A stretch of DNA of 64,000 bases from a virus (lineage: Duplodnaviria; Heunggongvirae; Uroviricota; Caudoviricetes). The stretch lies in IMG/VR virus record IMGVR_UViG_2713896909_000009, positions 32,001 through 96,000 of that record, one strand, 5' to 3'. This document shows, in pieces, positions 1 to 64,000 of this stretch. The notes beneath the pieces were generated by a model. That model saw nothing but the letters and a program-made list of their open reading frames with translations. It had not been told where the DNA came from and ran no database searches. The translations under genes and the position numbers were made by a program. How positions within the stretch are numbered: position 1 is the first letter of the stretch; the number at the start of each line of letters is the position of its first letter.

Positions 1-12332: not shown

Positions 12333-13331
12333 TTATCCGTTACCGCGCGACGGTTTCTGCGTGATAAACGTATCAAGCATCTTTTCCGCAATTGCCGACC
12401 AGGTGTGACACTGGACCTTTTCAGCATTTTTCACGCGATCAATGCGAGCAATAACCTCATCCCAATCAATCCGCGACTTGATAACCATATGGTTCACCAA
12501 AGTCAGGCGATCCGGCGGAAGACAATCGGGCGGCGTTAATATCAACGCCCCACACATTGCCGCCTCAAGAACAGTTAATCCAAGGCTTTCGGGATGCGTA
12601 ACGATAAAAACGTCACTCTTACGCAATTCAGCTGCAAATTCGGTTGCTGGTACCGGCGTCCGTCTGTATGGGGTTACCGAAATATTCCCCGGATCAATGG
12701 TAACCAATCCGTCATCGGTCAACGTTCTGGCCTCATACGGAACGGCCAGGCGCTGAAGGTTCATAAGGATACTTAAGGAGTGATCAAACCCACTAACATC
12801 AAATGCAGCGTGGTCTACAAAAATACGCAGAACATCGTCTGTTTTGGTTTCCAGATGGAACAGCTCCTGATTCGCTGCCCATCCAACATGTTTGTTAAAG
12901 CGATTATGACGCTCTAACCGACCGGGATTATCCAGGTACCGCCAGGTATCATCGCGGACAGTAAAAGTAATATCGACTGGTGCCGAATCCAGCATAGAAC
13001 CGTCATATACCTGGGCTACCCATCCAGAGAATCGGCGACACAGTTGCATGCCTATTTCCCTGGGTACCGTAGTAAAATACCTCAATCCTGGTGCCAAAAT
13101 GGCCTTCGCAGAACATGCGGTTGCAGCAGTCAACACAGCTTCAACATAATCCTCTGGGCTTTCGACGCCAGGGGAATATGGACGATGGTATTGCAATGTT
13201 ACCCCTGCCTCACTAAAGGCGCAGGCCAGGTTATAAGCCCACATTTCCGTATATGTTTTCACATCACTGATGGCTTCAAATTTTCGCCCAATGATCAGGA
13301 TGTTCATCGGCTTTTCCTCATTCCATTGCAT
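12333..13331 (-). CDS. Putative GT-B glycosyltransferase-like protein (downstream of ban)
   Basis: ORF track 332 aa; PESLGLTVLEAAMCGALILTP resembles the GT1 family signature; start overlaps ban stop. Confidence 0.45.
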   Translation of the reverse strand: MQWNEEKPMNILIIGRKFEAISDVKTYTEMWAYNLACAFSEAGVTLQYHRPYSPGVESPEDYVEAVLTAATACSAKAILAPGLRYFTTVPREIGMQLCRRFSGWVAQVYDGSMLDSAPVDITFTVRDDTWRYLDNPGRLERHNRFNKHVGWAANQELFHLETKTDDVLRIFVDHAAFDVSGFDHSLSILMNLQRLAVPYEARTLTDDGLVTIDPGNISVTPYRRTPVPATEFAAELRKSDVFIVTHPESLGLTVLEAAMCGALILTPPDCLPPDRLTLVNHMVIKSRIDWDEVIARIDRVKNAEKVQCHTWSAIAEKMLDTFITQKPSRGNG

Positions 13332-14701
13332 TAATAATCCTCTTGCCAGTCAGCACCGGCATAGTTATCAAACCGTGAGTATTGGCCGTTAAAAGCCAAT
13401 CTCACCGTGCCAATTGGGCCATTTCGTTGCTTACCAATAATCACCTCGGCAATGCCCTTCATTTCGCTATCCGGGTGATAAACCTCGTCGCGATACAGAA
13501 ACATGATCAGGTCTGCGTCCTGTTCAATTGCTCCAGATTCACGCAAATCTGAATTTACCGGTCGTTTGTCCGCACGCTGTTCAAGCGAGCGATTAAGTTG
13601 TGACAATGCCACCACCGGTACTTGTAATTCCTTCGCCAACGCCTTAAGTGAGCGAGAAATCTCGGCAATTTCCAGCGTTCGGTTGTCTTGCAGCTCGGGG
13701 ACGCGCATAAGTTGCAGGTAGTCGATCATGATCATGCTCAATCCGCCATTTTCTTTATAAACACGACGAGCGCGGGAACGAAGCTCTGTAGGTGTCAGGG
13801 CGCTTGAGTCATCAATAAAAATATTCTGCTTGTCCAACAGAATCCCCATTGCGCCAGAAACCCGCGCCCAATCCTCGTCGTTAAGTTGCCCAGTTCTAAT
13901 ACGAGTCTGATCAACACGTGCAAGAGAGGCCAGTGAGCGCATCATCAGCTGGTGGCTTGGCATCTCAAGGCTAAAAACCAATACAGGCTTATCGCTACGG
14001 ACTGCGGCATTTTCGACAAGATTCATCGCAAACGTGGTCTTTCCCATAGATGGGCGGGCGGCGACAATAATGAGATCGGATGGCTGAAGCCCTGCCGTCT
14101 TCTTATTGAGATCGGTAAATCCGGTATCAAGCCCCGTTACACCATCATGCGGTCGCTGAAACAACTCTTCTATGCGAGATACCGTTGCATCGAGAATGCT
14201 GGCGATATCTTTTGGACCACTACCGCTCTTTTGTCGTTTTTCAGCTATTTCAAAAACGCGGCGCTCGGCCATATCCAGCAATTCATTGCTGCTCCGGCCA
14301 TCTTGCGCATATCCAGCTTCGGCTATTTCATTTGCGACGGAAATCATTTCACGAACAACCGCGCGTTCACGAACGATATCCGCATAAGCACAAATATTTG
14401 CCGCGCTGGGCGTGTTCTTTGACATCTCCGCAAGGTAAGCAAAACCACCGGCGCGTTCTAATTTACCGTTCTGTTCAAGTGCTTCAGCAAGTGTTATCAA
14501 ATCAATCGGTTTGCCATGACTTAATAACCTCTCCATCTCACTGAAAATTTCACGATGAGCACTGGTATAAAAATCATCAGCAACTATACGATCTGCAACT
14601 TCATCCCAGCGGCAGTTATCAAGCATTAAGCCACCAAGCACAGCTTGTTCTGCACTAAGGGAATTTGGCATGGATTCAAGAGGGGATGCAGACATTAACA
14701 C
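13331..14701 (-). CDS. ban: DnaB-family replicative helicase (P1 Ban-like)
   Basis: ORF track 456 aa; near-collinear with E. coli DnaB (SAEQAVLGGLMLDN, Walker A ARPSMGKTTFA, LIMIDYLQLM); GTG start. Confidence 0.9.
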   Translation of the reverse strand: MLMSASPLESMPNSLSAEQAVLGGLMLDNCRWDEVADRIVADDFYTSAHREIFSEMERLLSHGKPIDLITLAEALEQNGKLERAGGFAYLAEMSKNTPSAANICAYADIVRERAVVREMISVANEIAEAGYAQDGRSSNELLDMAERRVFEIAEKRQKSGSGPKDIASILDATVSRIEELFQRPHDGVTGLDTGFTDLNKKTAGLQPSDLIIVAARPSMGKTTFAMNLVENAAVRSDKPVLVFSLEMPSHQLMMRSLASLARVDQTRIRTGQLNDEDWARVSGAMGILLDKQNIFIDDSSALTPTELRSRARRVYKENGGLSMIMIDYLQLMRVPELQDNRTLEIAEISRSLKALAKELQVPVVALSQLNRSLEQRADKRPVNSDLRESGAIEQDADLIMFLYRDEVYHPDSEMKGIAEVIIGKQRNGPIGTVRLAFNGQYSRFDNYAGADWQEDY

Positions 14702-14980
14702 TCCACCCTAGTGTGCTGAATGTCAGATATAGTCGGCATACTCAAATCACTCCTAACGATATGAGTCATCACCAGAAAATCAGGATTAATGCGCCGGACT
14801 CTTCCCGGCTGTCACACCGAATCGCCAGGGTGGTGAGTCCCTGAATCCGCTATCCTACCAACGGTGACTTGCACATTCCGGCTACCTGGTTTGTTGCCTG
14901 AGCTAGGGGAAAAGGCAACCCCTTTAACGTCACCAGACCGCTAACGACGCATGTGCCAGACGCCGTGTTACAACCAAATA

Positions 14981-15056
14981 TGGTGGCCCCTACCGGACTC
15001 GAACCGGTGACCGTGCGATTATGAGTCGCCAGCTCTAACCACTGAGCTAAAGGGCC
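14981..15056 (-). tRNA. tRNA with CAU anticodon, most similar to tRNA-Ile2 (lysidine type)
   Basis: 76-nt cloverleaf GGCCCTT..GCTCAGTGGTTAGAGC..GGCGACTCATAATCGC..GGTTCGAGTCC..AGGGGCCACCA; anticodon arm as recalled for E. coli ileX. Confidence 0.8.
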
Positions 15057-15059
15057 GGA

Positions 15060-15167
15060 TTACTGTTTACTAAGTGCTTCAATGGCGCTAACAATGCCGC
15101 CTACAACTATGGCAACAATGATAATAAGAACAATTGGATACTTGTCAGCAAAATCCCAGAAGCCCAT
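15060..15167 (-). CDS. Small hydrophobic peptide (35 aa; tciC-like by position)
   Basis: MGFWDFADKYPIVLIIIVAIVVGGIVSAIEALSKQ; ATG overlaps the stop of the upstream small ORF; below ORF-track size cutoff. Confidence 0.4.
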   Translation of the reverse strand: MGFWDFADKYPIVLIIIVAIVVGGIVSAIEALSKQ

Positions 15168-15331
15168 CACTGATCCTTCGAAGCTGTTTTAAATATCGGC
15201 CATACCAATGTTACAGCCACTGCCACCAACGCCCCGTCCGATAAAACTGACAGGATTGTGCTGGTGAAATCCACCAGCACGGACAGCAAGAGAAAACCAA
15301 TGGCGATTGCGATACGTGCCTTGCTTGCCAT
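15167..15331 (-). CDS. Small membrane peptide (54 aa; tciB-like by position)
   Basis: MASKARIAIAIGFLLLSVLV...; ATG overlaps tciA stop (TAATG). Confidence 0.4.
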   Translation of the reverse strand: MASKARIAIAIGFLLLSVLVDFTSTILSVLSDGALVAVAVTLVWPIFKTASKDQ

Positions 15332-15765
15332 TACAGATAATCTTCCACACGAAGACCTAAACGACGGCCTACTTCTTCCAGTACTTTGTGTTCTGCTGGC
15401 TCGATTTCACCGTCCGCTTCTGCAATCGTCAGCATGTTAACGAATACTTCTTCCGCTTCTTTTGGGTCGTTTTTGATATCTTCAATTTCGCGAAGGATAT
15501 TCATGCGACCAACACGGAAGCCAGCTTCCAGTTGCTCGGTAAAGCGGGTAATTGTTGCGGTAATTTCGTTACCAAAATGACTAAGACGCGGATTAGAGCG
15601 GATAAGCTGATCAAGTTTCGCTGTTTCTTCTTTTTCGATTTCACCATCAGCGGCAGACACCAACAAACAGCCACCGATAATGGCCTCCATCAGATCGCGA
15701 TTCTCAACTTTTTTCAGCTCTACTTTTGCAGAAGCGACTTTCTTGCCGAACAATTTACCGAACAT
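15331..15765 (-). CDS. tciA: TerB-like tellurite-resistance-family protein
   Basis: ORF track 144 aa; two acidic TerB-like repeats (SAADGEIEKEE, AEADGEIEPAE). Confidence 0.65.
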   Translation of the reverse strand: MFGKLFGKKVASAKVELKKVENRDLMEAIIGGCLLVSAADGEIEKEETAKLDQLIRSNPRLSHFGNEITATITRFTEQLEAGFRVGRMNILREIEDIKNDPKEAEEVFVNMLTIAEADGEIEPAEHKVLEEVGRRLGLRVEDYL

Positions 15766-15914
15766 TGGTTATCCCTCAATAAAAGTGACATATTTATTAG
15801 ATTGCGGTGCCGGGTGCCTCCCGGTGACGTTAACCAGTTAACAATTAACGCCGGAATGTTTAATCATCAAGGAGGATTGTTTTAACTGTTCCGCGTGCGC
15901 TTAGCCGCATTCAC

Positions 15915-16001
15915 CACAACGGAAAGAGCATTTATGGCTCGCATCGCGGGAAAAAGCCCACGGTAGAGAGTCGAACTCTACAAATACTCTTACCTGTTGT
16001 G
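15915..16001 (-). repeat. Long imperfect hairpin unit A of a local repeat family
   Basis: Arms CACAACGGAAAGAG / CTCTTACCTGTTGTG flank about 55 nt containing a T-arm-like GAGTCGAACTC. Confidence 0.45.
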
Positions 16002-16054
16002 TGCTCCGTTTCGTGGAGCTAACGGCGGAGTAATCATCCGCCTCAAATTTATAA

Positions 16055-16468
16055 TTAACTGCTTGCTGATGGGTCATATTCGGTTAATTTAATCAACCGC
16101 GAATCAAGAGCTTTTCGATACTCAATCATGCTTTCGAGCTGATTTTGTAATTCCAACTGATTGTCCAAGCCCATGGCGAGGAAGTTATCTGTTCCGATAA
16201 ATCGAACTAGCTTATTTATGCGCTGGCACAGCTGAGCACGTTCGATAATCATTCGCTTGTGGTATTCTTCCAGACCATCAATTTTGCCCAACGGAGCTGC
16301 TATTTCATTAAATTCACGAAGTGGTATTTTTAGTTCGTTACCGAACACATCTACAACATCAATTTCAGATGCATTTTCTTTCGAAACTTTATCGACCTGA
16401 TAACTGGTGCTAACCACTAAAGAAATAACAAACTGCTCTTTCTGCATAATTACCGTTCTCGCACTCAT
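16055..16468 (-). CDS. Hypothetical protein
   Basis: ORF track 137 aa. Confidence 0.5.
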   Translation of the reverse strand: MSARTVIMQKEQFVISLVVSTSYQVDKVSKENASEIDVVDVFGNELKIPLREFNEIAAPLGKIDGLEEYHKRMIIERAQLCQRINKLVRFIGTDNFLAMGLDNQLELQNQLESMIEYRKALDSRLIKLTEYDPSASS

Positions 16469-16635
16469 TGGTGACAGTTTCTAAATAAATTGTGGTGGTC
16501 GGCGCTGATCTCCGACTGCGCCTCTTTTTGTTCATAACCCATAAGGCCGGTCAGTGCGCTTGATGACTGAGGCATCGATATTTACTACGCCGCCTCGTTG
16601 CCATAGGGCGGACTTGCGCGCCAGCAACACGCATT

Positions 16636-16735
16636 CACCACAATGTTGAGAACACTGGTTGTCACGCGGCAACGCAACATTTATTCATAGGTTGGGAAAT
16701 GAACCCGTTACGCCAATGTTCTCAACGTTGTAGTG
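16636..16735 (-). repeat. Hairpin unit A-prime (inverted repeat about 20 nt, spacer about 55 nt)
   Basis: CACAATGTTGAGAACACTGG versus CCAATGTTCTCAACGTTGTAG; shares GCATTCACCACAA lead with units A and C. Confidence 0.4.
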
Positions 16736-16871
16736 CCGGTTACGGTTCCGGCCAGGCCTCTTCCTCAACGGGGTGTTCTCCGTACGGACTACCGTTTATT
16801 GGTCGTTCCTGCGGTTTATGTTGTGAAGCCAGATGCTTATCTTCTGGTTGCTTCAAAGAGCTGCACTTCAT

Positions 16872-16939
16872 CACAACGGTAAGAGCACTCGATGCATTTA
16901 AGCCAAGCCCCATAAGGGAGAATGCCCTTACCTGTTGTG
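16872..16939 (-). repeat. Hairpin unit B
   Basis: CACAACGGTAAG ... CTTACCTGTTGTG. Confidence 0.45.
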
Positions 16940-17067
16940 TTGTGATGACCGGTGCTGATCTCCGGCTTGCGGTTATTTCAGACTCTCACGGGCGTTTAAT
17001 TGCCCCGCCGGACAGCTCTTTTCCGCAATAGCTGCAATGTCTTTCGCGCATCAGCCTGCGCATTCAT

Positions 17068-17154
17068 CACAACGGTAAGGGTACTTCGTAGGGATTCGAA
17101 CCCTCTGCCAAGCTCGGCGATCTCCGACGTCGCAAAATACCCTTACCTGTTGTG
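17068..17154 (-). repeat. Hairpin unit C with tRNA T-arm-like core
   Basis: CACAACGGTAAGGGTA ... TACCCTTACCTGTTGTG flanking GGGATTCGAACCC; directly 3' of the interrupted tRNA-like gene. Confidence 0.45.
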
Positions 17155-17155
17155 C

Positions 17156-17288
17156 TGGTGCCGGTTAACGGATTCGAACCGCTGACCTCTGGCCTAACAT
17201 CGAATCGTTGTCATTTGACCAGCAAGGCTGTCTACCGAAGTAGAAACGATGCTTTGGCTCTCGTGCTCTCCCACTGAGCTAAACCGGC
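17156..17288 (-). tRNA. tRNA-like gene with about 57-nt insertion between D-arm and T-arm (possible interrupted or pseudo tRNA; Thr expected from P1 order)
   Basis: 5' GCCGGTT-TA-GCTCAGTGGGAGAGC and 3' GGTC-AGCGGTTCGAATCCGTT-AACCGGC-A-CCA form acceptor, D and T arms; the middle 75 nt contain a CUAC-UUCG-GUAG hairpin and no clear anticodon arm. Confidence 0.35.
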
Positions 17289-17290
17289 AT

Positions 17291-17366
17291 TGGCGATGGT
17301 GGGTGGATTCGAACCACCGACCAGTTAGTTAACAGCCAACTGCTCTAACCGCTGAGCTACACCATC
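17291..17366 (-). tRNA. tRNA-Asn (GUU)
   Basis: 76-nt cloverleaf GATGGTG..GCTCAGCGGTTAGAGC..GTTGG-CTGTTAA-CTAAC..GGTTCGAATCC..CACCATCGCCA. Confidence 0.85.
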
Positions 17367-17570
17367 ACTTGCCGGGTACGTCTCCGGCGAGGGCTTCCAC
17401 CTCCGTATGCTTTTCGGCGCACCGCGCCCTGGCTGCAATTCGGTAACAGGGGATGCATAACCCTGGCTTCCAGCGTGATTAGCGCTTTCAGCATGACGGG
17501 ATATACCCGTAAATTCGTGGAACTGTACCCAAAGTGCTGTTAAGCACCGCTGTTACGCTGAAAAGAAGAC

Positions 17571-17650
17571 GCAACAGGAAAGGACGCTGACCAACAGATG
17601 GCCCCTTCTCGTTCATCTGGTTAATCACACCAGCGCCCTTACCTGTTGTG
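17571..17650 (-). repeat. Hairpin unit D
   Basis: GCAACAGGAAAGG ... CCCTTACCTGTTGTG. Confidence 0.4.
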
Positions 17651-17825
17651 CCTCCCCGTTCCCTAATACACAGACGGGGACACTCTGCGGTCGATTTTTT
17701 GACGGGGGACGACTCATACCCCGTGGCGTCTGGCTTCTTAGGCCGCAGCCATCATCAGATCATCGTTTGCATTTACTTTAATGGTCAGTTTCTAAACCGC
17801 CGCAAAGTCGCTAACCATGACGAAA

Positions 17826-17856
17826 ACCCTGAAAAAACGCCCACCCGAAGATGGGC
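17826..17856 (-). terminator. Rho-independent terminator downstream of dmt
   Basis: Minus-strand hairpin GCCCA...UGGGC followed by a T-run (revcomp of GAAAAAAC). Confidence 0.45.
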
Positions 17857-18026
17857 AAACAGGATGTAAGCTCGTTACGCATTTCGGTATTGCCACTTAG
17901 GCGTATGGTCAACCTGGCAACTCGGCGTCATGAGGGGGAAGGAGTCACTACCCCGCCATACTTGCCGCCGCGCCTGTCGCGGCTAACAGCTAAATCGCTC
18001 TATAAATCACGATTCATTGAAACCAT

Positions 18027-18054
18027 ATTACACTAATGAATTTATTAGAGCAAT
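18027..18054. promoter_or_regulatory. Bipartite C1-operator-like site (two overlapping 17-mers, opposite orientation)
   Basis: GAATTTATTAGAGCAAT (16/17) and ATTACACTAATGAATTT (14/17) overlapping the dmt stop. Confidence 0.5.
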
Positions 18055-21000
18055 ATAGCAATAACGTCATGAGCTACACCACGAGTGTTCCCCTTACAAG
18101 ACACAGAACGTCTGGCAAAAAGAGGTTCCACTCTGAAGCCACTGTCTTGGTAAAGCTCCCTGATGTTTGGCGCACCACTATTAGTAATGAGGATCTTTGC
18201 ACCTCGGCGATGAGCATCCATTAGCAGAGATACCAGGCGTTTTTGCTCTTCAAACTTAAAGTCATGACCGGAATAGTTTGTGAACCCCTCTGTATTGGGG
18301 AGCGGTTCATACGGAGGATCGCAAAAGATGACATCTCCTTCTCCGGCAGCTTCAATCACCGCTGAAAAATCACCACATACAAACTCAGAACGCCCTTCAG
18401 CACCGAGGAAGGCTTCCATCTCCTGTAATGGGAAATACGGAGTTTTATACTTCCCATAACCAACATTAAACTCACCGGCCTGGTTGTAACGCGTCAATCC
18501 GTTAAAACAATGTCGGTTCAGGAACAAAAACGCTGCTGCACGATGTAAATCATCATAGGCTTGTTTGTTAAACGCATTCCGTACTGCCAGGTATCCTTCC
18601 TGTGTGTTGTAGTCCTGGAAAAACCGATGCGCCAGAGTGATAAGTGAATGTCCCTCACGTTGCAGAGTCCTGTAAAAGTTAATCAGGTCAGCATTCACAT
18701 CATTTAGCAGATTTTCTTGATATCCGGCATTTATGAAAACAGCTCCGCCACCAACGAAAGGCTCGATCAGGCGCTTTCCGTCAGGTAAATGCCTAAAGAT
18801 TTGTTCAAGAACACCAAATTTTCCGCCGACCCATTTAAATATGGGACGGTCAAATTCTGCCGTTAGCTTAACTCTCCGTTCTGTTGCTTCATGATTTTTT
18901 GCCTGCTGATATGCAGCCTTAATAATCCGCTCACCAATCCATCGCATTACTGGTATCGCCATGCTATTGCCGATCGCTTTGTAACGCGGTCCGTCAGCTG
19001 CAAGCATCGCGGCCTCTTCTTCGCTTAAATCTGGATAGTGATTGCGAAGGTATGCCAGTTCATCTGAAGTAACTTTTTTACGCTTTTCCGTCGGGATCAA
19101 CGTATGCCCATCAGGAAAACCTTGCAGTCTTTCACATTCGACAGGGGTAAGACGGCGGACAGCTACTGCTGCGTTTCCTACGTCATAGCAAACGGCTGTT
19201 GTATTTTTGGCCATTAAAGATGGTGAAGTATTCTTAGTTGCAGCATGTTGTGTACCGCTCATACGTTCAGGAAAAGCCAATGTAACAAGATGCTCATGGC
19301 TTTCTTGCTCACGTGCCCGCAATGTACCATGCCCTTCTGACCAAAAACCTGCTCCTGTGCTGCTAAAAACTGCAAGGTCAGTGGCATCTTTAAAGTCTCT
19401 CGCCTTTACTGTCGATGCGGTTTCATCGCCAATATATTCCCCAAATGCCGCCATCCTGAAAGCGTTTACGGCTTTCGTCGATTTCATACCGGGGGTAATG
19501 TCAGCGTGTAGGCATGGATTTAGGCTTTCGCCACTGATTGCAGCGCCATTTGCAATAATGGCGGAAGCGATTTCCTTCTTTTTTCGGCTCGGCGCAATAT
19601 TCCGGCGCACGCCTTCGAACTCAAAAAGTACCGTTGCGGGATCGAGGTCTGTTCGAGCACTTGCGACAACAAACACACGTCGGCGTCGTTGTGCCACTCC
19701 GAAGTATTGGGCATCAAGGATTCTCCAGGCCACCTTTCGCTGCGGTCCATAAATACAACCACACTGCGGCCACTTTGGAGCATGGCAACCGGTTTTGCCA
19801 TCCCACCGCCAGAACGCGTTACTTTTTCCTGATTCAGGTCGATCACCTGGTTCAAATGGCGCATCTTCTCCAGCCAATCCGGCAAGGAAACATCCGAAGG
19901 CGTTATCTGCCGATGACAAGACTCCTGGGACATTTTCCCAGACGATAACGGCTGGTTTGAGAAATGACTCAGCCCGTTTGTCGTCAATTGCATTTGCAAG
20001 CTCCACATACTTTAAAGTTAGCGCGCCACGCTCATCATCAAGCCCACCACGTAATCCCGCGATACTGAATGCCTGACAGTTATGGACCACCGCACCATTG
20101 AGGATATAGGAATGATCACCTTCGACTTCTATGTTGTATACAGTATCTAGGCCTACCGATTTAAACTCTTTGACTGTTCGTAAAAGCATTCCATGAGCCA
20201 ATCTTGATTTACGTGACAATTTCTGCGGGCAGATTGTTACCTGATAATAATTCCGTTGATTTACCACGCGATCCTCGATCACTTTTTTGGGCTCAACTTC
20301 AATAAAGCTGACCGAAGAAACATAACCACAAGTCTGTGACACCCCCGCAACGCCCCAAGCAAGCGCAGGACTAACACTATTAATTCTAAATCCCGCTTTA
20401 CCACTTGGTGTCCCATCAGTATCAAGATAGCCTTGTAAAAACACATGACGCAATGGATGCGACATCACCCATGCAGGGATACGCTTAGCATGGCTTAACT
20501 CGCCAAAATGTTCATTAAGCCAATTGGCATAACACGTATCATTCAAGGTTACTTTGATGCTCCCTCGGATTTCTCTTGCCACGGAAAATATGTTTTCTGG
20601 TATGCGACAATGAAACTTTCTCAATTTCTGGCAATTTATGCAAAAAACAACCGCCTTCTTAGATTTACCTCTCCATCTCCTAATATATCCATCGCCAACA
20701 TAAGCGCCCGCAAGATACATAGCCTGTTCTTCAGACAAGAACCGAGAACAAATATCTGGAGATGCAATATTGAAATTAGTTAGAGCGCACCATTGATATC
20801 CTGGCATATCACATGCTGCTCGCCATTCCGGTTCAGACAACAACTCTCTCTTAAAATATGTGCCATTTTTCCGGGTGTTTTGGGCTTTCCACCGAACAGC
20901 CAGGAAGGGATGGTCATTGGTTGTTCTTATACCTAAAGGCTGCCCAACGGCATTAAGTAACCCCGTATTAGCTATTTTTGAACCAACTCTTTTTACTTGT

Positions 21001-21332
21001 TGTAACCGCCCGAGATGACTGACTACGTAATCGCCAGGGCAAACATCTTCTATTGGTTTATAACCATTTTTACAAAGAACCATATGCCCCGCGGTAAAAC
21101 ATGGTGTTCCCCCGACGAGCACGTCAGGGGATTCTATTTCCCCAGCCAGGACTTTTTTGGCAAGTTTAGTCATGTCGCCAAGGTTGGCGACATGGGGCCA
21201 GCGGTGCGCAAGAACGGCCGATGGAAAAGACTCGATTTCAGCAAACCACGCCGGACGCATACCCAACGGTTCCCAGGCAATACTCGCGGCTTCAATTCCA
21301 CTGCAAACAGATCCATAGCACAGCTCTTTCAC
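18045..21332 (-). CDS. dmt: Bifunctional DNA methyltransferase (N-terminal C5-cytosine domain interrupted by an intein, C-terminal Dam-like N6-adenine domain)
   Basis: ORF track 1095 aa; C5 motifs GGTPC|QAFS (split), [23 protein letters not shown]; Dam-like [19 protein letters not shown]. Confidence 0.9.
20079..21101 (-). mobile_element. Intein with LAGLIDADG homing-endonuclease domain (341 aa, residues 78-418 of Dmt)
   Basis: Starts CFTAGHMVL after GGTP, ends NGAVVHN before CQAFS; block [16 protein letters not shown] and LQGYLDTDG motifs; excision restores [12 protein letters not shown]. Confidence 0.85.
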
Positions 21333-22234
21333 TGCTTAGCCTCTCCACCAAGGGCATTTACCAGAGCATCAACCAGGCACGAAATTTCACTGGTCAACAG
21401 GAAGAAATCTGCGTCCAGTCGCTGCGCAACATCTTCACTATCAATATCAGAGTTCTGCTCAAGCAATTCATCCGCAAATTTGACGCTGGTAAGGCTGAAG
21501 TTATGGTCCAGTGTAAATTTAATGCGGTTCTGCCAGTCGAGTGCCAACTTAGTGACGAGCTTGCCAGCTTCCAGGTGTGTGGAAATTTCATCGCTTCCCA
21601 AATCCTGCTTTTTCACTCGGGCAATACCGCCATCCTCAAGCACTGCCTTAAGTTCTGCCGCATCCCCCATTTGAAATCCCTGTGGAGCACTACCATCACG
21701 TACCCAGTCGGTCAGCGTTAATTCAATGGGATTTTCAACACTTAGGGGAACAACAGGAAGAGAACCCAGAGACTTACGCATAAGTGCGAGCATATCCTCT
21801 GCCTGCCGCGCGCAGGCATTGATATAGATACGTTTAGTTGAACGATCGTAGATCGCCTGGATAACAGAAAACTTTGAAAAAGCCCGTGGCAGAAGAGAAT
21901 GCAGAACTTCGTCTTTCAGGGAATCCTTTTCTGTTTTCTTCAGTTTACGCGCTTGTTCTTGCTCAAGTTTTTCAATTTTTTCTTGAATAGCTCGCTGGAT
22001 AACCGGCAGGGGAAGAATTTTTGTTTCGCGCTTTGCTTCAACAAGGATAAAACCATTTCCATGCATAGCGATAACTTCGGAATTATCACCAAATGGCGAT
22101 ACAAAACCGAACTTGGCCATATCCTGACTACCGCATGGCGTGAAAAGGATCATTTTCTTTTTATCTTCTAAGTCGGTCAGATCCGCCTCACGAGAAAGTT
22201 TATAAATAGTAATGTTTTTCCAGTGCTTAAACAT
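21329..22234 (-). CDS. hrdC: RdgC-family recombination-associated protein
   Basis: Collinear with E. coli RdgC from [16 protein letters not shown] ([28 protein letters not shown]); start set at internal ATG 22232-22234 with RBS; stop overlaps dmt start. Confidence 0.85.
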
Positions 22235-22583
22235 GTTGTAACCCTTGAATATCAACCACAGAAAGCTCGTCTTTGTAGAAAAAGGCCAAGTTGTGGCCCC
22301 CCCTCGTTTGAGCGTATGAGCTGGGACCAATTTCGTTCTTCCAGACAAATGGCTTCAAATCCGTACGGCGAAGCATAAAAACGCGATTTGTTCCGCTCTG
22401 ATTCCCAATGAGGCAAAAGCCTTCTTTCACCTTGATAGCCTGCAAGTTGTCGAGTTCACCGCTGGTTACACGGCTATCGAACTCCTTGCGGCTTATTAGC
22501 TCCATCTGCATCTGACGACTCCAAACAAATGCCCATTGAAGGGCGATGGCTGAATGGTACCGAAAACACGACATAAAAAACAA
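22227..22583 (-). CDS. Hypothetical protein upstream of hrdC
   Basis: ORF track 118 aa; TTG start; operator-like site at its 5' end. Confidence 0.4.
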
Positions 22584-22599
22584 TATTTATTAGTGCAAT
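22583..22599 (-). promoter_or_regulatory. C1-operator-like site (15/17)
   Basis: ATATTTATTAGTGCAAT. Confidence 0.45.
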
Positions 22600-22680
22600 T
22601 TTGTAGTAAGTAAACGCCATACAGACCACAAATAACCTAAGTTAAAATAACGAAAATCAGAGCAAATCATTGGTGATGAC

Positions 22681-22965
22681 GTGGCAAGTATTGCAACAAA
22701 AGACAGCATTTGTTCGGGGCACGGAGGATTCCCATCCAGGCCTCCTGTAGAGAGTGAACCACTACTTAAAGTCAACGGAGTCGAAGTGTTAGTTGATGGT
22801 AAGCAATATGCACAGCATACCGATGGAAACAGTACGCACGGTGGGCAAGCTATATCAACCAGGGCATGGTTTACCGTCAATGGTAAAGGGGTCGTATGCG
22901 TTGGTGACCCTGTTTCATGCGGTTCTACCGTAGCGTCAGGAGACGGCCTAGTTCAGGTAAGTTAG
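22681..22965 (+). CDS. Small Cys/Gly-rich protein, possibly PAAR-like spike-tip protein
   Basis: ORF track 94 aa; GTG start; repeated GD, VNG, CG elements. Confidence 0.35.
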   Translation: MASIATKDSICSGHGGFPSRPPVESEPLLKVNGVEVLVDGKQYAQHTDGNSTHGGQAISTRAWFTVNGKGVVCVGDPVSCGSTVASGDGLVQVS

Positions 22966-22973
22966 GAGATATC

Positions 22974-23762
22974 ATGCTGGAAAAAGACTACCAGTTATCC
23001 GCATATAAAAAATTGGCCGCAGCCGGTGGGATGAAAACACCTGGCGCCATAACATCGGCACGAAACAGTGCTAACACGGCAAAACAGCTTGCAGAAGAAT
23101 TGATCGGATTAATTTTGGATACAATTGTCTATCCCGACACTATTACCAGCTATGTTTCAACGATCAGAACAACCACAACCGGCTTAACGAACATTGGAGA
23201 ACTGGCAACTAAGCACGCGGACCTGTTGGCTGGTTATGCAGATCTGTCAATGCTGCTTCAACTCAATATTGGTTGGGATGTTTACTGCCGTGCTAATGAG
23301 CGAGAAGTATCAGAACTGCCGATCTCTATTGCCATTGGTGATGTGACTATTACTAAATCGCTTGAGGACGCTGTAAACGCGCTTAATACATCAAGTTTAG
23401 TCACTGCTATGGGGGAGATTAACCAGACCCTTAACACTGGCTCAGGAAGCTCGTCAGGCTCTGGTTCAGGCGGCGGCACTGCCACTCCCCCACCAGCACT
23501 AACAGAAGAGCAAATTGAATCTCTGAAAGTAGCAACTGAACAGTTTGGGGTTGTTTTCAACCAGACAACAGCGCCCACAACTGCGTTACAACAGCAGTAT
23601 GAACGAGCGAATGAAAGCGCCAACGTAGCCATAACTGCTTATAACCATGCTATCGGTACCGCGCTTGCGGAAGCATCAGCAAATAAGGCCAGCACAGCCA
23701 GCGCAGTCGCCGCTTTGGTTCCTGATTCTGTTCTTGATGAATTAAACAAAGCGGCACGGTAA
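22974..23762 (+). CDS. Hypothetical protein
   Basis: ORF track 22917-23762; start moved to ATG 22974 preceded by AGGAGA; Gly/Ser-rich linker. Confidence 0.55.
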   Translation: MLEKDYQLSAYKKLAAAGGMKTPGAITSARNSANTAKQLAEELIGLILDTIVYPDTITSYVSTIRTTTTGLTNIGELATKHADLLAGYADLSMLLQLNIGWDVYCRANEREVSELPISIAIGDVTITKSLEDAVNALNTSSLVTAMGEINQTLNTGSGSSSGSGSGGGTATPPPALTEEQIESLKVATEQFGVVFNQTTAPTTALQQQYERANESANVAITAYNHAIGTALAEASANKASTASAVAALVPDSVLDELNKAAR

Positions 23763-23801
23763 CAAAGGACTTCATTGATAATTTTTCTTCAGGAGGAAGA
23801 C

Positions 23802-24224
23802 ATGTCATTCTTTTCTACGTTAAAAACAGCTTTGTCTTTGAAGGAGAAACTTGCTGCTACTGGTGTTCTTGTTCTGATTTGCGCACTTGTTGGTGCTGGG
23901 TTTGCATGGGAACGTCATCAGCTAAAGCAAGCCATGGAGAAAATTGGCAGTCTTGATCAGGCTGTTAAGGAACGTGATAAGTCAATAATGGATCTTAACC
24001 AGACCATTGAGACGATGAACAAAGCAGAGCAACATTTTCACAGCCAGGCAGTGAAAAATGAATCAGAACAAGCCAAGTATGCTGACAGGCAAATGGAACG
24101 AAAAGCTGAAGTTCAGAAACAACTTGTTGCGGCGGGTAATGTTCGCCAGCGCATTCCTGCTGACACTCAGCGGTTGCTCCGGGAGTCGATCAGCGAATTT
24201 AACGCCGACGCCGACAAAGATTAA
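23802..24224 (+). CDS. Membrane-anchored coiled-coil protein (i-spanin-like)
   Basis: ATG 23802 after AGGAGGA; N-terminal TM segment ATGVLVLICALVGAGFAW then predicted coiled coil. Confidence 0.4.
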   Translation: MSFFSTLKTALSLKEKLAATGVLVLICALVGAGFAWERHQLKQAMEKIGSLDQAVKERDKSIMDLNQTIETMNKAEQHFHSQAVKNESEQAKYADRQMERKAEVQKQLVAAGNVRQRIPADTQRLLRESISEFNADADKD

Positions 24225-24390
24225 TCACCCTGCCCCCAAAAGTGCGTTTATGTGCAGGATGCCAGAGTTTAGCAGTGAATATTTTGATGATCTGCCAGCC
24301 TATATCCTCGATACAGAAACGATGTTGATGGGGATTAACAGGAAGAATCGCAACGTTAATGATTACAACCGCGCTATCAGCGGTAACTAA
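24139..24390 (+). CDS. Lipoprotein precursor overlapping previous gene out of frame (o-spanin-like)
   Basis: MFASAFLLTLSGC lipobox followed by Pro/Thr-rich segment; ORF track 24058-24390. Confidence 0.4.
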   Translation: MFASAFLLTLSGCSGSRSANLTPTPTKINHPAPKSAFMCRMPEFSSEYFDDLPAYILDTETMLMGINRKNRNVNDYNRAISGN

Positions 24391-24401
24391 AAGGGATTTT
24401 T

Positions 24402-24794
24402 ATGTCTGATAAAGTAACAGTAAAGCAAACTATCAACAAAGCGACTTCAATCTACAAAATTGAGCACATCACAGTTGGCAAGCCAGGATCTGAACAATAC
24501 CGTCATGCTTTCGAGCTTGCCGATCAGCTTGGTTTAAAACACCCGGATTGCATCGAGCATGTATTTCCGACCTATGCTGATGAGCAATGTACTCATGTTC
24601 TTACCGAAGAGGATTTTTTCAGCACTGAAGAACGAGAAGGCGTTGATCGCTGCATTGGTGTGATTTGTTCTTCGGTAAGTGATGAGTTATTCCCTAATGT
24701 GCCTGAATATGGTGGTATTGGATACCAATTCCTGTACGGGGGCGATGAGCTTAAATGCTATGAACATGGTCTTCTCATCGAAAGCGTAGAATAA
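24402..24794 (+). CDS. Hypothetical protein
   Basis: ORF track 130 aa. Confidence 0.55.
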   Translation: MSDKVTVKQTINKATSIYKIEHITVGKPGSEQYRHAFELADQLGLKHPDCIEHVFPTYADEQCTHVLTEEDFFSTEEREGVDRCIGVICSSVSDELFPNVPEYGGIGYQFLYGGDELKCYEHGLLIESVE

Positions 24795-24808
24795 TACAGC
24801 TTCCTTCC

Positions 24809-24833
24809 AACCGGCTTTGTTGGCCGGTTTATT
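24809..24833 (+). terminator. Rho-independent terminator
   Basis: AACCGGC-TTTGTTG-GCCGGTT then T-run. Confidence 0.55.
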
Positions 24834-24837
24834 CAAC

Positions 24838-24846
24838 TTATCCACA
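24838..24846 (+). promoter_or_regulatory. DnaA box (TTATCCACA) at plasmid origin
   Basis: Perfect consensus 9-mer adjacent to GATC cluster and iterons. Confidence 0.55.
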
Positions 24847-24851
24847 GCATA

Positions 24852-24908
24852 GATCCAATAAACAGATCCAAAAGAGAACCCTAGAAGATCCAAATAAGAT
24901 CCCGGATC
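24852..24908. repeat. Cluster of five GATC sites (four AGATCC heptamer-type repeats) of oriR
   Basis: GATC at 24852, 24865, 24887, 24898, 24905. Confidence 0.55.
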
Positions 24909-24949
24909 GCTGCAGGCCGCGCCATGTCTGGCCTGAAACGTGATCAACA

Positions 24950-25056
24950 TTGACTATATGCGATTTTATGTTGACTGTACACGATTTATTGTTGACTACA
25001 CGCGATTTTATGTTGACTATACGCGATATAAACATTGACTGTACGCGATTTTAAAG
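24950..25056 (+). repeat. incC-type iterons (5 direct repeats, about 21-bp period) of the plasmid origin
   Basis: TTGACTATATGCGATTT-like units starting 24950, 24971, 24992, 25013, 25035. Confidence 0.8.
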
Positions 25057-25129
25057 CCTGAATATTCACAGCTGTTGATAACAGCCATCCAAATTGACGT
25101 CAGGTCGCGCCACACATGGAGAAACTACG

Positions 25130-26014
25130 ATGCCGGAAGAAAGTAAAGGCTTCCTTAGCGTTGAAGAAGTTGCAGGAAATACAGGAGAAATCCACAGCCT
25201 GAAGCCCAATAACAACAGCACTATACAACCCATTGCTTTGTTGCGTTTAGGTGTGTTTGTGCCAACCTTAAAATCTACCAATGTGGCGCTACGTCGCGGA
25301 TCGTCAGTTACAACAAACACAACGAACGCAACCGAAGAACTATCAAGCCTCAAAATTGTTGAGCAGGAAGGCTATGAGGGAATTGAAATTCATGGTCCAC
25401 GCTTGGATATGGATACTGATTTTAAGGTGTGGGTGGGCATAACCTCCGCGTTGTTTGACTACGCACCTGATGATGACGGTATAATCACCCTGCCATTCTC
25501 CGAGTTTGCCGATCGATGCGGCTATCCACGTAAGCGCCTTTCAAAGGCGTTCCGTAAAAGTATTGATGACTCTCTGACACGCATTCAGCAGACAGTTGTC
25601 AAATTCCGCTTCCCGGCGGCAAAAGGTCATCTCAATAACATTAACGTCAACTTGTTGGCATATAGCAGCCTGAATACCGAGCTTGATGTTATCGAGATCC
25701 AGCCGCAGAAACAGCTATCTGAACTTTACTATGTTGACTATAAGCGAATCCTGAAGCTGAAGATGCTGGATAAGCTCGGGCGCAAAGAGACGGCCAAGGT
25801 ACTGTATACATTCTTTGAGGCTCTACCCGCCAACCCGGCACCTGTCAGCATTGAGCGCCTTAGAGCAAGGCTTAATCTCAAATCATCCGTTAGCGTGCAA
25901 AATAGCGTTATCAGAAAAGCCATGAAAGATTTGGAAGCTATTGAATATCTTAAATTTTCAGAGATAAAAAACGGCAGGAAAATCGGCTTCCAGATCCATA
26001 AGCGCAATCCATAA
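25130..26014 (+). CDS. repA: Iteron-binding plasmid replication initiator RepA (P1/P7 RepA family, diverged)
   Basis: ORF track 25094-26014; start placed at ATG 25130 (GGAG upstream); GPRLDMDTDFK and flanking iterons. Confidence 0.8.
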   Translation: MPEESKGFLSVEEVAGNTGEIHSLKPNNNSTIQPIALLRLGVFVPTLKSTNVALRRGSSVTTNTTNATEELSSLKIVEQEGYEGIEIHGPRLDMDTDFKVWVGITSALFDYAPDDDGIITLPFSEFADRCGYPRKRLSKAFRKSIDDSLTRIQQTVVKFRFPAAKGHLNNINVNLLAYSSLNTELDVIEIQPQKQLSELYYVDYKRILKLKMLDKLGRKETAKVLYTFFEALPANPAPVSIERLRARLNLKSSVSVQNSVIRKAMKDLEAIEYLKFSEIKNGRKIGFQIHKRNP

Positions 26015-26015
26015 T

Positions 26016-26285
26016 ATTGACTATATGCGATAGCGAGAAGTTGACTATAGACGACATTCGTTGACGCTGGTGGATTTTTGCTGGCGTCAATATTCTGCAA
26101 GTCGCTATTGAGATGGCTTTTAGGGTCATTTCATCGCGTATAGTCAACGTTTCTCCCGACAATATCTTACATAGTCGATCTTTGGTGGAGTTAAATCGAT
26201 TACAGTCAACTTTTGACTGTAGTCACATCGCGCATAGTCAACTATTCACATTAACCTTCGCGCATAGTCAACATTTGCGCGGTTC
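26016..26285. repeat. incA-type iteron array (about 9 copies, both orientations)
   Basis: TTGACTATA / TATAGTCAA-containing units repeated downstream of repA. Confidence 0.7.
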
Positions 26286-26306
26286 TCATCAAGCAGTGGT
26301 ATTGAT

Positions 26307-27116
26307 ATGCAAGAAGAGAAACAACACTACCTCTACGTTCTGGTGCCGGAGAACGGAGATACTTTTAAAATCGGCATTTCATGTGGTCCATTGGCACGGT
26401 TTAAAGGGCTACAAGTGAGTCCCGATTTTGCGCTTTCACGGGTCTATCGTGGTACGCGTTTGGCAATGGTTAATCTTGAGCGGGCTTTACACGCAACCTT
26501 TTTCCCCTGGAATGCGCCGTGGGAGAAAAGCGCCGGTGGCGGGCATGCTGAATGGTTTACACGAGAGTGTCTTGATAAGGTTTTGGCTCATATCGAATAT
26601 CTAAATGATATGTGGGGAGTGATTCTCGAGCGCATTAAGTCGAATGATTTACTTCAGCGTCCAGTAGATGCTGCTCGCTCTTTCGAAAAAGAACTGGATG
26701 TTACTTCTATCGTGACTTTCAAAGATGACGCAGGAATGAGGGACGTGGCTTATGTCTCCATATCTGGCTATGACCCGGACGCGATCCGCGCTCAATGTGA
26801 ATTGCTGAAAGCAATGTTTATGCTTCGGACTAAATATCCCTGGGAGACAGGGCGGGTGTGCTTCCCTATGGAAGAGTTAACCGCCACCATTGATTCCCAG
26901 CTTTACCACGATAATCCAGAGAAGTTTTTTAGCCTTTTAACCGGTAATGGGCTTAACTGTGTGTCCGGGCTGGGGCGAAGTAGAATCCAACATGCCTCGC
27001 TCTTCGGTCCCTTCTTTTACGATCGACACGGGTACTTTGAGGCTGAACTTCCGGCGCTTACGCGTGCTATAGATACTATCGATTTCGAACGATTATTCGC
27101 TGCTCTTAGCAAATAA
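26307..27116 (+). CDS. T5orf172 (GIY-YIG-like) domain protein
   Basis: ORF track 269 aa; YLYVLVPENGDTFKIGIS...LHATFFPW...AEWF matches T5orf172 pattern; not part of the P1 repA-parA interval as recalled. Confidence 0.5.
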   Translation: MQEEKQHYLYVLVPENGDTFKIGISCGPLARFKGLQVSPDFALSRVYRGTRLAMVNLERALHATFFPWNAPWEKSAGGGHAEWFTRECLDKVLAHIEYLNDMWGVILERIKSNDLLQRPVDAARSFEKELDVTSIVTFKDDAGMRDVAYVSISGYDPDAIRAQCELLKAMFMLRTKYPWETGRVCFPMEELTATIDSQLYHDNPEKFFSLLTGNGLNCVSGLGRSRIQHASLFGPFFYDRHGYFEAELPALTRAIDTIDFERLFAALSK

Positions 27117-27123
27117 CACTGAT

Positions 27124-27145
27124 GCCCCTGAACGGGGCTTTTTTG
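27124..27145 (+). terminator. Rho-independent terminator
   Basis: GCCCC-TGAAC-GGGGC then TTTTTT. Confidence 0.6.
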
Positions 27146-27284
27146 TGCCCTCCTTGCAACGCTCAATCGTGCAAAATGAACTAAACATGCAGAGAATACT
27201 ATGTACAAGCATCTACGCATACATTATTATTTTATGTAGCATTTTTAATTAAATTCAAAAATACAGCATAAAGGATGACTTTCG

Positions 27285-28481
27285 ATGAGTGATTCCAGCC
27301 AGCTTCACAAGGTTGCTCAAAGAGCAAACAGAATGCTCAATGTTCTGACTGAACAAGTACAGTTGCAAAAGGATGAGCTACACGCGAACGAGTTTTACCA
27401 GGTCTATGCGAAAGCGGCACTGGCAAAATTGCCTCTACTGACTCGAGCGAACGTTGACTATGCCGTAAGTGAAATGGAAGAAAAGGGTTATGTTTTCGAT
27501 AAACGCCCTGCTGGCTCTTCAATGAAATATGCGATGTCAATTCAGAACATCATTGACATATATGAACATCGCGGAGTGCCAAAATACCGGGATCGCTACA
27601 GCGAAGCGTATGTGATTTTCATCTCCAATCTTAAAGGCGGTGTGTCAAAAACTGTATCGACGGTTTCTCTGGCGCATGCAATGCGTGCTCACCCTCATCT
27701 TCTGATGGAAGATTTAAGGATTCTGGTTATTGACCTTGATCCGCAATCTTCAGCAACGATGTTTTTAAGCCATAAACACTCTATTGGTATCGTAAACGCA
27801 ACATCTGCACAGGCTATGTTGCAGAATGTAAGCCGTGAAGAGCTGTTAGAGGAGTTTATTGTTCCTTCTGTTGTACCTGGGGTTGACGTTATGCCTGCGT
27901 CGATTGACGATGCCTTTATTGCATCCGATTGGAGAGAGCTATGCAATGAGCATCTACCGGGTCAGAACATCCATGCAGTCCTGAAAGAAAATGTGATTGA
28001 TAAGCTCAAGAGCGATTATGACTTTATCCTTGTTGATAGTGGTCCTCACCTTGACGCCTTCCTGAAAAATGCTTTGGCCTCGGCCAATATACTGTTTACA
28101 CCTCTGCCACCAGCAACGGTCGATTTCCACTCATCGCTTAAATACGTTGCCCGCCTTCCTGAGTTGGTGAAACTCATTTCGGATGAAGGCTGCGAGTGCC
28201 AGCTTGCGACTAACATTGGTTTTATGTCCAAGTTGAGTAACAAGGCAGACCATAAGTATTGCCATAGCCTGGCGAAAGAAGTTTTCGGTGGGGATATGCT
28301 CGATGTCGTCCTCCCTCGCCTTGATGGTTTCGAACGCTGCGGTGAGTCCTTTGACACTGTTATTTCTGCTAATCCGGCAACGTATGTTGGTAGTGCTGAC
28401 GCACTGAAGAACGCGCGCATCGCCGCTGAAGATTTTGCAAAAGCAGTTTTTGACCGTATTGAATTTATCAGATCTAACTAA
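27285..28481 (+). CDS. parA: Partition ATPase ParA
   Basis: ORF track 398 aa; deviant Walker A KGGVSKT; N-terminal HTH region; matches recalled P1 ParA. Confidence 0.9.
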   Translation: MSDSSQLHKVAQRANRMLNVLTEQVQLQKDELHANEFYQVYAKAALAKLPLLTRANVDYAVSEMEEKGYVFDKRPAGSSMKYAMSIQNIIDIYEHRGVPKYRDRYSEAYVIFISNLKGGVSKTVSTVSLAHAMRAHPHLLMEDLRILVIDLDPQSSATMFLSHKHSIGIVNATSAQAMLQNVSREELLEEFIVPSVVPGVDVMPASIDDAFIASDWRELCNEHLPGQNIHAVLKENVIDKLKSDYDFILVDSGPHLDAFLKNALASANILFTPLPPATVDFHSSLKYVARLPELVKLISDEGCECQLATNIGFMSKLSNKADHKYCHSLAKEVFGGDMLDVVLPRLDGFERCGESFDTVISANPATYVGSADALKNARIAAEDFAKAVFDRIEFIRSN

Positions 28482-28497
28482 GGAGTAAGAAAACGCC

Positions 28498-29499
28498 ATG
28501 TCAAAGAAAAACAGACCAACAATTGGGCGAACCCTTAATCCTTCAGTATTAAGCGCATTTGATAGTTCCTCTACCTCTGGTGATCGGGTTGAGCAGGTAT
28601 TCAAGCTATCAACAGGTCTCCAGGCCACATTCATTGAGGAGGTAATCCCTCCGAACCGGGTAGAAGGTGATACCTTTGTTGATCAGCATAACAACGGACG
28701 TGATCAGGCAGCTCTTACACCAAAATCATTAAAAAGCATCAGAAGCACCATTAAGCATCAGCAATTTTATCCAGCAATAGGTGTTAGACGGGCTACAGGA
28801 AAAATTGAAATTTTGGATGGTTCCCGGCGTCGAGCTTCGGCCATCTTAGAGCACGTTGGATTGCGGGTTTTAGTCACGGATCAGGATATCAGCGTTCAGG
28901 AAGCGCAAAATTTAGCGAAAGACCTTCAGACAGCATTGCAGCATAGCATTCGAGAAATAGGTCTGCGTTTGATGCGAATGAAAAATGATGGAATGAGTCA
29001 GAAGGATATTGCCGCTAAAGAAGGTCTATCTCAGGCGAAGGTCACGCGTGCTCTTCAGGCTGCGAGCGCTCCGGAAGAATTAGTCGCTCTTTTCCCTGTG
29101 CAGTCGGAATTAACCTTTTCGGACTACAAAACGCTTTGCGCTGTTGGCGATGAAATGGGGAATAAGGATTTAGAGTTTGATCAGCTTATTCAAAACATAT
29201 CCCAGGAAATAAACGACATCTTATCCATTGAAGAAATGGCCGAAGATGAAGTGAAAAATAAAATCCTTCGCCTGATAACAAAGGAAGCCTCGTTACTCAC
29301 GGATAAAGGCTCTAAAGATAAGTCTGTAGTTACTGAATTATGGAAATTTGAGGATAAAGATCGTTTCGCAAGGAAGCGTGTGAAAGGCCGTACCTTTTCC
29401 TATGAGTTTAATCGTCTCTCCAAAGAGTTACAGGAAGAACTTGACAGGATGATTGGGCATATCCTTAGAAAGAGCCTCGATAAAAAGCCGAAGCCTTAA
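28498..29499 (+). CDS. parB: Partition centromere-binding protein ParB
   Basis: ORF track 333 aa; matches recalled P1 ParB; followed by parS. Confidence 0.9.
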   Translation: MSKKNRPTIGRTLNPSVLSAFDSSSTSGDRVEQVFKLSTGLQATFIEEVIPPNRVEGDTFVDQHNNGRDQAALTPKSLKSIRSTIKHQQFYPAIGVRRATGKIEILDGSRRRASAILEHVGLRVLVTDQDISVQEAQNLAKDLQTALQHSIREIGLRLMRMKNDGMSQKDIAAKEGLSQAKVTRALQAASAPEELVALFPVQSELTFSDYKTLCAVGDEMGNKDLEFDQLIQNISQEINDILSIEEMAEDEVKNKILRLITKEASLLTDKGSKDKSVVTELWKFEDKDRFARKRVKGRTFSYEFNRLSKELQEELDRMIGHILRKSLDKKPKP

Positions 29500-29502
29500 A
29501 CT

Positions 29503-29592
29503 TTCGCCATTGAAATTTCATTTGTAACCATCTGTTTTTAAAGTAAATTCATCTAAAATTTCAAGGTGAAATCGCCACGATTTCACCTTGGA
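29503..29592. promoter_or_regulatory. parS centromere (ParB box A ATTTCAC-type heptamers and box B TCGCCA hexamers around an AT-rich bend site)
   Basis: TCGCCA at 29504 and 29574; ATTTCA/TGAAAT heptamers at about 29514, 29557, 29567, 29582. Confidence 0.7.
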
Positions 29593-29655
29593 TTTTACCC
29601 TCCTCCCCTATCCCTACAAAAAATAAAAAAATTACTTTTCGCGAGAAAGTCAACA

Positions 29656-29673
29656 AGTGACTTTTAATAAAAT
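29656..29673 (+). promoter_or_regulatory. Putative late promoter element (degenerate copy)
   Basis: AGTGACTTTTAATAAAAT about 30 nt upstream of capsid gene start. Confidence 0.3.
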
Positions 29674-29703
29674 CTCTTCCGAAAAGGGATTCACACAAGT
29701 GCC

Positions 29704-50565: not shown

Positions 50566-50643
50566 TAACAACCCCGTCCGCAGGGCGGGGTGACAAGTTA
50601 CTTCTCTTACAATGAGGCTTCACAACATTGATTAGGGAAAATC

Positions 50644-51078
50644 ATGTCTGACGTCTCAACAAACCTCTATAAGAGTCAGTTGTTGGACTATTACTATCAG
50701 CGGCGCGCTGAATCGTCCATAAACAAAGGCTCCCGATTTTTAATCAGCAAGGCCGTTTTCGGTACCAGTTCACTGGTTACTAAGAAAGGAGATGGTACTT
50801 ATGAGATTGGAGAACTGCCAAAGGCTTTCGATCTGGCAGAGCTGACCAGTCAATTTTGCACCATCAACCTCGTCCCAACCTACTCCGGCGGGATAATTAC
50901 TGTCCGAATGGACCTTGATCAAAGCCAGTTGCAGGAAGGGAAAAACTACCCATTCAACACACTGGTTGTCCTGGATAACGAGAATAAGCCCATCGCAATT
51001 ATTTGTGTTCAGGAAGACTCTCTGTATGTGGGCAAAACATATACCGCAGTTATGGCCATAAACACGACTACAGCATAA
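50644..51078 (+). CDS. Hypothetical tail fibre-associated protein
   Basis: ORF track 144 aa. Confidence 0.45.
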
Positions 51079-51089
51079 GGATATGCTTG

Positions 51090-54000
51090 ATGAATGACGT
51101 TACAGTTGTTACATCGGTCACTTACCCATCACCCGAGTCGTTGGCTCTGGTGGCTGATGTGCAATACCACGAACCATATCTGTCAGCCGCGCTAAACCGA
51201 AAATTCAGGGGAATTGTTGCCCCTGGATTTTATGCCGGTTTCTTGCCTAAGCCTGGTGGTGGGATGAACCTGTTAATCACCTCAGTGGATGGTGATAAAA
51301 CTGCTGGCGCTGCGTCAGTGGATATTGGTGAATTCTACCAGGTAACTATTCAGCACCGTAAGGATATTTCTCTTGCACTTAGTGCAGGTAAGAAATATGC
51401 AATTGTGCTGAAGGGAAGATACCTCCTTGGAGAGGATACCTATCAGGTTAATACCGCGTCACATATTCATGCGGCTGAATTTATTGCCAGAATCTATACC
51501 GATTCATATCAGTTGGGAGATGGGGAGCTACTTGTTTGTACGGTAAATATCCCTGCTGGCGTATCTGCCATTACCCAGGAGATGATTGATACATCTGAGC
51601 GTATCAACCGCACGATCGGCATTGAAATATCAGACTCTGTAACCAGCACCAGAAGTGATGTTGCGGCAAGTTCGCTGGCAGTTAAAAAAGCCTACGATCT
51701 GGCGAAAAGCAAGTATACGGCGCAGGATGCAAGCACAACGCAAAAGGGATTAGTTCAGCTCAGTAGCGAAACTAACAGCGACAGCGAAACAATGGCGGCT
51801 ACCCCTAAAGCCGTTAAGTCTGTAAAAGATCTTGCTGATACTAAAGCGCCAATAGAAAGCCCGAATCTGACAGGGAAACCAGGTGCCCCGACTGCGGCCC
51901 CTGGTACAAACAGCAATCAGATCGCAAATACAGCATTTGTTCATGCCGCTATAAACGCGCTTATCAACGGCGCCCCAGGAACACTGGATACGCTGAAAGA
52001 AATTGCGGCCGCTATCAACAACGATCCGAAGTTCGGCACGACTATCAATAATGCGCTGAATCTTAAGGCTCCTTTAGCAAACCCTGCATTCACCGGAATA
52101 CCTACCGCGCCTACAGCACCGCAGGGTACAAATAACACACAGATAGCAACGACTGCTTATGTTAGGGCGGCTATTTCCGCATTGGTCGGTTCATCTCCTG
52201 AAGCTCTGGATACTCTGAATGAGTTAGCTGCGGCGCTTGGCAATGACCCGAACTTTGCGACAACCATGACCAATGCACTGGCAGGGAAACAGCCTCTTGA
52301 TGCAACCTTAACCGCGCTCGCTGCCCTTGCGACTGGTGCAAATAAACTGCCTTATTTCACCGGTAAGGATACGGTAGCGCAGACTGATTTAACGTCAGTC
52401 GGTCGCGATATTCTGGCTAAAACAAGCACACTGGCCGTTATCCAATACCTTGGTTTAAGAGAACTTGGCACAAGCGGTGAAAAGATTCCCCTGTTGAGCA
52501 CGGCTAACACATGGAGTGCACGCCAGACTTTCAACGGCGGGATCACCGGGGCGCTGACAGGGAACGCCGACACCGCTACAAGATTGCAGACGGCGAGAAA
52601 AATTAATGATGTTCTATTTGATGGTTCAAAGGATATCACTTTAACTGCCGAAAACTTAAAGCTTGAGCAAACAGTAGAATTAGCTGCTGGTGCTTTACAG
52701 AAAAAACAGAACGGCGCAGATATTCCAGATAAGGGTGCTTTCCTGAACAATATTAACGCGGTCAGTAAAACAGATTTTGCTGCTAAGCGTGGGATGCGTT
52801 ATGTGCGAGTTAACGCTCCGGCAGGTGTAACGCCCGGAAAATATTACCCTGTTGTTGTAAAACGTAACTCGGGTTCAACAAGTGAACTTGCATCAAGGGT
52901 AGTTATATCCACTAAATCTGTTGGTGGAGCAGATCCTATGAACAACTGCGAGTTCAGCGGATTTGTGATGCCTGGCGGCTGGACTGACAGAGGGCGTTAT
53001 GCCTATGGAATGTTCTGGCAATATCACAACAATGAACGAGCAATTCATTCGATAATGATGAGTGCTAAGTCAGATGATTTGCACTCTGTATTCTATGTTG
53101 ATGGTGCTGCTTTCCCTGTCTTTGCATTTATTGAAGATGGCCTGTCAATATCCGCACCGGGTGCTGATCTCGTTGTTAATGATACGACCTATAAGTTTGG
53201 GGCAATAAACCCGGCGACAGAATGTGTCGCGGCTGACGTTATCCTTGATTTTAAAAGTGGGCGTGGTTTTTATGAATCTCATTCGTTAATTGTTAACGAT
53301 AACTTGTCGTGCAAAAAACTTTTCGCAACAGACGAAATTGTAGCGCGTGGTGGTAATCAGATTCGAATGATAGGCGGGGAATACGGTGCGTTATGGAGAA
53401 ATGACGGCGCTAAAACTTACCTGCTGCTTACCAACAAAGGTGATGTTTATGGCGAGCATAATGCATTAAGACCGTTTGCTGTTGATAACGCAACTGGTGA
53501 ACTGACTGTTGGAACCAAACTATCCGCAAGTCTGAACGGTAACGCATCGACAGCAACCAAGTTACAAAATGCGATAAATATTAATGGCGTTAAATTTGAT
53601 GGTTCCAGTGATATAAATATTAATACGTTAGTATCCCGAAACCGTGTTACAGCATTAAGTGGGAGCGCAAAGGGTACGCCAGGTATCCAAATGTATGAAG
53701 CGTACAACAATGGATATCCTTTTACTTATGGTAACGTTCTTCATCTTACTGGCGCAGCAGCAGTTGGCGAAGGAGAGTTATTTATTGGGTGGAGTGGGAC
53801 CAGCGGCGCTCATGCTCCGGCATATATTCGCTCCCGACGAGATACCACAGATGCTAACTGGTCGCCGTGGGCGCAGCTTTACACGTCAGCTCATCCTCCG
53901 GCAGAGTTTTATCCAGTCGGTGCCCCAATTCCGTGGCCTTCTGATGTAGTACCTACAGGTTATGCTATTATGCAGGGGCAAACTTTTGATAAGTCCGCAT

Positions 54001-54521
54001 ACCCAAAACTTGCAGTGGCTTATCCATCTGGTGTTATCCCTGATATGCGTGGATGGACAATCAAGGGTAAACCCGCCAGTGGGCGTGCCGTATTGTCTCA
54101 GGAACAGGATGGCATCAAGTCGCACACCCACAGTGCCAGCGCATCAAATACTGACCTCGGTACTAAAACGACCAGCTCATTTGATTACGGGACAAAAACG
54201 GTCAGCACGTTTAACCACGGTACAAAAACGACAAACAATACAGGAGCGCATACGCATACTGTCGGTGGTCGTTACGGTGGTGACTCCATCGGGGGTAAAC
54301 AACGCGTACAGGTATCAGGAACCAACCAGGTGTCAAGCTCTGCCGGAGCACATGCCCATACTGTCGATATTGGTCAGCATAACCACACCGTAGGTATTGG
54401 TGCCCATGCGCACACTGTGGCATTGGGTGCGCACGGACATACCATCACGGTTAACGCTACTGGTAATGCGGAAAACACCGTAAAAAACATTGCATATAAC
54501 TATATTGTGAGGCTTGCATGA
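51090..54521 (+). CDS. Tail fibre protein (P1 S-like) with C-terminal His-box repeats
   Basis: ORF track 51003-54521; ATG 51090 after AAGGA; conserved fibre repeats ([39 protein letters not shown]) and C-terminal GAHxHT repeats. Confidence 0.85.
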
Positions 54522-55387
54522 TTAAGTTAATTCTTTCAGCGCCAGTACATGAAATGGCTGAAGCATTTAAGCGGGTATTCGCAAATGCAGATAATGTGGA
54601 TGTTGTAGAAAAAACATTTGAAGCAATCCCGGAATTTGACTGCATGGTCAGTGCGGCAAACAGTTTCGGGCTAATGGATGGCGGCGTTGACGCTGCCATT
54701 ACTGCATTCTTTGGTACTCAGTTACAGACACGTGTTCAGAATCATATTCTTCGTGAATATCTTGGTGAGCAGCCTGTAGGCACTGCATTTGTTATTGAAA
54801 CGGGGGATAACAACCATCCCTGGCTGGTACATGCGCCAACAATGCGCGTTCCGCTGACCATTGACGGAACAGACGCTGTATATAACGCCACGTGGGCTGC
54901 TTTACTTGCCATCTTTCAGCACAATAAAAATGCAACGACAGACAGGAAAATAAAGACGGTGGTATTCCCTGCAATGGGGGCCGGATGTGGTCAGGTGCCG
55001 TTTGAAAGTGTTGCCCGGCAGATGAAGCAGGCATGGGATAACTTTAATAAAGAAACAGAAGCAATTAACTGGGAATACGCACACTCCCGCCAGTTGGCAG
55101 TATTTAATACATGCGCGTACTGCCCGGGTACTCCTGTTTGTCGTTATGCGGATATTAAATATATTGGACTTGGCGATTACCGGACGTATTGCTTACGGTC
55201 GGGGCAGGTATGCATTAATCCTGAACATCAGGTTGATGACGTGCTGACTAATAATCGTTCTCGCCCGGGGGCGCATATGCATCAGATTAATCCGGTAAAA
55301 TCCGTAGGTAATATTGCCATTGGCGCACACAGCCACGGAAGGAATATCACCATTGGTGCTCATTCCCATACCCCACATAAACAATAA
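54518..55387 (+). CDS. Macro-domain protein with Cys-rich, His-box-repeat C-terminus
   Basis: ORF track 289 aa; macro motifs [19 protein letters not shown] and [13 protein letters not shown]-terminal [21 protein letters not shown] overlaps fibre stop. Confidence 0.6.
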
Positions 55388-55405
55388 TTCTTTCTCTGAT
55401 TAGAG

Positions 55406-55990
55406 GTGAAAATGACTTTCAGAATGAGTGCTGAAGCACAAACCATTCGCGTATTTAATTATCTCGATGGTACAAATGAATTTATTGGAGAAAGTGATGC
55501 CTATATTCCACCACATACAGGGCTTCCGGCAAACAGCACAGATATTGCTCCTCCTAAGATTCCAGCTGGTTTTGCCGCTATATTCGACACAACCCGAAAC
55601 TTATGGAATTTAATAGAGGACCATAGAGGAAAAACTGTTTATCACACTGAAACAGGTGACGCTAAAACTATATTTAAATTAGGCGCTTTGCCTGAGGATG
55701 TTACGTGCATTCCTCCTGATGATGAGTATCAGAAGTGGAATGGAAATCAATGGGTTACAGACGATGAGGCGAAGCATCAAGCTCAGATAACCTATGCAAA
55801 CTCAAAGAAAAATGAGTTGTTAAAGCACGCAAGCGTAGAGATAGCGATCTTACAAGATGCTGTTGATTTATGTATTGCAACAGATGAAGAGAAAGTTTTA
55901 TTAAATGAATGGAAAAAATACAGAGTGCTTGTAAATAGGTTAAATGAAGATGACATCATTCAAATGAAAGTCCCTGAAATACCAGTTTGA
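55406..55990 (+). CDS. Tail fibre assembly protein (Tfa / P1 U-like)
   Basis: ORF track 194 aa; C-terminal ATDEEKVLLNEWKKYRVLVNRL typical of Tfa chaperones. Confidence 0.75.
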   Translation: MKMTFRMSAEAQTIRVFNYLDGTNEFIGESDAYIPPHTGLPANSTDIAPPKIPAGFAAIFDTTRNLWNLIEDHRGKTVYHTETGDAKTIFKLGALPEDVTCIPPDDEYQKWNGNQWVTDDEAKHQAQITYANSKKNELLKHASVEIAILQDAVDLCIATDEEKVLLNEWKKYRVLVNRLNEDDIIQMKVPEIPV

Positions 55991-56003
55991 TTTATATATT
56001 AAT

Positions 56004-56044
56004 AAGCCACTGTTGACAGGACTGTTTTACAGTGGCTTGTTTTA
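56004..56044. terminator. Bidirectional terminator hairpin between convergent genes
   Basis: AAGCCACTG...CAGTGGCTT with T-run on plus side. Confidence 0.55.
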
Positions 56045-57193
56045 TTATCCAAACCAATTTTCTAGAACATTTTCAAATTTATGGGTAACTTGCCACCATA
56101 AATAGTTCTCTAATACATATTTCTTTCCGTTATTTGCAATTTGTTCTAATTTTTCGGAGTGTAATGTTTCATATATATCACTAGCTAAACTTTCTGGCAA
56201 CATTGGTTCATTTATATGAAATCCTGTATGGTTATTTTTTACAAATTCAACCATTCCACCTCGAGTGCTAACTAAAACGGGTTTTCCTGCCCCCATAGCT
56301 TCTATAGCAACCATGCAGAACGGTTCTTGAAACTGAGATGGGATTACAACTAGATCGGCTATAGGATAGTAACGGTACATATCATCTGGTTTTACCCCGC
56401 CAACAAGATGACAACGCGAACCAATAGTTCCAGCAAGTTCCCTTACTTGTTTTTGATATGCAGCTTTTTCTCCTTTATCTTTATTATTGTAGTCACCAAC
56501 AACTACAAGTTCTATATTGTCACATGATTTTATCAATTTTTTAAACGCTTGTAATAGTAAAACAGTCCCTTTTTCAGGGGAGATCCTTCCCGCATAAAAG
56601 ATAACTTTTTTCTCAGAGGGAATGCCTAAATCTTGTTTTGTTAGCGGGGGTAGCCCTTTATCTAGATTGTGTGGTTCTGTACCATTAGGAACTATACAAA
56701 TTTCAGCGTCAGGAAGATGTTTTTCATAAAAATCCTTTAAATACTGACTTGGAACAAGCATTTTCACATTGCTATCTAGCCCTTTCGGTGTAAAGGCATT
56801 ATGCATATGCATTATCATTTTTGCGTCAGGAGCTTTCTCTCTAATTTGACGATAAAGTTTCATGCTGTTATGAACAATAATAATGCTATCGTTTGTGATA
56901 TTGAAATCTTTAGCAATGTTTAACACTCGTTGTGAATATGGAATAGGATCTATTCTGCTCCATTTTTGAAATATCCGTTTATAAAGACGGCTAAACCCTA
57001 TTCTATGGATAGAGCATCGCTCATTAACAATATCTTTTTCTGAGAAACCATCCTCTCGAATGCATGCTATACGATTTGGTATTCTTGTTCTCTTTGCGAC
57101 TTGATATATCCAAGTTTCAACAGCTGCTGCGCCACGAGGTGGTATTGAAAATATTGGTGTAACTGTAAATATTAATTTGTCAATCATGAGCAA
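56045..57193 (-). CDS. GT1-family (GT-B, GT4-like) glycosyltransferase, AT-rich cargo
   Basis: ORF track 382 aa; EAMGAGKPVLVSTRGG and PSQFQEPFCMVAIEA signature region. Confidence 0.8.
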   Translation of the reverse strand: MLMIDKLIFTVTPIFSIPPRGAAAVETWIYQVAKRTRIPNRIACIREDGFSEKDIVNERCSIHRIGFSRLYKRIFQKWSRIDPIPYSQRVLNIAKDFNITNDSIIIVHNSMKLYRQIREKAPDAKMIMHMHNAFTPKGLDSNVKMLVPSQYLKDFYEKHLPDAEICIVPNGTEPHNLDKGLPPLTKQDLGIPSEKKVIFYAGRISPEKGTVLLLQAFKKLIKSCDNIELVVVGDYNNKDKGEKAAYQKQVRELAGTIGSRCHLVGGVKPDDMYRYYPIADLVVIPSQFQEPFCMVAIEAMGAGKPVLVSTRGGMVEFVKNNHTGFHINEPMLPESLASDIYETLHSEKLEQIANNGKKYVLENYLWWQVTHKFENVLENWFG

Positions 57194-57731
57194 CTATCCT
57201 CTTATAATCTTTTTCCTTTAAATGTTTTTTTAGGGTTGCGGGAGAGCCCGCATACATTGTATTAGCAGGAACATCAGTATTTACAACGCTATTTGCAGCT
57301 ATAACACTATTGTCTCCTATTTTTACACCTGGTAGCACAGTTGTATTTGCCCCAATCCAAACATTACGGCCTATTTTTATTGGAGCGCAAATTGTTTCTT
57401 TGGGACGTTTGCTTGGTGTTAGTGGATGCGTGACAGTTGTTAATACAACGTTGGGGCCAATGGCAGAGTTACATCCAATATCTATTGTTTTTGCATCGAG
57501 AAAAACACAATTTGCGTTAATGAAGACCTTTTTATCAATAATTATATTGCCATTCTCAAAATAAAATGGAGCTGTTATTGTTGAGTCTTCACTTACTTTA
57601 ACTCCTGTTTTTTTTAATGTGATTAATTTTTTTCTTTTTGAGATCAAGGTATAATTAAATATATGTCTTGCTTTCTTTGCTTTCTTTTTTTGAAAAATTA
57701 TATAGAAATAATATGTTAGCAAATCAAACAT
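57180..57731 (-). CDS. Hexapeptide-repeat acetyltransferase (left-handed beta-helix)
   Basis: ORF track 183 aa; IGRNVWIGANTTVLPGVKIGDNSVIAANSVV. Confidence 0.8.
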   Translation of the reverse strand: MFDLLTYYFYIIFQKKKAKKARHIFNYTLISKRKKLITLKKTGVKVSEDSTITAPFYFENGNIIIDKKVFINANCVFLDAKTIDIGCNSAIGPNVVLTTVTHPLTPSKRPKETICAPIKIGRNVWIGANTTVLPGVKIGDNSVIAANSVVNTDVPANTMYAGSPATLKKHLKEKDYKRIVAHD

Positions 57732-57755
57732 TGTTGTTTTACTTCCATTTAAAAT

Positions 57756-58022
57756 TTAACTATCAAATGTGGCTCCTATTTCTCGCATTTTGTTAAGTAT
57801 GATGTTTATTTCATTGCTACCGAGAGAAGTTTGGGCAGCTATGAAAAAAAGTATGTGCAATGACATAGATCTGTTATTTTCTTTGTTTATATATTTTCTC
57901 CACTGGCTATCGCTGCTGACCCCGGCTAGTTCTGCCATTTGATTCCCTGTATACCCAAGCGTTTCTTTGAATTGACGCAAATCTTGTGATTTGGGGGGGG
58001 TGTAGTTGTTTATTAACCTCAT
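57756..58022 (-). CDS. Small HTH (XRE-like) protein
   Basis: ORF track 57756-58085; start placed at ATG 58022; LRQFKETLGYTGNQMAELAGV. Confidence 0.4.
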   Translation of the reverse strand: MRLINNYTPPKSQDLRQFKETLGYTGNQMAELAGVSSDSQWRKYINKENNRSMSLHILFFIAAQTSLGSNEINIILNKMREIGATFDS

Positions 58023-58152
58023 ATTAAACCCATTATTGGTAAGCTTTCGTTGGTGTAATGGTAGCACCAATGGGGCTGCTGTCAAGCGTCTTTTCTTTAT
58101 AAATATAGGGAGCCATCAAAATCTGACATCAATTATCTATCGAAATATTTTG

Positions 58153-58170
58153 AATGACTGGTGAGAAGTT
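58153..58170 (+). promoter_or_regulatory. Putative late promoter element (degenerate copy) upstream of lysis genes
   Basis: AATGACTGGTGAGAAGTT about 40 nt upstream of holin GTG. Confidence 0.3.
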
Positions 58171-58212
58171 ACTTTGCATACCATTACCTCCTGACAACGT
58201 AGGAGGGAACTT

Positions 58213-58542
58213 GTGCTTGACACACAGGAATTAGCTCCAGTTGCTATTGCGCTCCTGCTTTCAGTAATTGGTGGGATAGGCACGTTCCTGATGGATGTCC
58301 GAGACGGTCGCCAGTCTGGCAATTTGTTGGGATTGGTTACGGAGATCTTTGTTGCAGTGACAGCTGGCGCGGTGGCGTACCTATTGGGGCAACACGAGGG
58401 CTGGGAGTTATCAATTACGTACTTAATGGTAACGATAGCCAGCAATAACGGTCATGAGGTGATTTCAGGGATGAAACGAGTGAATATCGATAGCATTCTG
58501 AATGTTCTTACAAGTTTGGTGAAAAAGGGAGGCGGGAAATGA
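58213..58542 (+). CDS. lydA: Holin-like membrane protein (P1 LydA-like)
   Basis: ORF track 109 aa; GTG start after GGAGGGA; three hydrophobic segments, charged C-terminus. Confidence 0.55.
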   Translation: MLDTQELAPVAIALLLSVIGGIGTFLMDVRDGRQSGNLLGLVTEIFVAVTAGAVAYLLGQHEGWELSITYLMVTIASNNGHEVISGMKRVNIDSILNVLTSLVKKGGGK

Positions 58543-58982
58543 TTGGCTGGGGTGTATGCGCTCTTGCGGCAGCCTTAGCTGATCGCTATTTGCTAAAACG
58601 CAAGGACATCACGAATTTAGAGCTTGGTGATGTGGAAATTAAACCGGGATTTATCCGGGTGCCGTTCAAATATCGGTCTAAATTCCCGTTTTTGCGCGGT
58701 GCAACGGTCAGATATTGGCTCCGTGATGTTCAGAAGCCGACGACAGTGATTGAAGGCGAACAACGTTGCCTGACGTCGGCTGAACAGGGCGAAAACAGTG
58801 AATGGTTGTACATACCCACTGAATATATGGGTAAAGGAGAACGACTGTGGCATTTCAACGTCATGGTTACGCACGGCGACTCGTTCATTAACCCGTTGTA
58901 TCGGATTTTCCCTGTTACTCAGCAAATCCGCAGAAGTTACGTAATAAATCTCGCACAGGATGTGTCAGATGACGAAAAATAA
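58539..58982 (+). CDS. lydB: Antiholin-like protein (P1 LydB-like by size and position)
   Basis: ORF track 147 aa; coupled to lydA. Confidence 0.45.
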   Translation: MIGWGVCALAAALADRYLLKRKDITNLELGDVEIKPGFIRVPFKYRSKFPFLRGATVRYWLRDVQKPTTVIEGEQRCLTSAEQGENSEWLYIPTEYMGKGERLWHFNVMVTHGDSFINPLYRIFPVTQQIRRSYVINLAQDVSDDEK

Positions 58983-59571
58983 GTATGCAACGGTCGATTT
59001 TGACCAGGTTAATGAAAAGGGGCTTAAATCCCTTATCACGGCGATCAATAAAACCGGTGTTACGGTAATTGAGGTTGACTCCAGCAACCGCGCAACTACG
59101 AAAGATGGCGTTAAAGTTAAAACCGCAAAGTTGGTTCTTAACGACGGACAAATTCTTGCTATACAGGTAAATGATACTGGCGATATATCGTCTGTGAAAC
59201 TGAATGGAAAAGCTATTCCTAATGCTCAATCGCCAGATATCAAGACGCTTGGTACCGTCATGGGGCAAGCGGCCCACAAAAACGCTGCAAAATTCCAGAA
59301 ATCACTGATCGCCAAAGCTAAACGTGTTGCCAATCCGGTAGACAAGAAACCGGCAGTTAAATCCAACTTTCAGCGCCTGCAAGAGGCAAAACAGCGGAAT
59401 GCTCAGGTGGTTGCCGCTTATAAATCCGCGCAGAACTCGGTGTCTTTCAATCAACAGCAGATCACTGATTTGCGGGCGAAGCTGGATAAGGAGACAGGTC
59501 GACTCAATAACGAAAAGGCCAGGAATGGCGAACTCAAACGCCGTCTTAAGCAACTGAAAGCAGGAAATTAA
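58969..59571 (+). CDS. hdf: Hdf-like protein (homolog of a DarA fragment)
   Basis: ORF track 58960-59571; GQILAIQV...KNAAKFQKSLIAKAK aligns with GQTISILF...KNSAKFQRAQKKKKA of the next gene. Confidence 0.5.
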   Translation: MTKNKYATVDFDQVNEKGLKSLITAINKTGVTVIEVDSSNRATTKDGVKVKTAKLVLNDGQILAIQVNDTGDISSVKLNGKAIPNAQSPDIKTLGTVMGQAAHKNAAKFQKSLIAKAKRVANPVDKKPAVKSNFQRLQEAKQRNAQVVAAYKSAQNSVSFNQQQITDLRAKLDKETGRLNNEKARNGELKRRLKQLKAGN

Positions 59572-59572
59572 C

Positions 59573-61492
59573 ATGGAACAGTTCAATATCAATAAAGGGG
59601 TGACGATCAAACCTGGGCTTGACGTGCTTCCCCCGCCAGTGACTGATGATGAATATCGCGCATTAATGGCCGGTGAGGACCGCTATCTGATGACGGAATC
59701 CAACACCCTGGAGGAAATCGAGGCTACGTTCTTCTATGACACGCCGATCCACTGGTGTGCTACGGATTTACTGGAGGCGATTAGTTCTACTCGTTTGCAG
59801 TTACACCGGACCATGCAGGCATTTGTCCGGGCATTGAACCAGAAGCTGAATGGTACCGGAATCTCTGCGGGGAGTGATAAAACGGGGGATGTGGCCCAGA
59901 GCGGCGCGCGCGCGATCGGCGGCGCTGAAATTGGTCGGGCACGTAACGTTAACGGGCTGCCGGTCCTGCCAGCCATTATTCCGCTCAGTGATGGTCAGAC
60001 TATCAGCATTCTGTTTCATAGCCCGACAGCGGAAAACCGGATCACCAATAGCGATACGCTGGTTGCTTTCCAGTTCTTACTGAATAAAAAAGACGTTACT
60101 CACACCGTTGCTCCGATGAGTGGACGTGATATGACGCTGGCACAGGTCACCATGAAACTTGCCAACCTTGCAGAGAAAAACTCGGCAAAATTCCAGCGTG
60201 CGCAGAAGAAGAAAAAAGCTCTTGTTGATGAAATAACCCAACTACAGGCTGACAGTGACCAGAAAGAGGATGCCATGAGCGACCTCGCGGATCAGGTGGC
60301 AGCGGTAGAAGGGCAGAAGGCAGATCTGGAGCAGAAAATTAACGCTGTTGCATCGGAAGCGGATTCTCTTTATGAAGAGAATGAGCGTTTGCAGACGGAG
60401 ATTGATCAGCTCAATCGCACAGGTGGGCGCGATACCATTGCTCCAGCGGGGATGACTGGTGGGCACTCGCGCGCGCTGACGGATCGCCTTGCCAGTATCA
60501 AAAATCGTATGCATATGAACGGGGAAGTGACGCTCAGTAATGGTGCATCAATGAAGCAATTCATTGAGGACGGCGAAGGGTATATCCAGTTAACCGATTC
60601 GGATGGCAGCGTGTACATGATCAAGGCTAAATCCATACAGGGTGTGGACATGGCAGATGCGATCGGCAAGCTGTTTAAAGCCTATAAAGCGGGTAATGTA
60701 TCGGAATATCTGGTCCAGCCAGAAGAACATAAACCAGAAAACGTCGAACCTGAACCAGCGGAGGATACCGGTAGCTCTTCGCCTGAACCAGAAGTCTCTG
60801 TAGGTGCATATCGATATGCCCTGCAAATGCGTCCGGCGGCCCCTGGCGCGATACCTGAAGGTAACAAAGCAATTCTTCCGCGCCCTGATGAAGGTGACCC
60901 GTATTATGAATATGCACGCTACGGCATTGCTACTTACGATACCCCGCTTTCTGATCAGCAAATGAGTGAGTACGACCTGAAGTTATTGCCTCGCGAGGAT
61001 TCTTTCGACTTCCTGGCGAAGACACTTACTAATGGTCCGTTTGGCAAATATGCACAAAAAGCTCTGGAGCTGGCCACCAGCTCACCAGACGAGTTCCGCG
61101 TAATGCTGAAAACTCAGTTTCAAAAAACTTTCCCCAATATTGCGTTTCCGGGGGGCGCAGGCACCGAGAAAATGGTGCAGAGCATGATCAATGCATTGCA
61201 GGCCGAAGTCGGTGAGATTACTCAACCAGAACCGGCCCCGGAACAGCCTGATGAAAAGGTTAGCGAAGCAGATGCAGAGGCTAATAAAGCCATTGAATAT
61301 CTCAATAATGTGATGGATATGCAAAGCACTGACATGGCGGAGATCCGCAACGCCAGAGGCAATGTCAGGGAAGCGATTGCTGCCCTTCAGGCTGCCGGAC
61401 GTTTTGAGGAAAACGAAGAGCTGGTTAATGGCGCAGCTCGCCACCTGGCTGATCTGCTGGTAGCAATCCAGAAAGCGGGAGTAGCGGCATGA
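59573..61492 (+). CDS. darA: DarA-like antirestriction/head internal protein
   Basis: ORF track 639 aa; size and position after lydAB-hdf match recalled P1 darA. Confidence 0.55.
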   Translation: MEQFNINKGVTIKPGLDVLPPPVTDDEYRALMAGEDRYLMTESNTLEEIEATFFYDTPIHWCATDLLEAISSTRLQLHRTMQAFVRALNQKLNGTGISAGSDKTGDVAQSGARAIGGAEIGRARNVNGLPVLPAIIPLSDGQTISILFHSPTAENRITNSDTLVAFQFLLNKKDVTHTVAPMSGRDMTLAQVTMKLANLAEKNSAKFQRAQKKKKALVDEITQLQADSDQKEDAMSDLADQVAAVEGQKADLEQKINAVASEADSLYEENERLQTEIDQLNRTGGRDTIAPAGMTGGHSRALTDRLASIKNRMHMNGEVTLSNGASMKQFIEDGEGYIQLTDSDGSVYMIKAKSIQGVDMADAIGKLFKAYKAGNVSEYLVQPEEHKPENVEPEPAEDTGSSSPEPEVSVGAYRYALQMRPAAPGAIPEGNKAILPRPDEGDPYYEYARYGIATYDTPLSDQQMSEYDLKLLPREDSFDFLAKTLTNGPFGKYAQKALELATSSPDEFRVMLKTQFQKTFPNIAFPGGAGTEKMVQSMINALQAEVGEITQPEPAPEQPDEKVSEADAEANKAIEYLNNVMDMQSTDMAEIRNARGNVREAIAALQAAGRFEENEELVNGAARHLADLLVAIQKAGVAA

Positions 61493-61854
61493 CACTATCA
61501 GCTATTGAGTTAATGGACCTCAGCGATAAGTTGGATGCTCTGATGTCCAAAGCTGCTACCGCGAGTGGCATGGAGTTGCTGGATATCAGCGATGAAATTG
61601 ACCAGATCATGCAACAGATGGGGTACGGCGCGTCCGGCGGCGGTAATGGCGAGGAAAAACAACCTTCGGTACATGATGGTGTACCAAAACTGGTTGCTGA
61701 TTTCTTGGCTGATAAATTCGTCGATCAGAGCACCGATGCATTTATCGGTACGTTGCAGGACTTAAGTCAATATGTTGGCACATACATCGACCTGGACCAG
61801 GTTAAACAGCACACGGCGGCATGGATAGCCGCCAATATTAAAGAGGCGGTATAA
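61489..61854 (+). CDS. Hypothetical protein of Dar-like operon
   Basis: ORF track 121 aa; coupled to darA. Confidence 0.45.
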   Translation: MTLSAIELMDLSDKLDALMSKAATASGMELLDISDEIDQIMQQMGYGASGGGNGEEKQPSVHDGVPKLVADFLADKFVDQSTDAFIGTLQDLSQYVGTYIDLDQVKQHTAAWIAANIKEAV

Positions 61855-61866
61855 GGCGTAACAGGG

Positions 61867-63555
61867 ATGAGTTTAAACGATCAGATAGTTATGACCACCA
61901 GCAGCGGATACAACGGTGTTGCGCCATATACCAGCTTGTTATTACATCGGGCATCCGGCATCAAAGATATTATTCACCTGATCCGGCTGCTTTCCCGCAC
62001 AGATCCCCAGGATGAACAGCTGGTACAAGTGCTTGCGCATTTTGTCCGAATCCCTGTTGCAGACGTGAAAAAATGGTGTCGATTATTCGGTATCAGCAAT
62101 TCGTTACTTCGCGGATTGTTAAATCACGCATCCTCCCTTGGGCGAGACGGCTTTGATGAGATAGCGCAGGCGATAAAAAACGGAGATATGCCACCAGCTA
62201 TTGACTGGTTTTCCATTCGCCCAACCAGGGTGAAAGCATTCCTTAGCGCGGCGCAATCAGCATCACCATTGGCAGAAATGGTTCAGAGGTTGTCGCTCAT
62301 ATTCACAGATCATACCGCGTTTGGTGATCTGGCTCTGGACGAGATGAAAGAAGCCGCCATTCAGTGGGCCGATCAACAAAATGAGGTTAACTCTGACTTC
62401 TTGCCAGCATTCAGGAAGGCCGTTAGTAAAGCGGATGATGCCCGTGGAATTATGAAGGCATTTAAGGCATTGCAAAGTCGGGTTAATAAACATGCCGGTG
62501 ATATCGATGGGGTAACGGCGGAAGGCCGGGATATCCTGAAAGAGCACGGCATAACGCCAGAATTTATTGATGAGATCAGGACGGATATGCAGCGTGAGGT
62601 CGTATCGTCTCTGCAAATCGTAGCCAGGGCGTTGGCGGATGCTAATCCGAAGAGTGCGGCCATTGTTAACCGGGTTATTGGTGATATTGAAGCATCTGAG
62701 GGCATGGGGGCACTGAAACTCTTCCTTTCGCGAGCGTTTAATCCTAACGGCAATATTCTCCCCGGCATTATTGGTGAGGCTAAAAAGTATGTCAGCGAAG
62801 AAGAACTTGAGCATCTTGACCAACTACTTAAGCGATTCTCATATAACCCGCAGACACGCTGGCAAATGAATCAGCGAAGTATGGGGTCGGTCCACGAGAA
62901 AGTGTTATCTGCCATGAACAGTGCGATCACCAATTCATCCGTATCTGAAGAAAAAGCTCTTGAGTGGGCCGACTCTTTTATCACGGAAGAAGTGGAAGAA
63001 GCCCGCGCTGGACAGAATGGTGGGATAGACCTGCGCAAGGAACTTGCTGATATTTATCGCCTGACCGGCGGTAAAATTTCGACCCTATCAAAGATAATTC
63101 ACCACCAGGGCAGGGCATATGCAAATCTTAATGGTGTTGTTGCTGTCAATTTGAACGATGAAAATGCAAGTGCACTGTGGCACGAGCTGGGTCATCATCT
63201 TGAGTACAGTAACCCTGGTTTGTTAGAGAAAGCCCGGTCATTCCTGAAGGCCAATGTTGAAGGGGATAAACCATCTTTCGTTAATATCGGTGGGCGTGGC
63301 AAGCCTGAATGGTGCTTCAGATCTCAATTGAGTAATATTTATATGGCGAAGGTATACCCGCCAGTCTCAGTAAGTAACACCGGGAAAATTCGGCAGAAAT
63401 CACCGACTATTTCCAAAACGTCAGCAACGGAAGTATTCTCTATGGCTCTTCAGTTGTATCATGACAAAGAGGCCGCTGCCGCATCACTGATGAATGGTGA
63501 CGGATTGCTGGAACTGTTATTAGGTGTGGCAAAGGAGCTAAATAATGCAGATTAA
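61867..63555 (+). CDS. Hypothetical Dar-operon protein with HExxH metalloprotease-like motif
   Basis: ORF track 562 aa; ALWHELGHHLEY. Confidence 0.5.
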   Translation: MSLNDQIVMTTSSGYNGVAPYTSLLLHRASGIKDIIHLIRLLSRTDPQDEQLVQVLAHFVRIPVADVKKWCRLFGISNSLLRGLLNHASSLGRDGFDEIAQAIKNGDMPPAIDWFSIRPTRVKAFLSAAQSASPLAEMVQRLSLIFTDHTAFGDLALDEMKEAAIQWADQQNEVNSDFLPAFRKAVSKADDARGIMKAFKALQSRVNKHAGDIDGVTAEGRDILKEHGITPEFIDEIRTDMQREVVSSLQIVARALADANPKSAAIVNRVIGDIEASEGMGALKLFLSRAFNPNGNILPGIIGEAKKYVSEEELEHLDQLLKRFSYNPQTRWQMNQRSMGSVHEKVLSAMNSAITNSSVSEEKALEWADSFITEEVEEARAGQNGGIDLRKELADIYRLTGGKISTLSKIIHHQGRAYANLNGVVAVNLNDENASALWHELGHHLEYSNPGLLEKARSFLKANVEGDKPSFVNIGGRGKPEWCFRSQLSNIYMAKVYPPVSVSNTGKIRQKSPTISKTSATEVFSMALQLYHDKEAAAASLMNGDGLLELLLGVAKELNNAD

Positions 63556-63865
63556 AATCGCAGCGCCATTAGGCGGAGATGCCATTATCGAATTTGATGA
63601 TAATGAAGAAGTTTCCGGGCGTTTAAGCATTATCTCCGGTGACATTACCGAGGGCATGATCGCTGAAGCCATAGCTGGGGCAAATCCCAATAGCTATATG
63701 GGATTCGTTAACACCCTTGATGCTCCCGCAAGTGATGTTCTCCGAACGCTGCATCTTTACGCTGGCTGGTTTGTTGATTGGCCAGCAGTAGATGGTGGCG
63801 ATGAGGATGATGATGACGATGAAGAGGGTTTTAGTGATGAAACAGTCAACCAACTCTTGTATTGA
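63545..63865 (+). CDS. Acidic hypothetical protein
   Basis: ORF track 106 aa; C-terminal poly-Asp/Glu. Confidence 0.4.
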   Translation: MQIKIAAPLGGDAIIEFDDNEEVSGRLSIISGDITEGMIAEAIAGANPNSYMGFVNTLDAPASDVLRTLHLYAGWFVDWPAVDGGDEDDDDDEEGFSDETVNQLLY

Positions 63866-64000
63866 CAGGAATTGGCATAGAATTGATTGTTCAAATTTCA
63901 TCCATCACATAGACGACTTCATGTTATTTGCCTGATAATTATGGCTTTAATAACCCATGTATATCTTTTGGGTTATATTATTATCTTTAACAAGGTTATA

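Follow-up and report, generated by a model that had tools for sequence, protein, structure and literature searches.

What are the five long imperfect hairpins that are interleaved with tRNA genes in front of ban in a relative of phage P1? They sit in the untranslated leader, ~2.2 kb long, of the ban operon, which is under C1 control and lies on the minus strand of a 64-kb window (the window being the whole stretch of viral DNA that was analysed). The order of this operon is P1ban, a dicF-like RNA, tRNA-Asn, a tRNA-Thr-like gene, tciABC, tRNA-Ile and ban. An initial annotation suggested that the hairpins may be processing or termination structures, decayed tRNA copies or small structured RNAs. 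With moderate confidence, we propose that they are RNA stem-loops serving as substrates of host RNase III, that is, as processing and insulator stems of the ban leader.

All five hairpins (U1-U5, Table 1) are present, with arms as first described. The string GCATTCA(C/T)CACAA was indeed found before U1, U2 and U4 on the plus strand, T-arm-like hairpins do occur in two of the loops (U4, GGGATTCGAACCC; U1, GAGTCGAACTC), and the recurring motif resembling GCTGATCTCCG is seen at 16503-16513, 16953-16963 and 17117-17127. The stems on the minus strand are 18-23 bp long, about two helical turns, and are co-oriented with the ban transcript. Minus-strand folds have z-scores of -4.0 to -6.0, which none of 200 dinucleotide shuffles equalled; those of the plus strand reach -3.0 to -4.5, with free energies weaker by 4 to 12.5 kcal/mol. 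The RNA sense strand of the hairpins is the minus strand, the same as for the tRNAs, tciA and ban.

Table 1. Features of the ban leader in the window, in the direction of minus-strand transcription
Feature	Position	Strand	R1 score (bits)	z-score	Remarks
dicF-like segment	17830-17990	-			promoter-proximal; ends in intrinsic terminator 17838-17861
Hairpin U5	17571-17650	-	11.5	-6.0	
Leader hairpin	17371-17388	-			GCCGG-AGACGUAC-CCGGC; directly 5' of tRNA-Asn
tRNA-Asn (GTT)	17291-17366	-			
tRNA-Thr-like gene	17156-17288	-			anticodon arm replaced by ~58-nt structured insert
Hairpin U4	17068-17154	-	71.1	-5.9	
Module M1	16939-17073	-			135 nt; closed by GUUGUGAUGA/UCAUCACAAC
Hairpin U3	16872-16939	-	33.5	-5.1	base out to 16867-16948
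Hairpin U2	16636-16735	-	16.5	-4.2	23-nt arms, 87% complementary
Module M2	16490-16644	-			U2 tail AUUGUGGUGAAUGCG pairs with CCACCACAA at 16490-16498
137-aa ORF	16055-16468	-			Pfam crAss001_48, E 5.6e-12
Small hairpin	16003-16019	-			GCUCC-ACGAAAC-GGAGC; immediately 5' of U1
Hairpin U1	15915-16001	-	57.3	-4.0	6-bp base, bulged A, 2 bp, U.U mismatch, ~10 bp
Module M3	15803-15920	-			starts with tail GUGGUGAAUGCGGCUAAGCGC behind U1; STnc100-like tciA 5' UTR

The units vary in detail. U2 forms a 23-bp stem in a register without the bulge, the base of U3 is lengthened to 10 bp (UCAUCACAAC/GUUGUGAUGA), U4 begins 1 nt past the CCA of the tRNA-Thr-like gene, and U5 has a 20-bp stem with two mismatches. 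U1 and U3 fold like the corresponding units of the K-12 prophages Qin and Rac; U4 and U5 pair the mismatch or the bulge. The apical domain of U1 holds the T-arm-like hairpin GUAGAG-UUCGACU-CUCUAC, that of U4 the canonical T-arm sequence AGGG-UUCGAAU-CCCU, and that of U2 a degenerate motif resembling the anticodon arm of initiator tRNA (GGGUUCAUUUCCCAACC). Between P1 and the window, U1 shows compensatory and wobble changes. Between P1 and D6, U5 shows a compensatory change from C-G to U-A, with the central mismatch kept in both.

Such hairpins are not confined to this operon. They belong to a large, unnamed family whose members are found in prophages and temperate phages of Enterobacterales, among them the K-12 prophages Qin and Rac, IME207, and phages of the P1-like, lambdoid and Stx types. 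A check with a covariance model, R1, which was built from relatives of the hairpins, recovered U1-U5 on the minus strand and nothing else over the 64 kb. The matches for U2 and U5 are partial. Since the stem of U2 is in the register without a bulge, only the tail of this unit is matched. Members of the family have a 6-bp base CACAAC/GUUGUG (with a CAYAAC variant), then a bulge of 1 nt, 2 bp, a mismatch at the centre (usually U.U) and ~10 covarying pairs. The apical domain on top measures 3-130 nt and varies between copies. Raw pattern matches in large collections, many of them due to chance, were filtered with R1. Rfam, searched at gathering and permissive thresholds with the window and 15 related loci, holds no family for the hairpins; R1 has no match in the early region of phi80; and a literature search on the conserved sequence strings and the P1 ban transcriptome returned no earlier description.

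Is the pairing maintained by selection? In alignments fitted to the structure of the model, the 19 stem pairs are 92.4% paired among 68 distinct viral copies (40-61% when the 3' partner is slid), and in an independent set, with one genome per species of Enterobacterales, the figure is 90.7%. Both sides have changed at 13 of the 19 pairs in the viral copies, values that none of 500 shuffles reached, and 12 of the 13 inner pairs covary in the independent set. The central position is usually mismatched, in 24 of 37 non-gap rows, and U.U stands there in 18 rows.

Pseudogenes would not be conserved in this way. Covariation of the long stems and their conservation across a bacterial order therefore largely refute the suggestion that the units are decayed tRNA genes, which we consider very improbable. 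In its favour are the T-arm-like hairpins of U1 and U4, the anticodon-arm-like hairpin of U2, and the genuine tRNAs that fill equivalent slots in relatives (tRNA-Ser in D6, tRNA-Tyr in Ro157c2). However, the units contain no cloverleaf. ARAGORN and the Rfam tRNA model (RF00005) found only tRNA-Met(cat) and tRNA-Asn, neither in a hairpin, and ARAGORN with the intron option and low stringency gave only implausible, spurious models. We also tried, and rejected, a cloverleaf made of U1, the small hairpin upstream of it and the tail, with the long hairpin as anticodon arm; it has five of seven acceptor pairs, in a pattern that is absent from other loci. Hence, the idea of decayed tRNA copies falls for the whole hairpins, with no match to a tRNA and with stems selected for pairing. 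It survives in part: arms like those of tRNAs occur in some apical domains, and the modules that separate the hairpins have the shape of a tRNA.

A closed module of this shape follows three of the five hairpins, and one such module is Rfam STnc100. M1 holds a D-arm-like hairpin (GCGC-AGGCUGAU-GCGC) and another in the T-arm position (CCGG-AGAUCAGCA-CCGG), and it is ~98% identical to the first transcribed pL segment of lambdoid and Stx phages. In M2 the small hairpin UCGGAGAUCAGCGCCGA adjoins the closing strand. M3 is homologous to the 5' UTRs of dicB and kilR in K-12. Its stretch 15803-15918 scores 47.3 bits with RF02076 (STnc100, a relative of the PasD small RNAs), where the gathering score is 47; the threshold is reached by the module and not by the hairpins. 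RF02076 thus models the module rather than the hairpin, and in other phages its match begins inside the hairpin and continues through tail and module.

Smaller elements accompany the hairpins. The small hairpin 5' of U1 also exists in relatives, with a covarying stem (e.g. GCCAC/GUGGC), and the leader hairpin of tRNA-Asn represents the same class of hairpin that is found at module 3' ends. The 5' part of the dicF-like segment is homologous to the Qin DicF precursor. The initial statement that there is no convincing protein here does not hold for the whole interval, as the 137-aa ORF matches a Pfam family; it is an accessory cassette between U2/M2 and U1, missing in reference P1. Two ORFs annotated in P1, upl and plp, lie antisense to the hairpins, and both are doubtful.

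Several observations invite a reading at the level of DNA, in which the units are recombination sites bounding mobile cassettes, like integron attC sites or module-shuffling linkers. Cassette differences among P1 relatives start and stop at the repeats. NC_005856 lacks U3 and M1 through a deletion between the left arms of U3 and U4, the window has its extra ORF, D6 and Ro157c2 carry other cargo, and the 135-nt module is shared by P1-like and lambdoid phages at the identity given above. In form, attC sites too are imperfect hairpins; like the units, they have a conserved base and an extra-helical nucleotide, and they end in a variable structure whose length differs greatly. But G.U pairs are abundant in the family (among the 68 viral copies, U.G stands at one pair in 34 sequences and at a second pair in 19), which argues for RNA of this strand rather than DNA. 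On the opposite strand many of these pairs become A.C mismatches, and the pairing, unlike that of attC, works only as RNA. The units are always oriented with transcription, CACAAC/GTTGTG does not fit the attC boxes R'' (RYYYAAC) and R' (GTTRRRY), and the loci inspected showed no IntI integrase context. The mosaic is accounted for by ordinary homologous recombination at RNA elements that are repeated, and we give little credence to dedicated recombination sites. There is also a likeness to PeSL, reportedly described by Arbiol et al. in 2010 as mobile regulatory cassettes of T4-type phages. Like the units, PeSLs are repeated regulatory elements with stem-loops; they lie on either side of accessory cassettes and favour the shuffling of modules. 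They differ in including an early promoter, which is not evident in P1-type units, and in residing in virulent T4-like phages.

The neighbours of the hairpins are informative as well. In about 12 of the 60 loci that bear units, tRNA clusters lie on the same strand no more than a few hundred nt from a unit, most of them within ~200 nt, and units adjoin both tRNA 3' ends (U4; tRNA-Ser of D6) and tRNA 5' ends. Many family members stand just 3' of a separate intrinsic terminator, about one third of them at most 16 nt downstream of a U-run. If one adds that pL transcription in Stx-type phages starts with the tail motif, the units could be taken for intrinsic terminators or for cis-acting antitermination RNAs like put of HK022. 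We find this hardly credible. No U-tract stands behind any of the five stems on the minus strand, so the termination part of the initial suggestion has to be given up. The only plausible intrinsic terminator of the operon on that strand is the one of the dicF-like segment, outside the units, as is a weak 7-bp terminator-like match at 15669-15685 inside the tciA ORF. The put region in the early region of HK022 has no sequence similarity to the hairpins, and an antiterminator located after a terminator cannot act on that terminator.

Processing is another matter. The Qin unit (NC_000913.3 1649173-1649257), between ydfC and dicF, has an architecture identical to that of the family. According to Ragunathan et al. 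2023 (bioRxiv 10.1101/2023.04.14.536235), who cite Faubladier 1990, the 5' end of a 190-nt DicF species, the DicF precursor, needs RNase III. A length of 190 nt, measured backwards from the 3' end of DicF, leads to ~1649245, within the 3' arm of the Qin unit (1649238-1649257), a position that derives from the gel-estimated length and not from the '813/814' numbering of the cleavage. Without RNase III, upstream ydfA bands also vanish (bioRxiv 10.1101/2023.04.14.536235), as would be expected if the hairpin kept on the upstream product is protective. In Rac, the annotated 5' end of KilS coincides with the start of the 3' arm of the homologous unit.

In the dicBF site of Qin and in the P1 units alike, a base of 6-7 bp that ends in GUUGUG is followed by a 1-nt bulge, 2 bp, a 1x1 mismatch and ~10 bp. 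They also share operon layout and flanking homologues (a dicF-like RNA and an STnc100-like leader), and both belong to a repressor-controlled early operon of a temperate phage. The order of unit, small RNA with terminator, STnc100-like module and cell-division-inhibitor gene is common to Qin, Rac and P1, with U1, M3 and tciA as the P1 counterpart. P1 differs in having five copies interleaved with tRNA genes, and sequence similarity is modest (only 20 bits, E 4.8e-5, for the Qin unit with R1). Because the K-12 member lies at the mapped RNase III cut that matures DicF, processing sites are the most likely identity of U1-U5, and by this homology the processing part of the initial suggestion stands.

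As an alternative, the hairpins may do no more than insulate structurally or shield against Rho. The tRNA-containing leader would then stay folded, its modules would fold independently and Rho could not load, with no specific cleavage. This would suit a leader of such length with only one short gene ahead of tciA, stems that are very stable, and an apical domain that is dispensable, the commonest family member having a loop of just 7 nt. It would leave unexplained the conserved bulge and central mismatch and also why an end that depends on RNase III maps to the Qin unit. We regard pure insulation as unlikely.

How might RNase III processing work here? RNase III sites of the phage T7 R1.1 type and of the lambda N leader are irregular ~20-bp hairpins between the units of a polycistronic phage transcript; an internal loop in mid-stem favours single-strand cleavage, which leaves a protective 3' hairpin. 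The P1 family has a similar irregular stem of ~20 bp and no sequence relationship to these sites; unlike them, it has an apical domain that is hypervariable and a base whose sequence is strongly conserved. By analogy with the Qin member and with the T7-type sites that carry an internal loop, the ~20-bp stem, broken by the bulge and the central mismatch, would act as a substrate of RNase III, which would cut it, probably chiefly in the 3' strand close to the central mismatch. The tRNAs, the mRNAs and the tRNA-shaped small-RNA modules, the STnc100-like leader of tciA among the latter, would thereby be separated from the polycistronic leader as autonomous pieces. At its 3' end the upstream product would retain a protective hairpin, and the downstream product would acquire a 5'-monophosphate end that RNase E or RNase P may trim further. 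Stable stems may also stop neighbouring modules from misfolding, and at the DNA level the repeated arms could be homology patches for cassette exchange among phages. For P1 we infer cleavage; the structure, strand, covariation, family membership and genomic context of the units are observed. Small structured RNAs, the third of the initial suggestions, are possible as cleavage products of the hairpins. Sequence conservation of base, bulge and stem across genera exceeds what generic RNase III substrates need; a recent spread by horizontal transfer may be the reason, or a second partner that is specific for the sequence.

RNase III processing leaves the tRNA-like apical pieces unexplained. There are at least 36 unrelated apical types, about a quarter of them with such pieces. 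Could the apical domains be the functional part, with the stem as a scaffold or stalk that frees small stable mimics of tRNA pieces (T-arm, initiator anticodon arm) as decoys or ligands of host or defence factors that bind tRNA? In apical domains, T-arm-like sequences are enriched ~27-fold, and GGG-N2-3-CAUWH-CC ~43-fold, against the background of the fetched loci. The 14-nt CGGGCTCATAACCC is identical to the anticodon arm of E. coli initiator tRNA, the outer stem around it covaries in at least 10 variants, and the units are linked to phage tRNA genes. Against this, three quarters of the types or so have no tRNA-like piece, the commonest unit is almost without an apical domain, and a search of the window for antisense targets of the five apical domains gave nothing above chance. 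We consider this role improbable. More specifically, RNase III cleavage of the stalk might free a diversifying library of such decoys or ligands, an idea that we offer as speculation with a small chance of being right. Its clearest mimic would be the copy of the initiator-tRNA anticodon stem-loop, AC-GGG-YUCAUAW-CCC-AAUC, and its targets would be factors that recognise tRNA, for instance VapC-type toxins that cleave initiator tRNA, further anticodon nucleases, or IF3 together with the ribosomal P site. If true, the P1 ban leader and its lambdoid counterparts would be an RNA-based locus of counter-defence or host takeover beside phage tRNA genes.

Whatever their role, the tRNA-mimicking apical domains are a feature of the family that calls for explanation. 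For the dmt-ban interval of P1, a coherent reading at the RNA level replaces the doubtful annotations upl and plp. The sole characterised RNase III site upstream of DicF becomes one copy of an order-wide family of temperate phages, which is missing from Rfam. One modular architecture, consisting of a hairpin, a tRNA or tRNA-shaped module, and cargo, ties together P1, Qin, Rac and Stx phages and joins the small RNAs STnc100, PasD, DicF and KilS. It yields testable predictions about the maturation of phage tRNAs and prophage small RNAs and about the swapping of accessory cassettes.

The five long hairpins that interleave with the tRNA genes (U1 to U5) are new, unannotated members of a family, and the one member studied so far, an RNase III site of a prophage operon, belongs to a known kind. 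Each of the five inverted repeats is present where the initial annotation had placed it. On the RNA strand the family consensus reads CACAAC-(A)-GG-U-AAGAGCAUUG, followed by 3-130 nt unrelated between copies and by CAGUGCUCUU-U-CC-GUUGUG. A 15-nt tail, GUUGUGRUGAAUGCG, lies 3' of the units on this strand; at least 120 viral contigs contain the tail, and in 55 distinct cases a long hairpin stands directly before it. A covariance model was built from the arms and tail of relatives, with the apical parts swapped for a short linker. In the 64-kb window it matched U1-U5 only, all on the minus strand. In a set of 68 distinct viral copies, pairing over the 19 stem pairs reaches 92.4% and drops to 40-61% if one slides the 3' partners by 1-3 columns, and 13 of the 19 have changed on both sides; none of 500 shuffles reaches the observed values. 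These alignments were fitted to the model and the pair counts lean towards structure, while the slid controls and the orthologue comparisons are independent of fitting. An independent second set, with a single genome from each species, repeated this pattern (90.7% paired; 12/13 inner pairs covarying) and had model-confirmed copies in Escherichia, Klebsiella, Citrobacter, Kluyvera, Pseudocitrobacter, Pantoea, Erwinia, Rosenbergiella, Serratia, Rahnella and Rouxiella, and only weaker matches (about 23-26 bits) in Buttiauxella. No Rfam family covers the hairpins, and in the literature searched neither the family with its tRNA-shaped companion modules nor its occurrence throughout Enterobacterales appears to have been described.

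Folded alone, the units are far more stable than dinucleotide shuffles (minus-strand z -4.0 to -6.0; 0/200 shuffles as good), and the minus-strand fold of each is 4 to 12.5 kcal/mol more stable than its plus-strand fold. A mid-stem position usually lacks a pair (in 24 of 37 non-gap rows, with U.U the main mismatch), often with a single-nucleotide bulge two pairs below this mismatch. Pairs of G and U are common; among the 68 viral copies, U.G occurs in 34 sequences at one position and in 19 at another. On the opposite strand these would turn into A.C mismatches, so the structure is that of RNA from the transcribed strand and not a DNA cruciform. The suggested comparison with the dmt to ban region of P1 and its relatives showed arms kept by compensatory and wobble changes: A-U to G-C, C-G to U.G and U-A to C-G in U1 between P1 and the window, and C-G to U-A in U5 between P1 and D6, with the central mismatch retained (U.U in P1, C.A in D6). 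U3 and the module M1 are missing from reference P1. On the transcribed strand the units form conserved RNA helices, roughly two turns long and with a conserved mid-stem interruption, and they sit at borders between tRNAs, small-RNA-like modules and mRNAs.

The window carries the C4 and c4-a1b1 RNAs of a P1-like phage-plasmid, and the hairpin interval aligns with P1 between dmt and ban, where its counterpart is the leader of the C1-repressed ban operon. The operon order in P1, all on the minus strand of the window, is P1ban promoter, 'dicF-like region', trnA(Asn), trnT(Thr), tciA, tciB, tciC, trnI, ban. The 5' half of the dicF-like segment is homologous to the Qin DicF precursor; its 3' (seed) part differs. 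Its terminator sits between P1ban and the tRNAs and ban, and transcription must pass it to reach them. The tRNA-Thr-like gene, called by neither ARAGORN nor the Rfam tRNA model, resembles a natural 'tRNA scaffold' bearing another RNA, and 11 P1-like plasmids from E. albertii, Salmonella and E. coli have the same insert variant (93-100% identical). The initial annotation saw no convincing protein in the interval; this has to be amended for a 137-aa ORF, which P1 NC_005856 and OP279344 lack. At its locus, relatives carry an SPFH-domain protein, a serine protease or extra tRNAs, which suggests an accessory-gene hotspot. The antisense ORFs upl and plp are probably not genes; a newer P1 record lacks both calls, and a 196-nt insertion/deletion inside 'plp' sets it apart from the reference.

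Coordinates of the hairpin units, neighbouring features and related loci (window positions unless a locus or accession is named; L001, P1; L126, a related locus; L361 and L362, loci covering Qin and Rac of K-12)
Feature	Position	Strand	Remarks
U1	15915-16001	-	
U2	16636-16735	-	
U3	16867-16948	-	with extended base
U4	17068-17154	-	
U5	17571-17650	-	
M1, tRNA-shaped module	16939-17073		after U4
M2, tRNA-shaped module	16490-16644		after U2
M3, tciA leader	15803-15920		after U1; reaches STnc100 gathering score
137-aa ORF	16055-16468	-	Pfam crAss001_48, E 5.6e-12; between U2/M2 and U1
upl and plp, P1 reference ORFs	L001 2483-3052 (window about 15950-17185)	+	antisense over U1-U4 and part of trnT
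tRNA-Thr-like gene	17156-17288	-	anticodon arm replaced or interrupted by structured ~58-nt insert; acceptor, D and T arms intact
dicF-like RNA segment	17830-17990	-	strong terminal intrinsic terminator (17838-17861); just after C1-controlled P1ban promoter
AC-GGG-YUCAUAW-CCC-AAUC	16690-16712	-	
AC-GGG-YUCAUAW-CCC-AAUC	L001 2476-2490, 2755-2769; L126 3898-3912		
Qin unit	NC_000913.3 1649173-1649257		between ydfC and dicF; from model search of K-12 cryptic prophages
Qin layout	L361 17174-17600	+	unit, DicF with terminator, STnc100-like module, dicB
Rac layout	L362 (NC_000913.3 1411000-1436000) about 7230-7570	-	unit, KilS with terminator, STnc100-like module, kilR
Weak Qin family member	L361 9142-9224	-	16.9 bits; late region, between cspB and essQ

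The units of Qin and Rac fold as U1 does (base helix, bulge, two pairs, mismatch, about ten pairs), and the products downstream, DicB and KilR, are cell-division inhibitors. In Qin, a type-B tail and an STnc100-like module immediately 3' of the DicF terminator together form the dicB leader. Homology links the segment 3' of the Qin unit to the P1 'dicF-like region', and the leaders of dicB and kilR to window 15803-15918; hence the P1 ban leader is a rearranged relative of the Qin and Rac operons. The weak Qin member indicates that units also occur in late-operon leaders of lambdoid prophages.

DicF arises from a polycistronic dicBF transcript, its 53-nt form through RNase E and the 5' end of its 190-nt form through RNase III (bioRxiv 10.1101/2023.04.14.536235, confirming Faubladier et al. 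1990). In an rnc mutant the 190-nt form and the upstream ydfA-containing bands are gone (bioRxiv 10.1101/2023.04.14.536235). For one family member, others have shown RNase III-dependent cleavage and loss of upstream RNA without the enzyme. A distance of 190 nt upstream of the annotated 3' end of DicF, a placement that rests on the reported length, corresponds to ~1649245, inside the 3' arm of the Qin unit (1649238-1649257) and a few nucleotides from its central mismatch. In Rac, the annotated 5' end of KilS falls where the 3' arm of the unit begins.

Most likely, then, the units are RNase III processing stems, and by analogy with the Qin member we infer that those of P1 would also be cleaved. 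The 3' strand would probably be the main place of cutting, as it is at T7-type sites that have an internal loop. A protective 3' hairpin would stay on the upstream product, and the piece downstream would bear a 5'-monophosphate for RNase E or RNase P. Independent folding of modules and denial of Rho entry to the long untranslated leader are plausible secondary, non-exclusive roles. Among the identities that the initial annotation had offered, processing structures gain support from the member at the RNase III-dependent Qin end. Terminators were rejected, as no U-tract follows any of the five, and so were decayed tRNAs, as a cloverleaf is lacking and selection acts on the stems. We also rejected attC-like DNA sites (G.U dependence, consensus unmet, no integrase) and put-like RNAs.

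The tail is the start of a second type of element. Of 246 distinct tails, 88 have the closing strand complementary to GUUGUGRUGA, namely (Y)CAYCACAAC, at 61-200 nt downstream, while it occurs in 4.5% of random windows, and the R/Y positions of this helix covary (G:C 77, A:U 6, G:U 3, A:C 2). A small hairpin, YCGG-N6-11-CCGR, adjoins the closing strand in 76 of the 88 modules, and another, GCGC-AGGCUGAU-GCGC or GCG-GCUMAG-CGC, begins two nucleotides after the 5' strand. The geometry matches the acceptor stem, T arm and D arm of tRNA, but the loop sequences do not. Rfam STnc100 is one such module. Because tails and modules M1-M3 follow units, the GCATTCA prefix and the recurring GCTGATCTCCG motif of the initial annotation are accounted for; both are real, the former within GCATTCA(C/T)CACAA at U1, U2 and U4. 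True tRNAs occupy module slots in relatives (tRNA-Ser in D6, tRNA-Tyr in Ro157c2). In IME207 the order is promoter, unit, M1-type module, tRNA-Ser, tRNA-Arg, and another related locus (L120) has three units and, after them, one module plus four tRNAs. A tRNA cluster lies on the same strand within a few hundred nucleotides of a unit in about 12 of 60 unit-bearing loci, mostly within ~200 nt. At some loci a tRNA starts inside the GUUGUG base of the unit.

The apical parts are extremely diverse: 43 unique interiors of 20 nt or longer fall into at least 36 unrelated types, and the commonest unit has a 7-nt loop only, so that this part is dispensable for the core function. Two T-arm-like loops had been noticed in the units and they are real; such hairpins are about 27-fold enriched in apical parts over background, and a GGG-N2-3-CAUWH-CC motif about 43-fold. 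The latter has 14 nucleotides (CGGGCTCATAACCC) in common with the anticodon stem-loop of the initiator tRNA of E. coli (metZ); U1 and U2 of P1 contain this motif, and there is a degenerate copy in U2 of the window. Its conserved sub-motif AC-GGG-YUCAUAW-CCC-AAUC, found in 61 of the 362 loci fetched, is closed by an outer helix that covaries in at least 10 variants. These tRNA-like pieces could be recombination debris from neighbouring tRNA genes; that they are functional mimics released by processing seems to us rather improbable.

At the DNA level, the repeated arms are homology patches. A deletion from the left arm of U3 to that of U4 accounts for the lack of U3 and M1 in reference P1, and the cargo held between the same repeats differs among the window, D6 and Ro157c2. 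One module is common to P1-like and lambdoid phages almost unchanged: in Stx-type phages an M1-type module, ~98% identical to the window copy, is the first RNA from pL; after it come a terminator, then a unit, then the first early gene.

What the first reader, a model, noticed from the sequence alone, without database searches (positions are those of the whole stretch)
17156..17288. tRNA-like gene interrupted by an extra ~57 nt between the D-arm and T-arm
Acceptor stem (GCCGGTT / AACCGGC), D-arm (GCUCAGUGGGAGAGC), T-arm (AGCGGUUCGAAUCCGUU) and CCA are canonical, but 75 nt lie where 17 nt of anticodon arm are expected. The insert contains a CUAC-UUCG-GUAG hairpin and I could not fold a normal anticodon arm. 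It sits 2 nt from an intact tRNA-Asn, where P1 is recalled to carry tRNA-Thr. It could be an intron-like insertion, a decayed tRNA, or a tRNA-derived structured RNA.
Basis: seen in the sequence. Interest (0 to 1): 0.6.

Follow-up and report, generated by a model that had tools for sequence, protein, structure and literature searches.

The report
Phage tRNA-shaped RNA with foreign arm
This is not a broken or intron-split tRNA: it belongs to an undescribed, conserved family of phage RNAs in which the anticodon arm of a resident tRNA gene has been swapped for a 75-nt arm ending in an almost invariant three-hairpin head, so it looks like a natural tRNA scaffold carrying an RNA payload of unknown target.

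Summary
On the minus strand, 17288→17156, there is a 133-nt gene 2 nt after tRNA-Asn. It has a perfect acceptor stem, D-arm, T-arm and ACCA, but 75 nt where the anticodon arm should be. ARAGORN (with introns allowed) and the Rfam tRNA model do not call it; PGAP labels identical copies "tRNA-OTHER".

It is neither an intron-bearing tRNA nor a decayed one. The whole anticodon arm is replaced and no anticodon stem-loop can be restored.

The gene recurs in six lineages: P1-like and SSU5-like phage-plasmids, N4-like phages, huge phages and lambdoid prophages. Compensatory changes occur in 18 of 39 pairs. Acceptor stems are only 40% identical between lineages, yet the head (UU, UCUAC-UUCG-GUAGA, GUC-N-GAC, AACGAUU) is 95–100% identical.

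In three backbones the slot-mate in relatives is a normal-length tRNA(-like) gene with the same frame: tRNA-Thr(UGU), a tRNA-Ile-like gene, and a tRNA-like gene in an N leader. The arm and head therefore behave as a cassette.

Best reading: a tRNA-scaffolded non-coding RNA, matured by the tRNA machinery, whose head is a specific ligand. A possible role is as decoy against tRNA-targeting defence; this is inference only. It matches no Rfam family and its core sequence was found in no paper searched.

The parts
17156..17288 (-). Whole 133-nt tRNA-framed RNA gene (RNA position p = 17289 - coordinate)
   Evidence: Sequence. Model R1 scores it 157.2 bits, full length. Identical copies are annotated tRNA-OTHER by PGAP.
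17282..17288 (-). Acceptor stem, 5' strand GCCGGUU. It pairs with 17160-17166 (AACCGGC).
   Evidence: All 7 pairs show changes on both sides across lineages, and 99% of cells are paired.
17265..17279 (-). D-arm GCUC-AGUGGGA-GAGC, preceded by U8 A9
   Evidence: Invariant U8, A14, G15 and the GG of the D-loop. One stem pair covaries.
17187..17262 (-). Cassette: the 76 nt that replace tRNA positions 28-45 of the slot-mate tRNA (arm plus head)
   Evidence: Alignments to P1/JL22 trnT and to the SSU5-like tRNA-Thr. The flanks are identical and only this stretch differs.
17256..17263 (-). Lower arm, 5' strand C-GAGA-GCC. It pairs with 17187-17194 (GGC-CAGA-G), forming a C-G closing pair, a purine-rich non-Watson-Crick internal loop and the 3-bp helix GCC/GGC.
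   Evidence: GCC/GGC changes to CGG/CCG in lineage F, so all 3 pairs are compensatory. The loop positions are non-canonical in 12-14 of 14 sequences.
17247..17253 (-). Upper arm, 5' strand AGCAUCG. It pairs with 17196-17202 (CGAUGUU).
   Evidence: The outer pairs covary (C-G 8, G-C 5, G-U 2, U-A 1). The minimum-free-energy fold of the arm plus head recovers this helix in all 7 sequences (5 lineages) folded, and the three head hairpins in 5 of them.
17231..17246 (-). 5' junction linker UU plus head hairpin A, UCUAC-UUCG-GUAGA
   Evidence: 100% identical across six lineages. The only loop variant is UCCG in lineage F. Scans that let the stem vary found no variant.
17220..17230 (-). Head hairpin B, CAGC-CUU-GCUG
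   Evidence: The stem covaries (CAGC/GCUG to CGC/GCG in lineage F). The loop varies freely in sequence and length, at 37% identity.
17210..17219 (-). Head hairpin C, GUC-AAAU-GAC
   Evidence: The stem is invariant. The loop varies between 3 and 4 nt.
17203..17209 (-). 3' junction linker AACGAUU. It can alternatively pair with AUCGUU at 17245-17250.
   Evidence: 95% identical across lineages. The alternative pairing was counted; two uncompensated changes (Jgk1, L023) argue against it as the ground state.
17167..17186 (-). Variable-loop remnant GUC plus T-arm AGCGG-UUCGAAU-CCGUU
   Evidence: 3 of 5 T-stem pairs covary. G53, U54, U55, C56, A58 and C61 are conserved.
17156..17159 (-). Discriminator A plus encoded CCA
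   Evidence: CCA is encoded in lineages A and D1/D2 but not in Jgk1, L014, L015, L025 or lineage F; L008 is ambiguous.
17291..17366 (-). tRNA-Asn(GUU), 2 nt upstream on the same strand (array partner)
   Evidence: ARAGORN and Rfam tRNA at 71.7 bits.

Best explanation
**What it is.** The locus encodes a stable, tRNA-shaped non-coding RNA, not a decoding tRNA. A resident phage tRNA gene (here the P1-type tRNA-Thr(UGU) gene) has had positions 28-45 replaced by a 76-nt cassette. The cassette is a roughly 16-layer irregular helix: a C-G clamp, a purine-rich G.A-type internal loop, GCC/GGC, a small AA/A loop and a 7-bp stem. It ends in a four-way junction carrying three short hairpins and two conserved linkers, UU and AACGAUU.

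**Shown here.**
- The anatomy, and pairing supported by covariation in every helix except hairpins A and C and the single C27-G43 clamp pair, none of which ever vary.
- Retention of all elbow and core nucleotides of a tRNA.
- Near-invariance of the head while the frames diverge.
- Exclusive occurrence inside a tRNA frame.
- Location in same-strand tRNA arrays or, in one lineage, in a lambdoid early-left leader.
- Allelism with ordinary tRNA(-like) genes in three backbones.

**Inferred mechanism.**
1. The RNA is co-transcribed with its neighbours.
2. It is cut out by RNase P at the 5' end and by the normal tRNA 3'-end pathway, with CCA encoded or added.
3. It folds into an L-shape that makes it stable.
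4. It presents the head about 40 Å beyond where an anticodon would be. It therefore cannot decode.
5. The head acts in trans as a sequence-specific ligand or decoy for a protein.

**Most likely role.** Given that phage tRNA genes, including the tRNA-Thr(UGU) it displaces, are now known to work as counter-defence, I favour an inhibitor or pseudo-substrate for a host factor that grips tRNAs by their body and attacks the anticodon arm. OLD-type anticodon-stem 'amputation' is the concrete example.

**Sub-confidences.**
- Functional structured RNA that is not a tRNA: 0.9.
- Matured through the tRNA pathway: 0.7.
- Head is a trans-acting protein ligand: 0.45.
- Anti-defence role: 0.3.
- Aimed specifically at OLD: 0.1-0.15.

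The overall confidence given (0.5) is for the composite statement up to and including 'trans-acting ligand displayed on a tRNA scaffold'.
For: **Structure**
- 14 and then 16 distinct versions were aligned.
- 18 of 39 pairs have changes on both sides: acceptor 7/7, T-stem 3/5, D-stem 1/4, lower arm 3/3, upper arm 2/7, hairpin B 2/4.
- 98.7% of cells are paired, against 27-45% in slid controls. 0 of 500 shuffles reach the observed covariation score (the first, MAFFT-based count is).
- RNAfold of the arm plus head alone gives the arm (lower and upper stems) in all 7 sequences (5 lineages) folded, and the full design with all three head hairpins in 5 of them.

**Selection on the head**
- Mean identity between lineage representatives is 40% for the acceptor, 64% for the T-stem and 61% for the lower arm.
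- It is 100% for UU plus the hairpin A stem, 100% for the hairpin C stem, 95% for the 3' linker and 93% for AUCG/CGAU.
- The hairpin B and C loops are only 37% and 63% identical.

**tRNA frame**
- U8, A14, G15, GG, the GUUC.A..C T-loop and C48 are all retained.
- Among ordinary tRNAs the model scores tRNA-Thr of P1, JL22 and T4 best, at about 55 bits.

**Context**
- The gene lies in same-strand tRNA arrays with 2-5 nt spacers in five lineages.
- In lineage F it lies between a pL/nutL-like region and an N-like gene.
- No protein gene is shared between neighbourhoods.

**Cassette behaviour**
- The flanks are identical and only positions 28-45 are swapped, relative to tRNA-Thr(UGU) in P1-like and SSU5-like plasmids.
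- The same holds relative to a tRNA-Ile-like gene in N4-like phage ST4.
- It also holds relative to a 74-nt tRNA-like gene in Hafnia phage Pocitis76.

**Distribution**
- The gene occurs only on phages and plasmids: 0 of 185,579 representative genomes and 6 of 5,426 complete E. coli genomes, all on plasmids.

**Background on counter-defence**
- Phage tRNA-Thr(UGU) genes rescue cells from P2-OLD, which severs the anticodon stem.
- The anticodon arm is the determinant of sensitivity.
- The authors list a dedicated inhibitor as an open possibility (PMC12445682).
Against: - There are no expression or processing data for this RNA, and no partner has been identified.
- In the OLD study the resistant phage tRNA-Thr did not act by competition.
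- The cassette also replaces non-Thr frames, so nothing ties it specifically to tRNA-Thr or OLD.
- No tRNA-targeting defence gene or RNA-binding partner gene was found in the 38 ORFs scanned across the first ~40 kb of the window.
- Invariance of both strands of hairpins A and C is unusual for a purely structural RNA. It could instead reflect recognition at the DNA level or recent spread.
- Covariation in the frames could partly be inherited from the donor tRNAs rather than maintained afterwards.
- The A3 alignment is model-fitted, which favours the model's structure.
- Only about six lineages are known, so some 'invariance' may be a sampling effect.
Confidence: 0.5

Rival explanations
1. Cis-acting module. 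The tRNA-like fold serves as a processing or punctuation signal inside polycistronic phage transcripts. RNase P would cut and separate upstream from downstream RNA, for example nutL from the N translation start. The head would tune folding, processing, transcript stability or termination, with no function in trans.
For: - In lineage F the element sits between boxA/boxB-like sequences and the Shine-Dalgarno sequence of an N-like gene, 25 nt from its AUG.
- The Hafnia phage has a plain tRNA-like gene with G33 in the same slot, flanked by complementary leader and trailer sequence.
- This is the position of the RNase III-processed leader hairpin in lambda (general knowledge).
- The window has a lambdoid early-leader-like segment just downstream of the element.
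Against: - A plain tRNA(-like) gene already provides processing, so this does not explain why a near-invariant 50-nt head is grafted on.
- It also does not explain why the head is conserved across arrays, leaders and huge phages in unrelated contexts.
Confidence: 0.15
2. Selfish cassette. The arm plus head is a small mobile or gene-converting element that targets the anticodon-arm position of tRNA genes. Its sequence would be conserved because its own transfer machinery reads it, at the DNA or RNA level, with no benefit to the phage.
For: - The cassette has replaced the same positions (28-45) in at least three different resident tRNA(-like) frames.
- Stems A and C are invariant on both strands.
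- The displaced genes lose their decoding ability.
Against: - No transposase, endonuclease or reverse transcriptase is shared between neighbourhoods.
- There is one copy per locus.
- The lower and upper arms have diverged with compensatory changes while the head stayed fixed. This means long-term vertical descent under selection rather than recent spread.
- The conserved D-arm and T-arm sequences offer ordinary homologous recombination as a sufficient route.
Confidence: 0.12
3. Base-pairing small RNA. The tRNA frame stabilises an antisense regulator whose conserved single-stranded linker (GACAACGAUU) or hairpin sequences pair with a host or phage mRNA.
For: - The 3' linker is 95% conserved and predicted to be unpaired.
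- A 20-nt exact match to CUGGUCAAAUGACAACGAUU exists in the ylaC-pdeB spacer of about 10% of E. coli chromosomes.
Against: - That match is same-sense, not complementary, and has E = 6 in a clonal database.
- No complementarity longer than 11 nt exists anywhere in the 64-kb window.
- Hosts range from enterics to the unknown hosts of soil huge phages, so a shared mRNA target is unlikely.
Confidence: 0.08
4. Intron-containing tRNA. The extra RNA is removed to give a functional tRNA-Thr or another tRNA.
For: - The gene occupies the tRNA-Thr slot.
- The tRNA frame is perfect and CCA is encoded.
- PGAP's tRNA caller reports it as a tRNA of undetermined type.
Against: - The anticodon stem and loop of the slot-mate are absent, not interrupted.
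- No lineage allows a 5-bp stem with a U33 7-nt loop after any deletion. Candidate 'anticodons' read from the 3' strand differ (GUU, GUG, CUU, CUG or none) and lie inside a covarying helix.
- Intron-aware ARAGORN is negative.
- No group I or other ribozyme family is hit in Rfam at E<=10.
Confidence: 0.03
5. Decayed tRNA pseudogene with a chance insertion.
For: tRNA finders do not call it, and it cannot decode.
Against: - It is conserved at 116-163 bits in 30 loci from six lineages.
- Every stem pairs and shows compensatory change.
- The 'junk' is the most conserved part of the gene.
Confidence: 0.02
6. Mimic of a CRISPR repeat (RNA anti-CRISPR). UUUCUACU-loop-GUAGA is identical to the stem of the Cas12a crRNA 5' handle, AAUUUCUACUnnnGUAGAU. 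That consensus is recalled from memory and was not tested here.
For: Hairpin A and the preceding UU never vary, as expected if a protein reads the sequence.
Against: - The flanking handle bases differ: CG instead of AA upstream, and C instead of U downstream.
- To my knowledge the known hosts (E. coli, E. albertii, Salmonella) do not carry type V-A systems.
- Hairpins B and C and the linkers are equally conserved and have no counterpart in a repeat.
Confidence: 0.03

Closest known systems
Phage T4 RNAC / RNAD ('species 1 and 2' stable RNAs of the T4 tRNA region)
   Same: - They are encoded at the end of a phage tRNA array on the same strand.
- They are about 120-140 nt long.
- RNAC ends in a canonical T-arm (CCGGGUUCGAAUCCCGG) with an acceptor-like closing helix and a large non-tRNA interior.
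- Their roles are still unknown (PMC3014915, PMC9697503).
   Different: - There is no sequence relation. Model R1 hits only the true tRNAs in the T4 locus.
- RNAC has no D-arm and none of the head motifs.
- No cassette or allelic relation to a tRNA is known for RNAC.
Phage counter-defence tRNAs, e.g. tRNA-Thr(UGU) against P2-OLD (PMC12445682); tRNA-Lys against PARIS and tRNA-Tyr against retron-Eco7, as cited there
   Same: - Same genomic niche.
- In P1-like and SSU5-like elements, literally the same slot and frame as tRNA-Thr(UGU).
- In those tRNAs too, the anticodon arm is the part that evolves to escape the nuclease.
   Different: - Those tRNAs keep an anticodon and work by replacing the cleaved host tRNA.
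- This RNA has no anticodon and cannot decode. If it counters defence it must do so by binding or inhibition, which has not been shown for any tRNA-like RNA.
Engineered 'tRNA scaffold' for recombinant RNA (Ponchon & Dardel 2007; recalled from memory)
   Same: The design is identical: the anticodon stem-loop of a tRNA is replaced by a payload RNA on an extended anticodon stem. The tRNA body would give processing by RNase P and the 3' pathway, and protection from nucleases.
   Different: That is a laboratory construct. Here the arrangement is natural, conserved and apparently transplanted between tRNA frames.
YrlA (bacterial Y RNA-like tRNA mimic, Rfam RF02553)
   Same: It has a tRNA-like module (D-arm, T-arm) joined to a long helix that binds a protein. 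Some members are phage-encoded (PMC4201824, listed).
   Different: - The Rfam hit is only 21.4 bits against a gathering score of 69, and it spans the tRNA-Asn T-arm plus this gene's D-arm, so it is an artefact.
- As I recall, YrlA is circularly permuted relative to a tRNA, with its ends at the long helix. That was not tested here.
- No Ro/Rsr-binding helix is evident.
tmRNA
   Same: It has a tRNA-like acceptor and T-arm domain, with a large insertion in place of the anticodon arm.
   Different: - ARAGORN's tmRNA search is negative.
- There is no G3.U70 alanine identity pair.
- 133 nt compares with more than 230 nt for a tmRNA.
- The short frame AUG-ACA-ACG-AUU-CGA-UGU-UAG has no conserved start or stop across lineages.
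Bacterial tRNA genes with group I introns / archaeal bulge-helix-bulge introns
   Same: Extra RNA in the anticodon region of a tRNA gene.
   Different: The anticodon stem and loop are missing rather than interrupted. There is no group I core, the extra RNA is 57 nt, and no bulge-helix-bulge motif is present.

Membership tests
Canonical tRNA (Rfam RF00005 / ARAGORN) | 7-bp acceptor stem, D-arm, T-arm with GUUCRANYC loop, discriminator plus CCA | tested here: met
   Sequence. The stems covary and the tertiary-core bases are invariant.
Canonical tRNA (Rfam RF00005 / ARAGORN) | 5-bp anticodon stem with a 7-nt loop carrying U33 and an anticodon | tested here: not met
   75 nt occupy the place of 17 nt, and no such arm exists in any of 16 versions.
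Canonical tRNA (Rfam RF00005 / ARAGORN) | Score at or above the family threshold | tested here: not met
   No RF00005 hit at the gathering score or at E<=10. ARAGORN is negative. PGAP calls it only 'tRNA-OTHER'.
Intron-containing tRNA (group I in bacteria; bulge-helix-bulge in archaea) | Intact anticodon stem flanking the insert, with a functional anticodon loop restored after removal | tested here: not met
   The slot-mate's CCUGC/GCAGG stem is absent. Intron-aware ARAGORN is negative on this strand.
Intron-containing tRNA (group I in bacteria; bulge-helix-bulge in archaea) | Recognisable intron core (group I P3-P9) or splice motif | tested here: not met
   No intron or ribozyme family in Rfam 15 at E<=10. 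Only 57 extra nt.
tmRNA | tRNA-Ala-like domain (G3.U70), a tag reading frame ending in a conserved stop, pseudoknots | tested here: not met
   ARAGORN's tmRNA search is negative. Position 3:70 is C-G or U-A. The short frame lacks a conserved start or stop.
YrlA / Y RNA-like (RF02553) | Score at or above gathering (69 bits) over one RNA | tested here: not met
   21.4 bits, and the alignment spans two adjacent genes.
T4 RNAC-type stable RNA | Homology to rnaC | tested here: not met
   R1 finds only tRNAs in the T4 locus. The sequences read share no head motif. The resemblance is one of kind only.
Any described RNA family (Rfam 15, 4227 models) | A significant covariance-model match to the 75-nt core | tested here: not met
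   (E<=10, permissive filters over 601 nt). The only hits are chance-level.
RNA anti-CRISPR (Cas12a repeat mimic) | Full 5'-handle consensus, including the flanking AA and the 3' U | tested here: not met
   The stem and the first loop base match, but the flanks are CG and C. The consensus itself is recalled from memory.
RNA anti-CRISPR (Cas12a repeat mimic) | The host carries the cognate CRISPR-Cas type | not testable with these tools
   Hosts are known only for enteric lineages. No host genomes were examined.
Proposed new family (tRNA frame plus arm/three-hairpin head) | Head UU-UCUAC-UYCG-GUAGA / 3-4 bp hairpin B / GUC-N3-4-GAC / AACGAUU on a covarying arm, always inside a tRNA frame | tested here: met
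   All 30 true hits are full-length matches of the model, frame included. The two other core-word hits were chance, one of them 16S rRNA.

The most novel reading that the evidence does not exclude
The RNA is a natural 'tRNA scaffold' carrying a transplantable payload. The arm-plus-head cassette has been grafted repeatedly into different phage tRNA genes. It would act as an RNA inhibitor (an uncleavable pseudo-substrate or sponge) of a host defence nuclease that recognises the tRNA body and attacks the anticodon arm, with OLD/Toprim-type enzymes as the model case. That would make it the first RNA-based counter to tRNA-targeting immunity. It would also explain why it can displace the anti-OLD tRNA-Thr(UGU) gene and why a lambdoid phage expresses it from its earliest transcript.
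Probability: 0.2. Interest if true: 0.85.

Novelty: new variant of a known kind. Interest (0 to 1): 0.64.

Why it matters
- Phage tRNA genes have recently been reinterpreted as counter-defence tools. This finding adds a conserved, non-decoding member of those arrays that annotation pipelines either drop or label 'tRNA-OTHER'.
- It shows that the anticodon-arm position of a tRNA gene can serve as a docking site for a foreign structured RNA. The same cassette occurs in P1-like, SSU5-like, N4-like, huge and lambdoid phages.
- If the head has a protein target, it offers a new phage-host interaction to study. It would also be a ready-made natural example of the tRNA-scaffold principle used in RNA engineering.
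- It gives the 50-year-old puzzle of T4 RNAC/RNAD a comparative partner.
- Lineage-D arrays contain further 'tRNA frame plus foreign core' genes, which hints that this may be a broader class.

Tried and rejected
- **Intron or missed cloverleaf.** ARAGORN with introns of 0-120 nt and thresholds lowered to 60% gave only a spurious opposite-strand 'tRNA-Gly'. The Rfam E-value scan gave no tRNA or intron hit. I also tried by hand to restore an anticodon arm; the candidate anticodons are inconsistent between lineages and lie inside a covarying helix.
- **Alternative head pairing.** AUCGUU/AACGAU would give a linker-less four-way junction. It is counted. I did not prefer it, because changes in Jgk1 (AACGAC) and L023 (AACAAU) are uncompensated and RNAfold chooses the other pairing. 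It remains possible as a second conformer.
- **More divergent heads.** Four degenerate scans of IMG/VR returned only the same 11 loci or chance coding matches. A fifth scan found lineage F.
- **Chromosomal copies.** None were found in 185,579 representative genomes.
- **Partner protein.** All-against-all BLASTP of neighbourhood ORFs found no family shared by three or more lineages.
- **Defence genes in the window.** PADLOC on 38 ORFs gave methyltransferase hits only among the families listed (25 of 48 shown, all from the single Dmt ORF).
- **Host mimicry or antisense.** The only E. coli chromosomal match is a 20-nt same-sense word. No complementarity longer than 11 nt exists in the window.
- **tmRNA-like tag.** The frame MTTIRC* is not conserved.
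- **Other motifs considered.** Resemblance of ACGAGAG to the sarcin-ricin loop, an integron attC core (GTTAGGC) and kink-turn readings of the internal loop were all considered. All were dropped because the bases concerned vary between lineages.
- **Overlapping ORF.** Only 41- and 61-aa opposite-strand ORFs overlap, and 1-nt loop length changes between lineages would break any frame.
- **Literature.** No paper contains the core sequence. Searches for tRNA-like phage RNAs returned nothing describing this RNA.
Full report
**1. What is at the coordinates**

The window is a P1-like phage-plasmid. It has a C4 antisense RNA and its a1/b1 targets, and 100% identical copies of the element lie on IncY plasmids of Escherichia albertii.

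On the minus strand, 17288→17156, the sequence reads: GCCGGUU-UA-GCUC-AGUGGGA-GAGC-A-[75 nt]-AGGUC-AGCGG-UUCGAAU-CCGUU-AACCGGC-ACCA. It starts 2 nt after tRNA-Asn(GUU) at 17366-17291. P1 and its near relative JL22 have an ordinary 76-nt tRNA-Thr(UGU) in exactly this place.

Three tools fail to make it a tRNA:
- ARAGORN, including with introns allowed and thresholds lowered.
- The Rfam tRNA model at E<=10.
- All other Rfam families.

NCBI's pipeline annotates the same 133 nt on six E. coli plasmids as 'tRNA-OTHER'.

**2. It is a replacement, not an insertion**

I aligned the element with P1/JL22 trnT and with the tRNA-Thr of SSU5-like plasmids. The flanks, acceptor, D-arm, T-arm and trailer are the same. 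tRNA positions 28-45 (CUGCCUUGUAAGCAGGAU) are exchanged for 76 nt. The anticodon stem of the slot-mate is gone, so no splicing could regenerate a tRNA.

**3. A family**

Exact and degenerate word scans, plus BLAST, recovered the gene in the following places:
- 11 plasmids.
- Phage Jgk1.
- 15 IMG/VR contigs.
- 9 metagenome contigs.
- No match in 185,579 representative genomes.

In complete E. coli genomes it occurs in 6 of 5,426, always on plasmids.

There are 16 distinct versions in six lineages:
- A: P1-like and SSU5-like phage-plasmids of E. albertii, E. coli and Salmonella.
- B: N4-like phage Jgk1.
- C: a 43-kb contig.
- D: contigs of 135-370 kb (one record is 866 kb).
- E: a 70-kb contig related to B.
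- F: lambdoid prophages.

A covariance model built from 14 versions finds every member full-length at 116-163 bits. It scores ordinary tRNAs at 25-55 bits, with tRNA-Thr of P1, JL22 and T4 highest.

**4. Structure**

Pair counts on the first (MAFFT) alignment already supported the frame: acceptor 6/7 pairs compensatory, T-stem 3/5. With lineage F added (model-fitted alignment A3):
- 98.7% of cells are paired, against 27-45% when partners are slid.
- 18 of 39 pairs change on both sides.
- 0 of 500 shuffles reach the observed score.

Support now extends to the lower arm (GCC/GGC to CGG/CCG, 3/3), the upper arm (2/7) and head hairpin B (CAGC/GCUG to CGC/GCG, 2/4).

RNAfold on the arm plus head alone returns one design. 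It recovers the arm in all 7 sequences (5 lineages) folded and the three head hairpins in 5 of them. That design is:
- a C-G clamp;
- a purine-rich internal loop (GAGA opposite CA or CAGA, non-canonical in nearly all versions);
- a 3-bp helix;
- a small AA/A loop;
- a 7-bp helix;
- a four-way junction with linker UU, hairpin A (UCUAC-UUCG-GUAGA), hairpin B (4 bp, loop of 3-4 nt), hairpin C (GUC-N3-4-GAC) and linker AACGAUU.

A competing pairing, AUCGUU/AACGAU, is possible. Two uncompensated changes argue against it as the ground state.

All nucleotides that build the tRNA elbow and core are retained: U8, A14, G15, the D-loop GG, G53-U54-U55-C56, A58, C61 and C48. An L-shaped body is therefore expected (inference).

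**5. Where selection acts**

Mean identity between one representative per lineage is as follows:

| Region | Identity |
|---|---|
| Acceptor stem | 40% |
| Outer upper arm | 47% |
| Lower arm | 61% |
| T-stem | 64% |
| UU + hairpin A stem | 100% |
| Hairpin C stem | 100% |
| 3' linker | 95% |
| AUCG/CGAU | 93% |
| Hairpin B loop | 37% |
| Hairpin C loop | 63% |

The non-tRNA head is therefore the most constrained part of the gene. The arms around it have had time to accumulate compensated substitutions.

This rules out a pseudogene and argues against very recent spread. Coding constraint is excluded: only 41- and 61-aa opposite-strand ORFs overlap, and loop lengths differ by one base between lineages.

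**6. Context**

In lineages A-E the gene lies in a same-strand tRNA array with spacers of a few nucleotides. No protein gene is shared among the neighbourhoods.

Lineage F is different: there are no tRNAs nearby. The order on the coding strand is:
1. S24-type repressor.
2. P63C-domain gene.
3. Terminator.
4. Operator-like palindromes and a TAGACA-17-TATATT promoter-like site.
5. boxA-like and boxB-like sequences.
6. The element.
7. 25 nt containing GGAGG.
8. An N-like antiterminator gene, followed by Erf and SSB.

So in this lineage it is part of the earliest leftward transcript. The promoter and nut assignments are my reading of the sequence and were not tested.

**7. Cassette behaviour**

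Relatives that lack the element have a normal-length gene with the same frame in the same slot:
- tRNA-Thr(UGU) in P1-like and SSU5-like elements.
- A tRNA-Ile-like gene in N4-like phage ST4.
- A 74-nt tRNA-like gene with G33 in the N leader of Hafnia phage Pocitis76.

P1-like and SSU5-like elements share the whole Asn-Thr module, so they are not independent of each other. The lambdoid and N4-like cases are independent.

The arm plus head has therefore been grafted into at least three different tRNA(-like) frames, always at the anticodon-arm position. The core was never found outside a tRNA frame. The nearly universal D-arm and variable-loop/T-arm sequences that bracket the cassette offer ordinary homologous recombination as a route (inference). 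No mobility gene travels with it.

**8. How it most likely works**

Shown:
- The fold, and its conservation pattern.
- The tRNA-array or early-leader location.
- Loss of any anticodon.

Inferred:
- Co-transcription with its neighbours.
- RNase P and 3'-end maturation, with CCA encoded in some lineages and absent in others, so it would be added by the host enzyme.
- A stable L-shaped RNA that displays the head at the tip of an arm roughly twice the normal length. This is incompatible with decoding.
- A head that works as a sequence-specific ligand.

Recent work shows what phage tRNA genes do. Coliphage tRNA-Thr(UGU) genes rescue cells from P2-OLD, which severs the anticodon stem of host tRNA-Thr(UGU) at paired CNG motifs. 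The anticodon arm decides sensitivity. The authors note that a phage could alternatively evolve a dedicated inhibitor (PMC12445682).

This element displaces exactly that tRNA-Thr in two phage-plasmid families. It carries non-Watson-Crick pairs where OLD would cut. In a lambdoid phage it is expressed from the early-left operon. A pseudo-substrate or decoy role against a nuclease that targets tRNA anticodon arms is therefore the mechanism I favour.

The link is circumstantial:
- The resistant tRNA-Thr studied did not act by competition.
- The cassette also sits in non-Thr frames.
- No partner is known.

Rivals are a purely cis-acting processing module, a selfish cassette, and a base-pairing small RNA. 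Each is listed with its test in the Rival explanations section.

**9. Comparison with known things**

- It fails the defining feature of a tRNA (the anticodon arm) and of intron-bearing tRNAs.
- It fails the tests for tmRNA and YrlA.
- It matches no Rfam family.
- The nearest in kind is T4 RNAC. This is a 139-nt stable RNA at the end of the T4 tRNA array, with a T-arm and a large foreign interior, whose role is still unknown. There is no homology between the two.
- In design it equals the laboratory 'tRNA scaffold' (recalled from memory).
- No paper in the searchable library contains the core sequence, and topical searches found no description of this RNA. I cannot exclude a description in literature outside that library.

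**10. Verdict**

This is a real, conserved and apparently undescribed family: a new variant of the tRNA-like non-coding RNA theme. Its unusual features are the cassette-like replacement of anticodon arms and a head under strong sequence constraint. Its function is unknown, and the decoy model is a testable hypothesis.

Noticed in passing
window 17074-17147 (minus strand): There is a second odd tRNA-like unit directly downstream. It has a 15-bp stem GGUAAGGGUAUUUUG/CGAAGUACCCUUACC enclosing a small hairpin (UCGG-AGAUCG-CCGA) and a T-arm-like hairpin (AGGG-UUCGAAU-CCCU), with no D-arm. Rfam gives a weak mascRNA-like hit of 14.9 bits.
   Followed up: partly
window 16937-17079: This segment is 96-98% identical to a stretch of lambdoid phages (mEp460, IME207, Stx2 phages). 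In those phages it lies between the cI repressor gene and the first early-left gene, that is in the pL leader, on the same strand as the element. It is absent from canonical P1 but present in JL22 and RCS47. It folds strongly (z = -3.1 for 16930-17155). Its function is unknown; it might be a leader or antiterminator-type RNA.
   Followed up: partly
window ~16928-16941, 17141-17155, 17637-17651 (+ strand cccttacctgttgtg) and 16869-16885, 17066-17082 (catcacaacggtaag): The trailer CACAACAGGUAAGGG after each tRNA-like gene and its inverted partner CCCUUACCGUUGUG recur and bracket the spacer modules as long hairpins. The same trailers follow the tRNA genes of SSU5-like plasmids. They may be the recombination or processing joints of tRNA-array modules.
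   Followed up: no
L017 1779-1887 and 1895-2001 (= L020 5212-5434, L019 1846-2068); L011 677-899; L017 ~2006-2084: Huge-phage arrays carry further over-long tRNA-like genes next to the element. They have a canonical D-arm, T-arm and CCA, but about 55 nt of unrelated sequence instead of an anticodon arm, and weak acceptor pairing. ARAGORN does not call them. 'tRNA frame plus foreign core' may be a wider class.
   Followed up: partly
window 18045-21260 (minus strand): The Dmt-type double methyltransferase ORF is 1071 aa. It contains Hint and LAGLIDADG domains near its N-terminus, which indicates an intein not recalled for P1 Dmt.
   Followed up: no
L044 1525-1598 (Hafnia phage Pocitis76) and L039 5300-5480: Lambdoid phages carry a tRNA-like gene between nutL-like sequences and the N gene. 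In Pocitis76 it is annotated tRNA-Gly(CCC) but has G33. Complementary leader and trailer sequence (UUGGCUUUGG / CCAAAGCUAA) flanks it. This suggests RNase P or RNase III processing of the N leader.
   Followed up: partly
window 17231-17246 (minus strand): UUUCUACU-loop-GUAGA is identical to the stem of the Cas12a crRNA 5' handle as I recall it. The flanking bases differ, and the known hosts are not expected to have type V-A systems. I treat this as probable coincidence.
   Followed up: partly
L037 2501-2520 (E. coli chromosome, ylaC-pdeB spacer): A 20-nt exact same-sense match to CTGGTCAAATGACAACGATT (head hairpin C plus linker) occurs in 560 of 5,426 E. coli chromosomes. With E = 6 in a clonal database, it is probably chance.
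   Followed up: partly
window 17196-17216 (minus strand): The head contains the frame AUG-ACA-ACG-AUU-CGA-UGU-UAG (MTTIRC*), with two Thr codons read by tRNA-Thr(UGU). In Jgk1 the same frame reads ACG-ACA-ACG-ACU. The start and stop are not conserved (L008, Jgk1, L014), so I do not consider it coding.
   Followed up: yes
window 15803-15918 (minus strand): There is an Rfam STnc100 sRNA hit just at the gathering score (47.3 against 47 bits), between the TerB gene and the crAss001_48-like ORF.
   Followed up: no
L046 686-758 (phage ST4): The gene annotated tRNA-Thr in ST4 is called 'tRNA-???' with a 2-nt anticodon by ARAGORN. This is another non-canonical tRNA next to the slot-mate of the element.
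   Followed up: no

What the first reader, a model, noticed from the sequence alone, without database searches (positions are those of the whole stretch)
20079..21101. Complete LAGLIDADG intein inserted in the catalytic PCQ motif of the Dmt-like DNA methyltransferase
The 1095-aa ORF reads ...VLVGGTP | CFTAGHMVL ... (341 aa) ... [10 protein letters not shown] | CQAFSIAG. Deleting residues 78-418 restores [12 protein letters not shown], the C5-methyltransferase motif IV whose Cys is the catalytic nucleophile, so that Cys doubles as the intein +1 residue. The insert carries Hint features (Cys1, TNDHPF block, terminal HN) and two LAGLIDADG-type motifs ([18 protein letters not shown]). The host enzyme is otherwise intact: ENVPGV, QRRRRVF, GNS motifs, then a Dam-like domain (KWVGGK, DPPY). 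I do not recall an intein described in P1-family dmt genes.
Basis: partly seen in the sequence, partly recalled or inferred. Interest (0 to 1): 0.85.

Follow-up and report, generated by a model that had tools for sequence, protein, structure and literature searches.

The report
Mobile intein splitting phage P1-type methyltransferase
The DNA methyltransferase gene of this P1-like phage-plasmid is interrupted, exactly at its catalytic cysteine, by a complete self-splicing protein element (an intein) carrying its own homing endonuclease; it is a textbook kind of element, but it sits in a host gene and a bacterial group (E. coli and relatives) where I found no description of it.

Summary
The 1095-aa ORF (18045-21332, minus strand) is a P1-type Dmt (C5-cytosine plus Dam methyltransferase). 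It carries a 341-aa in-frame insert (20079-21101) between Pro77 and the catalytic Cys of motif IV. Reference P1 and P7 Dmt lack exactly these 341 residues.

The insert passes Pfam LAGLIDADG_3 and Hint_2 and the NCBIfam intein C-terminal model. Its predicted structure (pLDDT 93.8) matches PI-SceI and other endonuclease-containing inteins. All class-1 splicing residues and both endonuclease aspartates are present.

About a third of P1-type dmt genes in complete E. coli genomes carry it (152 versus 479 genomes), as does one laboratory P1 stock. Population data fit recent homing:
- The intein is 5-10 times less diverse than the adjacent extein.
- It occurs on three dmt length backgrounds, each also found empty.
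- Flank markers linked to it decay within about 200 nt.

It belongs to a family of 73 distinct inteins (25-54% identical) at the same site of C5-methyltransferases in phages, many bacterial phyla and one archaeon. Splicing and cleavage are inferred, not shown. It is a new member of a known kind, missed by public annotation and absent from the literature I could search. Interest is moderate.

The parts
18045..21332 (-). dmt precursor ORF (1095 aa plus stop). It comprises N-extein, intein and C-extein: a C5-cytosine methyltransferase followed by a Dam-type N6-adenine methyltransferase.
   Evidence: ORF list. Pfam PF00145 and PF02086, NCBIfam TIGR00571. 96% identical over its full length to dmt of phage RCS47, and 100% to E. 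albertii plasmid pEA22_2 WP_059242005.1.
21102..21332 (-). N-extein, aa 1-77: C5-methyltransferase motifs I-III, ending ...VLVGGTP, the Pro of the motif IV 'PC' dipeptide.
   Evidence: Translation. Alignment with P1 Dmt. In the in-silico spliced protein it joins the C-extein into one contiguous PF00145 match, residues 8-135 on profile positions 5-119.
20079..21101 (-). Intein: 341 aa, 38.4 kDa, pI 9.4, from Cys1 to Asn341.
   Evidence: Exactly absent from P1 and P7 Dmt. Profile matches. AlphaFold model pLDDT 93.8, with PI-SceI, TliVMA, PI-PfuI and PI-PkoII as top structural matches. Found as a 1023-nt unit in 133 PLSDB plasmids and 152 complete E. coli genomes.
20781..21101 (-). N-terminal lobe of the Hint splicing domain (intein residues 1-107). 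It includes block A (Cys1-Phe-Thr-Ala-Gly-His, 21084-21101) and the block B TxxH (TNDH, 20910-20921).
   Evidence: Hint_2 match to residues 1-49. All-beta secondary structure across residues 1-107 in the model. Cys1 and His64 are invariant, and Thr/Ser61 is kept, in 73 family members.
20226..20744 (-). Nested LAGLIDADG homing-endonuclease domain (intein residues ~120-292). Motif 1 is LAGAYVGDG (20688-20714, catalytic Asp137), motif 2 is LQGYLDTDG (20412-20438, catalytic Asp229), and Lys206 lies at 20484-20486.
   Evidence: PF14528 at 31.8 bits and PF05204 weak. Two alpha-beta-beta-alpha-beta-beta-alpha repeats in the model, with structural matches to I-SceI, I-OnuI and I-AniI. PI-PkoII aligns over both motifs. 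In the family, Asp137 is kept in 70/73, Asp229 in 72/73 and Lys206 in 73/73.
20079..20207 (-). C-terminal lobe of the Hint domain (intein residues 299-341), blocks F and G: ...[22 protein letters not shown], with penultimate His340 and terminal Asn341.
   Evidence: TIGR01443 intein_Cterm. Aligns with the C-terminus of the Spl DnaX mini-intein 7cfv. Asn341 is kept in 73/73 and His340 in 67/73; Asn323 is invariant at the block F position where Spl DnaX has Asp.
20076..20078 (-). The +1 Cys codon (ORF Cys419). It is the intein's C-extein nucleophile and, after splicing, the catalytic Cys of methyltransferase motif IV (PCQ).
   Evidence: The in-silico spliced sequence [12 protein letters not shown] aligns with AGFPCQAFSISG of M.HhaI. 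That this Cys (Cys81 in M.HhaI) is the catalytic nucleophile is established knowledge. The +1 residue is Cys in 71 of 72 family members.
18849..20075 (-). Rest of the C5-methyltransferase C-extein (motifs IV-X: ENVPGV, QRRRRVF, GNS). It includes the variable target-recognition region at about aa 583-725 (nt ~19158-19586).
   Evidence: PF00145 matches. Alignment shows that an alternative, shorter target-recognition region exists in a lab P1 stock and in P7.
18048..18848 (-). Dam-type N6-adenine methyltransferase domain (aa 829-1095; KWVGGK, DPPY).
   Evidence: TIGR00571 at 252 bits and PF02086 at 193 bits.

Best explanation
Residues 78-418 of Dmt are a canonical class-1 intein with a nested LAGLIDADG homing endonuclease, inserted between the Pro and the catalytic Cys of C5-methyltransferase motif IV.

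Splicing (inferred). The 121.6-kDa precursor is translated as one chain. Cys78 makes the N-S acyl shift, and Cys419 (the +1 residue) attacks the thioester. Asn418 then cyclises and releases a 38.4-kDa intein, and an S-N shift leaves GGTP-CQAFS. The product is an 83.2-kDa bifunctional Dmt identical in layout to phage P1 Dmt. Until splicing occurs the C5 active site cannot form. The C-terminal Dam domain is not interrupted.

Homing (inferred). The free intein acts as a site-specific endonuclease on intein-less dmt alleles around ...GGTACGCCT|TGTCAGGCATTC.... This would happen when two P1-type elements meet in one cell. Repair from the intein-bearing copy converts the empty allele and carries a short stretch of flanking sequence with it.

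Shown here: the anatomy, the fold prediction, the exact empty site, the prevalence and the population signature. Inferred: splicing itself and DNA cleavage.
For: Anatomy and identity:
- The ORF and insert are exactly as described.
- P1 and P7 Dmt lack precisely the 341 aa.
- LAGLIDADG_3, Hint_2 and intein_Cterm all score above their curated cut-offs.
- The AlphaFold model has pLDDT 93.8 and pTM 0.90; its best PDB matches are the endonuclease-containing inteins PI-SceI (E 4e-17), TliVMA, PhoVMA, PI-PfuI and PI-PkoII.
- The in-silico spliced protein gives a better, contiguous PF00145 match (126 versus 106 bits), and its PCQ aligns with that of M.HhaI.

Conservation across 73 unique inteins at this site:
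- Splicing residues: Cys1 73/73, His64 73/73, Asn341 73/73, +1 Cys 71/72.
- Endonuclease residues: Asp137 70/73, Asp229 72/73, Lys206 73/73.

The host gene stays under selection:
- Extein pN/pS is 0.19 in occupied alleles against 0.23 in empty ones.
- Most occupied genes have intact ORFs of 1013, 1095 or 1148 aa.
- Within P1-type elements there are 17 intein DNA alleles, none with a stop, and pN/pS is about 0.3.

Mobility signature:
- The intein is in 152 of 5426 complete E. coli genomes, against 479 with a P1-type dmt Dam domain.
- It occurs on three dmt length backgrounds, each of which also exists empty.
- Intein nucleotide diversity is 0.0045-0.0082, against 0.045 in the adjacent N-extein of the same alleles.
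- The base at -1 is A in 30/30 occupied and T in 66/66 empty alleles.
- Variants private to occupied alleles thin out with distance: 24/30 at -22, then 20/30, 21/30 and 20/30 at -48, -104 and -118.
- Association with intein presence falls to background beyond about 200 nt on both sides.
- Intein GC is 42.7%, against 55% and 49.5% in the flanks.
- Intein and extein identities are discordant among relatives. L125 and L129 have the intein more similar than the extein; L130-L135 show the reverse.
Against: - No experiment shows splicing or cleavage. Everything functional is inferred from sequence, a predicted structure and population patterns.
- The Hint_2 score is only just above its cut-off, and PF14890 Intein_splicing is below its own.
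- The block F position that is Asp in the Spl DnaX mini-intein is Asn here, invariantly across the family. Its effect on splicing is unknown.
- The linkage and diversity pattern could arise from a single old invasion followed by ordinary homologous recombination among P1-type plasmids, without an active endonuclease.
- Genomes in the databases are not independent samples.
- The empty alleles were collected with a pattern that fixed 20 nt downstream of the site.
- P1-type plasmids exclude one another through incompatibility and immunity (established knowledge). This limits the co-residence that homing needs.
Confidence: 0.85

Rival explanations
1. The intein still splices, but its homing endonuclease is no longer active. 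It persists because precise loss is rare and imprecise loss would destroy motif IV. It spreads only by hitch-hiking on successful P1-type plasmids and by general recombination.
For: No cleavage data exist. Within the P1-type copies the diversity is too low to show selection on the endonuclease specifically: pN/pS is about 0.3 over only 33 variant codons. No empty allele carries the A at -1, so precise loss has left no trace in this sample. The linkage decay seen needs recombination but not necessarily a double-strand break.
Against: Both catalytic aspartates, Lys206 and the glycine framework are intact here and almost invariant across 73 inteins that are only 25-54% identical. That implies long-term selection on the endonuclease. 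Occupancy of about one third of alleles, on three backgrounds, with 5-10-fold lower diversity than the neighbouring extein, suggests recent drive.
Confidence: 0.2
2. The insert does not splice. It permanently disables the C5-methyltransferase half of Dmt, and only the Dam half matters to the phage.
For: The P1 record calls the C5 activity only 'perhaps' present (annotation note). Public annotation names the protein only as a Dam-family enzyme. Two occupied alleles are pseudogenes, L090 and L093.
Against: All splicing residues are intact and conserved. The C5 extein of occupied alleles is under the same purifying selection as in empty alleles, pN/pS 0.19 versus 0.23. That would not be expected if the domain were dead.
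Confidence: 0.04
3. The intein has been co-opted as a conditional switch. Splicing, and therefore C5 methylation, is delayed or gated, for example by the redox state of the Cys1/Cys+1 pair, while the Dam domain works already in the precursor. This does not exclude the best explanation.
For: The intein separates the two residues of the catalytic PC dipeptide, so the C5 site cannot form before splicing, whereas the Dam domain is uninterrupted. Cys at both position 1 and +1 is nearly universal in the family. Conditional splicing of other inteins is described in abstracts returned (PMC6195587, PMC7360933).
Against: Nothing in the sequence data bears on splicing kinetics. The patchy distribution, with two thirds of alleles empty, argues that the phage does not need it.
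Confidence: 0.1

Closest known systems
PI-SceI (yeast VMA1 intein) and the archaeal VMA, Pol and RNR inteins PI-PfuI, PI-PkoII, TliVMA and PhoVMA
   Same: They share the two-part architecture: a Hint splicing domain split by a nested double-motif LAGLIDADG endonuclease. They also share Cys1, the TxxH block, the terminal His-Asn and a +1 Cys. They are the best structural matches to the model (Foldseek E 4e-17 to 2e-9), and PI-PkoII aligns over both LAGLIDADG motifs.
   Different: Sequence identity is only 11-16%. This intein is much smaller (341 aa against 429-537 aa for the PI-SceI, PI-PfuI and PI-PkoII chains; the TliVMA and PhoVMA chains are 361-432), so the extra DNA-recognition regions of the larger inteins are probably missing. 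The host protein is a DNA methyltransferase of a bacterial phage-plasmid. Asn replaces Asp at the conserved block F position.
Inteins in actinobacteriophage DNA methylases (mycobacteriophage DNMT-1/2, Dorothy_75 family)
   Same: They are also LAGLIDADG-type inteins in orphan phage DNA methylases. They show patchy presence, a conserved insertion site and intein-extein phylogenetic discordance indicating transfer (PMC5050341; PMC9957025).
   Different: The mycobacteriophage hosts (DNMT-1/2) are N6_N4_Mtase-type methylases of actinophages, not C5-cytosine methyltransferases; the Dorothy_75 paper does not state the methylase class. Their insertion site is therefore a different one. No sequence comparison with them was made here.
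The intein family at C5-methyltransferase motif IV found here in IMG/VR viral contigs and bacterial genomes (for example L112-L166, P0007-P0020)
   Same: Same insertion point (G-G-x-P | C...H-N | C-Q-x-F-S). Similar length (311-392 aa), the same conserved residues, and 25-54% identity to the window's intein. Exteins are confirmed as PF00145 in 5 of 6 tested.
   Different: The hosts are other methyltransferase lineages, including SPD|C..|CKHFSKAKG and SPE|C..|CTNHS types. They come from Rhizobiales, Coriobacteriales, Clostridia, Bacteroidaceae, Actinomycetota, Parcubacteria and one Desulfurococcales archaeon. I found no published name or description for this family.
Bacterial intein-like (BIL) and other Hint domains
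   Same: Same Hint fold family. There is a weak sequence match to a BIL domain, 2lwy (E 0.81).
   Different: By established knowledge, BIL domains sit in variable regions of non-conserved proteins, lack endonucleases and usually lack a +1 nucleophile. This element sits in a catalytic motif, and it has a +1 Cys, a terminal His-Asn and an endonuclease.

Membership tests
Class 1 intein (Hint splicing domain) | Nucleophile (Cys or Ser) as the first residue | tested here: met
   Cys78 of the ORF is intein Cys1. It is invariant in 73 family members.
Class 1 intein (Hint splicing domain) | Block B Thr-x-x-His | tested here: met
   TNDH at intein residues 61-64. His is kept in 73/73, and Thr/Ser in 73/73.
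Class 1 intein (Hint splicing domain) | C-terminal His-Asn followed by a Cys, Ser or Thr as the first C-extein residue | tested here: met
   ...VVHN|C. TIGR01443 scores 26-29 bits against a cut-off of 15.6.
Class 1 intein (Hint splicing domain) | In-frame insertion at a conserved site of a host protein, absent from close homologues, whose removal restores the host sequence | tested here: met
   P1 and P7 Dmt and 66 further alleles lack exactly the 1023 nt. Removal restores [12 protein letters not shown] and a contiguous PF00145 match.
Class 1 intein (Hint splicing domain) | Hint fold | tested here: met
   This rests on a predicted structure only: pLDDT 93.8, with solved inteins as top matches. 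Hint_2 scores 28.5 bits for the insert alone and 29.3 for the whole ORF, against a cut-off of 28.4.
Class 1 intein (Hint splicing domain) | Block F Asp (position F:4) as in many canonical inteins | tested here: not met
   Asn323 aligns with the Asp of the Spl DnaX mini-intein and is Asn in 73/73 family members. To my knowledge this residue is common in inteins but not universal, so I treat it as a family peculiarity and not as grounds for exclusion.
Class 1 intein (Hint splicing domain) | Protein splicing actually occurs | not testable with these tools
   The support is only indirect: extein pN/pS is 0.19 in occupied alleles against 0.23 in empty ones.
LAGLIDADG homing endonuclease (double-motif, intein-borne) | Two LAGLIDADG motifs, each ending in a catalytic acidic residue | tested here: met
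   LAGAYVGDG (Asp137) and LQGYLDTDG (Asp229). PF14528 scores 31.8 bits against a cut-off of 22.5. In the family, Asp137 is kept in 70/73 and Asp229 in 72/73.
LAGLIDADG homing endonuclease (double-motif, intein-borne) | Tandem alpha-beta-beta-alpha-beta-beta-alpha fold | tested here: met
   Secondary-structure order in the model. Structural matches to I-SceI, I-AniI, I-OnuI and PI-SceI domain II.
LAGLIDADG homing endonuclease (double-motif, intein-borne) | Cleaves the intein-less allele and drives gene conversion (homing) | tested here: inconclusive
   The population signature is consistent with homing: low intein diversity, a decaying flank-marker gradient and presence on three backgrounds. 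Cleavage itself cannot be tested here.
C5-cytosine DNA methyltransferase (PF00145), the host protein | Motifs I, IV (PCQ), VI (ENV), VIII (QRR) and X (GNS) in order | tested here: met
   PF00145 scores 126 bits on the in-silico spliced protein. It aligns with M.HhaI and M.HaeIII over motifs I-VI and VIII. The motifs are visible in the translation.
Bacterial intein-like (BIL) domain | Hint domain without an endonuclease, in a variable protein region, usually without a +1 nucleophile | tested here: not met
   An endonuclease domain is present, the insertion lies in a catalytic motif, and a +1 Cys is present.

The most novel reading that the evidence does not exclude
The intein is more than a passive parasite of dmt, and could add function in either of two ways. 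(1) It may gate the C5-methylation half of a bifunctional methyltransferase after translation. Its Cys1/Cys+1 pair would make splicing sensitive to redox or thiol state, so that adenine and cytosine methylation of phage DNA are uncoupled in time. (2) Its endonuclease may serve as a weapon between competing P1-type phage-plasmids, cutting the dmt gene of intein-less rivals in mixed infections and so excluding their markers.
Probability: 0.12. Interest if true: 0.75.

Novelty: new member of a known kind. Interest (0 to 1): 0.5.

Why it matters
- **A native intein in E. coli and its relatives.** The intein sits on natural phage-plasmids of E. coli, E. albertii, E. fergusonii, Salmonella and Shigella. 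That covers about 3% of complete E. coli genomes and a third of P1-type dmt genes. It is also in at least one laboratory P1 stock (OP279344). Splicing, homing and co-conversion could therefore be studied in the native host with the full P1 and E. coli genetic toolkit, not only in heterologous constructs.

- **A previously unnamed intein family.** The work reveals a broad intein family at the catalytic cysteine of C5-cytosine methyltransferases, in phages and in many bacterial phyla.

- **An annotation gap.** Public records call these proteins only "Dam family adenine methyltransferase". Both the intein and the C5 domain are overlooked, and protein lengths and clustering are distorted: 754-aa and 1095-aa forms sit in one 90% cluster.

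- **Practical uses.** The endonuclease would be a new compact LAGLIDADG enzyme with a defined natural target. The splicing-dependent C5 site offers a natural example of an enzyme whose active-site nucleophile is also the splicing nucleophile.

Tried and rejected
Dead ends:
- Single-sequence structure prediction failed (pLDDT 31). The 14-sequence alignment was needed.
- A sequence-only search of the PDB gave only marginal hits (best E 0.0012).
- Three papers that might mention the intein could not be used. Gilcrease & Casjens 2018 and Lobocka 2004 are not held. The supplements of Novikova 2016 are not held, and its main text never mentions methylases.
- Literature hits that looked promising were unrelated: BASEL, the Thermus phages, Azotobacter, Desulfonema and the plasmid-mobility review.

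Explanations considered and rejected:
- An ordinary conserved domain of Dmt. P1, P7 and 66 other alleles lack it exactly.
- A BIL domain. The element has a +1 Cys, a terminal His-Asn, an endonuclease and a position in a catalytic site.
- A group I or II intron, or an insertion sequence. The frame is open and continuous, the insert is 3 x 341 nt, and no transposase is present.
- An assembly artefact. Identical 1023-nt copies occur in hundreds of independent assemblies.
- A dead host gene. Extein pN/pS is 0.19.

Side observation: the odd tRNA-Thr-like sequence next to dmt got no call from ARAGORN, with or without introns allowed, and no credible Rfam match.
Full report
**1.

The window carries a 1095-aa ORF on the minus strand (18045-21332, GTG start). 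It reads ...[16 protein letters not shown]...[18 protein letters not shown]....
- Residues 78-418 correspond exactly to nt 20079-21101. I verified each sub-feature by translation.
- Removing these residues gives a 754-aa protein with [12 protein letters not shown].

**2. The genomic setting**

The window is a P1-like phage-plasmid.
- Its first 25 kb are about 97% identical to phages P1, RCS47 and Ro157c2YLVW.
- The dmt gene is 100% identical to that of Escherichia albertii plasmid pEA22_2, protein WP_059242005.1.
- Gene order around it is the P1 order: uhr, hrdC/rdgC, dmt, then tRNA genes.

**3. The insert is optional and precisely bounded**

The reference P1 Dmt (AF234172, 754 aa) aligns with the window's protein end to end, with a single gap covering exactly residues 78-418. 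P7 behaves the same way at the DNA level.
- Empty alleles read GGT ACG CCT|TGT CAG GCA.
- Occupied alleles read GGA ACA CCA|TGT TTT...CAT AAC|TGT CAG GCA.
- The insert has 42.7% GC, against 55% in the N-extein and 49.5% in the C5 C-extein (profile).

**4. The insert is an intein with a homing endonuclease**

Profile matches:

| Model | Score | Cut-off |
|---|---|---|
| Pfam LAGLIDADG_3 | 31.8 bits | 22.5 |
| Pfam Hint_2 | 28.5 (insert alone) / 29.3 (whole ORF) bits | 28.4 |
| Pfam Intein_splicing | 22 bits | 35.8 (below cut-off) |
| NCBIfam TIGR01443 intein C-terminal | 26-29 bits | 15.6 |

There are also weak hits to the intein-containing parts of RNR, GyrA, RFC, RtcB, DnaB and DnaE models.

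Structure:
- A single-sequence prediction failed.
- With a 14-sequence alignment of relatives (A2), AlphaFold gave pLDDT 93.8 and pTM 0.90.
- Foldseek against the PDB returned only endonuclease-containing inteins at the top: PI-SceI (E 4e-17), TliVMA, PhoVMA, PI-PfuI and PI-PkoII.
- Free-standing LAGLIDADG enzymes and mini-inteins followed.
- The model is all-beta at residues 1-107 and 285-341. Between them lie two alpha-beta-beta-alpha-beta-beta-alpha units.

All residues expected for class-1 splicing are present: Cys1, Thr61-x-x-His64, His340-Asn341 and the +1 Cys. So are the endonuclease residues: Asp137 and Asp229 at the ends of the two LAGLIDADG helices, and Lys206.

One peculiarity is Asn323, where the aligned Spl DnaX mini-intein has the block F Asp. 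It is Asn in every family member.

**5. The host site**

The in-silico spliced protein scores higher on PF00145 than the precursor (126 versus 106 bits), as one contiguous N-terminal match. Its [12 protein letters not shown] aligns with AGFPCQAFSISG of M.HhaI.

The Cys of that PCQ motif is the catalytic nucleophile of C5-methyltransferases (established knowledge). The intein therefore separates the Pro and Cys of the catalytic dipeptide, and the catalytic Cys is also the +1 splicing nucleophile. The Dam domain (aa 829-1095) is untouched.

**6. Prevalence**

- The 1023-nt intein occurs at 95% identity or more in 133 PLSDB plasmids of E. coli, E. albertii, E. fergusonii, Salmonella and Shigella.
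- It is in the phage records RCS47, Ro157c2YLVW and a laboratory P1 stock, OP279344. That stock was used in Argonaute studies.
- It is in 152 of 5426 complete E. coli genomes. The P1-type Dam domain is in 479, so about one third of alleles are occupied.
- Almost all copies are full length; a few are truncated.
- Public names are only "Dam family site-specific DNA-(adenine-N6)-methyltransferase". The 754-aa and 1095-aa forms share one 90% cluster.

**7. Evidence for mobility**

I compared 30 occupied and 66 empty P1-type alleles (loci plus annotated records).

(a) *Background independence.* Gene lengths fall into classes that differ by exactly 341 aa. The classes themselves differ in the target-recognition region 450 nt downstream.

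| Empty allele | Count | Occupied allele | Count |
|---|---|---|---|
| 754 aa | 29 | 1095 aa | 12 |
| 672 aa | 10 | 1013 aa | 14 |
| 807 aa | 1 | 1148 aa | 1 |

(b) *Diversity.* Nucleotide diversity of the intein is 0.0045-0.0082. In the adjacent N-extein of the same alleles it is 0.045, and in the N-extein of empty alleles 0.021.

(c) *Flank markers.*
- The base just upstream of the intein is A in 30/30 occupied and T in 66/66 empty alleles.
- Further variants found only in occupied alleles thin out with distance: 24/30 at -22, 20/30 at -48, 21/30 at -104 and 20/30 at -118.
- Downstream, occupied alleles almost always carry one haplotype that is also seen in about a third of empty alleles.

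(d) *Linkage decay.* Association with intein presence falls to background beyond about 200 nt on either side.

This is the pattern expected from gene conversion with short co-conversion tracts, that is, homing. It does not by itself prove that a double-strand break starts the process.

*Caveats:* database genomes are not independent, and the empty alleles were collected with a pattern that fixed 20 nt downstream. The three upstream third-codon positions were left free.

**8. Evidence that the host gene still works**

- Among P1-type copies there are 17 intein DNA alleles, none with a stop codon.
- Intein pN/pS is about 0.3, and no replacement touches a catalytic residue.
- The C5 exteins flanking the intein have pN/pS 0.19 in occupied alleles, against 0.23 in empty ones.
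- Carrying the intein therefore does not relax selection on the methyltransferase. This is indirect support for efficient splicing.
- Two occupied alleles (L090, L093) are pseudogenes.

**9. A wider family at the same site**

- Protein and locus searches found 47-54% identical inteins in Dmt-like methyltransferases of metagenomic viral contigs, Mannheimia and a Rhizobiales genome.
- They also found 25-36% identical ones in other C5-methyltransferases.
- Among 160 related loci, 94 (73 unique intein proteins including the window's) sit at the same position: GGxP|C...HN|CQxFSxAG, or the variants SPD|C...|CKHFSKAKG and SPE|C...|CTNHS.
- Five of six in-silico spliced exteins tested are PF00145.
- Hosts include Rhizobiales, Coriobacteriales, Clostridia, Bacteroidaceae, Bifidobacterium, Arthrobacter, Parcubacteria and one Desulfurococcales archaeon.
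- Nearly all hits of 28% identity or more are at this site. The exceptions are a decayed Mannheimia gene (47%, extein cut off after CQ), one 28% hit (L159) and an IMPDH-type intein whose 35% applies only to its best local segment (L086). The other 42 inteins in unrelated exteins are all 27% identical or less.

Conservation across the family is strong for both functions:

| Function | Residue | Kept in |
|---|---|---|
| Splicing | Cys1 | 73/73 |
| Splicing | His64 | 73/73 |
| Splicing | Asn341 | 73/73 |
| Splicing | +1 Cys | 71/72 |
| Endonuclease | Asp137 | 70/73 |
| Endonuclease | Asp229 | 72/73 |
| Endonuclease | Lys206 | 73/73 |

Intein and extein similarities are discordant. In L125 and L129 the intein is 48% and 44% identical but the extein only 38% and 29%. 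In L130-L135 the intein is 33-44% identical but the extein 51-60%. This indicates transfer between methyltransferase lineages.

**10. Mechanism**

*Shown:* the anatomy, the exact empty site, the predicted fold, residue conservation, prevalence and the recombination signature.

*Inferred:*
- The 121.6-kDa precursor splices by the standard four-step class-1 pathway, giving an 83.2-kDa Dmt and a 38.4-kDa intein (masses).
- The C5 site is inactive until splicing occurs.
- The free intein cuts empty dmt alleles around the motif IV coding sequence when two P1-type elements share a cell.
- Repair copies the intein in.

I put splicing competence at about 0.9 and current endonuclease activity at about 0.65.

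**11. Comparison with what is known**

- In kind, this is a canonical LAGLIDADG intein. Its closest structural relatives are PI-SceI and the archaeal inteins.
- The closest biological precedent is the set of inteins in actinophage DNA methylases. The mycobacteriophage examples are N6_N4-type enzymes (PMC5050341); the Dorothy_75 paper does not state the class of its methylase (PMC9957025).
- Ten full-text searches found no description of an intein in P1-family dmt or in any C5-cytosine methyltransferase.
- The large intein survey of Novikova et al. does not mention methylases in its main text.
- This is absence of evidence in an incomplete library, not proof of novelty. Automated pipelines do tag fragments as "Hint domain-containing" or "DOD-type homing endonuclease".

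**12. Verdict**

This is a new member of a known kind: a new host protein and insertion site, a large unnamed family, and a native occurrence in E. coli-group phage-plasmids.

Noticed in passing
window 17156-17288 (-): P1 and RCS47 have a 76-nt tRNA-Thr right after tRNA-Asn. Here the window has a 133-nt sequence instead. It keeps the acceptor stem, D stem and T arm, but the anticodon region is replaced by about 80 nt of unrelated sequence. ARAGORN (also with introns allowed) and Rfam do not call it. The same variant occurs at 92-100% identity in 11 PLSDB plasmids of E. albertii, E. coli and Salmonella. It could be a tRNA with an unusual insertion, another tRNA-like RNA, or a decayed gene.
   Followed up: partly
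window ~19158-19586 (-), Dmt aa ~583-725: The target-recognition region of the C5-methyltransferase half of Dmt is polymorphic among P1-type elements, with at least three length classes (754, 672 and 807 aa without the intein). A lab P1 stock and P7 carry a shorter, unrelated segment here. The cytosine-methylation specificity of P1-type phages probably differs between strains.
   Followed up: partly
L002 (AF234172, reference P1), Dmt residue 74: The reference P1 Dmt reads VLVWGTPCQ where the other three aligned Dmt proteins read VLVGGTPCQ. This Gly-to-Trp change, three residues before the catalytic Cys, reaches at most 2 of the 96 alleles surveyed and might impair C5 activity in that laboratory strain.
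   Followed up: no
L025 / L133 (Sphingopyxis sp. GW247-27LB): A 34%-identical intein at the same site has Ser, not Cys, as the +1 residue (VVHN|SQGFSLAG). After splicing the methyltransferase would have PSQ in place of PCQ and should be catalytically dead, unless this intein marks a decaying gene.
   Followed up: no
P0010, L123 / L124 (Mannheimia haemolytica): A 47%-identical intein is intact, but its C-extein stops 20 residues after the +1 Cys (CQSDKGGTVKAS...). The methyltransferase is thus decayed while the intein ORF is preserved. The protein cluster is recorded on 578 contigs.
   Followed up: no
window 20133-20135 (-), intein Asn323: The block F position that is Asp in the Spl DnaX mini-intein is Asn in all 73 inteins of this family (VYNIEV). 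This is a family signature whose effect on the splicing mechanism is unknown.
   Followed up: partly
window 18045-21332 (-) and public records: RefSeq/PGAP and UniRef name this 1095-aa protein only 'Dam family site-specific DNA-(adenine-N6)-methyltransferase'. Neither the C5-methyltransferase half nor the intein is annotated. Intein-plus and intein-minus proteins are merged in one 90%-identity cluster of 3523 members.
   Followed up: yes
L090 and L093 (IMG/VR P1-type contigs): Two intein-bearing dmt alleles are pseudogenes. One has a frameshifted N-extein and the other a nonsense codon at residue 62, while the intein sequence itself is intact.
   Followed up: no
L030-L075 and others (archaeal and CPR MAG contigs): More distant relatives of this intein (21-27% identical) sit in unrelated exteins. 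Examples are a conserved ...GMGSA|C...|CFVLDVPD site in large Woesearchaeota proteins and a ...VDYGR|C...|CVFCGLCVDACP ferredoxin-type site in Nitrososphaerota. The exteins were not identified.
   Followed up: no
window 40538-40744 (-) and 15803-15918 (-): Rfam finds the P1 immunity C4 antisense RNA and its a1/b1 target, as expected for a P1-type element. It also gives a borderline STnc100 sRNA match (47.3 bits against a gathering score of 47).
   Followed up: no

Follow-up and report, generated by a model that had tools for sequence, protein, structure and literature searches.

The window, which is the whole 64-kb stretch of DNA that was analyzed, contains two overlapping genes, ppfA and mlp, located between genes for baseplate proteins on one side and upfA and a plasmid replicon on the other. 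The genes and other features considered here are as follows.

22681-22965, plus strand: upfC, PAAR spike-tip protein, the first gene of a co-oriented cluster (PF05488, phrog_281, and the P1 annotation)
22917-23762, plus strand: upfB, baseplate 'tripod' protein, directly 5' of ppfA (phrog_1559, E=1.5e-137, and the P1 annotation)
23791-23797, plus strand: Shine-Dalgarno sequence of ppfA, AGGAGGA, identified from the sequence, 4 nt 5' of the ATG at 23802
23802-24224, plus strand: ppfA, predicted i-spanin of 140 aa (open reading frame and translation), with a transmembrane helix near the N-terminus, followed by a periplasmic domain that is helical and includes a heptad-patterned stretch
23850-23906, plus strand: transmembrane helix of PpfA, LAATGVLVLICALVGAGFA, codons 17-35 (Kyte-Doolittle maximum 2.35 over 19 residues)
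24058-24224, plus strand: dual-coding overlap of ppfA and mlp, 167 nt, mlp being read in frame +1 relative to ppfA
24058-24390, plus strand: mlp, precursor of the predicted o-spanin lipoprotein, annotated as 110 aa and 71 aa long when mature (open reading frame)
24166-24177, plus strand: lipobox of Mlp, L-S-G-C, residues 37-40 (in wider context LTLSGC), with Cys40 as the predicted lipidated residue
24402-24794, plus strand: upfA, which ends the cluster (phrog_1453 and the P1 annotation)
24946-25048: five iterons
25094-26014: Rep3-type repA
58166-58184: late promoter LPdar, preceding lydA, identical in sequence to the LPdar annotated in P1
58213-58542, plus strand: lydA, holin (PF16083)
58539-58982, plus strand: lydB, antiholin (PF16084)

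The products of P1 upfC and upfB were assigned by cryo-EM (PMC12810830). A terminator-like hairpin (24807-24823) is present 3' of upfA; the sites found in our generic scan for sigma-70 promoters and terminators were, overall, no commoner than expected by chance.

The first gene of the pair had been predicted, from the sequence of this region, to encode a protein of 149 amino acids. There is an open reading frame at this position, but 149 is the length of the frame when it is extended upstream to a TTG at 23775; translation from the ATG at 23802 gives 140 amino acids, and ppfA as annotated in P1 is likewise 423 nt. The ribosome-binding site is identical to that given for P1 gp064 (Kongari 2018, Table S1). 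The product had also been predicted to have an N-terminal transmembrane helix and a coiled-coil body, and we found both. By Kyte-Doolittle analysis there is a single hydrophobic segment (residues 17-35). A heptad pattern is present at residues 46-73, with I-L-V-R-I-L-I-M at the a and d positions; it was equalled in 32 of 2000 shuffled sequences. The AlphaFold2 monomer model has predicted helices at residues 13-110 and 120-137, separated by a break at AGNVRQRIP, at a low confidence (mean pLDDT 66; pTM 0.26) that we judged insufficient for a fold search. Weak matches to PpfA were to coiled-coil Pfam families and long coiled-coil proteins. Outside of the transmembrane segment, 36% of the residues are charged, and there are one Pro, two Gly, and no Cys, including none in the periplasmic part. 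The net charge flanking the helix is +2 on the N-terminal side and +1 on the C-terminal side, a weak positive-inside signal. PpfA is predicted to have a type II topology (N-in, C-out), and the periplasmic domain of P1 PpfA is listed as beginning at E37 (Kongari 2018, Table S1).

The second gene, mlp, starts within ppfA in the +1 frame and extends 166 nt past the ppfA stop codon, as expected from the original prediction of a lipoprotein gene that begins inside the first gene in another frame and continues beyond it. The lipobox that had been noted is present. Its core, L-S-G-C, fits the consensus [LVI][ASTVI][GAS]C, and the LipoP cleavage site of P1 Mlp is at position 39 (Kongari 2018, Table S1). 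Mlp proteins of the divergent clade have the lipoboxes LSAC, LNAC, and LNGC, with an invariant Cys; LNGC is among the o-spanin lipoboxes reported in Kongari 2018. The predicted enrichment in Pro and Thr was found at the N-terminus of the mature protein, ANLTPTPTKINHPAPK. There are six Pro in the 71 residues of mature Mlp, and the Pro/Thr-rich character is confined to approximately the first 20 residues; these residues are not enriched in the conserved C-terminal half (EYFDDLPAYILDT...INRKNRN). In their mature form, all eight sequences compared start with C-S-G, with Ser41, rather than Asp, at position +2. Under the Lol-avoidance rule, Asp at position +2 keeps a lipoprotein from the outer membrane. 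Because the residue in Mlp is Ser, sorting to the outer membrane is expected.

Mlp has one periplasmic Cys, Cys66, and it is invariant. At least one periplasmic Cys that could form a homotypic intermolecular disulfide was found in 507 of 528 two-component spanin systems (Kongari 2018), and the pair described here follows this rule through Cys66 of Mlp. The annotated signal peptide of Mlp is unusually long, at 39 aa. Given the pattern of selection in the first codons (see below), this length may be an artefact of the annotation, and the true start may be further downstream than the ATG at 24058; candidate internal starts are at 24124, 24127, and 24139. The RefSeq name for the mlp product is 'Rz-like spanin', and gene callers often skip mlp or call it as a stub of 43-52 aa.

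We compared nucleotide diversity at the three codon positions across the clade in which PpfA is 57-63% identical (six loci). In the part of the region that encodes PpfA alone, mean diversity was 0.19 at positions 1 and 2 and 0.43 at position 3. In the part that encodes Mlp alone, diversity was 0.15, 0.11, and 0.42 at positions 1, 2, and 3, respectively (a mean of 0.13 for positions 1 and 2). Over mlp codons 28-55 (24139-24221), which make up the second half of the overlap, diversity was low at all three positions (0.10-0.13). No protein-level constraint was detected by this measure in the first 27 codons of mlp. The mlp frame, 109-110 codons long, was open in all eight loci compared, and 45 of the 110 columns of the Mlp alignment (eight sequences) were invariant, including the lipobox Cys40; Cys66 was invariant as well. 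As judged from codon-position diversity, these comparisons show that purifying selection acts on both the ppfA and the mlp frames. The overlapping arrangement was kept in all of the relatives compared and also in phage D6. Because both open reading frames are maintained in the six divergent loci and both frames are under selection, the arrangement goes beyond what would be expected by chance.

The two genes are orthologues of ppfA (P1_gp064) and mlp (P1_gp063) of P1. P1, P7, SJ46, and RCS47 match the window at 94-97% identity, and the corresponding proteins are 97-99% (PpfA) and 94-98% (Mlp) identical to those of the four elements, with PpfA 98.6% identical to its P1 counterpart. The lengths of the genes, the overlap, and the neighbors upfC, upfB, and upfA are all alike in P1. 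There are only a few substitutions relative to the pair in the P1 group; the ribosome-binding region of mlp contains AGGC here and AGGA in P1. The adjoining replicon differs, in that it is of the RepFIB type, as in SJ46 and RCS47, whereas P1 has its own repA. P1 gp064/gp063 are listed as an overlapped two-component spanin, in a family named 'P1' (Kongari 2018, Table S1). The same genes are named as the spanin genes of P1 in Bednarek 2022, with the identification credited to Summer 2007, and mlp and ppfA are among the 21 extremely conserved genes of 77 P1-like plasmids (Wang 2022). The original prediction of an overlapped i-spanin and o-spanin is thus supported and not new: all of the defining sequence features that could be tested are present, both proteins match spanin families in PHROG (see below), and the P1 orthologues were already catalogued. 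The main value of our analysis is a correct annotation, namely that the standard predicted spanin pair of P1, often missed or truncated by gene callers, is present in this P1-like plasmid prophage.

Searches for additional relatives mostly returned the same family. A word-indexed protein search found P1-like proteins with 57-100% identity. Scans of genome contigs (3 loci) and viral contigs (80 loci) found copies that were all 95-99% identical and added no diversity. An exhaustive HMMER search of 1.84 billion representatives with a PpfA profile recovered 34 proteins, most of them either long coiled-coil proteins or partial sequences from the same family; this search found just three further full-length-like relatives and did not reach P2 LysB.

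Profile comparisons connected the pair to the spanins of P2. PpfA matched phrog_89, annotated 'Rz-like spanin' (E=4.8e-25), which is also the best PHROG match of P2 LysB (E=5.8e-61). Mlp matched phrog_30284 (E=3.5e-76) and phrog_456, a family of P2 LysC (E=9.8e-5), both also annotated 'Rz-like spanin', and P2 LysC in turn matched phrog_30284, the family to which Mlp belongs (5.4e-4). When an Mlp profile was aligned to P2 LysC with hhalign, the probability was 88.9% (E=2.4e-6), with 32% identity over 65 columns. In this alignment the lipobox Cys residues are in register, and the Cys of the Mlp motif CRMP pairs with the Cys of the LysC motif CPMP. All of the weak tblastn matches of Mlp beyond the P1 group were to LysC of P2-like phages, to D6, or to an annotated Rz-like spanin of one other phage. 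The link between PpfA and LysB is drawn entirely from the PHROG profile matches, since hhalign alignment of the shallow PpfA profile (Neff ~1.5) to the single P2 LysB sequence was not significant. Scores for the corresponding NCBIfam models were below the equivalog cut-offs, both for LysB (TIGR03495; 20.3 bits against a cut-off of 92.75, E=5.3e-4) and for LysC (NF038368; 14.5 bits against a cut-off of 27, E=0.03). By these sequence-profile measures, the pair is a distant relative of P2 LysB/LysC and not an equivalog.

The original prediction noted that the pair is next to a plasmid replicon and about 34 kb from the holin and antiholin genes. Both observations hold. The pair is followed by upfA, the five iterons, and repA, and lydA/lydB are 34.4 kb downstream, compared to 32.8 kb in P1. 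The distance had been regarded as an oddity, but this layout is documented for P1 and normal there, with the lysis genes distributed over several operons. As in P1, ppfA and mlp are neither within nor beside the lysis cassette, a place that is customary for spanin genes without defining them, and the P1 spanin genes have been described as being 'in yet another unlinked operon' (Bednarek 2022). The genes lyz, lydD, and lydE are absent from the 64-kb window. In both P1 and D6, the pair comes after the baseplate genes upfC-upfB. We rejected the idea that linkage to the replicon is meaningful. D6 keeps the pair without an adjacent replication gene, so its closeness to repA is incidental, an accident of the layout of the P1 genome. 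The intergenic region upstream of the pair contains a site that differs by one substitution from Odmt, an operator for the P1 C1 repressor.

We conclude that the region very probably encodes the two-component spanin of this P1-like phage-plasmid. The analysis directly shows the two genes, their localization signals, selection on both frames, a distant relationship to P2 LysB/LysC, and a conserved gene order; we infer the topology, lipidation, complex formation, and fusion step of the pair by analogy with the work on lambda Rz/Rz1 and T4 PseT.3/PseT.2 cited or reported in Kongari 2018. PpfA would be inserted in the inner membrane by its single N-terminal helix, with a helical, partly coiled-coil domain of ~104 residues in the periplasm. 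Mlp would be exported, cleaved by signal peptidase II, and lipidated on Cys40, and the Lol pathway would deliver it to the outer membrane, where it would occupy the inner leaflet. PpfA and Mlp would then bind each other through their periplasmic parts, forming bridges that thread the peptidoglycan, and Cys66 of Mlp probably makes a homodimer disulfide. These complexes are expected to remain inactive as long as the peptidoglycan mesh is in place; the mesh would be removed by the P1 endolysin Lyz, whose release is controlled by the holins (LydA, LydC, LydD). Collapse of the complexes would then bring about fusion of the inner membrane with the outer membrane, which would be destroyed in this last step of lysis. 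A location at the end of the upfC-upfB baseplate cluster, outside of the lysis cassette, would be tolerable because spanins should be harmless before the wall is degraded.

It is also possible, though unlikely, that PpfA and Mlp are real envelope proteins with mainly a non-lysis role, such as envelope penetration and DNA entry together with UpfC and UpfB, or surface or superinfection exclusion by a lipoprotein expressed from the prophage. Among P1-like elements, and likewise in D6, linkage of the pair is invariably to upfC-upfB and never to a holin or endolysin gene. No Lpa-type late-promoter motif (derived from P1 LPdar and LPlyz, with up to two mismatches allowed) was found upstream of upfC or ppfA, so any expression of the pair late in infection is putative, and the Odmt-like operator site is present upstream. 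In addition, CRISPRi knock-down in P1 did not abolish plating: the efficiencies of plating were 1.3/1.2 for ppfA and 0.24/0.19 for mlp, and both genes were scored non-essential in a study in which lambda Rz was scored essential. These are the only functional data on the P1 pair after nearly twenty years. However, according to Bednarek 2022, laboratory cultures that are shaken can lyse without spanins, and for this reason the plating result says little about a lysis phenotype. Furthermore, PpfA and Mlp are not among the P1 virion proteins identified by cryo-EM (PMC12810830), both are profile-level relatives of LysB and LysC, which sit in the lysis cluster of P2, and the combination of a transmembrane helix, a coiled coil, an outer-membrane lipoprotein in the +1 frame, and a conserved periplasmic Cys is a specific signature of spanins. 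Given the strict linkage to upfC-upfB, the missing late-promoter motif, and the unimpaired plating upon knock-down, it is conceivable, at a still lower probability, that this LysB/LysC-like pair does not act only in the terminal step of lysis and has another role, additional or alternative, either in envelope fusion or penetration during infection or in envelope remodelling in the lysogen.

The non-essential scores of both genes could also be expected of a spanin that is still translated but redundant, if the outer membrane were disrupted during P1 lysis by another factor or by shear forces. The lysis functions of P1 are already known to be redundant, with three holin-like proteins (LydA, LydC, and LydD) that all contribute to lysis. 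We consider this very improbable, because both frames have been under purifying selection over 37-43% protein divergence, with the lipobox Cys and Cys66 invariant, because of the extreme conservation of ppfA and mlp in the P1-like plasmids (Wang 2022), and because no second spanin-like pair was seen within the 64-kb window. Finally, the view that mlp is a chance open frame and not a gene, for which its poor record with gene callers and its unconstrained first 27 codons could be cited, is close to untenable and was rejected based on the conserved open frame, the codon-position diversity, and the invariant columns described above, and Mlp is related to P2 LysC and to an open reading frame of D6.

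The two-component spanin that we propose shares its design with lambda Rz/Rz1. In both, a type II inner-membrane coiled-coil protein is paired with a lipoprotein of the outer membrane whose gene is in the +1 frame, as predicted here for PpfA and Mlp, and both systems have one or more periplasmic Cys residues that could form a homotypic disulfide. In contrast to lambda Rz1, which is wholly embedded in Rz, mlp overlaps ppfA and runs beyond it. The Rz1 precursor is 60 aa, so mature Rz1 is shorter than mature Mlp (71 aa), and Rz/Rz1 are within the lysis cassette, whereas ppfA/mlp are not. There were no matches of PpfA or Mlp to Rz, Rz1, or spanin families in Pfam at E≤0.1, the matches there being coiled-coil noise. 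The PpfA profile (Neff ~1.5) aligned to the lambda Rz sequence with a probability of 1.5% in hhalign, which is not significant, and Rz falls in phrog_13 while PpfA falls in phrog_89. Membership in the lambda Rz/Rz1 family was rejected because there is no sequence match and because the architecture is overlapped rather than embedded.

LysB/LysC of P2 is the model for overlapped spanins. P2 lysB (141 aa) and lysC (96 aa) overlap by 146 nt with lysC in the +1 frame, compared to 140 aa, 110 aa, 167 nt, and the +1 frame here. Periplasmic Cys residues occur in LysB but not in PpfA. The P2 pair is directly after the holin gene Y, the endolysin gene K, and lysA, whereas the P1-type pair is ~33-34 kb from lydA/lydB.

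The orf55/orf54 pair of Escherichia phage D6, annotated as hypothetical, resembles the P1-type pair in gene order. The identity is only ~30%, but the order is shared: a upfC-like gene, a upfB-like gene, an open reading frame for a transmembrane and coiled-coil protein, and a lipoprotein open reading frame in the +1 frame. The D6 pair is flanked by partition genes on one side and by capsid and sheath genes on the other, with no replication gene. The D6 proteins match phrog_214, phrog_89, and phrog_456, all annotated 'Rz-like spanin', and the Mlp profile aligned to the D6 lipoprotein with a probability of 94% (hhalign, E=1.5e-7). The D6 lipobox is LMTLSGC, and the overlap between the two D6 genes, like that between ppfA and mlp, is 167 nt.

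The overlapping genes ppfA and mlp have the arrangement described in the original prediction, and the evidence supports its reading of them as an overlapped i-spanin/o-spanin pair. The pair is not new: its orthologue in phage P1 has been catalogued in this way (Kongari et al. 2018, PMC6139136).

23791-23797, + strand: Shine-Dalgarno sequence AGGAGGA of ppfA, four bases before the ATG
23802-24224, + strand: ppfA, from ATG 23802, 140 aa
24058-24390, + strand: mlp, 110 aa, in the +1 frame relative to ppfA

PpfA has a sole hydrophobic stretch, residues 17-35 (LAATGVLVLICALVGAGFA). Charged residues make up 36% of the other ~104, which include one Pro and no Cys, and a heptad pattern at residues 46-73 was matched by 32 of 2000 shuffles. 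A low-confidence AlphaFold2 prediction (pLDDT 66) has a long helix (residues 13-110) and a second helix (120-137), with a break at AGNVRQRIP. These features agree with the single N-terminal transmembrane helix and coiled-coil body proposed from the sequence. The proposed start at 23802 was also right, but the length of 149 aa was a small error, corresponding to a mechanical ORF from TTG 23775.

As had been noted for a lipoprotein ORF in another frame, mlp begins within ppfA, overlaps it by 167 nt, and continues for 166 nt beyond it. The expected lipobox is present (L-S-G-C, with Cys40, followed by Ser), and the mature N-terminus is indeed rich in Pro and Thr. There is one more Cys, Cys66; it and Cys40 are invariant in an alignment of the window, P1 and divergent sequences. 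In five sequence records (L002, L003, L089, L090, L092), the overlapped mlp was missed by public annotations and gene callers, and stubs of 43-52 aa were called downstream of ppfA.

The region from 22600 to 26100 is 94-97% identical to P1, P7, SJ46, RCS47 and other P1-like phage-plasmids. In the P1 reference, ppfA is P1_gp064 ('possible periplasmic function') and mlp is P1_gp063, with the note 'membrane lipoprotein precursor ... possibly involved in regulation of lysis' and the RefSeq name 'Rz-like spanin'. The abstract of Summer 2007 reportedly places P1 among the classic phages with newly found Rz/Rz1 equivalents. P1 (NC_005856) is listed as an overlapped ('ovl') two-component spanin in Table S1 of Kongari et al. 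2018 (PMC6139136), with gp064 as the i-spanin (140 aa, periplasmic domain from E37, without periplasmic Cys) and gp063 as the o-spanin (110 aa, 71 aa mature, lipobox TLSG|C, one periplasmic Cys), the latter with the comment 'Too long signal sequence'. The Introduction of Bednarek 2022 (PMC9025707) gives the o-spanin role to ppfA and the i-spanin role to mlp. Judged by sequence features, the roles are the other way round, PpfA being the predicted transmembrane i-spanin and Mlp the predicted lipoprotein o-spanin.

We compared nucleotide diversity among the window, P1 and six loci with a more divergent PpfA, 57-63% identical to that of the window (Cronobacter phage JK004 plus five other contigs). 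All eight loci keep both frames open.

Mean pairwise nucleotide diversity at codon positions 1, 2 and 3, by region and frame read
ppfA-only region, ppfA frame: 0.21, 0.17, 0.43
overlap first half (mlp codons 1-27), ppfA frame: 0.13, 0.12, 0.46
overlap second half (mlp codons 28-55), mlp frame: 0.10, 0.13, 0.11
mlp-only region, mlp frame: 0.15, 0.11, 0.42

The ppfA-only and mlp-only regions are under purifying selection, each in the frame of its own gene. The second half of the overlap, which encodes the Mlp signal-peptide core, lipobox and mature N-terminus, has the pattern predicted from two superimposed coding constraints. In the first half, the annotated 27-residue basic leader of Mlp (codons 1-27, 24058-24138) has a diversity of 0.46 at mlp codon position 2, following the ppfA wobble positions. 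Because variation here tracks the ppfA frame alone, the leader is not constrained as protein. This, together with the remark of Kongari et al. on signal-sequence length, suggests that the true start of Mlp may be internal, with TTG 24124, TTG 24127 and ATG 24139 as candidates. At alignment column 24, five of the six divergent Mlp sequences carry a Met. The mature lipoprotein is the same whichever start codon is used.

The pair is flanked on the same strand by upfC and upfB upstream and upfA downstream. All that had been said of its context was correct, including its position next to the plasmid replicon and about 34 kb from the holin and antiholin genes.

24946-25048: five iterons with 21-22-bp spacing, after upfA and followed by a Rep3-type repA
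26013-26054: further iterons
26134-26276: inverted iteron copies
58213-58982: LydA (holin) and LydB (antiholin), 34.4 kb from the pair

In P1 the distance to lydA/lydB is ~32.8 kb, and scattered lysis genes are a known atypical trait of P1 and P7 (Bednarek 2022, PMC9025707). A cryo-EM study of P1 (PMC12810830) identifies UpfC as the PAAR tip of the tail spike and UpfB as a 'tripod' that is anchored on the distal spike; the spanin pair thus ends a small cluster that starts with two baseplate genes. This order is kept in the more distant phage D6 (NC_050154), with upfC-like and upfB-like genes, a transmembrane/coiled-coil ORF, and a +1 lipoprotein ORF of 110 aa with lipobox LMTLSGC and likewise a 167-nt overlap. 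The D6 pair is bordered by partition genes and, on the far side, by capsid and sheath genes; no replication gene is adjacent. The conserved linkage is therefore to upfC-upfB, and in P1-type genomes the pair lies near repA only incidentally. These D6 genes (orf55 and orf54, 3700-4318) are annotated as hypothetical, with orf54 cut to 73 aa; from their sequence features they are a predicted, unannotated spanin pair.

With an Lpa late-promoter motif built from the annotated LPdar and LPlyz, we found no match upstream of upfC or ppfA, although both UpfC and UpfB are part of the virion. Between the divergently oriented genes uhr and upfC lies ATATTTATTAGTGCAAT (22583-22599), one substitution from Odmt (Op68), an annotated C1 operator of P1.

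Several other features of the window and its relatives were observed. Megablast identity to P1 and P7 stops near 24933-24937, and the Rep3-type repA, within 24940-26280, instead has its matches in SJ46, RCS47 and certain other P1-like records; related records annotate it as 'RepFIB replication protein A'. The plasmid replicon is swapped relative to P1. Three genes lie directly upstream of lydA, at the place of lydC and cin in P1.

56045-58085, - strand, containing:
a GT4 glycosyltransferase (PF00534, also PF20706 'GT4 in conflict systems')
a hexapeptide-repeat transferase (PF00132)
a 109-aa ORF without a Pfam match

Megablast against the phage collection gave no match for the segment 57700-58152, and the window lacks lydC; the block may be cargo in place of lydC and cin. 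JAFAFU010000017.1, a contig of 5.9 kb with the title 'MAG: Bacillota bacterium', encodes a PpfA 99% identical to that of the window, and most likely represents P1-like enterobacterial plasmid DNA that was wrongly binned with the MAG.

Localization signals, selection and homology were shown for this pair; topology, lipidation, complex formation and fusion we infer from the spanin model. PpfA would be anchored in the inner membrane, and Mlp would be lipidated and then sorted to the outer membrane, their periplasmic parts associating across the peptidoglycan mesh. Once the wall is degraded by the endolysin Lyz, controlled by the holin-like proteins LydA, LydC and LydD, the complexes would collapse and the two membranes fuse, removing the outer membrane. 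Work on lambda indicates that spanins build up harmlessly until the wall is degraded (summarized in Kongari et al. 2018, PMC6139136); if this extends to P1, distance from the holin and endolysin genes would have no obvious cost. CRISPRi knock-down in P1 gave efficiencies of plating of 1.3/1.2 for ppfA and 0.24/0.19 for mlp, both scored as non-essential; that study scored lambda Rz as essential (PMC10695390). Laboratory cultures that are shaken can lyse without spanins (Bednarek 2022, PMC9025707), so this plating assay is not decisive.

Neither protein matched Pfam, and the weak, sub-threshold NCBIfam matches were both to the P2 pair (LysB, E=5.3e-4; LysC, E=0.03). An exhaustive HMMER search indicated that the PpfA family itself is narrow, and a shallow PpfA profile had no significant match to a single LysB or lambda Rz sequence. 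PpfA matched phrog_89 with E=4.8e-25, a family to which P2 LysB has a match of 5.8e-61. Mlp matched phrog_456, a P2 LysC family, with E=9.8e-5, and reciprocally P2 LysC matched the family of Mlp with 5.4e-4. Alignment of the Mlp profile to P2 LysC (hhalign probability 88.9%, E=2.4e-6) placed the lipobox Cys and the second Cys in register. Weak tblastn matches of Mlp beyond the P1 group were to LysC of P2-like phages, D6, and an annotated Rz-like spanin of one other phage. The P2 genes lysB and lysC are nearly equal in length to ppfA and mlp and likewise in the +1 frame, with an overlap of 146 nt. From these similarities we conclude that the pair is a distant relative of P2 LysB/LysC, and not an equivalog. 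In contrast, lambda Rz/Rz1 has an embedded architecture and no sequence kinship with ppfA/mlp.

Follow-up and report, generated by a model that had tools for sequence, protein, structure and literature searches.

In phage P1, as the earlier note stated, the incA iterons of the replicon run straight to the parA promoter: the spacer between the last incA iteron and the −35 element of Ppar in NC_005856 is 190 bp long and contains no coding sequence. In the DNA analyzed here, a stretch of 64,000 nucleotides from a P1-like phage-plasmid (positions 32,001 to 96,000 of IMG/VR record IMGVR_UViG_2713896909_000009; hereinafter the window), this place is taken by an open reading frame for a protein of 269 aa, which has an ATG start and occupies positions 26307..27116 of the plus strand. 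What does this gene encode, how did it come to lie between the replication and partition systems and what may it do there?

Aligned with the P1 locus by blastn, the window is homologous to it in the regions 21930–24932 (95.6% identity) and 27182–30000 (95.3%), with no match between 24932 and 27182. The insertion between iterons and partition operon that was claimed in the earlier note is thus right as to the position of the gene and its absence from P1, but not as to the exchanged unit, since the whole replicon (24933–27181) is swapped. This segment of 2,249 bp (plus strand) is an alternative replicon cassette of the p0111 type, which replaces the IncY replicon and has no detectable nucleotide homology to that of P1. 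It is ordered as iterons, repA, iterons, nuclease gene and terminator, and the ORF under study, the T5orf172 gene by its N-terminal domain, is its final member. Five incC-like origin iterons (24946..25048, plus strand; family D1 in the repeat search) share the core TTGACTATACGCGA and follow each other with 21–22 bp spacing. Downstream lies repA (25130..26014, plus strand), encoding a p0111-type initiator of 294 aa, which plasmid annotations assign to the RepB family and which has 100% amino acid identity to RepA of RCS47 and 42% to RepA of P1. Six incA-like iterons come next (26013..26276; repeat families D1/D4, inverted pairs I1–I24), two of them in plus orientation (26013, 26037) and four inverted (26134, 26196, 26228, 26258). 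An 18-nt stretch within the coding region of repA (25730–25747) is 94% identical to the reference iteron. A 101-aa ORF running across the iterons (26113–26418, plus strand) is a gene-calling artefact composed of translated repeats (AHSQH/AYSQH), and so is the 41-aa N-terminal extension, again translated iterons, of a related protein called in the divergent locus L003 (P0004; positions 10001–10123).

The left breakpoint against P1 falls within oriR and separates the iterons from the DnaA-box/GATC part, which is shared with P1. The right one (27182) lies 66 bp past the stop codon of the ORF, with Ppar following after another 20 bp, so that P1 homology restarts close behind the gene, which thereby stands at an exchange boundary as homing endonuclease genes do. 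Ppar itself (27202..27230, plus strand), a promoter-like site that corresponds by homology to the promoter annotated in P1, begins the P1-homologous partition module (parA 27285–28481, parB 28498–29499), the ParA protein of which is 99.7% identical to that of P1. The upfA gene of P1 lies upstream of oriR, i.e. on its other side. In that flank UpfB of the window (22917–23762) is 89% identical to its P1 counterpart, and the neighbours upfC, ppfA and upfA are 97–99% identical; UpfB contains a Gly/Ser-rich stretch and retains 55% identity in divergent lineages, which makes upfB a locally fast-evolving gene. Escherichia albertii plasmid NZ_CP117630.1 matches the region 24800–27197 with 100% identity, and a replicon of the same p0111 type is present in RCS47, SJ46, JL22 and phi456.

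The ATG codon of the T5orf172 gene is situated 31 nt downstream of the last iteron, which ends at 26276. The gene has its own terminator, as the earlier note had it: an intrinsic one (27124..27148, plus strand), whose stem (27124–27138, GCCCC-TGAAC-GGGGC) contains five G-C pairs, starts 8 nt past the stop codon and is followed by the T-run TTTTTTGTGC, closing the cassette. Scanning of the interval between repA and the T5orf172 gene revealed neither a terminator nor, up to the ATG, a promoter-like site on the plus strand; inspection of the upstream region by eye gave no convincing promoter and a weak Shine-Dalgarno sequence. No RNA family was found in the region 24700–27400 by the Rfam scan. 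The GC content of the gene (0.478 versus 0.465 for the rest of the element) and its GC3 both match the surroundings, so there is no compositional sign of recent foreign origin. Conserved homologues and a dN/dS ratio below 1 indicate that the ORF is not a chance one.

The protein divides into two parts. Residues 1–105 (26307..26621, plus strand) form a T5orf172 domain, that is a nuclease domain of the GIY-YIG superfamily, and residues 106–269 (with the stop codon, 26622..27116, plus strand) a linker and a C-terminal orphan domain, predicted to be a winged-helix-like DNA-binding module. The T5orf172 assignment made by eye in the earlier note stood up in the profile search: residues 8–85 match Pfam PF10544 with 26.0 bits (E=1.4e-5), above the gathering score of 20. 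The protein also matches phrog_2876, a family of unknown function, from end to end. Alignment of 100 homologues shows Y10, K21, G23, R31, E58 and E82 to be invariant and G79 nearly so, with H62, W83 and F84 conserved in at least 90% of sequences; all ten residues are kept across the four variants of the gene found in this slot (see below). The predicted N-domain has the alpha/beta fold of GIY-YIG nucleases. Since the invariant residues of the family are retained, the protein is predicted to be catalytically active and not a binder that has been domesticated. Because of the T5orf172 profile match, the label "terminase small subunit" given to the same gene in phage phi456 (OR339795.1, 39982–40788) looks like a misannotation.

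The C-terminal half, described in the earlier note as uncharacterised, has indeed no meaningful Pfam match at E≤10 in any of the four variants. No relevant match was obtained in the PDB sequence search with C-domain and full-length profiles, the NCBIfam scan of the protein gave no match, PADLOC-DB 2.0 yielded 0 defence families at E≤1 and a CxxC zinc-finger motif is absent from the protein. Some guidance is provided by structure prediction. An AlphaFold2 model built from 100 sequences (pLDDT 82) has its best fold matches in three SLX1 chains (scores 8.4, 8.0 and 7.9), followed by MSBI1.176 Rep WH1 (6.1), RepE (5.5), pPS10 RepA (5.1) and RctB (5.1); an earlier model from 3 sequences (pLDDT 63) gave the same fold families. 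Foldseek returned nothing significant for the model, its best matches being SLX1 (probability 0.66) and RepE54 (0.57–0.60), then pPS10 RepA, a Rep-DUE complex and RctB. The predicted secondary structure of the C-terminal half (helices 157–173, 188–194 and 198–211, strands 183–187, 217–222 and 226–231, with a low-confidence wing between the last two) agrees with a winged helix that has additional strands, and we infer that the initiator-like fold matches map to this half. In the models the C-domain would resemble iteron-binding plasmid initiators, with weak scores only. Its comparison with five RepA types gave an hhalign probability of 0.2, and hmmsearch against all ORFs of the window and the RepAs gave nothing; given this lack of similarity, sequence mimicry of a Rep in the style of Odn was rejected.

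How widespread is the gene among relatives? PLSDB contains 776 plasmids with a P1-type capsid gene, 392 with the whole p0111 cassette (at least 80% of 24800–27200 covered), 391 with the nuclease protein over at least 80% of its length (tblastn) and 375 with the P1 IncY replicon and no nuclease gene. About 400 plasmids, as well as 12 phage records, have close copies that are 96–99% identical at the amino acid level. Thus the T5orf172 gene is present in roughly half of P1-like plasmids and is fixed within the p0111 type, of which no nuclease-less allele was registered among about 400 PLSDB plasmids; the sporadic distribution with an empty target allele that characterizes homing endonuclease genes was not observed. 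Comparison of repA–parA intervals, proposed in the earlier note, leaves about half of the relatives without the gene, so it is not a universal backbone component: an essential one would be present and intact in all functional relatives, and this gene is absent from P1 and the 375 IncY plasmids.

Outside plasmid collections, near-identical loci were found once in species-representative genomes and 43 times in IMG/VR. A word-indexed search of 5.8 billion proteins retrieved one cluster at 90% identity (1,241 members), fragments of the protein and the more distant P0004 (43% identity), and an exhaustive profile search among 1.84 billion representatives added as full-length or near-full-length relatives only P0009, which is matched over nearly its whole length, and P0011, which is matched by the profile over the N-terminal ~105 aa and aligned by MAFFT from end to end at 25% identity. 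Distant homologues of the N-domain are encoded in a chromosomal island that also has Mrr_cat and WYL genes, in phage genomes with HNH genes and in a Cupriavidus megaplasmid. They do not adjoin rep or par genes, for which reason a general link between T5orf172 proteins and plasmid replicons was rejected.

Within several P1-like lineages the slot itself is conserved. P0004, P0009 and P0011 are encoded in divergent P1-like contigs (L003, L004/L005 and L006, respectively), where the order Rep, iterons, T5orf172, parA, parB, capsid is the same as in the window and about 20–30 nt separate the last iteron from the nuclease start codon in all four lineages. Identity of these homologues to the window nuclease is 25–43%. 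In L003, which has the same iterons as the window, RepA and ParA are 84% and 89% identical to those of the window and the nuclease 43% (62% in the N-domain, 30% in the C-domain); the respective values for RepA, ParA and nuclease are 42%, 90% and 27% in L004 and 48%, 57% and 30% in L006. Compared with RepA of P1, the three initiators are 41% (L003), 83% (L004) and 44% (L006) identical. The L004 replicon is P1/IncY-like, with 76% nucleotide identity to P1 from oriR to incA, and its nuclease gene starts 18 nt past the last incA iteron. L003 and L004 share ParA (~100% identity), differ in Rep type and have nucleases that are 29% identical, so the nuclease is inherited with the replicon cassette and not with par. 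Homologues in the same slot of three other P1-like lineages also make the nuclease gene an old resident of this place.

Long residence did not bring strong constraint. In 44 close copies the dN/dS ratio was 0.30 for the nuclease gene (0.28 for its N-domain, 0.33 for its C-domain), 0.02 for repA and 0.05 for parB. Premature stops interrupt seven of the 44 (16%): S112* in five copies, W68* and Q228* in one copy each. The nonsense copies include IMG/VR contigs of 97,897 and 103,445 bp, and in the E. coli O111:H- plasmid NC_013370.1 PLSDB gives two products under the tblastn match of the gene. Among sequenced proteins, shortened clusters of 205 and 229 members stand alongside the full-length cluster of 1,241. 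The nonsense alleles are recurrent, affecting L015, L044 and five further IMG/VR loci at codons 68, 112 and 228; the five contigs with S112* encode the complete nuclease domain without the C-domain, and the 229-member cluster (P0003) consists of C-terminal fragments of 168 aa, which suggests that in W68* alleles translation may re-initiate at M102.

The gene has also been lost altogether. Salmonella Newport plasmids with a replicon of the L006 type (RepA 99% identical) lack 892 bp at this place. Alignment of one of them (L056, NZ_CP077703.1, 2900–2945) with L006 (5105–6020) revealed that the nuclease ATG, the first codons and the terminator T-run are kept. The retained ORF start and terminator tail mark this site as a deletion remnant, not a virgin site, and by this alignment absence of the gene is a secondary deletion in at least one lineage. 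In a Salmonella Wandsworth plasmid with IncY-like iterons (L058) the last iteron runs directly into the sequence found behind the gene in L004. In L004 the additional segment has the iteron-core motif CAGCACA at both ends (7975–7990 and 8905–8925; 3980–4010 in L058), and the gene-less plasmid looks like the result of recombination between the two CAGCACA copies, unless the gene is situated inside the iteron array. L006 with L056 and L004 with L058 thus make presence/absence pairs at the nuclease locus, a polymorphism of the kind known for homing genes. In the spacer between incA and Ppar of P1 neither local DNA alignment nor tblastn detected any remnant of the nuclease gene. A maintenance module with IncY repA is also found in another context: in L055 (NZ_CP021681.1, 3661–7088) it is combined with parA and parB encoding 401 and 321 aa, sizes that are those of L006 and L056 and not of P1, on a plasmid typed as conjugative (MOBC, MPF_T), i.e. 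it is reused outside the phage backbone.

Judging from these alignments, the nuclease gene is dispensable and weakly constrained. The accessory or selfish character that the earlier note had suspected from its position is borne out by its absence from P1 and IncY plasmids, by nonsense alleles in seven of the 44 copies, by the deletion in one lineage and by a dN/dS ratio ~6–15 times that of parB and repA. As to the role of such a gene, the account we prefer, tentatively and with a confidence just short of an even chance, is that of an accessory passenger encoding a site-specific nuclease that resembles homing endonucleases, is linked to the replicon and serves mobile elements in competing with each other. 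Its N-terminal ~105 aa would be the catalytic domain of the T5orf172 clade of GIY-YIG enzymes, and the fast-evolving winged-helix-like module of ~140 aa at the C-terminus would recognize the DNA target. The gene would be transcribed in the plasmid-prophage state, probably by low-level read-through from the repA promoter autoregulated by RepA, with its terminator stopping transcription and thereby insulating Ppar. The nuclease may then cut a site in rival P1-like elements devoid of the cassette, so that repair from the nuclease-carrying element would co-convert the adjacent heterologous replicon; alternatively, the rival may simply be destroyed.

Competition of this kind would explain why each nuclease variant is strictly tied to one Rep type, why the exchange boundary lies 66 bp past the stop codon, why the gene is fixed in the p0111 lineage and why it decays by nonsense mutations and deletion after targets run out. 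By analogy, it fits the published pattern of T5orf172 nuclease genes at genetic-exchange boundaries (PMC10448857), and Odn of phage ICP1, discussed below, is a further precedent. Several observations are at variance with homing. A nuclease-less p0111-type allele, the expected target, is missing among the about 400 plasmids; residence in one slot across lineages with 67–70% nucleotide identity is unlike the sporadic occurrence of typical homing genes; the P1 spacer contains no remnant; and the ATG is preceded by no plus-strand promoter-like site and only a weak Shine-Dalgarno sequence. Moreover, a dN/dS of 0.3 combined with nonsense alleles is equally expected of a costly defence gene.

This last point leads to the next explanation, according to which the nuclease is expressed from the plasmid prophage to the benefit of the host and the prophage and serves for defence or superinfection exclusion against incoming unrelated phage or plasmid DNA, with no relation to homing or replicon exchange. 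Presence of the family-invariant residues and likely expression of this prophage region in lysogeny agree with it, as do frequent inactivation, rapid divergence of the putative recognition domain (30% identity of the C-domain versus 84% of RepA in L003) and a distant N-domain homologue adjoining Mrr_cat and WYL genes. Yet the two domains have similar dN/dS ratios, without focused positive selection, and PADLOC models gave no match. Nor does the slot attract cargo in general, as only the T5orf172 family was found there, and a generic defence gene would not be expected to be strictly tied to a Rep type. We therefore regard defence as unlikely, though worth keeping in mind.

More improbable is an Odn-like nuclease, in which an initiator-mimicking winged helix would bind iterons of a rival, e.g. 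of the IncY type, and destroy competitors sharing the same par and immunity. A precedent is Odn of phage ICP1 (gp88), in which a T5orf172 nuclease has been redirected against the iterons of an origin (Barth et al. 2021, PMC8263062). The practical identity of ParA in the window and P1 implies that the two replicon types would compete within one cell. After SLX1 the closest folds belong mostly to iteron-binding initiators (Pi in addition to those listed above), on which two models and two programs concur, and the Foldseek probability for RepE approaches that for SLX1, whose likeness to the N-domain is backed by the profile match. Against this stand the lack of sequence similarity to any of the five RepA types and the divergence of the C-domain between the window and L003: it has fallen to 30% identity at the same iterons and so does not track its own iterons, nor is there any sign that it tracks foreign ones. 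It is accordingly doubtful, to the same degree, that the C-domain is an initiator-derived winged helix reading rival iterons and that replicon-linked "incompatibility nucleases" of this sort cut the origins of competitors and drive replicon replacement. Least probable of all is a replication or partition accessory, or a domesticated regulator acting near incA or Ppar to tune copy number or par expression: the unchanged placement of the gene, between incA and Ppar in each of four lineages, its probable co-transcription with repA and the precedent of CapR, a T5orf172-derived repressor of capsid genes, are outweighed by replication and partition of P1, IncY relatives and several Salmonella lineages without the gene, by nonsense alleles in 16% of copies, by the retained invariant residues of the N-domain, which disagree with pure domestication, and by a constraint some 15-fold below that on repA.

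ESBL and mcr genes of E. coli and Salmonella are often found on P1-like phage-plasmids, about half of which have the IncY and about half the p0111 replicon. Should the nuclease cut rivals, as assumed in the preferred homing and competition account, it would offer a mechanism for whole-replicon swaps between near-identical phage-plasmids and for displacement of one replicon type by another, and plasmid incompatibility would appear as an active, nuclease-driven process. The picture of T5orf172 homing and of Odn would then cover temperate plasmid prophages besides lytic vibriophages, and the family would gain a non-zinc-finger, initiator-like DNA-binding module. Were the reading with incompatibility nucleases true, the gene would be a plasmid counterpart of Odn from ICP1. 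Even as a mere decaying passenger it would be a useful marker of replicon-cassette ancestry.

The gene, the cassette swap and the catalytic family are already known. Replacement of repA(IncY) by repA'(p0111) together with an unknown gene has been described (PMC9603915, PMC6906374): in JL22 the same gene is "gp57", an unknown ORF (PMC9603915), and Venturini et al. mention for pSvP1 "2 orfs inserted between repA and parA" (PMC6906374), so its existence, though not its nature, is on record. The p0111-type replicon of JL22 and pSvP1 has the same gene in the same place as the window. What appears to be new is the predicted architecture, T5orf172 with a winged-helix-like orphan domain devoid of zinc fingers; conservation of the slot, according to the loci compared, in divergent lineages of P1-like elements with three different Rep types, with linkage to the replicon cassette; and the relaxed constraint, pseudogenes, deletion remnant and recurrent loss that sequence comparison points to. 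Compared with SLX1 and with GIY-YIG nucleases such as I-TevI and the UvrC N-domain, the protein differs in sequence (11–18% identity, with the T5orf172-type KIG for YIG), in partner domains and in biology. It resembles Odn as a T5orf172 nuclease with a putatively initiator-like DNA-binding domain and as a putative weapon in mobile-element conflict, but its likeness to Rep_3-type winged-helix domains is weak and confined to the fold level, with no sequence similarity to RepA. The closest parallel is provided by phage T5orf172 genes, which are homing endonuclease genes at genetic-exchange boundaries and in 87% of cases carry CapR/DUF723/DUF4397 zinc fingers (Barth, Dunham & Seed 2023, PMC10448857). 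Unlike them, the gene of the window has a winged-helix-like orphan domain at the C-terminus in place of such a finger, is located in the replication/partition region of a temperate phage-plasmid and is fixed in one replicon lineage instead of being sporadic. Like the free-standing homing genes of ICP1, T5-like and other phages, it is predicted to fuse the catalytic domain to a separate DNA-binding region, stands alone beside essential genes at an exchange boundary and displays both presence/absence polymorphism and decay.

Follow-up and report, generated by a model that had tools for sequence, protein, structure and literature searches.

A macro-domain protein gene between tail fibre and Tfa chaperone in a mobile receptor-binding cassette of tailed phages

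Organization of the locus

The stretch of DNA analysed in this study (hereafter, the window) comprises 64,000 nucleotides of a virus assigned to Duplodnaviria; Heunggongvirae; Uroviricota; Caudoviricetes (IMG/VR record IMGVR_UViG_2713896909_000009, positions 32,001 to 96,000 of that record). In it, a gene for a macro-domain protein lies between a P1 S-like tail-fibre gene and the gene of its P1 U-like assembly chaperone, Tfa, all on the same strand (Table 1). The 289-aa product is 100% identical to a protein (P0001) annotated in RefSeq as 'macro domain-containing protein'. The N-terminal part of the fibre is P1-like up to about position 52608, whereas its distal part is a different, gp37-like tip, and positions 52609-58152 stand in place of P1's C segment, cin and lydC. 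The most likely start of the fibre gene is ATG 51090 rather than TTG 51003, the start given in the mechanical ORF list, and that of the chaperone gene is ATG 55412, which has an AGAGG five bases upstream. The chaperone ORF, next after the macro gene, matches Caudo_TAP in Pfam; the macro protein itself does not.

As the first-pass annotation had stated, the fibre gene ends where the macro gene begins: TGA (54519-54521) and ATG (54518-54520) overlap as ATGA, and a GAGG is located five bases 5' of the ATG. Between the fibre, macro and Tfa genes we detected no terminator and no excess of promoters. On this basis, and given the constant gene order across the loci surveyed below, we take the macro gene to be transcribed as part of the late fibre operon, its translation being coupled to that of the fibre through the ATGA and its own Shine-Dalgarno sequence. 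Two other modes of expression were considered and rejected. A dedicated promoter for expression in the lysogen was not supported, as no promoter-like site was found upstream and the region held fewer such sites than shuffled sequences. A fibre-macro fusion by frameshifting was discarded in view of the -1 frame TAA at 54497-54499, which precedes the macro ATG, even though an A AAA AAC heptamer lies in phase at 54482-54488.

Table 1. Coordinates of the fibre, macro-domain and chaperone features in the window.
Feature	Position	Strand	Basis or remarks
Tail-fibre gene, P1 S-like	51090..54521	+	Pfam Phage_fiber_2, Gp34_trimer, Collar
Fibre-needle His boxes, five GxHxH	54243..54440	+	Motif positions; DNA repeat families D1-D5
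Conserved fibre end, 19 residues	54462..54518	+	Precedes the macro gene at all 76 (of 84) loci with a readable junction
Translational coupling signals	54509..54521	+	GAGG Shine-Dalgarno 54509-54512; ATGA 54518-54521
Macro-domain protein gene	54518..55387	+	289 aa; TAA stop 55385-55387
Macro domain, residues 1-195	54518..55102	+	Pfam, AlphaFold2, Foldseek, profile alignment to 1njr
Catalytic loop 1, N48 and G55-G56-V57-D58 (N-x6-GGVD)	54659..54691	+	Aligns with OiMacroD
Gly-rich loop 2, G154-A-G-C-G158	54977..54991	+	Aligned with loop 2 of TTHA0132 and OiMacroD
Cys-rich module, C199, C202, C208, C225, C232, then H237-Q238	55112..55231	+	
His-box tail, GAHMH, GAHSH, GAHSH at 55268, 55322, 55355	55268..55384	+	
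Tfa chaperone, P1 U-like	55412..55990	+	Pfam Caudo_TAP, E 4.9e-32; PHROG 105

Fold and predicted active site of the macro domain

The macro-domain signatures reported for the N-terminal part were recovered by a Pfam match to PF01661 with an E-value of 2.2e-19 (70 bits, cut-off 22), covering the full profile (1-118) over residues 44-169, that is, positions 54647-55024. The AlphaFold2 model on which our structural results rest was built from a 64-sequence alignment and reached a pLDDT of about 90-97 over residues 1-200 (with an 18-sequence alignment, the mean pLDDT was 49.8). When this model was searched against the PDB with Foldseek, every top match was a macro domain with a probability of 1.00, so that the macro fold expected from the signatures was confidently predicted. 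Across the 64 sequences, D41, G55, G56, D58, G154 and G158 are invariant and N48 is nearly so; D41 corresponds to the Asp of GDAIVNAAN in TTHA0132, and the position of N48 is occupied by Ala in 5lbp, deposited as 'mutant N30A'. By analogy with MacroD enzymes, loop 2 is a putative diphosphate-binding loop. Sequence conservation thus supports the assignment of a macro-domain protein whose active site looks intact.

The closest structure is yeast Ymx7/YMR087W (PDB 1njr), an ADP-ribose-1''-monophosphatase, which was both the first Foldseek match (E 1.2e-11, 201 columns) and the best PDB profile match (E 4.9e-6). The N...GGxD loop and an H-x-P-T motif (HAPT vs HVPT) are present in both proteins. 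The 201-column Foldseek span extends past the core, which suggests a common N-terminal beta-alpha unit; the sequence alignment of that stretch is non-significant (score -2.9). On the other hand, their identity is 19%, and Ymx7 is a cellular protein without a Cys/His extension and unlinked to phage tails. Structure, profile and the H-x-P-T motif place the phage protein in a Ymx7/YMR087W-like macro clade. Matches to MacroD-type proteins (OiMacroD 5l9k, human MacroD2, E. coli YmdB) followed with Foldseek E-values of about 1e-6 and identities of about 20-23%; here the N-x6-GGVD loop aligns residue for residue with that of OiMacroD, and a second Gly-rich loop is present in both. We nevertheless do not file the protein as a strict MacroD member, because its loop 2 (GAGCG) lacks the aromatic residue that sits over the distal ribose in the MacroD G-[IVA]-[YF]-G; its best score against the NCBIfam equivalogs for O-acetyl-ADPr deacetylase and ADPr binding was 50.9 bits, compared with cut-offs of 200-315. 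A relation to DarG/TARG1-like macro domains found little support, with a PADLOC DarG match of only E 0.0033 over 39 residues and DarG structures ranking below Ymx7 and MacroD in Foldseek. The macro protein belongs to a distinct macro subfamily.

Distribution of the cassette across phages

To our survey of 84 loci, 76 contributed a readable upstream junction, the upstream ORF being uncaptured or mis-picked at the other 8. All 76 junctions displayed the same 4-nt overlap between the macro start and the stop of a fibre ending in ...NIA[FY]NYIVRLA, and a Tfa chaperone was located just 3' of the macro gene at 78 of the 84 loci. The carriers include lambdoid (Gifsy-1), P2-like (SEN4/5, Chuche) and P1-like phages, and thousands of enterobacterial prophages contain the fibre-macro-Tfa block. 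The macro cassette gene is present in about 2.4% of complete E. coli genomes, and the family comprises about 2,258 clusters at 90% identity, labelled in RefSeq either 'macro domain-containing protein' or 'phage tail protein'. These counts contradict the rarity implied by the first-pass annotation, while its proposal of a recombined fibre-tip module was borne out, both by the replacement of the P1 segment and by the recurrence of the tip-macro-Tfa block in lambdoid and P2-like phages. Taken together, the survey shows a mobile receptor-binding cassette of fibre tip, macro gene and Tfa in which the macro gene is a constant passenger. The neighbouring genes for an LPS glycosyltransferase and an acetyltransferase were rejected as generally linked partners, since they are present at just a few of the loci surveyed.

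In the classical fibre-chaperone pairs P1 S/U, P2 H/G and lambda Stf/Tfa nothing lies in between (P1 and STYP1 were examined), in agreement with the first-pass statement that S is followed directly by U in P1. Moreover, STYP1, Lv5cm and PTE-Eco15 encode tips that are 84-89% DNA-identical and are followed directly by Tfa or gp38, with no macro gene. Because such closely related tips function in STYP1 and T4-like phages with no helper other than Tfa, the macro gene is, as judged from these genomes, accessory and would not be required for fibre assembly. The T2/S16-type gp38 adhesin is likewise a small protein with a gene of its own just after that of the distal fibre, and it attaches to the fibre tip; it resembles the macro protein in this position, but it has no macro domain and is unrelated in sequence and fold. 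Outside the cassette, the nearest standalone relative (64% identity) is tail-less and comes from another phage, where its gene neighbours those for ParB_N and a methyltransferase and precedes the terminase, an accessory-gene position. Standalone bacterial relatives (Chloroflexota and similar) are found in unremarkable neighbourhoods that offered no consistent functional hint.

The C-terminal Cys/His extension

Beyond the macro domain, the protein continues into the Cys-rich, fibre-like C-terminus that the first-pass annotation had described, with five Cys residues and three GAHxH boxes starting at residues 251, 269 and 280, all within the last 39 residues. C202, C225 and C232 are invariant across the family and C208 is nearly so; the AlphaFold2 model contains a beta-hairpin at residues 211-225 (pLDDT 52-72), and the module is probably a small, putative Zn-binding hairpin. 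The last 100 residues had no Pfam match at E-values up to 10, and the single PDB match, which would have related them to HypE, was dismissed as chance (E 0.64). The His-box tail is disordered in the monomer model, and the number of its boxes varies from 1 to 4 across the family, with the glycine of the first box, G251, invariant among 18 sequences.

The likeness to the fibre is evident at several levels. The fibre shares with T4 gp37-type tips the collar domain, the HxH boxes (five GxHxH within its last 92 residues) and the ...NYIVRLA end, and the macro tail has the same box motif; compared with a gp37-type needle, however, the macro protein carries between 1 and 4 boxes, matches neither Collar nor any fibre family in Pfam and lacks a tip domain. 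The motif G[ASQ]HxH occurs 10 times in the six-frame translation of the 64 kb, and 8 of the 10 occurrences fall in the fibre needle and the macro tail, a clustering far beyond chance. In a profile comparison, the macro tail matched the fibre needle with a probability of 95% (E 3e-8, 18 columns; reversed control E 0.45), and the two also have His-box DNA motifs in common. Within the family, the extension is confined to the cassette version and is lacking in the standalone relatives and in P0123. In the phage collection the C-terminal module was seen in macro proteins only, and a big-database search, which was a small retrieval, returned two fragments of truncated macro genes among its five word-filter candidates. 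The Izhakiella protein has its middle replaced by an unrelated Cys-/His-rich sequence and keeps the boxes; a frameshifted copy was rejected as the origin of this middle, as DNA similarity is confined to the last 60 nt.

These features could be explained if the protein were a subunit of the virion, attached to the fibre, in which the His-box tail forms, with the aid of Tfa, a metal-centred trimeric needle or a dock on the fibre needle and the macro domain rides along; it would then either bind or hydrolyse, during adsorption, a surface or periplasmic ligand resembling an ADP-sugar, or enter the next host with the particle. Such a role is consistent with a location between fibre and Tfa, and a coupling to them, that did not vary across the surveyed loci in three tail types, with the restriction of the extension to the cassette version, with the profile match to the needle, with disorder of the monomeric tail (as expected of a segment that folds on assembly), with the retention of boxes and Cys-/His-richness in Izhakiella, and with late expression, which suits a structural or packaged protein. 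Selection on the tail points the other way. The dN/dS ratio is 0.09-0.21 in the macro enzyme part, indicating strong purifying selection, and 0.11-0.34 in the Cys module, but 0.28-0.86 in the His-box tail, which is thus weakly constrained and near-neutral in one group. The boxes have decayed in some lineages (GTPTHT, GAYNH, AYQQ), and a 255-aa variant without most of the tail exists, if only as a small cluster (11 sequences, 8 contigs). We also considered that the tail is exchanged together with the fibre or Tfa and rejected it, as tail divergence correlates with that of the macro domain (r 0.93) instead of the fibre (0.69) or Tfa (0.68). The weakly constrained, partly decayed tail, the 255-aa variant and the related tips without a macro gene argue against a structural role; in addition, fibres remain extracellular, no extracellular macro substrate is known, and the literature searched yielded no virion proteomics. 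On balance, we regard a virion subunit as unlikely, though deserving serious attention.

The Cys/His-rich tail adjoining an HxH-rich fibre, its retention as Cys/His-rich sequence in Izhakiella, and the order of the macro gene before the chaperone would also fit a fibre maturation factor, either a metallochaperone loading Fe or Zn into the HxH sites of the fibre by way of its Cys/His tail or an enzyme removing an ADP-ribosyl mark from fibre or Tfa. This seems highly improbable to us, given that closely related tips assemble with Tfa or gp38 alone, that a metallochaperone role leaves the conserved macro active site unexplained, and that no ADP-ribosylation of fibres is known.

Conservation of the macro gene within the cassette

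With a mean protein distance of 0.17, the macro protein diverges less than the fibre end (0.43) or Tfa (0.28-0.40), and no other part of the cassette is as well conserved. This bears on the possibility that the gene is a neutral or selfish passenger, an ADP-ribose-1''-phosphatase or O-acetyl-ADPr deacetylase of housekeeping type that came to lie between fibre and Tfa and hitch-hikes with an often exchanged cassette, its tail being the vestigial 3' end of a fibre gene fused in frame by His-box recombination. The fold closest to an ADPr-1''-phosphatase, the ordinary bacterial neighbourhoods of standalone relatives, the decaying boxes in a tail that is near-neutral in one group, and the His-box DNA motifs common to fibre and macro tail are all compatible with this origin; His boxes were reportedly described by Tetart and co-workers in 1998 as recombination sites in T-even fibres. 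A mere passenger would not, however, be expected to show the strong purifying selection seen on both the enzyme and the Cys module, to remain the least divergent part of its cassette, to retain an invariant G251 in the first box, or to persist in three phage lineages and several genera with 78 of the 79 recovered genes at least 269 aa long (the remaining one is a 196-aa truncation). Neutral or selfish carriage is accordingly rather improbable in our assessment.

Proposed function

The macro fold, the conserved active-site motifs and the strong purifying selection on the enzyme lead us to favour, tentatively and a little short of an even chance, an accessory Ymx7/MacroD-like hydrolase of ADP-ribose derivatives, carried in a mobile fibre cassette and countering immunity based on NAD+ or ADP-ribose. 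The enzyme would act in the cytoplasm of the infected cell late in infection, removing ADP-ribose adducts or destroying the ADP-ribose-derived products of NAD+-consuming immunity. Such immunity may fire once structural proteins such as the fibre and its chaperone appear, and the antidote would thereby be genetically tied to its potential trigger. The Cys module and His boxes could bind metal and serve to oligomerise the enzyme or to dock it on fibre or Tfa, an extension that would not be needed for building the fibre itself.

Precedents for such a function exist. Counter-defence against ADP-ribosylation is a reasonable inference by analogy and echoes the general proposal that phage Macro, NADAR and Nudix proteins encoded among morphogenesis genes counter ADPr signals (PMC9503650). 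AdfM (PhiKZ gp104), a DarG2-like phage macro protein that reverses DNA ADP-ribosylation by DarT2, was described in 2026 and is, by its authors' own account, the earliest phage macro protein for which a role in counter-defence has been demonstrated (PMC13309987), and AdfN is a NADAR-type ADPr hydrolase with a counter-defence function in phages (PMC11825919). Both are phage enzymes of ADP-ribose metabolism that neutralise host ADP-ribosylation and may serve as a functional model for the hydrolase proposed here. They differ from it in that neither belongs to a fibre cassette or carries His boxes in a tail, and AdfM is DarG-like with an N22/K80-type active site, whereas the present protein has a MacroD-type N...GGVD loop. 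AdfM is also distinct from the chimallivirus relative of the family, the BFVD match being PhiPA3 protein '271' and AdfM corresponding to PhiPA3 gp108. A further precedent is the report that a side tail fibre and its chaperone set sensitivity to Thoeris II (His-ADPR) (bioRxiv 10.64898/2026.06.04.730250).

Several observations count against an anti-immunity hydrolase. A late gene would be an odd choice unless the defence fires late or the virion carries the protein over; the macro domain is not DarG/TARG-like, its closest structure being a housekeeping-type ADP-ribose-1''-phosphatase; the neighbourhoods of standalone bacterial relatives are unremarkable; a purely cytoplasmic role leaves the Cys/His extension unexplained; and the notion of an antidote linked to its trigger is taken over from an unrelated Pseudomonas phage system. 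A bolder version of the idea, which we consider doubtful, takes one of two forms. Either the Cys/His extension, as a Tfa-assisted, metal-centred device for trimerisation or docking, would mount an active macro enzyme on the fibre or virion and so provide lambdoid, P2-like and P1-like phages with a particle-borne activity on ADP-ribose or similar compounds, or the enzyme would be a trigger-linked antidote degrading ADPR-derived immune signals that are elicited by the complex of fibre and chaperone with which it is co-translated.

Significance

The protein was already annotated in RefSeq, and we found no functional study of it in the literature, including searches on the cassette, phage macrodomain counter-defence and anti-Thoeris hydrolases and the paper on phages SEN4/SEN5. 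Macro domains are central to conflicts over NAD+ and ADP-ribose, and the subfamily described here is built into the receptor-binding cassette, the most often exchanged part of tailed-phage genomes. Its occurrence in model systems (Gifsy-1 of Salmonella LT2, P2-like and P1-like phages) makes standard genetics applicable. If the protein neither neutralises a defence nor is borne on the fibre, it would be an ordinary accessory gene product, and the RefSeq label 'phage tail protein' would be unfounded. A fibre-borne protein would be the first case of an enzymatic macro domain carried by a virion appendage. Should it instead neutralise a defence based on ADP-ribose, adsorption and evasion of immunity would together determine the host range of these phages and would be inherited as a single block.

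Genomic context and recurrence of the macro gene

From 40 kb on, the window is a P1-like phage-plasmid, with 96.6% identity to P1 across 76% of the query, and an Escherichia albertii plasmid is 100% identical to the studied segment. Homology to P1 spans bplA, gene 16 and R and continues through the constant part of S; beyond it, the invertible C segment, cin and lydC of P1 are replaced by 5.5 kb carrying a different distal fibre part, the macro ORF and a U/Tfa-type chaperone on the + strand, and a glycosyltransferase, an acetyltransferase and a small ORF on the - strand. Since cin and the C segment are lost, the fibre is fixed in a single orientation. In two related plasmids (H35 and H42), ISKpn26 (IS5-like) is inserted inside the fibre/LPS-modification block.

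Features of the fibre-macro-Tfa region and its flanks (window coordinates)
Feature	Position	Strand	Details
Gene R	50644-51078		overlapped by mechanical fibre ORF starting at TTG 51003
Likely true fibre start	ATG 51090		MNDVTVV..., 11 nt past R, as in P1
cix-like remnant	52440-52608		91-94% match retained to the flanks of both cixL and cixR of P1
Losses relative to P1	52440-58152		cin, invertible C segment with alternative Sv'/U' genes, lydC
Replacement segment	between 52608 and 58153		P1 homology ends at 52608, resumes at 58153
Fibre tip	54000-54521		related to gp37 tips of T4-like Lv5cm and PTE-Eco15
Heptamer A AAA AAC	54482-54488		in-phase, -1 slippery-type, fibre 3' end, conserved VKN codons
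TAA in -1 frame	54497-54499
Macro ORF	54518-55387	+	289 aa; ATG overlaps fibre TGA as ATGA; GAGG five bases upstream
Tfa chaperone start	ATG 55412	+	24 nt past macro stop; own AGAGG
Three genes straight after chaperone	56045-58085	-
WaaK/RfaK-like LPS N-acetylglucosaminyltransferase		-	NF012028, 657.9 bits vs cut-off 618
Hexapeptide O-acetyltransferase	within 56045-58085	-
XRE-like ORF	within 56045-58085	-	109 aa
Sigma-70-like promoter	58085-58058		10/12

The first-pass annotation had placed the macro gene between fibre and chaperone genes, starting on the fibre stop, an arrangement that holds in the window and was surveyed at 84 loci (80 IMG/VR loci and three annotated phages, with the window counted separately). 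At all 76 loci with a readable upstream junction, the macro ATG overlaps the fibre stop by 4 nt, and the fibre, whose last 200 residues contain 5-7 HxH, ends in ...GN[AS]E[NT]TV[KR]NI[AV][FY]NYIVRLA; at the other 8, the upstream ORF was not captured or was mis-picked. A Tfa gene is present in 78/84 loci; its distance from the macro stop ranges from -28 to +72 nt and is in most cases -11 to +24. Existing annotations show the same gene order in lambdoid Gifsy-1 (at the side tail fibre), in P2-like SEN4/SEN5 and in E. coli phage Chuche. Fibre N-terminal lengths vary widely among the loci, and the mobile part is therefore the distal module; the macro gene travels with this mobile tip-plus-chaperone module.

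At 90% identity the family forms ~2,258 clusters, which databases call 'macro domain-containing protein' or 'phage tail protein'; it corresponds to PHROG 2613, labelled function unknown. It occurs in 128 of 5,426 complete E. coli genomes (108 places on chromosomes, 22 on plasmids) and in Erwinia and Izhakiella genomes, with homologues including Citrobacter and Enterobacter proteins. RefSeq already carries labels for both the protein and its macro domain, and the Gifsy-1 record notes the pfam01661 Macro domain; full-text literature searches, with most subscription journals outside their reach, found no paper on the cassette, its C-terminal extension or function.

Promoter-like sites are not in excess within fibre-macro-Tfa and no terminator was found there, so the three genes are read as one late transcription unit, presumably behind the P1 late promoter LPs. 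The macro gene lies in this late fibre operon, translationally coupled to the fibre. The slippery-type heptamer is probably coincidental: as the -1 frame runs into a TAA, it cannot join fibre to macro protein, which rules out a frameshift fusion. The genes after the chaperone probably form a lysogenic-conversion operon altering the LPS core, beside the receptor-binding genes. Related glycosyltransferase or acetyltransferase genes also follow Tfa at loci L008, L009 and L089 (99%), in Salmonella (L067, 67% for the glycosyltransferase) and in Erwinia (L092, 56% for the acetyltransferase).

The macro domain and its predicted active site

The macro domain and the Cys-rich C-terminus with fibre-like GAHxH repeats, both proposed in the first-pass annotation, were each borne out, the latter as detailed below. 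The domain is real: the protein matches the entire Pfam Macro profile (E 2.2e-19), and structure prediction gives a macro fold. AlphaFold2 with 18 close homologues reached a mean pLDDT of only 49.8; rerun with a 64-sequence alignment including distant standalone relatives, it gave ~90-97 for residues 1-200. Foldseek against the PDB returned macro domains exclusively, led by the yeast ADP-ribose-1''-phosphatase Ymx7/YMR087W (E 1.2e-11, 201 columns) and followed by macroH2A, TTHA0132, OiMacroD, MacroD2, YmdB and DarG; the family profile likewise ranked 1njr first in the PDB. This profile aligns the N-x6-GGVD loop of OiMacroD with N48 and G55-G56-V57-D58, and 5lbp, deposited as an N30A mutant, has alanine at the position matching N48. 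Across the 64 sequences (46-93% identity), D41, G55, G56, D58, G154 and G158 do not vary and N48 is almost invariant; the hydrolase active site looks intact at the level of sequence. Unlike MacroD enzymes, which typically have an aromatic residue in the second loop, the macro protein has GAGCG without one, and its NCBIfam equivalog scores fall far under cut-off; we therefore place it, provisionally, in a Ymx7-like clade rather than MacroD proper. A DarG-like identity was rejected.

By its enzyme part the protein falls in a widely distributed clade of ~200-aa macro proteins (40-55% identity), whose members occur in Chloroflexota, Acidobacteriota and cyanobacteria, and even within eukaryote-like multidomain proteins; gene neighbourhoods were unremarkable where inspected. 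Among the structural relatives from viruses are macro proteins of giant viruses and proteins of chimalliviruses (PhiPA3 '271', Noxifer); these are distinct from the DarG-like AdfM (PhiPA3 gp108). The nearest standalone relative, P0121, is 64% identical, lacks the Cys/His tail and belongs to another phage (L088 2104-5487), where it lies between ParB_N/methyltransferase genes and a GpA-type terminase, upstream of the latter.

A Cys/His extension specific to the cassette

After residue 195 the protein has five cysteines (199, 202, 208, 225, 232); three of these (C202, C225, C232) never vary in the enterobacterial family and C208 hardly does. A beta-hairpin is modelled with modest confidence at 211-225. 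Three GAHxH boxes follow (1 to ~4 across homologues), the glycine of the first, G251, being invariant. Profile comparison relates this tail to the His-box needle of the fibre (probability 95%, E 3e-8, 18 columns; reversed control E 0.45); macro and fibre boxes have 15-17-nt DNA motifs in common, and 8/10 six-frame occurrences of G[ASQ]HxH in the window fall in the macro tail or fibre needle. The extension is cassette-specific: it has no relatives in Pfam or PDB, appears in the phage collection only in these macro proteins, and is absent from the ~200-aa standalone relatives and from other long relatives such as P0123.

In Izhakiella australiensis, which has at least three cassette macro copies at contig ends, the middle part of the 300-aa protein (L093 2068-2970) is unrelated in sequence and has no counterpart at the DNA level in the Cys module of Erwinia or E. 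coli, yet it is again rich in Cys and His (CGC..CDCGCG..CRCG); the protein retains its terminal His boxes and GVKK end.

Selection, dispensability and proposed function

Judging from dN/dS, purifying selection acts on the macro hydrolase: the values are 0.09-0.21 in the macro domain, 0.11-0.34 in the Cys module and 0.28-0.86 in the His tail. Of the 79 macro genes recovered from surveyed loci, 78 encode at least 269 aa, the remaining one being a 196-aa truncation. Within the cassette, conservation is highest in the macro domain, with a mean protein distance of 0.17 compared with 0.43 at the fibre end and 0.28-0.40 in Tfa. Tail divergence follows the macro domain (r 0.93) over fibre (0.69) or Tfa (0.68), and the macro gene therefore evolves as one unit. 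Individual His boxes are lost in some lineages, and most of the tail is missing from a 255-aa variant.

Over its final 370-510 nt the fibre gene shares 84-89% DNA identity with tips lacking a macro gene. The same tip has been passed between unrelated phage families, in some cases together with the macro gene and in others not. In P2-like STYP1 (86% to the window fibre end) Tfa directly follows the tip, as does a short Tfa/gp38-type gene in T4-like Lv5cm and PTE-Eco15; for this reason, the macro gene is apparently dispensable for this fibre type.

The extension suggests that the protein is physically tied in some way to the fibre, Tfa or the virion; its weak constraint speaks against a precise structural role. 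Weighing one against the other, we regard a virion- or fibre-borne protein as rather unlikely, a hitch-hiking housekeeping enzyme as unlikely, and a maturation factor as highly improbable; tentatively, we favour cytoplasmic counter-defence. A counter-ADPr role is predicted in general for Macro proteins that phages encode in the midst of their morphogenesis genes (PMC9503650), AdfM has been described (PMC13309987), and Thoeris II sensitivity is set by fibre plus chaperone alleles (bioRxiv 10.64898/2026.06.04.730250); these papers make a counter-immunity role a reasonable proposal. The macro protein may process an ADP-ribose derivative for the benefit of the phage, and the target of that processing would most plausibly be NAD+/ADPr-based immunity.

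Follow-up and report, generated by a model that had tools for sequence, protein, structure and literature searches.

Results

Gene Content of the Segment between S and lydA

The DNA analysed here is a 64,000-nt stretch of a P1-like phage-plasmid (hereafter the window) with about 100% identity to p2RM9973 of E. albertii. In a comparison with P1, homology extends up to position 52627, within the tail-fibre gene S, and is found again from position 58153, before lydA; other genes thus stand in the place of Sv, U, U', Sv', cin, and lydC of P1. The region contains the following features, where GT is the glycosyltransferase, AT the acetyltransferase, and HTH the small helix-turn-helix protein:

52440–52463, plus strand: relic cixR site inside S, single copy, identical to cixR of P1 over 24 nt
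53707–54521, plus strand: 3' end of the tail-fibre gene S, encoding the receptor-binding tip; left end of a shared cassette (blastn against L002)
54518–55387, plus strand: macro-domain protein gene between the fibre and chaperone genes (Pfam Macro, E 2e-19; PHROG 2613, E 2e-136)
55406–55990, plus strand: tail-fibre assembly chaperone gene, which replaces U of P1 (Pfam Caudo_TAP, E 5e-32)
56001–56041, no strand assigned: terminator-like hairpin between the convergent chaperone and GT genes (folding energy)
56045–57187, minus strand: GT, LPS outer-core glycosyltransferase of the WaaK/RfaK family (Pfam group 1, CAZy GT4), 380 aa (NF012028)
57180–57731, minus strand: AT, hexapeptide-repeat sugar O-acetyltransferase of LacA/Maa type, 183 aa (Pfam Hexapep, E 7e-15)
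57756–58022, minus strand: small XRE-type HTH regulator, 88 aa, first gene of the operon (starts of homologues, PHROG, and AlphaFold model)
57993–58000, minus strand: C8 homopolymer at codons 8–10 of the HTH gene, possible slippage site (length comparison)
58058–58085, minus strand: sigma-70-type promoter of the operon (TTGACA at 58085–58080, 16-nt spacer, TG-extended TACCAT at 58063–58058)
58063–58077, minus strand: near-palindrome AGCCCCATTGGTGCT in the promoter spacer, candidate operator of the HTH protein
58160–58184, plus strand: P1 late promoter LPdar, before lydA; right boundary of the replaced region (P1 homology and LPdar annotation)

The first-pass annotation had placed the three minus-strand genes at the invertible C-segment of P1, and the comparison with the S-U-cin region of P1 bears this out: the operon occupies the position that U', Sv', cin, and lydC have in P1. 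At the right boundary, LPdar repeats the late promoter LPs at 50589–50613 (repeat family D4). Homologues of Cin, LydC, and U' were not found anywhere in the window (best E 7.5 in a tblastn search with P1 Cin), in agreement with the earlier statement that a serine recombinase is missing. The accompanying statement that there are no cix-like repeats has to be modified. One cixR relic is present in S, as the sole match in the window, where none is expected by chance, and it has no partner: a second cix site was not found in the window at up to three mismatches, and a search for repeats gave only short chance inverted repeats. The window and the Cin/C-segment switch of P1 (S, U, U', Sv', and cin) thus have in common the slot between S and lydA and the cixR site in S, but cin, a second cix site, and an alternative fibre set are all absent from the window. 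Where P1 alternates its host range, a single fibre tip and a set of putative surface-modifying enzymes are found instead.

Layout and Expression Signals of the Operon

Three minus-strand ORFs were confirmed at 56045–57193, 57180–57731, and 57756–58085, and they make up the lowest-GC 2 kb of the 64-kb window (GC 0.35 relative to a mean of 0.465, standard deviation 0.032, in 2-kb windows), as anticipated from the low GC content noted earlier. The gene order from 5' to 3' is HTH, AT, and GT; AT begins 24 nt after the HTH gene and overlaps the start of GT by 8 nt. The ORF of GT most likely starts at the ATG at 57187, giving 380 aa. The operon is antisense to the late operon and has no P1 late promoter. 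The hairpin at its distal end folds with -21.2 kcal/mol on the plus strand (z -5.0) and -15.9 kcal/mol on the minus strand (z -4.7), and none of 200 shuffled sequences folded as well; a scan for the terminator consensus missed it because the loop is long. It had been called a bidirectional terminator, and this is half supported, since both strands fold and only the plus strand has a clear U-run, with none on the strand of the operon. Structured RNA was otherwise limited, between 55300 and 58400, to a sub-threshold Rfam match (IS009, 24 bits relative to a gathering score of 117). Control of the operon by the P1 C1 repressor was considered and rejected: all 10 matches to the C1 operator in the window are far off, none nearer than 40805 and none within 15 kb.

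The operon promoter matches 10 of 12 consensus positions in addition to the TG extension. The HTH gene had been given a start at the TTG at 58085, but this TTG belongs to the TTGACA of the -35 box, and the start is placed at the ATG at 58022 (88 aa), as in homologues. The HTH protein matches PHROG 20491 (E 9e-25) and is below the Pfam threshold (HTH_31, E 0.008, 16.9 bits relative to a cut-off of 27); its homologues carry no precomputed Pfam domain. An AlphaFold (AF2) model (pLDDT 84.6) has five helices, and all 50 matches listed by Foldseek are XRE-type or other HTH DNA-binding proteins, with a probability of 0.85–1.00 in all but one and E-values of only 0.02–0.2. Among these neighbours are SinR, Aca1/Aca10, CapH, restriction-modification (R-M) controller proteins, and HigA. 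The model thereby points to an XRE-type fold that is nearest to the Aca proteins, the controller proteins, and SinR.

The near-palindrome AGCCCCATTGGTGCT in the promoter spacer is a putative operator of the HTH protein. Its reverse complement, AGCACCAATGGGGCT, or near variants of it are found between -35 and -10 upstream of distant HTH homologues (L057, L060, L062, L063, and L064), and both the promoter and the spacer palindrome are conserved. A GC-rich palindrome located upstream of most HTH homologues was considered as a shared operator as well. It was rejected and is taken to be a terminator, since the hairpin is followed by a T-run, lies behind a small upstream ORF, and has a stem sequence that varies between taxa; a GC hairpin with T-run was seen in about half of 82 upstream regions surveyed (38 by a strict pattern, more by eye). 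The promoter-embedded palindrome, as in the window, is the sole remaining candidate for an operator. The C tract in the HTH gene has a length of eight in 12 of 14 copies and of seven, which gives a frameshift, in the other two, where a sequencing error is possible; phase variation at this tract is a possibility.

The Glycosyltransferase is a Full-Length Member of the WaaK Family

GT matches Pfam Glycos_transf_1 (E 3.5e-37) and the NCBIfam model NF012028, lipopolysaccharide N-acetylglucosaminyltransferase, with 657.9 bits (cut-off 618), residues 3–381 being aligned to positions 1–379 of the 380 in the model. The retaining GT-B signature EX7E is intact (EPFCMVAIE, residues 288–296). Amino acid identity is 72% to an accessory Salmonella copy, 66–68% to most other Salmonella WaaK proteins, 60% to an E. 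coli copy, and about 55% to the WaaK of E. albertii, a species whose own waaK lies between waaZ and waaL in a Salmonella-like waa locus. The first-pass gene identities (HTH, hexapeptide acetyltransferase, and glycosyltransferase) are retained, except that GT1 reflects the Pfam name of group 1 and that the CAZy family is GT4.

In full length (380 aa) and in its EX7E signature GT resembles WaaK (RfaK), the UDP-GlcNAc:(glucosyl)LPS alpha-1,2-N-acetylglucosaminyltransferase of Salmonella enterica and the E. coli R2 core, which is described in PMC13293308 (citing Heinrichs, 1998) as adding the terminal alpha-1,2-GlcNAc on which the O-antigen ligase depends. Some members of the family are annotated as glucosyltransferases. 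Unlike chromosomal WaaK, GT is a second copy encoded outside the waa (rfa) locus, on a P1-like phage-plasmid behind the tail-fibre and fibre chaperone genes, and its gene is predicted to be co-transcribed with AT and an HTH regulator; its donor and acceptor are predicted. As the host already has a waaK about 55% identical to this one, the extra enzyme must differ in acceptor, donor, or timing to have an effect. No report of a phage- or plasmid-borne waaK was found in the literature.

GT also matches Pfam PF20706 (GT4-conflict) with 48.8 bits (cut-off 26), and it might on this account be an anti-phage conflict-system enzyme that modifies a target other than LPS, e.g., invading DNA or protein. 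This is highly improbable. The same precomputed match is carried by all 120 homologues listed, most of them named WaaK, so that PF20706 reflects a generic resemblance to GT4 enzymes and was rejected as a clue to defence, and the matches to Glycos_transf_1 and NF012028 are far stronger.

The best NCBIfam matches of AT are Maa and LacA, both far below the equivalog cut-offs (105 relative to 314 bits for Maa and 103.6 relative to 347 bits for LacA), and among solved structures the closest in sequence is E. coli LacA (1kqa, E 5e-28). By these similarities AT belongs to the wider group of left-handed beta-helix sugar O-acetyltransferases and is neither Maa nor LacA itself.

The Enzyme Genes are Part of a Shared Fibre Cassette

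GT and AT form the tail of a 4-kb cassette (53707–57731) that comprises the fibre tip, the macro-domain gene, the fibre chaperone, GT, and AT. The cassette is also present in a P2-like phage-plasmid (L002), with 85% identity over 4,044 nt (blastn); amino acid identity between the two is 92% for the macro-domain protein, 87% for the chaperone, and only 67% for AT, and the P2-like cassette has no HTH gene. The low identity of AT and the absence of the HTH gene mean that the three genes are not an indivisible unit. The module was found in 13 of 472 P1-like plasmids (PLSDB). Among deposited phage genomes neither the module nor a WaaK homologue was found, the strong tblastn matches in the phage collection being only mislabelled Salmonella chromosomal contigs and a 1.7-kb fragment. 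The earlier description of the genes as acquired cargo fits this rarity, but a separate insertion of GT and AT does not fit, as the cassette includes the fibre tip, the macro-domain gene, and the chaperone gene. The full fibre-tip, macro-domain, and chaperone allele was found in 14 plasmids and nine E. coli genomes; these records coincide with those that matched most of the enzyme-gene query. On the other hand, an 84%-identical fibre tip, macro-domain gene, and N-terminal part of the chaperone occur in 1,676 of 5,426 E. coli genomes, only 9–10 of which have the enzymes.

The rarity of the module would be consistent with a passenger that hitch-hiked with a fibre-tip exchange, has no function now, and is being lost. 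Several copies are damaged: ISKpn26 interrupts AT in pEA22_2, IS1 truncates GT in GmM062, and four copies have single-base frameshifts. In the E. coli copies covered by the RefSeq annotations consulted, the neighbouring macro-domain gene is marked as frameshifted or as having an internal stop. The frameshifts are not reliable evidence of decay, since all are single-base indels at homopolymers of long-read assemblies and may be sequencing errors, and gene decay from frameshifts was rejected for this reason. The ORFs are intact in 9–10 of the 15 P1-type copies examined (the window included; E. albertii, E. coli, and E. fergusonii), and the promoter and its palindrome are conserved, as noted above. 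A comparison of the P1-like with the P2-like copies gave a dN/dS of 0.066 for GT and 0.115 for AT (0.07–0.12 over a dS of 0.6–2.2), a pattern of substitution that shows purifying selection on both genes. A decaying passenger is therefore improbable.

The HTH Family Accompanies Glycan-Modifying Enzymes beside Tail-Fibre Genes

Members of the HTH family occur in many prophages, where their genes immediately precede those of enzymes that modify surface glycans and are convergent on tail-fibre genes. Of 37 viral loci with a gene directly downstream, 14 have one for Acyl_transf_3, 11 one for a hexapeptide acetyltransferase, one a GT25 gene, and one a GDSL gene, and the convergent neighbours are mostly of tail-fibre and chaperone families. 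Cargo paired with the HTH gene includes:

Serratia phage BZS1: OafA-type acetylase
Burkholderia phiE131: SGNH
C. koseri: Acyl_transf_3
C. braakii: WaaZ-like enzyme
Y. enterocolitica: Acyl_transf_3 and SASA

In addition, Salmonella chromosomes carry an islet of an HTH gene and a WaaK paralogue with no adjacent phage genes.

A closely similar arrangement is p24–p26 of Serratia phage vB_SspM_BZS1, i.e., a small transmembrane (TM) protein, an HTH protein, and an Oac-like acetyltransferase encoded opposite the tail genes (PMC7556043). The HTH protein of the window is 58.6% identical to p25, and in both cases the HTH gene is followed on the same strand by a gene for a glycan-modifying enzyme, convergent on fibre genes; in the window the chaperone gene ends at 55990 and GT at 56045, with the hairpin between them. 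The authors of the BZS1 study reported that an acetyltransferase is always adjacent and themselves proposed that the BZS1 cluster, homologous to the one in the window, protects from superinfection (PMC7556043). The window differs from BZS1 in its cargo, a soluble hexapeptide AT and a WaaK-family GT rather than a membrane Acyl_transf_3 protein. It also lacks the small gene with a C-terminal TM segment and the terminator that precede the HTH gene in BZS1, the HTH gene having its own promoter instead; no small TM ORF was found upstream of the HTH gene, where the P1 backbone is only 67 nt away from the promoter.

Discussion

Proposed Lysogenic Conversion of the LPS Core

We consider it probable that the three genes are an LPS-modification operon expressed from the prophage (lysogenic conversion), that the LPS core is its target, and that its role is most plausibly the masking of a receptor. 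Its own sigma-70 promoter would drive transcription of the operon in the direction opposite to the late genes, with AT and GT probably translationally coupled. GT would act at the cytoplasmic face on lipid A-core and add a hexose to an outer-core glucose; the transfer predicted from the family, with regard to both donor and acceptor, is that of alpha-1,2-GlcNAc. AT may then O-acetylate a terminal sugar, so that the lysogen would display an altered LPS core. The likeliest benefit would be that this masks a receptor, or access to a receptor, used by the phage's own fibre or by competing phages that adsorb to the LPS core, and deletion of rfaK is reported to alter phage susceptibility in Salmonella (PMC10949491). 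Masking could result in superinfection exclusion and in fewer progeny being lost on debris. That the phage masks its own receptor is a conjecture.

Most likely the HTH protein acts on the spacer palindrome and so controls its own promoter, by analogy with the Aca proteins of anti-CRISPR operons and the C proteins of R-M systems. These are small XRE-fold proteins encoded in the operon that they control, whose promoter contains the palindromes to which they bind. In structure they come nearest to the HTH model, and a palindrome is likewise located in the promoter here; on the other hand there is no significant sequence similarity to them (best PDB sequence, E 0.02), and DNA binding and autoregulation are in this case predictions.

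The first-pass annotation had left the choice between conversion of LPS and glycosylation of the adjacent fibre. LPS is favoured, and the target is probably its core rather than polysaccharide in general. A role of GT and AT in glycosylating or acetylating the tail fibre, or another virion protein, would account for the location of the enzyme genes, which directly follow those of the fibre and chaperone, and for the joint movement of these genes. Against such a role, GT is a full-length member of a family of LPS-core enzymes, and the operon runs antisense to the late operon from a sigma-70-type promoter, with no P1 late promoter. About 1,670 E. coli genomes, furthermore, carry the 84%-identical fibre tip, macro-domain gene, and N-terminal part of the chaperone without the enzymes. 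At other loci, beside tail-fibre genes, members of the HTH family accompany acetylases of LPS or O-antigen, a WaaZ-like enzyme, and a GT25 enzyme, and the membrane-bound O-acetylases of Oac/OafA type that the family drives there act on envelope glycans. Modification of the virion is therefore very unlikely, and we favour lysogenic conversion of LPS on account of the full-length WaaK-family GT, the separate promoter pointing against the late genes, and the pairings of the HTH family.

It is also conceivable that the LPS core is remodelled in the same way but for the benefit of the host, by changing the site or efficiency of O-antigen ligation, by conferring resistance to serum or bile, or by immune evasion in the avian or mammalian gut. 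In Salmonella and with the R2 core of E. coli, ligation of the O-antigen is stated to need the WaaK product (as given in PMC13293308, citing Heinrichs, 1998), the Salmonella islet of HTH gene and WaaK paralogue occurs apart from phage genes, and avian clusters of E. albertii are enriched in P1-like phage-plasmids (bioRxiv 10.1101/2025.09.12.675607). However, on two unrelated phage-plasmid backbones the enzyme genes are found in tight linkage with a single allele of the fibre tip and chaperone, and the unit of HTH gene and cargo is generally convergent on tail-fibre genes, both of which suggest a logic that concerns the phage receptor. A benefit to the host is on this basis unlikely as the main role, though it is less easily dismissed than a passenger without function or a modified virion.

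Comparison with Classical Seroconversion

Seroconversion by temperate phages is classically brought about by GtrABC of P22, SfII, SfV, and SfX, by Oac of Sf6, and by the O-acetylases of phiV10 and D3. These enzymes are expressed from the prophage, alter LPS, and block adsorption of the same or related phages, and their genes are often transcribed against the structural genes. Their substrate is the O-antigen, which they modify for the most part on the periplasmic side by way of Gtr flippase systems or membrane acyltransferases. The operon in the window resembles such modules in its predicted expression from the prophage, in its predicted effect on LPS, and in its transcription against structural genes. 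It differs in that GT, as judged by its family, would act on the core at the cytoplasmic face, and there was no match to GtrA, GtrB, GtrC, or Acyl_transf_3 for any of the three proteins in Pfam, nor for GT or AT in NCBIfam. This is most likely a familiar phage strategy directed at an unusual target.

It is tempting to speculate further, and more doubtfully, that the cassette is a portable unit that joins a receptor-binding tip to the enzymes that mask the same receptor by remodelling the LPS core used by this tip or by rival phages, so that recombination would bring in a new host range and a matching self-exclusion together, and that in this P1 lineage it has replaced the Cin switch. GT would then be the first phage-borne LPS outer-core glycosyltransferase described, and the 88-aa regulator would represent a widespread and uncharacterised family of controllers dedicated to lysogenic-conversion cargo behind tail-fibre genes in phages of Enterobacterales and Burkholderiales.

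LPS conversion by phages is known mainly for the O-antigen and would, if the proposed function is confirmed, extend to the outer core by means of a copied housekeeping core enzyme. This P1 lineage would have given up the alternation of host range by Cin for one fibre combined with surface remodelling. Genes of waa type would also have a route, by way of phage-plasmids, from one lineage of Escherichia or Salmonella to another; in a survey of waa loci, no remnants of phages, IS elements, or transposons that could account for their horizontal transfer were reported (PMC8715443). The 88-aa HTH family could be used as a marker for lysogenic-conversion cargo in prophages. P1-like phage-plasmids as a group were found in 41% of the E. 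albertii isolates from the UK (bioRxiv 10.1101/2025.09.12.675607). Such elements affect phage susceptibility, typing, and possibly O-antigen display.

Location of the operon

The window is, on sequence similarity, a P1-like phage-plasmid, and region 55900-58200 is 100% identical to Escherichia albertii plasmids, e.g., p2RM9973 (NZ_CP043272.1); for a small number of plasmids from E. coli and E. fergusonii the identity is 98-99%. The gene order is as follows.

Genes and signals around the operon (window coordinates)
up to 54521, plus: R, then the tail-fibre gene S (ORF and family match)
54518-55387, plus: macro-domain gene (Pfam Macro, E 2e-19)
55406-55990, plus: Caudo_TAP fibre chaperone (family match)
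56001-56041, both strands: hairpin (-21.2 kcal/mol on plus, -15.9 on minus; z about -5)
57187-56045, minus: glycosyltransferase (GT), converging on the hairpin
57731-57180, minus: hexapeptide acetyltransferase (AT), 8-nt overlap with the GT start
58022 (ATG), minus: small HTH gene, 88 aa, one of the three minus-strand genes converging on the hairpin
58160-58184: late promoter LPdar, where the P1 backbone restarts, then lydA, lydB and the darA operon

The first-pass annotation had described three low-GC minus-strand genes between the chaperone and the holin, and this holds, the module having 35% GC, the lowest of any 2-kb stretch in the 64 kb (mean 0.465, sd 0.032). The HTH start had been placed at TTG 58085, which is in fact the 5' half of a TTGACA -35 box; the Salmonella, Serratia and Burkholderia homologues all have their first residue where ATG 58022 (MRLI...) lies.

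The proposal that the module occupies the slot of the P1 invertible C-segment agrees with the limits of P1 homology, which covers R and the constant part of S, ends at 52627, i.e., 164 nt beyond the cixR crossover, and restarts at 58153, equivalent to P1 31244. Between these limits P1 has the variable part of S, followed by U, U', Sv', cixL, cin and lydC. Neither a recombinase nor cix repeats had been seen; it is correct that no homologue of Cin, nor of LydC or U', was found anywhere in the 64-kb window, but one cixR copy is present inside S (52440-52463, plus strand; 24 nt identical to P1 cixR), the sole cix copy in the window where 0 are predicted by chance. cixL and cin are gone although the cixR relic is intact, and a Cin/Gin/Pin-type invertase acting in trans would meet one site only here. 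As the S homology runs past cixR and the P1 interval is replaced, the lineage therefore stems from a C-segment-bearing ancestor and has swapped the whole host-range switch for one new fibre tip and the GT, AT and HTH genes. The module is absent from P1 at the same site: P1, P7, SJ46, RCS47 and other deposited punaviruses match on the lydA side only. Of 472 PLSDB plasmids with any match to the query, nearly all align at its P1-backbone edge alone, and 13 contain the module; among complete E. coli genomes 463 match the query and 9-10 contain it.

A mobile fibre-tip cassette

The module was regarded as acquired, and it is indeed foreign to P1, but it is no lone insertion. GT and AT are part of a cassette (53707-57731) that begins 270 codons before the end of S and runs through the macro, chaperone and GT genes to the start codon of AT. 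This cassette is 85% identical over 4 kb to pEA32_4, a 49.5-kb P2-like phage-plasmid of E. albertii, and is also matched by two assembled contigs of the pEA32_4 type. Amino acid identity between the two cassettes is 92% for both GT and the macro protein, 87% for the chaperone and 67% for AT, while the HTH gene is missing from the P2-like version. Between the two backbones dN/dS is 0.066 for GT (dS 0.60) and 0.115 for AT (dS 2.2), and these low values therefore show that purifying selection has maintained both genes as they moved.

The complete allele of fibre tip, macro gene and chaperone was detected in 14 plasmids and in 9 genomes of E. coli, and the same records hold most of the enzyme-gene query. 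A version with 84% identity, which breaks off halfway through the chaperone gene, is present in 1,676 of the 5,426 complete E. coli genomes, usually within a chromosomal prophage, and only a handful of these have the enzymes. With this many fibre loci devoid of the enzymes the fibre family therefore has no need of GT and AT, which are optional cargo placed behind one chaperone allele.

The macro gene overlaps the fibre stop codon and lies between fibre gene and chaperone, an order of fibre tip, macro and chaperone also present in Gifsy-1, SEN4/SEN5 and phage Chuche. The macro protein ends in His-x-His repeats (GAHSHG...GAHSHT) resembling those at the fibre end, where short direct repeats (54150-54420, plus strand) encode His-x-His motifs before the common closing motif ...YNYIVRLA. 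In four E. coli P1-like copies examined RefSeq calls a frameshift in the macro gene, with an internal stop as well in three. A literature search found no paper on a macro-domain gene in a fibre locus.

The glycosyltransferase and the acetyltransferase

Over its full length GT scores 657.9 bits against NCBIfam NF012028 (lipopolysaccharide N-acetylglucosaminyltransferase, WaaK/RfaK; curated cut-off 618), and its EX7E motif is intact. Its earlier label GT1 is right as Pfam group 1; in CAZy it is GT4. GT shares 72% identity with an accessory copy from Salmonella, against 66-68% with most other WaaK proteins of that genus and 60% with the one of E. coli. In the E. albertii type strain the waa locus resembles that of Salmonella (waaB, waaI, a waaJ-like gene, waaY, waaZ, waaK, waaL) and encodes a WaaK with only about 55% identity to the plasmid GT, which is therefore a divergent second copy that was not acquired from the current host. 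No credible WaaK homologue was found among 50,697 deposited phage records; the matches there were dismissed as mislabelled chromosomal contigs and one 1.7-kb fragment. A place for GT among defence-system glycosyltransferases would draw solely on a generic Pfam resemblance, which is common to all the WaaK homologues listed.

AT is a soluble left-handed beta-helix enzyme, most similar to LacA and Maa of E. coli (PDB 1kqa, E 5e-28). It scores far under both equivalog cut-offs and is therefore a sugar O-acetyltransferase distinct from either.

A family of HTH-led clusters

Neither the HTH protein nor its homologues matched a Pfam family above threshold. The AlphaFold model (pLDDT 84.6) has five helices, and the 50 Foldseek matches listed are all XRE-type or other HTH DNA-binding proteins (SinR, CapH, Aca1, Aca10, the AcrIF24 HTH domain, R-M controller proteins and HigA among them), with probabilities of 0.85-1.00 in all but one and weak E-values of 0.02-0.2.

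Homologues directly precede genes for glycan-modifying enzymes and converge on the fibre genes in Serratia phage BZS1 (58.6% identity; OafA/YrhL O-acetylase) and Burkholderia phiE131 (44%; SGNH hydrolase). The BZS1 cluster was noticed previously by Bujak et al. (PMC7556043), who saw an acetyltransferase next to it in every case and suggested a role in superinfection protection; the window operon belongs to the same cluster family but its cargo is new. Among 80 IMG/VR loci with an HTH homologue, 37 are followed within 200 nt by a co-directional gene encoding 140 aa or more, including 14 Acyl_transf_3 proteins, 11 hexapeptide acetyltransferases and one each of GT25 (LPS), a GDSL enzyme and RelA_SpoT. 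For the 149 convergent ORFs beyond these genes, the commonest PHROG families are nearly all tail-fibre or fibre-assembly proteins.

Gene order at bacterial loci of the HTH family
C. koseri: TM protein, HTH, Acyl_transf_3, then convergent Caudo_TAP chaperone
C. braakii (chromosome, locus L127 4001-5062): HTH, WaaZ-like Kdo transferase (Kdo III; another core enzyme), then convergent Caudo_TAP
Y. enterocolitica: TM protein, HTH, Acyl_transf_3, SASA
Pluralibacter: TM protein, HTH, then convergent tail fibre; no cargo
Salmonella (arizonae and others): TM protein, HTH (63% identity), WaaK paralogue (72% identity); islet between umuDC and an endonuclease gene

The C. braakii WaaZ-like gene, which lies beside remnants of a fibre chaperone gene, is the second instance in which this HTH family leads an LPS-core enzyme gene. 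The Salmonella enterica islet (loci L010-L012, 7465-9143; L107) is chromosomal, also in the subsp. arizonae type strain, is flanked by the endonuclease/lpxR region and consists of three genes, the TM protein being 51 aa; it lacks an acetyltransferase gene and has no phage genes beside it. Strains bearing it would carry two WaaK-type enzymes.

Promoter and candidate operator

The operon promoter has a TTGACA box and, after a spacer of 16 nt, TACCAT with a TG extension; 10 of its 12 positions agree with the consensus. In about half of 82 upstream regions surveyed (38 by strict pattern), the HTH gene comes after a short ORF for a TM protein and then a GC-rich hairpin followed by a T-run; as the stem sequence varies between taxa, the hairpin is read as a terminator. 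In many homologous loci (L029-L059 and others; L010 7465-7658; L024 3790-4000) the HTH start codon lies 10-15 nt past such a strong hairpin, AAGCCCCnnnnGGGGCTTTTT, which closes the TM-protein ORF, and transcription of HTH and cargo there could occur by read-through or regulated termination. The window HTH gene and at least five distant loci have their own promoter in place of the TM ORF and terminator. Between the -35 and -10 boxes lies a 15-nt near-palindrome, AGCCCCATTGGTGCT in the window and its reverse complement or near variants in those other loci; its constant place, whichever way round it reads, points to a symmetric site for a protein to bind. On the model of Aca and controller proteins, it is proposed that the HTH protein autoregulates the operon. 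The ten C1 operator matches in the window are all far from the operon, which fits expression in the lysogen.

Proposed function

The terminal alpha-1,2-GlcNAc branch that WaaK attaches to the outer core is needed by the O-antigen ligase (Heinrichs et al., 1998, as cited in PMC13293308), and a change in waaK/rfaK status alters phage susceptibility in Salmonella (PMC10949491). In a lysogen the controller-led operon would provide a WaaK-like GT, with GlcNAc or Glc as candidate donor sugar, and a sugar O-acetyltransferase. Both would act on lipid A-core at the cytoplasmic face, which would leave an altered outer core on the cell surface. The probable advantage would be to hinder adsorption of the same phage and of others that use the LPS core. 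Homology and recurrent genomic architecture support this reading, and the operon is probably one of lysogenic conversion with the core as target, built from a copied waa enzyme. The operon is joined to a mobile fibre-tip cassette at the site of the P1 inversion switch, and its first gene encodes a widespread but uncharacterised controller protein.

The module had also been considered to modify the adjacent fibre. Fibre glycosylation by GT and AT is unlikely, given the LPS-core family of GT, the orientation and promoter type of the operon, the many same-family fibres without enzymes, and the envelope-directed cargo of the sister clusters. A benefit to the host through O-antigen ligation or immune evasion would involve the same biochemistry as phage exclusion, and the two are not separable here.

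Damaged and variant copies

Two independent insertions of ISKpn26 (IS5 family) disrupt the module, each at its own site: in E. albertii pEA22_2 the element interrupts the 3' part of AT (L016 7435-8415), and in E. coli E2 p1 it lies just downstream of GT, between chaperone and GT, with the last GT residues replaced (L018 6311-7291). GT is truncated by IS1 in GmM062, and four copies have single-base frameshifts, all within homopolymers, so that these may be sequencing errors. That the module as such is decaying is contradicted by the low dN/dS values.

The fibre side of the E. coli GmM062 plasmid (NZ_JCANKX010000003.1; L007 1-6000) holds a different gene set, with a large methyltransferase-domain protein, two glycosyltransferases, an epimerase/dehydratase and an acyltransferase, and an ars operon follows lydB. 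Between E. albertii and E. coli the HTH gene (window 57759-58022 vs L023 7858-8121) has five amino acid and no synonymous changes (dN 0.024, dS 0), numbers too small to interpret; for GT and AT dN/dS is 0.11-0.22 in the same comparison. Codons 8-10 of the HTH gene contain a C8 homopolymer (57993-58000, minus strand), which has 8 nt in 12 copies and 7 nt, giving a frameshift, in p2RM10705 and pZ1323PEC0001-2; the difference could reflect slip-strand switching of the regulator or sequencing error.
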